26,266 nt of DNA from Ginkgo biloba (Eukaryota > Plantae > Ginkgophyta). The stretch lies in contig JANKJI020000002.1 of NCBI GenBank assembly GCA_024626585.2, forward strand, positions 235,066,854-235,093,119, read 5' to 3'. Made by a program: the position numbers and the translations under genes. Within the stretch, counting starts at the first letter, position 1, and each line of letters starts with the position of its first letter. This document shows positions 1 through 26,266 of the stretch, one piece after another. Below the pieces are notes generated by a model, which had not been told where the DNA came from, made no database searches, and saw only the letters and a list, made by a program, of their open reading frames with translations.

Positions 1-399
1 GTTGCATACCTAAGCTTTATCCACCATGCAATACAAGTACCAACACACTCATCAACGATAACTAAGTAATGGTCATGTTATTCTTTATAACTAATAAATC
101 AACACATAGAGAATAAGTCATAATCATATGACCCATAATTAATAGGATGGAATAGGCACCAACTACCAATATATGAGAAAGTATTAGAAGTTAGCATAGG
201 TTTAGATGTTAATTCATACAAGACTATTAGTTCTACTATTAGATCACCACTAGAAATAAAAGGATTAGGAATAATAAGAACACATAAGAGGAGTTAGTTA
301 AGGATTATTTTGTGAAGGTTGTAGTTGTGCTAGCAGAGCCTTAATCTAAATTGATAGTAGATTTACTCAAATGTTATGGTTAGATTATTAAAATTTCCT

Positions 400-740
400 T
401 ATAGGATTGGTCCATGTACATGAATATACTATATATCCAATATCTATATTGGGTTAACTCTATGGTGTAATTAACCAATTATTTACTTAATATACCATTA
501 GATGAATTCGTTTAGGTAACCTTAATTATGGACATTGTCCCCCTCAATGTCCAAATATTCAACATGTATTATAGTACTCATTATAAAGTGGACATTCATC
601 TAATGTATGCTCATCTTCATAGTTGGGATAGTGTGATAGGTATCGACAAGTTTTCTACGAATGACCATTCACTTGAGAATAGGCATCGAATATACCTCGA
701 TATGTCCTATTATACTATATTTGGCCTCTACCCCTAACAT
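400..740 (+). pseudogene. Possible very degenerate plant mobile domain (PMD) central fragment
   Basis: Across frameshifts the order DWSMYMNILY ... YGHCPPQCP ... HRIYLDM ... IWP resembles the PMD motif order W-G-x-x-x-L-x-x-LY / W-x-YEH-x-P-x-x-RP / YR-x-x-LD / W-x-PY. Weak, by eye only. Confidence 0.3.
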
Positions 741-2526
741 GAATTATATGCTATCTACCTCTATCACCTCTAATCTTAGGAGTGACCTAACTTGAGACTG
801 AGAGATATCTTGTTGCATCAATTATTATGGTGCTTATTAGTTTTATTAAATTGGCATATTATTTACTAGTGTTAAATTCTAGTTTTGGGGTTGTACTAAT
901 TAGCATCAATTATTATTATTTTATGTAGGGTCTATTTGTATTGACTACTTTCACTAATTATTGCATTATATTATATATGCATTACTTTCCTTTGAGAACT
1001 TATTCCATTATACTCCATTACTACCCATTATACTTCATTACTAGTATTTTGTTAACTCCCTTCTTTGCATTTATGAAGTGTGATTTTTAATAGTGTATCC
1101 TATCTAAATCTAAGAAATTATTATACTACACTCTAAATGTCCATTATTTTATTAACTAACTAACTAATTATAATAGTTTTCTCATCATTTACTCAAAGCA
1201 GATTGTAAGGTTAAATCAATAACAAATTAAAGGTGACATCTCTTATATATATTAAAGCACTTGTAATCACCATGGTGGAAATTTAGAGGAAACATTAACA
1301 CTATTGCTTCCAAAAAAAACTTATAAGATTTAGATTTTCCCATATAATTATCAACTTACTACAACAATAATATGTTCATGAAATTGTCACTCTTTATACA
1401 CAAAGAATTTCACATCAAAGTTTATTCATCTAAAGTAACACAATATTATGCACATAAATGACAAAGTATTTATCAAGTGTAATTAGGCTATAGTAAACTT
1501 TAGTATGTTTGAGGAATAGTAGTTTCCTATATAATTTATTTTAGCTTGTTAGAGTGAATCTTTCCCTCTACCAATTTCAAGGAATGTGATACATGTGCAT
1601 GATGTTGTATTGAAGTTTGAGAATCTCTTTTGTAGCAACATACTACAAGTTATCCTCAATAATTGATATTATTTAGTATGTGCTTAAATTCCAAAAGTAT
1701 TAATACAATATTCTCTTAGACTATCCTCTCAAATATTTCCTAATAGCATTTCTACTCTATCAATTATTATTCTACCTCTCATGNNNNNNNNNNNNNNNNN
1801 NNNNNNNNNNNNNNNNNNNNNNNNNNNNNNNNNNNNNNNNNNNNNNNNNNNNNNNNNNNNNNNNNNNNNNNNNNNNNNNNNNNNNNNNNNNNNNNNNNNN
1901 NNNNNNNNNNNNNNNNNNNNNNNNNNNNNNNNNNNNNNNNNNNNNNNNNNNNNNNNNNNNNNNNNNNNNNNNNNNNNNNNNNNNNNNNNNNNNNNNNNNN
2001 NNNNNNNNNNNNNNNNNNNNNNNNNNNNNNNNNNNNNNNNNNNNNNNNNNNNNNNNNNNNNNNNNNNNNNNNNNNNNNNNNNNNNNNNNNNNNNNNNNNN
2101 NNNNNNNNNNNNNNNNNNNNNNNNNNNNNNNNNNNNNNNNNNNNNNNNNNNNNNNNNNNNNNNNNNNNNNNNNNNNNNNNNNNNNNNNNNNNNNNNNNNN
2201 NNNNNNNNNNNNNNNNNNNNNNNNNNNNNNNNNNNNNNNNNNNNNNNNNNNNNNNNNNNNNNNNNNNNNNNNNNNNNNNNNNNNNNNNNNNNNNNNNNNN
2301 NNNNNNNNNNNNNNNNNNNNNNNNNNNNNNNNNNNNNNNNNNNNNNNNNNNNNNNNNNNNNNNNNNNNNNNNNNNNNNNNNNNNNNNNNNNNNNNNNNNN
2401 NNNNNNNNNNNNNNNNNNNNNNNNNNNNNNNNNNNNNNNNNNNNNNNNNNNNNNNNNNNNNNNNNNNNNNNNNNNNNNNNNNNNNNNNNNNNNNNNNNNN
2501 NNNNNNNNNNNNNNNNNNNNNNNNNN

Positions 2527-3210
2527 GAGTATGACTAGAGATGCAGTGTTATATTTATCAAATTGAGCATCACTTTATGAGTGATAAGAAGTTAAAAACT
2601 TTTTTCAATGGATTGCTTCCATGCATATACATAGAATTATTTAATTCTTTAATGGATTCATAATCTAAATAACTTATTAAATTTATCATTATTAAAATTA
2701 AGGAAGGTGATAATGGTGATCATCCTAATGAGTAAACTAACAATTTTANNNNNNNNNNNNNNNNAAAATTGATATATTAGTCAAATAAATAGTTAAGAGA
2801 GTGCAAAGTGTGTTGTCTATATCTAAAATAAATCTGGTGTTTTAATTATGAATAATCACACTTCATAAATAAATACCCAATAAAACTTCAAAATAAACTT
2901 AAGAAGAATGATTATTAATCATCTAAAAACGTGTTTGGAACATCATAACTACTTTGGCCATATGCGAGAACAAATCTCAAAGAATTAATTCGATATGGAT
3001 ATGAAGAGAAGGAAAAATGAATCATAAGAAGAATAATATGAAATTTCTATAGAATGTTAATGAAATTTGATAAGAATCCTAATGCATTACTTAGATGCTA
3101 CACTTATTTTAAATAGGGTCATTAAGTTAAAATTATCTATATTATAAGGGTGGACCCAAATCATGTAAATATTATGGTATTAAAGATTACAATACTATTA
3201 AATATATAAG
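2527..3210 (+). mobile_element. Degenerate LTR-retrotransposon (Gypsy-like) gag remnant with two decayed zinc knuckles
   Basis: About 3090-3125 reads LRCYTYFK*GH and about 3153-3210 reads GPKSCKYYGIKDYNTIKY. Both fit CX2CX3-4HX4C once TGT>TAT and CAC>TAC transitions are allowed. About 2530-2605 (MTRDAVLYLSN*ASLYE**EVKNFF) weakly resembles a retrotransposon gag core. Confidence 0.45.
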
Positions 3211-5560
3211 TATTAGGATAAAGATTATAAATATTATCTATCAATGTGATCCATTTCCAAAAGATGGTAGATTTAATCCAATTCCCTCCTCTTTAGATAA
3301 TAATCCATGATAACTAAATTATCAATGGATTACTTAATAAAGAATCCATGTGGGATGGATAAGAAAATCAAATAAGGTATTCTACCAAATAATATATAAT
3401 TAGGGAGACCTAAAAAATCTTAGAAATATAGTAAGTCACAATAATAAAATTTCTAATGTGTGACTCAATAAGAAATCTGTGGGAATTAGGGAAAAAAAAT
3501 GGAAGAAAACTTTCCTCCAACTAAGAGGCAACTAGGGAGACCCAAATGATATTAACAAGTAACTAGTATAACTATTTGCAATCAATTATTAATAGATGAT
3601 ATTTTTAATAGTGAATAATCATCAATCTTATCAAACACATATCGCGTAGGACTAGTAATTTCTACCTGAACCCAATACAATAAAAGAAACTTTTATTTGA
3701 AGCTAAAAAATAATTGTAGAATTGTAATAGAATTTGGAGAACATACATCTATAGCCAACTTTATTTGTATAAGATGAGAGTGAATTGGACAAGATCCTAC
3801 CTATATAAGAGTAACAAATTGAAGAATATATATTAATTGGATAAATAAATACACTTTGGGATTCTCTCTTTATTTAACAATATAAAAAATATTGATTACT
3901 CAAAAATCTATAAATATTTTAGCATTGTTGGGTAGCATTATTTTTCCTCTCATTATCTTAAATCCTATAATGAAGAGATGCATNNNNNNNNNNNNNNNNN
4001 NNNNNNNNNNNNNNNNNNNNNNNNNNNNNTCCTCTTGCTTTTATGACAATAAGAAACATTCATATCTCCAATGATAGAGGACTTTGGATCGTAAGTTAAT
4101 ATTATATTAAAAATGTACTAAAGTATCTTAGTAAAAGATAGTTCTTAAACAACCTCAAGATTTCAAAGAAAACAAGGTTGTTTCTTATTTTCCACTCCCC
4201 AATATTTCTAAAATAAATAAATTAACTCGAAAGACTATTAAAATACAGATTTGAATCAAAACAAACTATTAATTTNNNNNNNNNNNNNNNNNNNNNNNNN
4301 NNNNNNNNNNNNNNNNNNNNNNNNNNNNNNNNNNNNNNNNNNNNNNNNNNNNNNNNNNNNNNNNNNNNNNNNNNNTAAAAATAGAGTGATAGAAGGTAAA
4401 AGGTATTAAGGGGTCAGGTTCTGGATTTACACTGTTTATACCTAGGCAGCCTTCAGCGCTTCTTCTTTGTCAGATTTTCTCTTTCGAGTGATGATGAGAC
4501 TTCCACTCATCATGGAATCAACTAAAGGTTCCCATTTATTGGCTTATAATAAAATAACTCATTTGGACATAAAAATAAGATTATTTTTAATGGATATCTC
4601 GATGTCATTAAATTACTAAACAAATTCTAGAATGAAATTTTTAATAGAATTGATATACTAGGTTTTTTTCAAGCAAACCTTGCAATGATAGGCATACAAG
4701 TGGTTTACATATTATGAAATTGGAATCTTATGTTGAAAGTAATCCATGCCTTTGTCCTATATAATATTTAACCTTACTTAATTCTTACATGATAGTCAAG
4801 TGCATAAACATGTAGGACAATTGTTGCTTATCAAACTTATAGATATTTGTATATATAGTTAGAGAACAAATGGTTATAAATATAAGTTCTAGTCCTATTT
4901 TCTTATAGATATAGAATCAATCAAATATGTCACTATTTGGACATAAATCAATCAACTATCTATGACCATATTTTATTCTAATGATCCTCAACTAATACTT
5001 CTAGATGTTTTATATAATATTTCTCATTGGATAACTTTATTAAATGGTCCAATTCCTCACCAAGTGCTTTAATTCTTATAAATTAATAAGGATGACTCTA
5101 TTGAAGAAAAATCTAGGATTTAAGTGATATGTCTCAATTTTGGGCCACATGTGAAGATTTATAAAATCTACTAGTGATTTCTAAGAAAATAAGAAACTAA
5201 AAAAGCTCACACAACCTAAATAAAACATGTCTATGGAACACAATTGGTATAGATAAAATTGTTACCAACCCCATTACCATGAATTTAGTGTAGTAAATCT
5301 ATCCATTAGCATTAGCCAACAATGCCTAATTTATACCTTATAACAATATATTACCAATTCTTACATCCAAAGGACTTGGAAAATCAATCCAAGATCTAAA
5401 GATGAATTATTTACTATAACATTATAAAGAAGATAACATTTAAAACCAAAATCTATATATTATGTCTATTTAGGAGATAGTAATGCATCCCCAATATTAG
5501 GATGGATTTAAACCAATTTCATTAAATATTTCCACTCTAACTCAACTAAATGAAATTCTC

Positions 5561-5793
5561 ATTATTGATTATTAGGATAAAAGGAATATAGATCAAAACC
5601 ATTCTCTATTTAAGGAAGTTTTTAATGCCTTCATATGGTCATACAGAAATATGAACAATATTCTCAAAGAGTATGACATGATGAAAATTAAGTTCTAATA
5701 AGATGAAAATCTAGATATACAACAACCATATCAACTTAACCCCAAATATAAAAAGCAATTCAAGGAATATATTTTTATGACCTTGATCACATG
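5561..5793 (+). mobile_element. Ty3/Gypsy pol remnant, N-terminal part of RT (non-chromovirus-like)
   Basis: One frame reads IIDY*DKRNIDQNHSLFKEVFNAFIWSYRNMNNILKEYDMMKIKF**DENLDIQQPYQLNPKYKKQFKEYI, matching the Gypsy pre-RT motifs F-x-WSY-x-DM and KQRPYRLNP-x-Y-x-x-x-VKEEI. Confidence 0.7.
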
Positions 5794-5912
5794 AGTCACT
5801 GTTAAGCATGTNNNNNNNNNNNNNNNNNNNNNNNNNNNNNNNNNNNNNNNNNNNNNNNNNNNNNNNNNNNNNNNNNNNNNNNNNNNNNNNNNNNNNNNNN
5901 NNNNNNNNNNNT

Positions 5913-6340
5913 CTGGAGAAGTGCAATTTTGGTCAGCAAGAGTTGAAGTATTTTGGATTCATAGTGTCACACGAAGGTTTGAAGATGGATCAAGAGAAGG
6001 TCAAAGCAATGCTAGAGTGGCCGATACCTAGAAACATAACAAATATTCGAAGATTTTATGGCTTGACGAGATTCTATAGAAAGTTTATCCAAAATTTTGG
6101 CACGATCGAAACACCCATGATAGAATGCATCAAGGGAAAAACCTTTCAGTGGACAAGTGCAATGCATCCCAACTTTGAACTATTGAAATGATGGTTGGAA
6201 GCTCTAGTGTTGGCATTACCAAATTTCAACAAAGTCTTTGAGGTAGAGTGTGTCGCATCAAGAGTCAGAATCTATACAATGTTAAGTCAAGAAGGATGAC
6301 CAATGGCATAATTCAATGAGAAATTAAAGAAGGAAAAGAA
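5913..6340 (+). mobile_element. Ty3/Gypsy RT C-terminus, connection and RNase H start (chromovirus/CRM-like), pseudogenised
   Basis: LEKCNFGQQELKYFGFIVSHEGLKMDQEKVKAMLEWPIP...GLTRFYRKFIQNF, then LVLALPNFNKVFEVECVASRVRIYTMLSQEG*PMA*FNEKL (canonical LPDF-x-K-x-FEVECDAS-x-x-GIGAVLSQEG). Confidence 0.9.
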
Positions 6341-7562
6341 GTTAAAAAAACATTTAGGTTGGTCCTAAATGTAGTTTGCATTTTATTATGTAGAGTGTAG
6401 ATAGATCATCTTACTTAAAGAGTGAGGAAAGGGTGTATAAATATAAAAATCATGAAACAAGTGCACAAAAAGGGAAGTTTAGAGGTGATTCGTTCCTACA
6501 ATTTCTCAACCATTAGCCTTAAAAAAAACCTCTAATACATTTAAACACATAATCCAACAATAAACATATTAAACTTCTAATCATAACCATTATTTCATGA
6601 GGCAAAAAAACCATATAGAGAATAATTGGATTTGGAATGGGATTCGAATCTCCCTTAAAATTTTCATTTAAAGAACCAAAATGATATGTTAAATATAAAT
6701 ATACTAGAGGAAGGGGAATAAATTAGGGGGATTATCCCTATGGAATCCAGATTGATGACCTCTCCACTTCCTTCCTTGAATATGTGATATATACAAATCT
6801 AATATCCTCCATATTACTTACTTCATTTCTAAATTAGATTAGATAAAGCTAAGTATATCACCATAACATCTCCCTTAAATTTAAACCATTAGAGTTTCAT
6901 TACTTGTAATTTCTCCTCGATTTTAAAAAAATCCTTTGTATTAATAACTTGATGATTTATGTGAAGAGGTCATATCCTTCTATAGGAGATATAGAAAGCT
7001 TATTGACCTTTAAATTCTCTTTGGATAAGAGGAGTTTCCTTCATGCATAAGAATAACCTCATCCCTCCATATACAAATAAGAAGTAACCATTATAACTTC
7101 CTAGTCCCTTTGCATAACAAGGAACTTTCTTTTAGTTAAGAGTTCAGAGAATTATTCAAATAAGAAATTCATTTTATTCATAAATTCATATTTACTTCAC
7201 TAAGGTTATTTTTTCACTATAGGTCAAATGTGAGTAAACTCATGAAGAAAATATTTTTCCTAAAGTATCATATGTAGACTATTCCATGTTTTCTCATAAG
7301 GANNNNNNNNNNNNNNNNNNNNNNNNNNNNNNNNNNNNNNNNNNNNNNNNNNNNNNNNNNNNNNNNNNNNNNNNNNNNNNNNNNNNNNNNNNNNNNNNNN
7401 NNTATGAGAATCTTTGTTAAGGTTGTCCAAATGGAAGCAGAAGATGATTGGATAAGAAAATATATTATTGAAAATACATATGAATTATCTAAAACTATAA
7501 TGCCATTACAACAATCAATGAGAAAATTGATCGTTAAGTCTCAAAAGGATAGATAATTTATA

Positions 7563-8689
7563 TAGTATAAGGGATACAAGAAGAAACATCTTGTAAATAA
7601 ATGTCCATTGGATGAAAGAAAAGTAGAAAATCAAAAAATTATGTCTGGTTAGAAGTATGAAAAGAGAGAAAGGAATTAATGTACCTACTTTTATATGTAA
7701 TACTTATGTAGCAAGAATGATTGTTGGATCATTAACAAAAGAAGATCTTAATAAAAAGATAAAAAAAGAGCACAAAGTGAAAGGACAAGTTCTCAAGATA
7801 ATAATAAAGAAAAGAAAATGGAAAATGATTTCAAAGTAGATATTTAATTGAAAGTTAAAGACATCAGAATAACAAAGTGTTTTAAATTTAATGGTTGAGG
7901 ATGCAATTTAAATATATATCCATTTTCTATTCCAAGAATCAAATTTAGTCAAGTCTATGGTATTTGTGACCATGAGACTAAGGATTTTCCTATTTTTATT
8001 AAGAGAGTGAAAAATGTAAAACTTGTACAATATGAATGTAATATAAAGTTAATATTGGAAAATTATGTGAACCTTAGCACAAGGTCACATCCAAAAGGAT
8101 TTGAGAAAGAAATGNNNNNNNNNNNNNNNNNNNNNNNNNNNNNAAAGCTCTAAGAAAATATTTTCTTCTAGGAAAAAATACAAGGAGAAGATGGAACATT
8201 CTAATCTAAAGGATTAGAATAAAATACTTAAAAAGGAAAGATATTTAATCATTAAATATCAAAAGTAAGAATAGAAGGCATTAAAAATTAGAGAACCTGA
8301 GGATAATGTTGAAAAAGAATCCTAAGCAATGGATCAAATTAAGGATCTATTAAAATTAGTGAATATTTTTAAATTAGAAAAACATGACAAAGTTATTTAA
8401 AACTCTATATAATTCATATTTGCATGCAATTTAGAATAAAGTGAATTGCACAGTCAAGTAGAACACTAAACCATCAATTCAGGAGGTAGTATAGGGGATC
8501 AAAGTTAAAGATGCTACTATAGATTTTGGCTCAATAGTGAAAATTATATCCTTAGAAATATGGAAGGATATGGTTTGTCCTTAGATGGTGCATTTGAAAT
8601 GATTATTAGAATGGAAGACCAATAACAAGTTATTTTGAAGGGTAAATTCATGAATGTTAAGGTTTCTTATGGAAGTCTAGTATAGCACA
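7563..8689 (+). mobile_element. Ty3/Gypsy gag C-terminus and aspartic protease remnant
   Basis: From 7563: *YKGYKKKHLVNKCPLD (decayed CX2CX3HX4C). From 8471: PSIQEVV*GIKVKDATIDFGSIVKIISLEIWKDM (catalytic D at 8522, cf. ID-x-GS-x-VNI), then after a frameshift IIRMEDQ*QVILKGKFMNVKV. Confidence 0.7.
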
Positions 8690-8789
8690 NNNNNNNNNNN
8701 NNNNNNNNNNNNNNNNNNNNNNNNNNNNNNNNNNNNNNNNNNNNNNNNNNNNNNNNNNNNNNNNNNNNNNNNNNNNNNNNNNNNNNNNN

Positions 8790-9050
8790 ATAAATGTCTA
8801 GTTTAGTGATAAGTATATCACCAAACATTGGAAACCTAAATATGTGGTGGTTTGAATGCCAATGTTGCACGAGCTCGTACATCAATCCCTCATTAAAGTT
8901 TAGCTACGAGGTCTTGCAGACCCTCCAAATTTTCACCTCCTTAATACTATTATATCCTAAGGACTTAATCAGCCAAGAAACTCTCGCATAATCATACCAT
9001 CAGTCTCTCTATTAGACACCCTCTATAACTCCTATAGGATTAAAAACATG
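8790..9050 (-). pseudogene. Plant mobile domain (PMD, aminotransferase-like) N-terminal remnant, probably transposon-borne
   Basis: The minus strand reads LNFNEGLMYELVQHWHSNHHIFRFPMFGDILITKLDIY, matching the PMD signature L-x-x-ALVERW-x-x-ETHTFHLP-x-GE-x-TITL-x-DV. Stops and a frameshift lie upstream, and the 3' end is cut by a gap. Confidence 0.75.
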
Positions 9051-10283
9051 GCAAAAGTTAATAAAATCCTTAAAATTTTCTAACAAACTCAGAATAACAC
9101 TAAATTAAGGCATTCTTATATTTAGCACATATTTTAACAATGATGTCACTAAATTACATACCATTTAGTAGTCATCACTTGACGGTGCACTTTTTAGTGG
9201 CATCACATTAGTGTGATAGCACACTAATCAATGACACGTAGAGGCCAAGGTCACCAATTAGCGGTGGCATAATTTTTTAGGAAATAAATGCCTTTTTCAA
9301 AATTATAAATGGTAAAAAATGATCTAAAAAATCATTATAATTCATCAATTGAATTGGATGACTTTCTATTTTTCATGTGGGACCCCTAAGACTAGGTTAA
9401 AATGAGAAAATTAAAAAATAAATGCATAAAAAATAAGGAGTAAACCTATCAGGATGTCTGGCATACTCTTGGCACATCAATACAAGCTCACTATCTTTTG
9501 CGGATCTTGATTCTATCAACTCTATTGTAAATAGTCCTAAAAAATCACTCTCATCCACTTTTGAAATAGTAAAAAAGATTCTAATATTGACTTTTGGTGG
9601 CTTTCTATATCTTATAGGATAATGCACACTTAAAAAAAAGTGATTTTTCTTGATATTATTTTTAAGAAATTGATCTAAATGGTTGTATTGATAATGAAGT
9701 AAATCCCAACACCAAATTCTATAACCTAAAGGACCACCTTTGTGCAACTGAGTGTTATCCTTAAGGGGGTGCTCGCAAAACAACATTTAAGGGACGTTCT
9801 TTTTTTCATTTTATCTATCCTTTGAAATTATTTCAGAAATAACATATGTATATATTATGTGATCTGAAATTTATTGATATAAATTTACTCCCAAAAGTAA
9901 TTTATTATTGAGATCACCATATATTGAGCATTTCATTACTAGATTGCATATCCAAAAAATTATAGAAATAGGAAAAACTCTACAAAAACCCAAAGAATTA
10001 GCTATTTGTTACATTACTCAATGTGTACTCCTTAGATGGTCTTGAGGTCTTTGTTGGTCACAANNNNNNNNNNNNNNNNNNNNNNNNNNNNNNNNNNNNN
10101 NNNNNNNNNNNNAAACCTCATAATTAAACTATGTTGTCATCTTAAAATCATCTCAAAGGAATCACTAAGCATGAGTTTAGAGTTTTTGTGTAATTATTCA
10201 GCCTTTGGAATGAACTCACCTAACTCAGACCACATTACTATCCTCTTACTAGCAAGCCTCAATAAAAATTCCTCAAATAAAGT

Positions 10284-10560
10284 AACTTAAATCTCTATTA
10301 TCTTTGATGTCCTAAAAATATAAAATGATGGAAGATCTAAAACAAATTTCTAGGCTCAAATAAATAGTCCAAAAAATTATGACTTACATCTCCATTACCA
10401 CTGATTTCTTACAAATTTTGAAATGAGGGAAAATATAAAATAAGTCATCTAGATCAAAAAATAAATTCTCTAATAAAATTATAACTTACATCTCCATTAC
10501 CTCTAAGTTCTTAAGAAATATAAAATGAGGGAAAATATAAAATAAGTAAGCTAAGCTCAA
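10284..10560. repeat. Degenerate tandem repeat, about 100-bp unit, three copies
   Basis: Units begin aacttaaatctctatta (about 10285), gacttacatctccatta (10381) and aacttacatctccatta (10483). Copies 2 and 3 share aaatgagggaaaatataaaataagt exactly. Confidence 0.85.
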
Positions 10561-11749
10561 GCTTGAAGAGGATGCAACCAATGGGTGAGATATTCTACAA
10601 AGNNNNNNNNNNNNNNNNNNNNNNNNNNNNNNNTAACCAATTGACATCAATTGATGGATCAACCAGTACTAAATGAACCTATAATCATATTTATAAATGG
10701 AGGAAGTAGGATAAAATTGGGTCCCTCAACAACTACATAGATCATCAAGACCTACTTAGGAGATGACTTAATTAATGTCAAACTTTTTCTGCCTTCTGCA
10801 ACCAAAAATATTATTGAATAATCTACAATCATTGTCTTCCTCATAGATGCCCTTGCATTCTAACCTTTTCATATTGACCTCTTTATAGATTCTTTTCTCA
10901 TGTTCAATCNNNNNNNNNNNNNNNNNNNNNNNNNNNNNNNNNNNNNNNNNNNNNNNNNNNNNNNNNNNNNNNNNNNNNNNNNNNNNNNNNNNNNNNNNNN
11001 NNNNNNNNNTTGAAAGAGATTTCAATTCTAAATTTGATAATATTAGGGGCTTAATAGATATGATCAGGTTTACCAAAACCAAAATTGAACCTGTTGAAAA
11101 TTTTGTTAGTACTTCTTCCCAAAAAAAAATTTAGCATATAGATTATATGGAAGTAATCTAGACTAAGGGTTGAATAATGTGTATAGTATATGTTTATAAT
11201 GTTTTGTAACATTTTGATGTAATAANNNNNNNNNNNNNNNNNNNNNNNNNNNNNNNNTTCTGATATTAAAGAAGGAATATTCTATTTTCTAAAAGGGCAA
11301 GTATTATAAGCCTTTAAATACTTGTATTTTGCTTATTTCACCATATTGGATGAGAGAGATCATAATGAATAGTCAATTACTATGTTCTCCATTGTCTCTT
11401 GAATTTTTTTTATGAATACTTTTGATTTAGTTATTAATTATGTTGATTGTTATTAATGAATGAATTATACTGTTATATGATGAATATTTGAATAGAAACA
11501 ATACTTAAATCANNNNNNNNNNNNNNNNNNNNNNNNNNNNNNAAACAAAATTAACATAGATACTAAGTTAGAGTGTGATAAGGATCTAAATTACACTAGT
11601 ACAATGTAGGAACGTTTTGCTCTATTAAAGTGTTTTGTCATTTGTTTGAGCTTTATGTGTTTTACATTCTTCCCCAATTTTTGTACTTTTATTTGCACCC
11701 TTCGTATATGAAAATTCTTAATTACTCTAACATTTAATTTAACATCCAT

Positions 11750-12414
11750 TATGGCAAAGCATAGAGATATTCAATTTTATAGAAAGGATATTTACAAGGA
11801 TTTCTAACTAAAGGATGGATTGTGTGTTTTGTACATAAGTTCAAGATTATAATTGGTGTGAGATACATATAATTCTCATGTTTTTTATCACTTTGGAATG
11901 AAGTTATATAAGATTTTATACTATCTAAGGATGTAGTCAAATTTGGAGAGGCATGTGATTTATGTTGCATAACCAATCCTTCTATTAAAAATATTAAAAT
12001 GTCCGAACCATTACTGGTACCAAATAGCCTTGGGACTTATATTATAAAAATTTAAGTGGGGTGTATAATAGTAAGCATATGAATGATTACATCTTTGTTA
12101 TTATTGGCAGGTTTAGTAACATGAAAATTCTCATGGATTATAAGAAGCCAATACCTATACCACGAATTCCTAGACTTTTCTTTATGCATGCATGGGATCA
12201 TTATGGATTTCCTTCTATGATATCATATTGTGGTTACTTTTAGAATACATTATGGGAAGTGATGGATAACAAGTTTAAGATGTTAACTACTTTTCATCCA
12301 TAGATAGATGGGAAGGTAAAGGCAATGACTGGAATCATAATTTATTCATTGTGAATTTGTAACCATTGATATGCTAAAATATGTGATGAGATTCATCCTT
12401 ACATCTAATACAAC
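11750..12414 (+). mobile_element. Ty3/Gypsy integrase remnant (zinc-binding region and core; chromovirus-like)
   Basis: DVVKFGEACDLCCITNPS...EPLLVP, NDYIFVIIGRFSNM, LFFMHAWDHYGFPSMIS, TLWEVMDNKFKMLTTFHP*IDGK (canonical VVVDRFSKM, HFGLP-x-SIISD, STAFHPQTDGQ). Catalytic residues are decayed. Confidence 0.85.
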
Positions 12415-14079
12415 NNNNNNNNNNNNNNNNNNNNNNNNNNNNNNNNNNNNNNNNNNNNNNNNNNNNNNNNNNNNNNNNNNNNNNNNNNNNNNNNNNNNNN
12501 NNNNNNNNNNNNNNNNNNNNNNNNNNNNNNNNNNNNNNNNNNNNNNNNNNNNNNNNNNNNNNNNNNNNNNNNNNNNNNNNNNNNNNNNNNNNNNNNNNNN
12601 NNNNNNNNNNNNNNNNNNNNNNNNNNNNNNNNNNNNNNNNNNNNNNNNNNNNNNNNNNNNNNNNNNNNNNNNNNNNNNNNNNNNNNNNNNNNNNNNNNNN
12701 NNNNNNNNNNNNNNNNNNNNNNNNNNNNNNNNNNNNNNNNNNNNNNNNNNNNNNNNNNNNNNNNNNNNNNNNNNNNNNNNNNNNNNNNNNNNNNNNNNNN
12801 NNNNNNNNNNNNNNNNNNNNNNNNNNNNNNNNNNNNNNNNNNNNNNNNNNNNNNNNNNNNNNNNNNNNNNNNNNNNNNNNNNNNNNNNNNNNNNNNNNNN
12901 NNNNNNNNNNNNNNNNNNNNNNNNNNNNNNNNNNNNNNNNNNNNNNNNNNNNNNNNNNNNNNNNNNNNNNNNNNNNNNNNNNNNNNNNNNNNNNNNNNNN
13001 NNNNNNNNNNNNNNNNNNNNNNNNNNNNNNNNNNNNNNNNNNNNNNNNNNNNNNNNNNNNNNNNNNNNNNNNNNNNNNNNNNNNNNNNNNNNNNNNNNNN
13101 NNNNNNNNNNNNNNNNNNNNNNNNNNNNNNNNNNNNNNNNNNNNNNNNNNNNNNNNNNNNNNNNNNNNNNNNNNNNNNNNNNNNNNNNNNNNNNNNNNNN
13201 NNNNNNNNNNNNNNAATAAAATTTGAATTTTTTATATTTTCTTTCAACAAAAATGCTTTAGTTTGGTGGAATTAATTTACAAATAAAGAGAATAAACATA
13301 TCAAGTTCACATATCAAAATGGGGTGATTTGGTGGCACTACTATGGAAAAATTCCAATAGGATGGTTATATTATAATACTACTTAGTGAAACCATTTAAG
13401 GAAAATAGAAAGCTAAAGAGTAGTTGATTACACTATTAAAATTATTCCTTAGTTATTATATTGGAGACTTGAGACATAAAGAGGTCAAATATATTAAACT
13501 ATAATAAAATATTATTTAAGCACATATAAACATAAGTGGAATTCTTTCATATTGACACTATTGTTGATGCATATAGGTACATGCTCAAAATTCAAGAGAA
13601 GACAAAGGGTAAATCATTAGTTAAGAACCATCCTCATGTAGGAAATAAGTAAATGAAAATTGATGAAGCTATGGTAAGTACAAATATATTTTTTTAAATT
13701 ACTTTTATAAATATAAGAGTAATAAAAATGTATAAAAATAATATTTTATTCCACTAAAATAATATCAATCCAACATTAAATAGATTGAAAAATAGTAAGG
13801 CACCCAAAATATTGGTCCTTAATAAGCTAATGGGAAAATGATTTGGTGGACAAATAAATTTGAGGATGAGAAGACAAACTAATGAGTGAACAAATTAATA
13901 AGTGAAAGGTTGGCAATTGGTTAATCATTCTTATAACTAGTTAGGTAGAAAATGAGTAGAAGGCAAACATCAAAGTCTACCTTGTCCACCTCCAGTTGGA
14001 TGATCTACACCTTTGATTTCCATCTTCATGTTATTTTCCCATTGTTTTATGGGAGTAGAACTCTCCTCTCTTGAGAAGT

Positions 14080-15076
14080 TCTCCTTTATTATCCATTTGA
14101 TCAACAAGTTGATTAGATTCTTTGAAAATATGGGAGATTTTCCACTCTTTAAAGTGCTTGAGTAGTTTGAGAGATTCCTCTATTAAGTTTGCTAAAATTT
14201 AATTGTCCAAATTCTATTTTCCATTTATGCAGGCCATTACCAATATTGAATCATCTTTTATGCTTATGGATTTTATCCCATTATCTAGAACTAACTCAAT
14301 ACCTATCCCTCTNNNNNNNNNNNNNNNNNNNNTGACTAGTCCCAAGCCTTCTACATATTCTAATTACTACTATTAGTGAGAGTGAAAAATCACTCCCTTT
14401 CCTCCCATAGTCCCAGGGTTACTTTTGGCATCTCCATTAAAAAATAGTAAAGGTGATATTTTGAATTCTTGAGTTGTAGTTATTTTCCTTGCTTTTGGTT
14501 TTTCAATGGTTATCTTGAGGTCAAAATATTTAAAGAGTATTATTGAGGAAGAATACAATGGGCCATATGAGATTAAGACTTAGGGATCTTGGGATGAGAT
14601 TTGTTCCTTTATTCTTTTAGTGATGTAAATCCATAAGGTAGGGTACATCACTTGTTAGTTCCTGAAGGATATATCATTTTGTGTTATCTATAAATGCCTC
14701 ATGATACACTAAGGTGTGAACTACCATAGTTATTTTATGATCACGTGCTTCTCCTTTAGGTGATCCTCTAGAAGTGTAAATAGATCCTTGACTAAGGTTG
14801 GAAGAAGGATATTTAATCTTAAAAGCATGCATAATTTTGACCATACCTCTTGAGATACTCTTCGTAGCAATAAAAGATCATGTATTGATTCCTTATCAAA
14901 ATTACACATATAGCAGATGTTGGGTCCTTGAAGTTCTCTCCTTTTTAGGTTATCCATGGTGAGTATAGACCAATGAGACACCATCCATAGTAATATTTTA
15001 AATTTGGGAATCAAGGGTGATTGTCAAATTCATACCAAATACTTATCATCTAGATTTGCATCTTGGTATTCTAAAT
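14080..15076 (-). mobile_element. L1-clade LINE ORF2 3' end: zf-RVT zinc-binding domain and RNase H, pseudogenised
   Basis: IPKFKILLWMVSHWSILTMDNLKRRELQGPNICYMCNFDKESIHDLL (zf-RVT), LFFNGDAKSNPGTMGGKGVI (cf. FDGA-x-KGNPG-x-AG-x-GGVI), then GIKSISIKDDSILV and LLKHFKEWKISHIF (plant RNase H C-terminal motifs). Confidence 0.85.
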
Positions 15077-15176
15077 NNNNNNNNNNNNNNNNNNNNNNNN
15101 NNNNNNNNNNNNNNNNNNNNNNNNNNNNNNNNNNNNNNNNNNNNNNNNNNNNNNNNNNNNNNNNNNNNNNNNNNNN

Positions 15177-15200
15177 GTATGTATGTATGTATGTATGTAT
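15177..15200. repeat. (GTAT)6 microsatellite abutting an assembly gap
   Basis: Directly visible; it may continue into the gap. Confidence 0.95.
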
Positions 15201-15746
15201 ACATATCTATACTCTATATCTAAGAGAATTGGAATGTACATCCATCCATCTATAAACTATATTTAATAAAAATTTGAATTCCATCACTTATATATCTATG
15301 TTATATATATAAAAATATAATGACCCATATATACGCCTATTCATTTAAAATTTTAAATAGAATTAAAAATATTAAAATATAACTTTAATTTATTATAGTT
15401 AATTTTTTCGCTTTGAAATTGGTGATGCCAATGTCGGTTATATTTCCATTGGTTGTGTTACATCTCGAAGATATATAAAGGAATGATAGTGATAGGGTAA
15501 ATCAAATAATCTAATTAAGCTGGCAACATTCGTCGGATAGTTTATAGGAAGAGGCTTACCAAACGTCTTGTTCAAAATAAATAAATATGAATTCAAAGTA
15601 GGTATTACATGAACCAAGCCGTATAGAAGGAGCAGTTGAATTAGTGTTGTAGAAATTGGTGTGGGTGAATTGCCTTATAATTGTAGGTTTAGGTCCTTCA
15701 AGGTTTTCCACAATAGCCTACTCGCAAGAGAAAGGAGTTACAAGCA

Positions 15747-16067
15747 TCATACTAGAAAGGGATTCCCTTTAGTAGGTAAGAATTTACGATAGATTAAATC
15801 TTCATTTACTGAGACAATATTATCTTGGAACCAAAATATTCCCCTTTCAAAGTGATGAAGCATCTCTACCAATGTGGGGGAGGGAAGATATATTACAGGT
15901 GCCCCAGCATATTCCACCACCTTTGCCTGTTGCAAAGCCACAAATTCTAGACAATGTTGCTTCACCGAGTGTTGTAAATTGTTGCCATTCCTTTGTGTAA
16001 TGGCCCAAATGATCCTCATTACCTTCTGCCACTCAAAACAATATGCTCGCCATCTCGACTTGAACAC
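15747..16067 (-). pseudogene. Possible retrotransposon accessory-ORF remnant (106 codons open)
   Basis: Open frame FKSRWRAYCF...MLHHFERGIFWFQDNIVSVNEDLIYRKFLPTKGNP. The FW...V-x-V-x-x-x-LI...LP-x-x-G-x-P pattern recalls accessory ORFs of plant LTR elements. Family not firmly recognised. Confidence 0.35.
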
Positions 16068-16452
16068 AACTTAACTTAAAAAACACTTGAGCCAATTCTT
16101 TTTTAGTAAAGATATCTTCATTAATGTGATTTATTAGAGTAGACAACTTGAACTTTCAAGAATGGAAAGAACTTTAGGAAGATCACTAGCACCTTGAGAC
16201 AAGAATGTCCATATGCAGAGAAGAAAAGAAAGAGGTAAGCTTTTTAGAAATGCACAAGACTCTACATCTAAAATATTTATAGAGCATATGGCGGACNNNN
16301 NNNNNNNNNNNNNNNNNNNNNNNNNNNNNNNNNNNNNNNNNNNNNNNNNNNNNNNNNNNNNNNNNNNNNNNNNNNNNNNNNNNNNNNNNNNNNNNNGATA
16401 ATCTATTCAATCTGATTGATAAAACAAAGATAAAAAAGAGTAAGATTATAAT

Positions 16453-16702
16453 CTTGATCAAGTATTTTGGAGTTTAGTTAACTTACATTAACTAGTATAT
16501 TTTCTCCAAATGAGATTGAGAGGATAAAGCGAAAGTAGTAGATTCAACACTCAAAGCAATAAATGAAATAATGATCCATGGGTTGAAATATGGTCTCAAG
16601 CTTCAATGATAGNNNNNNNNNNNNNNNNNNNNNNNNNNNNNNNNNNNNNNNCTAGTAGTACAAGTGGTGAGCCAAATGTTAACATTTGGTTTAATAATCT
16701 AG
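16453..16702 (+). pseudogene. Copy C: 3' part of the A3-protease fusion ORF, inverted relative to copies A and B
   Basis: Reads LDQVFWSLVN...SESSRFNTQSNK*NNDPWVEIWSQASM [39 N] SSTSGEPNVNIWFNNL, homologous to copy A GDQVNHFWKFLN...SSSRFNT*RSEQSIDPWVERWPQAS...TTSDEPFVNFWINNL. Confidence 0.8.
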
Positions 16703-16989
16703 AAGTGAGGTCTTATCCATACAAGTGGCATTCCACTTATGAGAATAATGTCTATCACTTTCACATATCATACTGGTTATAGACAAGTGTCTATACCTTT
16801 ATTACATCAAACCATAGTGCAACACTTTTAAATATATTTACAAGATACATATTTGTTAAACCTGTGGGTATGGACCCACCTATCTTTTGCTAATGTCTTT
16901 ATTCTATGCTTAATTGGTTATTTAGATAACCAACCATAACAAAATCAATCCCTTTGAGAGTGATTAAGTATATTATCCTATTCATTAGA

Positions 16990-18130
16990 TTAATATTTAT
17001 CAAGATCATCTTCATCAACATATCCTAGATTATTAATCCAAAAGTTAACAAATGGTTCATCACTTGTAGTGTTATAACTACTACTTTATGGACAAATCCA
17101 ACCATCATGTTGTCAATCTTTAACTGAAGCTTGAGGCCATCTTTCAACCCATGGATCAATACTCTGTTCACTTCTCTAAGTGTTGAATCTGCTACTGCTA
17201 CTACTTATTGACATAATTCTATTTTTTGAACTTTCTTCATCATTATTTAGAAATTTCCAAAAATGATTCACTTGATCTCCTAACATTAATATATGGATCT
17301 AATGATTAGTAACATTGTTAATAATAACCCTGGAAATATTTTCAAAGATGATTTTATGGATATATCAAAAATAAGTTGTTTCAACAAGTTNNNNNNNNNN
17401 NNNNNNNNNNNNNNNNNNNNNNNNNNNNNNNNNNNNNNGCAGATAGTATGATTTGCTTGTCTAAATTGAGGACTCCTCCCATTGTAATAGAATTATAATC
17501 TACTAACCAATGTAGACCATAATAGAATTTTAATAAATAGATATTCCTTAAAATTCCATTCTACAAATACATCTACTAGTAACATCATTGATTTAGGATT
17601 TTTAATAGAACACATGACCTAGATCACCATACTTATCAGAACTCATCCTTCTCCATNNNNNNNNNNNNNNNNNNNNNNNNNNNNNNNNNNNNNNNNNNNN
17701 NNNNNNNNNNNNNTAAACAAATAAGTCAAATAATAAAACCATAATTCAATTATGCTTGTAAGTAAGAACCTCTTTTTGAGGGGGAGTGGAATATCATACC
17801 ATGAAGTCTCTATCTCATTAGATTTCATCATGTAATAATGGGTGTCTGTCTCAAAACCATCCCTATGGACATTGTCAAGGATATCATGAGTTTCTACAGA
17901 TTTTTGTTTACTCTTTATATAGAATGATTAGAGATCCTCCAACTAGTCTTCTTCTTTCCCTTTTTGTCTATTGTAGTAGGATCATCGTAGATCTTCTATC
18001 CATACTACTTGATTATTCTTCCTAGGGTTATTTTGAATAAATATAGCTCTTGGAATATTTGTATTATTCATATGGATATAATCTCTACCAAATTCCAAGG
18101 GATCATATTTATCCAGAAATGGCATACCAA
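16990..18130 (-). pseudogene. Copy A: decayed ORF, C-terminal end of a caulimovirid-type protease plus unknown domain
   Basis: Colinear with 19033-20158. Reads GMPFLDKYDPLEFGRDYIHMN...DILDNVHRDGFETDTHYYMM...SWYDIP...DKYGDLGHVF...MMLLVDVFVEWNFKEYLF...FWINNLGYVDEDDLDKY*. Homology to copy B stops at 18130. Confidence 0.8.
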
Positions 18131-18412
18131 GCCTCCAAGGGTGTGGTGTAATAGTTGTAGCTTTGGGTTGATACCCACCATACTGAGGTTTCATTCCCCT
18201 CATTTCACCCCCCTGAGGCATGGGGGAATCATAGTGAGGTATGGGGNNNNNNNNNNNNNNNNNNNNNNNNNNNNNNNNNNNNNNNNNNNNNNNNNNNNNN
18301 NNNNNNNNNNNNNNNNNNNNNNNNNNNNNNNNNNNNNNNNNNNNNNCATTATGTGTGGGATGTCAATTCCTTACCCTAAGATGTGATGCATACCTTTCCC
18401 CAAGTAAATATT

Positions 18413-18421
18413 AATGGGGGG
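18413..18421 (+). other. Polypurine tract (PPT) of an LTR retrotransposon
   Basis: aatgggggg immediately precedes TGTTAG. It is preceded by IMCGMSIPYPKM*, which may be the end of a Copia RNase H. Confidence 0.7.
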
Positions 18422-18980
18422 TGTTAGAATGATTAATATTTACTTATTTAAATATTGTGGACACCTTTAGTAAACAACATGTGGCTTCATTCAATTTCAA
18501 GTGTTGAGATATAAGTATCCCACACTCATGTTGAATTATGAGAAAGCCCTACCTCTACAAATATAAATAGAGGTGTATAGAGGCATATGAAAGAGATGAA
18601 GGATAAAATCATGATCAAGAGACAATTGATCCATTACTAATGATGTTGAGATTATTATCATGAGAGATTGATAGATATATTGAGAAGATACATACCATAT
18701 TATGTGATATAAGAGATTGTCAAAGAGGATACATATCATATTGTGTGATATGAGATCAAGATTGAAAATAATAAAGGATTATTTATTGGTGGAGTTTTCT
18801 ACCCTATGAGGGTTTCTCCACATAAATATGTGTCTATCTCTTTCTTTGACTTATTGTGATTCTTTCATGTANNNNNNNNNNNNNNNNNNNNNNNNNNNNN
18901 NNNNNNNNNNNNNNNNNNNNNNNNNNNNNNNNNNNTTCTCACATGCTATCAAAGCCATAGTTTCTTCTATAATTTTATCA
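18422..18980 (+). mobile_element. Long terminal repeat (about 560 bp including a 64-N gap), Copia-like
   Basis: Begins TGTTAGAAT and ends ATTTTATCA (imperfect terminal inverted repeat). Contains a TATA-like cctctacaaatataaatagagg (18552-18573) and a U5-like ggagttttctaccctatgagggtttctccac. Flanked by a PPT and a PBS. Confidence 0.8.
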
Positions 18981-19035
18981 TGGTATCAGAGAATTATAAT
19001 TTTAACATGGTATAAGAGAAATTATAATTTTATCA
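18968..19035. repeat. 27-28 bp tandem repeat of LTR end plus PBS (2.5 copies)
   Basis: tataattttatca-tggtatcagag-aat / tataattttaaca-tggtataagag-aaat / tataattttatca. Confidence 0.9.
18981..18991 (+). promoter_or_regulatory. Primer binding site complementary to initiator tRNA-Met
   Basis: TGGTATCAGAG directly after the LTR-terminal CA; this is the standard plant tRNAiMet PBS (TGGTATCAGAGC). Confidence 0.85.
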
Positions 19036-20520
19036 AGATTTATCATTATCAAAATCATCTTCATCAACATCTTTTGGATTATTAATCCAAAATTTAATGA
19101 CTAGCTCCTCACTTATACTACTAGAATTGCTACTTGACGGATAGATCCAACCATCGTATTTTTGATATGTCATTGAAGCTTAAGACTATATTTCAATCCA
19201 TGGATTAATACTTCATTCACTAATCTAAGTGTTGAATTTTCTACTACTACTTCTTATTGAGATACTTCTATTCCCTGAGCTTTCTTTATCATTATTTGGA
19301 AAATTCCAAAAATGATCTACTTGATGTCTTAACATTAAAATTTGGATTTTATGATTACTAAAATTATTAGTAATAACTTTGGACAGATTTTCAAATATGA
19401 TTTTATGGATATATCAAAAATAATTTGTTCCAACAAGTTCATACAATAACAACATCAACCATTATGATTTGAAGAAGATAATAAGATTTCTTGTCCAAAT
19501 TGAGGACTCCTTCAATTATAACATAATTCCAATCTACTAACCAATGTAGACCATAACTAAATTTTAAAAAATAGATAGTCCTTAAAATTCCATTCAGCAA
19601 ATACATCTACTAGTAACATCATCAATTTAGGATTTTCAATAATAAACACATGACCTGAATCACCATACTTATCATAACTTATTTTTATCCATATTTATTC
19701 CAATTGCCTTGTAATGGTGATTCTTATTTCATAATCTGCATCTTTAAACAAAGAGGTCAAATGATAAAACCATAATTTAATTCTACTTAGAAGTAAGAAC
19801 CCCATTCTAAGGGAGACTGGAAGATCGTACCATGAATTTTCTGTCTCCTCAGAAGTCATCATGTAACAATGGGTGTTTGTATCAAAACCATCCTTATGGA
19901 CATTGTCAAGGATATCTTGAGTTTATGCGTTTTTCTATTTTCCATTTATATAGAATGATTGGAGATCCTCCAACCATTCTTTTTCTTTTTCTTTCTTTCT
20001 GTCATAATAGGATTGCAGATCTTTGATCCATACTATCTAACTATTCTTCCTAGGGTTAGTTTGAATAAACCCAACTCTTGGAATCCTTTCATTATTCATC
20101 CAGATATAATCTCTTCCAAATTCCAAGGGACCGTATTTATCCAAAAATGGCATACCAATTAGAAAATCTATACTACTTTTGTCAAACTGATAAATATCTA
20201 TATTACACTCTAAGTTACCTATATTTATACAAAACTTGGGATCATACTTCATAATATAGAATTGTTGTCCACTGATGCCTCTCCTAGATTCTACTGGTAA
20301 TGCTTTTGACTTTACCAAAGTAGCATTGATATTAATATCAATGTATGCATATAGGTTGTATAATTTATATTCTTCTAGAATCAATGTGACTTTGATATAC
20401 ACACTACTATTCACACTCAGTACATTATTAATGTATGTTCTATCTTTAGCAAAAGAAAAGTGAATAGGAATTTAATAATTGAACTACTATTAGTCTCTGA
20501 CTTTGGAAACTTAATATGTA
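19033..20520 (-). pseudogene. Copy B: decayed ORF encoding a Caulimoviridae-type (peptidase A3) aspartic protease fused to an unknown region of about 350 aa
   Basis: NSSVYIKVTLILEEYKLYNLYAYIDININATLVKSKALP...IYQFDKSSIDFLIGMPFLDKYGP aligns by eye with caulimovirid proteases (NSIYIK...L-x-x-x-VDTGA...YQ-x-x-x-x-IDFIIG, LLGMPFL). The frame continues through scattered stops and at least one frameshift to ...FWINNPKDVDEDDFDNDKS** with no RT motifs. Confidence 0.75.
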
Positions 20521-20537
20521 TATATAGCTTATTTACA

Positions 20538-20650
20538 ATGGTCTACTTCAATTATGCTTTAATGTATAATATATTAATTATTTATGGTCTACTTTAATTA
20601 TGCTTTAATGCATAATGTATAGAAACAAATTACGCTTTAATGTATAATGT
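20538..20650. repeat. Short direct repeats at the junction with Copia pol
   Basis: atggtctacttcaattatgctttaatgtataat (20538-20570), atggtctactttaattatgctttaatgcataat (20584-20616) and aattacgctttaatgtataat (20628-20648). Confidence 0.9.
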
Positions 20651-21796
20651 ACTAAGCATGTATGAACTAGTGTCATTCAAAGAAGCTAAAGATTCAATTC
20701 AAAGGCAAAAATCCATGAAGGATGAGTAAGACTCTATCCTTAAGAATGACACTCACGATTTTCTTGAAGTGCCTTCAAATAAAAAGACCATTAGTTGCAA
20801 ATGGATTTACAAAGTTAAGTATTGATCTAATGGTTATATTGATAGGTACAAAGCTTGACTTGTGGCCAAAGGTTATGCTCAAGTTGCAGGTGTTGATTTT
20901 AAGCAAACATTTGCACCTATGGAAAATATGCCAACTATCCAAATGTTGATTAATCTTACATCTCAATTTGGATGGGAACTTCACCAAATGGATGTTAAGA
21001 GTGCTTTTCTTCACAACATTCTTTATGAGGAGGTCTACATGGAGTTGCTCAAAGGTTCTATCTAAGTTAGAAAGGAGCATCTTATCTACAAGTTGAAGAA
21101 ATATCTATATGGCCTCAAGCAAGCACCAAGGGTGTGGTATTCATGCATTGATGATTACTTCATTTCTTATAAATTCACTAGATGTGAATTTGGCCATAGC
21201 TTGTATGTAAAATATGAGGATGGTGAAATACTTGTAATTGTATTATATGTTGATGATCTCATCATTACAGGTAGTGACACTTCAAAAACCAACTCTCTCA
21301 AAAAGCAACTTTATAAATCTTTTAAGATGTCTCATCTTGGTCTTATGCACTATTATCTTGGGATGAAAATTTGACAAAAGAGTGATAACATCTTTGTATC
21401 TCAATCTAAATATGCATATAGTCTATTGTGACATTTTCATATGGAGGATGTTAATCCTATGGCTACTCCTATGGAAGTAGGTGTCAAACTAACTAAGGAT
21501 GCAAATGGTAGAATTATTGATGCTACATTATATAGATAGTTAGTGAGAAATCTAATTTATTTGACTACCACTAGTCCTAACATTAATTATGTTGTTGGTG
21601 GTGTGTCTTGATTTATGAGTGCCCCATCCATCTCTCATTAGAAATTTGCAAAGATTATACTCAGATATGTGAAAGGCATTATCATATTTGGACTCTTGTT
21701 CTCTACTTATGATGAGTTTAAACTAAGAGGCTTCATAAATTTAGATTGGGATGGAGACATTAATGAGAGAAAATCTACATTAGGATATATTTTTAT
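20628..21796 (+). mobile_element. Ty1/Copia reverse transcriptase and start of RNase H, pseudogenised
   Basis: NYALMYNVLSMYELVSFKEAK...CKWIYKVK...YKA*LVAKGYAQVAGVDF...HQMDVKSAFL...LYGLKQAPRVWY...LYVDDLIITG...LRGFINLDWDGDINERKSTLGYIF, with many in-frame stops. Confidence 0.95.
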
Positions 21797-21969
21797 NNNN
21801 NNNNNNNNNNNNNNNNNNNNNNNNNNNNNNNNNNNNNNNNNNNNNNNNNNNNNNNNNNNNNNNNNNNNNNNNNNNNNNNNNNNNNNNNNNNNNNNNGAAG
21901 GAGAAAAAGGTAAAAGAGATATTTCACCCTAGATTGATTCAAGTATTGATTACTTTTTGTTTGAATGCA

Positions 21970-22119
21970 CCAACGGTGTCAGGAGTTCAAGTCAACACTT
22001 TACCTGCATCTCAATTGCAAGTAAATGTGCCCCTTGTTCCACAACTGTAGAGGAGTGAGCTACTTGCACCTTAAGTGCAAGTAGGCACCTCAGATGCACT
22101 ACAAATGCAAGTACTAAGA
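21970..22119 (+). repeat. Degenerate 30-nt (10-codon) tandem repeat, five units
   Basis: Units at 21970, 22000, 22030, 22060 and 22090 translate as PTVSGVQVNT / LPASQLQVNV / PLVPQL*RSE / LLAP*VQVGT / SDALQMQVLR. Confidence 0.6.
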
Positions 22120-24119
22120 GTAGGATAATTAATCACCTCTATACTAATGCCATCCATTAATGAGTTACCCTAGAATGAAGAATAAAAGACACATTTTTTT
22201 TAGAGACAAGTACAAACCTATATAAAGTGGTTAATCATAGGCTATCAATAAGAAATTAGGAGTTAGGAAGGAGGATTCAGGAAGTAGATATCCTCATTAA
22301 ATAATTGAGAGAGAAACTTAAGGTATACATAGGGGATTTAAGGATTCTAAGGAAAGAAAATGTATAATTGAGAATAGAGGTTGAGAAGAGGAGGGAGGTA
22401 AAGTCTAAGCTACAAGGTACCGTGGAAGGAATACTAGTAGAAAGTGTGAAATTATACTAGGAGATTGATAGAATTTATAAAAAACTATATATTATTTATC
22501 TAAGTGAGGAGGAGTACCAAAGTTTTCTTATCTTAAATAAATAAGGTGATGATATAGAGAAGGAGTATGACCAATTGAAAATGATTTCAACTAGACAGGA
22601 TGTTGGTATTGTTGCCTTAGGATAGCGACTAAGTAGTTTGATGATTATTGCCAATGACTGTGAGGAATATCTAGAGGTTGTTAAGGTTCTCTAGAGTTAC
22701 AAGGAAGAGTACAAAAATTGAATTTATATTTTAGAAAATAAGGGTCATCCAAGTTGGTAGTTCCTAGTGTTATAGAACTAGAGAGTTCCAAGCTAAGGGA
22801 AGAGGTTACGATCCTTGAGTGATTACTCAATAGGGAGATTGAACTAGGATAATATATGGTTGATTATAGACTTCTAGCGAGGATATGTACATTGGTACAA
22901 ACATAGCATTTTTTGAATATGTAGTTGAGATCATTAACCTTTAAGGCCCCATTGCTACTCAACAACATTGATCATGTAAAGGCTTTCTAGAACATAACCT
23001 ACTTGGAAGATAGAAATTTAATTGCATAAATGTATGCGATAAGGATGTTGCTTCCAGATCTTGTAGACTATAATCCAAATTTTTTGATGGGGAATGTTCA
23101 TATCCAAGGACTAATGTCCTCTTTATAAGAAAAAATTTAATGAGCTTAATGCATGACACATTATTCTAGGAGGTAGCGTAAAATTGAGCATTTTGTGCGA
23201 GATAATTGTGTGGGCATAGATGGACTCATTAATAAGCATGACAATTTTTTATAGGTTCTATGAGTCCAAGATGAGTATGAGCTTAAATTACAGTCTATGG
23301 TTAACTTGTGGCAGGAGGCTAGAGATGAGTTAGAAGGGCCAATAATATCTGGAACTCAAGCAAGTTGTAAGAAATTAACATAAGAGTTGAGGCACACATA
23401 ACCATATATTGAAGTATCTTATTGACATGCTTTGCGAAGATACGAGGCAATGATCAATCACGTAAGGAATATGAAAAGTAGGTGGATTAAAATGAGTTTC
23501 TTTTATAATCCTCTATTCGTGTTGTTTCTCCCTTTGTCCGTATTTGGAGACCAGAGAAGGGTTGAGTCACTGTGCCTTTGGAGAGGAATAATTACTAAGG
23601 ACGATCATGTGTTGAGGGTCCCAACTATTGGTTATGGAGCCTGATCGTCTTCCTAACTCAGAGGTCTTGGTTCTGTTATGTAATAAAACCATTACATATG
23701 GTTATGGTTAATAATTANNNNNNNNNNNNNNNNNNNNNNNNNNNNNNNNNNNNNNNNNNNNNNNNNNNNNNNNNNNNNNNNNNNNNNNNNNNNNNNNNNN
23801 NNNNNNNNNNNNNNNNNCAATTCCATTCACTGGAATTGCAAAAAAATGATAATTCCAGTGCATCTGGGCTTTCACCTCATAATGACCTTCATTCCATTCT
23901 CATGCCTCACCATCACACCTACATGCACATGGCATACTAGCATGTGTCTTCACATCTATTTACTGGAAAGAGTGATTACAATTCCAGAAATTATGACATT
24001 TTCTGCAAACGATTTTCTGTCAAATGGATGTCGAAATCGGTTGACAGTGGGGCCCACCCAAGTGCAGGCCAGATAGATGTTTCTGAATCTTTCCAGTTTC
24101 TTTGACATGGCATTAGCAT

Positions 24120-24300
24120 GGCCTGTTCTTTATGGCAGTTCTTTGCAACATGTCTAGGTTCATTATGAATATAGAAGAAATTTTCATTTCCTTTACGCTT
24201 ATTTTCATGATCAACCTTCTTATGGAAAGGTTTCTTGTGGAATCTGCCTTTATAATTCTGTCCATGTTTCATTTGTTGTGGATAGTCCTTTCTACCTTCA
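24120..24300 (-). mobile_element. Retroelement gag remnant with decayed CCHC zinc knuckle
   Basis: A basic stretch KGRFHKKPFHKK...KRKGNE is followed by FYIHNEPRHVAKNC, which has CX2CX4HX4C spacing with H and the last C retained. Confidence 0.5.
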
Positions 24301-25090
24301 AAACAATCTCTTAAAGTTTGGTTCTCCTGATAGATCTCATGCTTTTAGAGCCCTGCACATGTTTTTTCTAGGGTGGATGATTTCATTAATGCAACTGCTG
24401 CTTTATCATGTGTCTTGTGTCCTTTGACATGATAGTGGATTCAATAACCCATGGGCATATTTAGTAATCTGGTAAAAAGATGTCTACCTTCTGACTTTTT
24501 TCCAATGATAATAGACTGTATAATACTTTTGGTTTATTTGAACTACCTAAGAAAGAACTCCATTTTCATCTTTATGCAGAGCATACCTTTCTAACATAAG
24601 TTATTTCATTCATCAATTTCACTTTCCTCTTGCCTCGTGATCATGTCAGACTAGACCTAAGCAACACATCTCAGAGCAAATCACATCTTCAAGATCTTGT
24701 TCTTGTGTTTCATCTCAAAGGGTTTGAAGAAGTTTCCACAGTCCCAATCCAACTCTTGAATTCTTCTCCGGCTCCCTTGTTTCTGATCTCTGGTATGCTA
24801 AGAAAATGGAGCTACTTTGTGTTTGAATCAGCTTTCATTCTGCCATTTATGTGTCCTGTTTATCACTTTCTTTGCTTTCATCACAATGTTGTGACGCTAC
24901 ACTTCTGGAAAATAAGTAATGAAAGAGTCTGTTTGATACTGTATTTATAAATTTATAATATTTTAAATCTGATTCTATCGAATTGTCAACTCATCAGTTC
25001 ATCTGGCTCAATGGTTTGAATGTTATAAATGACCAATTTCATTATCTGCTTCAGCCAGTGGACAGATAAAAGGACGAGCAGGAAAGAATT

Positions 25091-25212
25091 ATGGCAACAC
25101 GAAGTGGGCAGCCTGTGGCTACTTCTGAAAAGAAGTCGAGTAACATTGAGAATGAGTTGCCAGCTTATAGCACCGAGAATCTGCAGAATAACATGAGAGT
25201 CATCTACTACAG
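25091..25212 (+). CDS. EMC6: ER membrane protein complex subunit 6 (Rab5ip family), first coding exon
   Basis: MATRSGQPVATSEKKSSNIENELPAYSTENLQNNMRVIYY(S) matches the plant EMC6 N-terminus (SEK-x-S...P-x-FSAENLQ-x-N-x-KVI-x-x-SRTF). Similarity ends exactly at AG|GT (donor at 25213, phase 2). The next exon (RTFLSII-x-G...) was not found in the window. Confidence 0.87.
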
Positions 25213-26266
25213 GTTCAATTCTTTCTTAGTCTTCTGCTTTATGGAGTGTTGGTTTCTTTTTCTTAAGAAATAAAATAATTCCCTAGAAGAATAGAGGAAC
25301 CCCCTCAGTGTTTTGGTTTGAAAGTGTGATTCATAACACATATTCCAGGCCGAATGAAATTTTCTTTGTATGAAATTTGAAGATGGGAAGATCAATTTTA
25401 GGTAAACTATGTTGACTTTTAAAGAATCAATTGATTATTCTGATCTTTGCCTTGGCTGCTTGGCTTTTCAAGTCAAATATGGTCATGATTAAATGACATA
25501 AATCAAGTATTTGAAATGCTTTTATATAGCATTTATCTTGAGTATTTATTTTTGAGATCCAGCGAGAGAACCATTTGTTCCCAGTAGGCGGATATATCTC
25601 TGGCATAAGCAAGTACACAATTGAGAGATCTTATTCATAGATAAAAAAGTTCAACAACTGTTAGCTATTAGGTTTTAAAGAAAATCTAAAGCTCTCAAGC
25701 CATAATAGCCTTCAACTGTTTGGATTTGATGGATGGGAAATGTGAAGAAAGCGTATAGTAGGAAGAAAACTTAAACTGTTTACGAACAAGAACTTTCCTA
25801 AAATGACAAGGAAACACTTTATATTAATGGGATATGCATAAAATGCACGTGTCTTTATGGACAGATGCACTTTCTCCTTGCATTTCTAGCTTTGAGCAAA
25901 GTCATTTATAATGTTAAAAGGTTGTGAAAGAGAATCTGAGCAAGGAAGAAACANNNNNNNNNNNNNNNNNNNNNNNNNNNNNNNNNNNNNNNNNNNNNNN
26001 NNNNNNNNTATGCCAGTTCGTTCCCTTGTGCAGGCATTTTCTTGAAGGAAGTGCGATGGGTCATTGAGACTAGGAGTATATATTTCAGTGAATAAAATTT
26101 GTATCATTTAGGAATGTAATTGGGCTATGATCAGACATTGGCTAGATACAATCCAAACTTTTAGTGGAGAAAGTTATGGAAGGAAGGTGTAACTAAAATA
26201 TTGAGGCAAGTGTCATCCTTATGAAGATGTGTTTTATATCTACTTAAGATTTATAAAATTCTTCAT

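What the first reader, a model, noticed from the sequence alone, without database searches (positions are those of the whole stretch)
16453..20520. Multicopy ORF: caulimovirid-type A3 protease fused to an unrecognised domain instead of RT
Seen: three diverged copies (A 16990-18130 minus, B 19033-20520 minus, C 16453-16702 plus) keep the same reading frame over long stretches. Most stops are private to one copy and lie opposite sense codons in the other (B KNS*IVW vs A KNNQVVW; A ED*LEDL*SF vs B EWLEDLQSF; B IEI*S*AS vs A VERWPQAS). The shared NT* is NTQ in copy C. Known: in Caulimoviridae the protease is directly followed by RT-RNase H. Here about 350 codons follow with no YxDD or other RT motif and end in a Ser-rich, acidic tail. 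Inference: the ancestor was an intact ORF of about 500 aa or more, carried by a repeated mobile element that uses a virus-type protease in a non-canonical architecture. It could be a retroelement accessory gene, or a satellite or second component of an endogenous pararetrovirus. I do not recognise it, but cannot confirm it is undescribed.
Basis: partly seen in the sequence, partly recalled or inferred. Interest (0 to 1): 0.8.

Follow-up and report, generated by a model that had tools for sequence, protein, structure and literature searches.

The report
RT-less pararetrovirus fossil, likely Ginkgo
These are broken copies of a repeated plant-virus-type gene, likely in the Ginkgo genome, in which a cauliflower-mosaic-virus-type protease runs into an unknown domain instead of reverse transcriptase; it likely comes from a helper-dependent virus component, a layout already known from grape and rice but not found in print for gymnosperms.

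Summary
Observation largely confirmed. Copies A and B are about 80% identical; C is an inverted 3' piece. B carries a full-length Peptidase_A3 domain, followed by about 380 codons with no RT, RNase H, Pfam or PDB match. One ancestral frame is supported: 2 shared stops in 341 codons against 14-43 in the other five frames. Corrections: B needs a one-base frameshift near 19486-19489; the ORF ends at 16918 in A, beyond the acidic tail; A-B divergence is near neutral (dN/dS 0.68, 95% 0.48-1.05). The only relatives of the unknown domain are two Ginkgo biloba gene models, and both link it to a capsid-type zinc-knuckle remnant upstream. The other 16 hits match at the protease (15 Pfam A3, none gypsy-type). 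Read data show a dispersed multicopy family. Best reading: dead endogenous copies of an RT-less caulimovirid component, (MP?)-CP-AP-X. This layout is published for florendovirus component B and the rice SFKTE viruses, so it is not categorically new. The gymnosperm host and orphan domain appear unreported in my searches. Movement protein, partner virus and homology of X to ORF2/SFKTE could not be tested.

The parts
20097..20471 (-). Copy B: full-length A3 (caulimovirid-type) aspartic protease domain; catalytic Asp retained, the next two residues depart from the motif of the relatives
   Evidence: Pfam PF02160 21.4 bits; AP-RT-RH profile hits 20435-20097 only, iE 1.8e-12; 62% to Gb_17447, 22-33% to 16 other proteases
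19036..20096 (-). Copy B: unknown domain X in place of RT-RH; in-frame stops, one-base frameshift near 19486-19489, 3' end cut at a repeat junction
   Evidence: frameshift also seen against other copies; no Pfam hit above cut-off
16918..18131 (-). Copy A: last third of the protease plus domain X through the likely true stop (16920-16918); two N gaps, in-frame stops, small indels
   Evidence: tblastn of Gb_17447 E 2e-39 and 5e-19; Gb_09327 match to 16924, E 9e-12, and stop positions
16707..16917 (-). Likely 3' non-coding flank (intergenic region) of the element behind copy A
   Evidence: a contig of another copy covers 16707-17258 with 90 differences (table 8); no tblastn match of 25 fetched proteins here; IGR role inferred
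16528..16704 (+). Copy C: inverted fragment of the tail of X, with an N gap; weak extension to about 16453
   Evidence: tblastn E 4e-5; alignments
18422..18991 (+). Neighbour, not part of the element: likely high-copy LTR (TG..CA, 18422-18980) followed by a tRNA-Met primer site at 18981, on the strand opposite to the ORF
   Evidence: sequence, motif at 18981, contig depth up to 186,000; LTR boundaries read by eye
18968..19035 (.). 27-bp tandem repeat (2.5 copies) at the junction between the primer site and the cut 3' end of B
   Evidence: TRF, sequence
20538..20677 (.). Short AT-rich direct repeats at the junction between the 5' end of B and a Copia fragment
   Evidence: families D6, D9
20745..21476 (+). 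Neighbour: Ty1/copia reverse transcriptase, opposite strand, not the missing RT
   Evidence: Pfam RVT_2 E 1e-67

Best explanation
A, B and C are broken copies of one gene in which an A3 protease is followed by an unknown domain X instead of RT, and they likely are endogenous fossils of an RT-less caulimovirid genome component, likely of Ginkgo, that would have relied on a partner virus for reverse transcription. Shown: protease type, absence of RT, a once-open frame of about 500 codons from the protease start, multicopy decay, and two Ginkgo gene models that put a zinc-knuckle remnant upstream. Inferred: the ancestral polyprotein was (MP)-CP-AP-X; the protease released capsid and X; an RT-RH-bearing caulimovirid in the same host copied the RNA in trans; X (about 380 aa) is an ORF2-type accessory protein brought next to the protease by loss of RT-RH, most likely acting in transmission or counter-defence; the DNA entered the chromosome by break repair and then decayed under methylation.
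For: Protease: 16 of 17 non-self hits in 1.84 billion representatives match at the protease; 15 of 16 have Peptidase_A3 as top family, and some carry MP, caulimovirus coat or RT domains; none is gypsy-type. No RT. One frame; Gb_17447 and Gb_09327 both match the tail in the frame reached after B's frameshift. Capsid upstream: Gb_09327 starts with a degenerate knuckle that aligns to the CCHC knuckle of caulimovirid P0019 (9 of 17, E 8e-4 pairwise); Gb_17447 residues 15-29 allow a CCHC knuckle in another frame, as do 2 of 300 shuffles; the two models share a further upstream stretch. The protease-X join is collinear in B and in Gb_17447, which are only 54% identical. Multicopy: over B alone 325 and 238 contigs were laid in two DNA runs, 272 and 202 of them under 95% alike. 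Decay: CpG o/e 0.17 and 0.04. Precedent: PMC4241990, PMC5491270. RT-bearing caulimovirids exist in Ginkgo (10.1101/170415, PMC13308828).
Against: No movement protein, coat domain, own primer site or caulimovirid RT in the window (84 frame segments scanned), so 'viral genome component' rests on the protease and two spliced gene models. No partner and no shared intergenic region were shown. X has no detectable relative outside Ginkgo, so the ORF2 link is analogy only. dN/dS A-B is 0.68 (0.48-1.05), off-frame controls 0.79 and 0.83: no clear selection between these copies. The protease tree is unresolved around B and has no gypsy outgroup. B and Gb_17447 both depart from the usual catalytic motif. 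The RT-exclusion profiles are shallow (Neff 1.2-1.5) and the profile found the Copia RT only at iE 0.04.
Confidence: 0.6

Rival explanations
1. The ORF belongs to a complete, single-component caulimovirid with two proteases (Wendovirus-like), whose AP-RT-RH lies in a separate ORF not present in these fragments.
For: Wendoviruses have two protease ORFs (PMC9794742, passages). All three copies are fragments; only about 210 nt are seen behind the stop in A. The departure from the catalytic motif in B and Gb_17447 would suit a spare protease.
Against: In Wendovirus the first protease follows MP and directly precedes the pol ORF; here it follows a knuckle remnant and is followed by about 380 codons of X and a non-coding stretch with no match to fetched pol proteins.
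Confidence: 0.15
2. An ordinary endogenous caulimovirid lost RT-RH by deletion after integration, and the deleted form was spread passively by duplications; it never replicated as a separate component.
For: Near-neutral A-B divergence; tandem and inverted fragments side by side; no partner shown.
Against: The in-frame protease-X join is the same in copies that are only 54% identical in protein; many dispersed diverged contigs cover the join; A and B have unrelated flanks on both sides.
Confidence: 0.13
3. It is an accessory ORF of an LTR retrotransposon or a non-autonomous LTR element that captured a viral protease.
For: B lies between an LTR with primer site and a Copia RT. Knuckle-protease order also fits gag-protease.
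Against: B is antisense to both, is cut short at that junction, and A runs on past the same point into other sequence. LTR depth exceeds element depth by orders of magnitude. No integrase or gypsy-type protease hit.
Confidence: 0.09
4. It is a domesticated host gene family derived from a viral protease.
For: Two Ginkgo gene models exist.
Against: All window copies are broken; both models skip large parts of the frame and look spliced around breaks (inferred); strong CpG loss; no relative in other plants.
Confidence: 0.03

Closest known systems
Florendovirus component B (VvinBV, VvinDV, OsatBV, SbicV; Geering et al. 2014, PMC4241990, passages read)
   Same: One polyprotein with CP and AP, RT missing, C-terminal extension of unknown function; ORF2 proteins are 45-58 kDa, X is about 380 aa; found only as endogenous copies.
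   Different: Angiosperm hosts; MP, shared intergenic region and partner component are shown there, none here; extension is homologous to ORF2 there, untested here; protease here is not placed with florendoviruses.
Non-autonomous grass pararetroviruses eRTBVL2 and ePVCVL with the SFKTE domain (Chen et al. 2017, PMC5491270, passages and section 6)
   Same: MP-CP-PR followed by an unknown domain instead of RT/RH, no RT remnant by HHpred, multicopy fragments in tandem and inverted clusters.
   Different: SFKTE is about 516 aa (1548 nt in their tables) and the name motif is absent from A and B; young copies versus heavily decayed ones; grass hosts.
Gymnosperm endogenous caulimovirids: Gymnendovirus 2 / GbilV, OTUs 9, 27-29, WolV1 (PMC5766536, 10.1101/170415, PMC13308828)
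   Same: Caulimovirid fossils in Ginkgo and conifers; GbilV has a CCHC knuckle; WolV1 has a 568-aa ORF with no homologue.
   Different: All were found through RT and carry AP-RT-RH; this element has no RT behind the protease. Their sequences could not be compared.
Wendovirus (PMC9794742, passages)
   Same: A caulimovirid protease in an ORF without RT.
   Different: MP-AP ORF followed by an AP-RT-RH ORF in one genome; angiosperms.

Membership tests
Caulimoviridae (endogenous) | A3-type aspartic protease | tested here: met
   Pfam PF02160 for B and Gb_17447, E 8e-12; full-length alignment to 16 proteases
Caulimoviridae (endogenous) | Capsid protein with CCHC knuckle upstream of the protease | tested here: inconclusive
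   Not in the window; degenerate or off-frame knuckle in two Ginkgo gene models of the family
Caulimoviridae (endogenous) | 30K movement protein | not testable with these tools
   Copies are cut 5' of the protease; no MP hit in the window; no host genome held
Caulimoviridae (endogenous) | RT-RNase H after the protease (autonomous members) | tested here: not met
   so not an autonomous caulimovirid genome as seen here
Caulimoviridae (endogenous) | No integrase, no LTRs of its own | tested here: inconclusive
   No integrase hit; the adjacent LTR is antisense and not shared by A; element ends not seen
Caulimoviridae (endogenous) | tRNA-Met primer site on the coding strand | tested here: inconclusive
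   The only site (18981) is on the opposite strand; the element's 5' part is absent
Florendovirus component B / SFKTE-type RT-less component | AP followed in frame by an unknown extension, RT absent | tested here: met
Florendovirus component B / SFKTE-type RT-less component | Extension homologous to florendovirus ORF2 or SFKTE | not testable with these tools
   No such protein among the hits (query lacks about 110 codons of X); reference sequences not obtainable
Florendovirus component B / SFKTE-type RT-less component | Intergenic region nearly identical to that of an RT-bearing partner | not testable with these tools
   No genome. Bin 16688-16831 has about tenfold higher contig depth than the ORF, cause unknown
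Ty3/gypsy or Ty1/copia pol | Protease followed by RT (gypsy) or integrase (copia) | tested here: not met

The most novel reading that the evidence does not exclude
An ancient gymnosperm caulimovirid had a split or helper-dependent genome, with an RT-less capsid-protease component fused to an accessory protein family unknown outside Ginkgo. This would be an independent and far older origin of the bipartite pararetrovirus layout, invisible to RT-based surveys, and possibly with a non-catalytic protease domain.
Probability: 0.4. Interest if true: 0.65.

Novelty: new variant of a known kind. Interest (0 to 1): 0.45.

Why it matters
Split or helper-dependent genomes are unknown among living caulimovirids and are reported only from fossils in a few flowering plants (grape, rice, sorghum, beet). 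A Ginkgo case would show that the same protease-plus-accessory-domain layout arose again in a gymnosperm lineage, and that RT-based surveys miss a class of fossils (CAULIFINDER reports lower sensitivity for component B, PMC9719215). It also flags Gb_17447 and Gb_09327 as likely virus-derived gene models, not host genes. The copies are dead, so the value is evolutionary.

Tried and rejected
Two coupled ORFs with an overlapping stop-start near 19335: considered, rejected because the Ginkgo proteins match the second frame upstream of that point and B has a frameshift near 19486-19489. Degenerate RT: hhalign probability 0.1 for both halves of X (shallow profiles). Folds: Gb_17447 alone pLDDT 34 and a 3-row alignment of X pLDDT 34; no fold search was run on them. 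PDB sequence searches: nothing under E 0.2; a weak retropepsin-like match at E 0.6 over the protease. Word-index searches: longer proteins 0 of 1608 candidates; X alignment 0 of 695. Metagenome contigs: 0 of 111 pattern matches confirmed. ESM Atlas gave no result. No host genome. Alignment A3 was mis-built (one wrong frame, non-overlapping pieces) and was not used for searches. Expression: no RNA holder listed; two RNA runs read at about 2% and 6% gave no read 95% alike or better; two guessed-RNA runs hold near-identical contigs at depth about 3 but may be DNA; none of this is evidence either way. Contig depth was not taken as copy number. Earlier findings of the scan: none relevant.
Full report
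Observation. The window is AT-rich, gapped, repeat-filled DNA. Self-comparison finds A and B as direct copies about 2.03-2.05 kb apart (76% over 672 columns, 82% over 417) and C as an inverted piece. The stop-free stretch 20471-20040 of B hits Pfam Peptidase_A3 just above cut-off. A profile of six fetched caulimovirid protease-bearing proteins, some extending into RT-RH, hits only 20435-20097 convincingly (iE 1.8e-12; its other hit is the Copia RT at 0.04).

One frame. The A-B alignment shows a one-base offset near 19489, and contigs of other copies show a one-base difference from B at 19486 or 19489 in 5 of the 6 contig runs laid (the same genomic copies may recur between runs). Along the protease frame with this one change, 2 of 341 codons are stops in both copies, against 14-43 in the other five frames. 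A's frame crosses two N gaps and a small indel near 17600, so its continuity is inferred. Gb_09327 matches A down to 16924 and the next stop is 16920-16918, so the ORF was about 500 codons from the protease start and X about 380. B is cut about 25-30 codons short at a 27-bp tandem repeat. A and B diverged nearly neutrally: mismatches are flat over codon positions, dN/dS is 0.68 with bootstrap range 0.48-1.05 and off-frame controls of 0.79 and 0.83. CpG o/e is 0.17 in B and 0.04 in A. The copies are dead.

Relatives. A word-index search with B gave 1 hit among 1589 candidates, Ginkgo biloba gene model Gb_17447, which matches the protease and the next 130 or so residues (54%) and, after skipping about 110 codons, the tail of A, B and C. 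HMMER with Gb_17447 over 1.84 billion representatives gave 18 hits: itself, Ginkgo model Gb_09327 on the tail, and 16 at the protease. Of the 16, 15 have Peptidase_A3 as top family and 1 has no Pfam hit; named ones are from Persea, Taxus and Tanacetum, and some carry MP, coat or RT domains. The host is therefore likely Ginkgo (inferred; all 20 runs that hold the stretch are one coded organism). Identity to the 16 is 22-33%; the tree pairs B with Gb_17447 (86/84), leaves their position open and has no gypsy outgroup. B and Gb_17447 keep the catalytic Asp but both depart from the relatives at the next residue; whether this is ancestral or decay is open.

Upstream. The window copies are cut at or inside the protease. 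Gb_09327 begins with a degenerate knuckle that aligns to the CCHC knuckle of a caulimovirid coat-protease protein, then an acidic stretch. Gb_17447 residues 15-29 permit a CCHC knuckle in another frame; 2 of 300 shuffles of its first 112 residues do so. The two models share another short upstream stretch. So the family order is likely knuckle, protease, X. This rests on predicted, spliced gene models.

Domain X. No Pfam family above cut-off in 4 of 4 pieces, no PDB sequence match, no match to the AP-RT-RH profile, no relative outside Ginkgo, and folds of no use (pLDDT 34). These negatives are limited by shallow alignments.

Copy family and setting. Over B alone, two DNA runs gave 325 and 238 laid contigs, most under 95% alike; one 829-nt contig covers 19145-19971 with 138 differences. 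Six-frame Pfam scans of the window without its two large N blocks (84 segments) find only retrotransposon relics besides the protease. B lies antisense between a likely LTR with a tRNA-Met primer site (18981) and a Copia RT (20745-21476), with short tandem repeats at both junctions. A does not share these flanks. I read the junctions as break-repair joins (inference).

Mechanism. Most likely (0.6) the ancestor was an RT-less caulimovirid component: a (MP)-CP-AP-X polyprotein cut by its protease, supplying capsid and an accessory protein, and reverse-transcribed in trans by an RT-bearing partner. The partner, MP and the role of X are inferred. Rivals: second protease ORF of a complete virus (0.15), post-integration deletion spread passively (0.13), LTR-element accessory ORF (0.09), domesticated gene (0.03).

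Known systems. Florendovirus component B encodes MP, CP and AP, lacks RT and has a C-terminal extension homologous to ORF2 (PMC4241990; passages; six supplements searched without sequence hits, one .doc unreadable). Rice eRTBVL2 and ePVCVL have the SFKTE domain instead of RT/RH (PMC5491270; passages, section 6, parts of supplements). Beet has a different split (10.1101/2020.12.02.407783; passages). Wendoviruses have two proteases (PMC9794742; passages; review PMC10377300, passages). Ginkgo holds RT-bearing caulimovirids: about 481 copies and GbilV with a CCHC knuckle (10.1101/170415; passages and section 7; supplements closed), Gymnendovirus 2 (PMC5766536; passages) and further OTUs; WolV1 has a 568-aa orphan ORF (PMC13308828; abstract, passages, legends). 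I found no report of an RT-less or bipartite caulimovirid in gymnosperms in three searches: ginkgo + pararetrovirus + protease (5 papers), gymnendovirus + bipartite (4 papers; the passages read concern florendoviruses) and ginkgo biloba + caulimovirid + non-autonomous (0). The closed GbilV supplement could show X to be part of a described genome.

Verdict. It works like component B, but membership is unproven: ORF2 homology, MP and a shared intergenic region were not testable. New variant of a known kind; interest 0.45.

Noticed in passing
window 18415-18991: The likely LTR has a G-run purine tract directly before its TG start and a tRNA-Met primer site directly after its CA end, as if shared between two tandem LTR elements (read by eye).
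   Followed up: no
window 16688-16831: Contig depth is about tenfold that of the ORF in two runs (1804 and 1435); could be a non-coding region shared with a partner virus or an unrelated repeat.
   Followed up: no
window 18132-18246: High-copy repeat (depth 5,000-9,000) joined inside A's protease; Pro/Gly-rich frame, gag-like by recall only.
   Followed up: no
window 14094-15029 (minus): Relic with zf-RVT and RVT_3 hits, LINE-type by recall.
   Followed up: no
window 5912-6341 (plus): Decayed RT end and RNase H fragment (RT_RNaseH_2, E 4e-5), gypsy-type by recall.
   Followed up: no
window 10314-10547: 102-bp tandem repeat, 2.3 copies.
   Followed up: no
P0003 / P0020 (Persea americana KAJ8619265.1, KAJ8619264.1): Gene models made of six or more tandem MP-CP-AP repeats with no RT hit in P0003; possibly a tandem array of another RT-less caulimovirid unit or a splicing artefact.
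   Followed up: no
Gb_17447 and Gb_09327: Two annotated Ginkgo genes that are likely mis-predicted virus-derived fossils of this family.
   Followed up: partly
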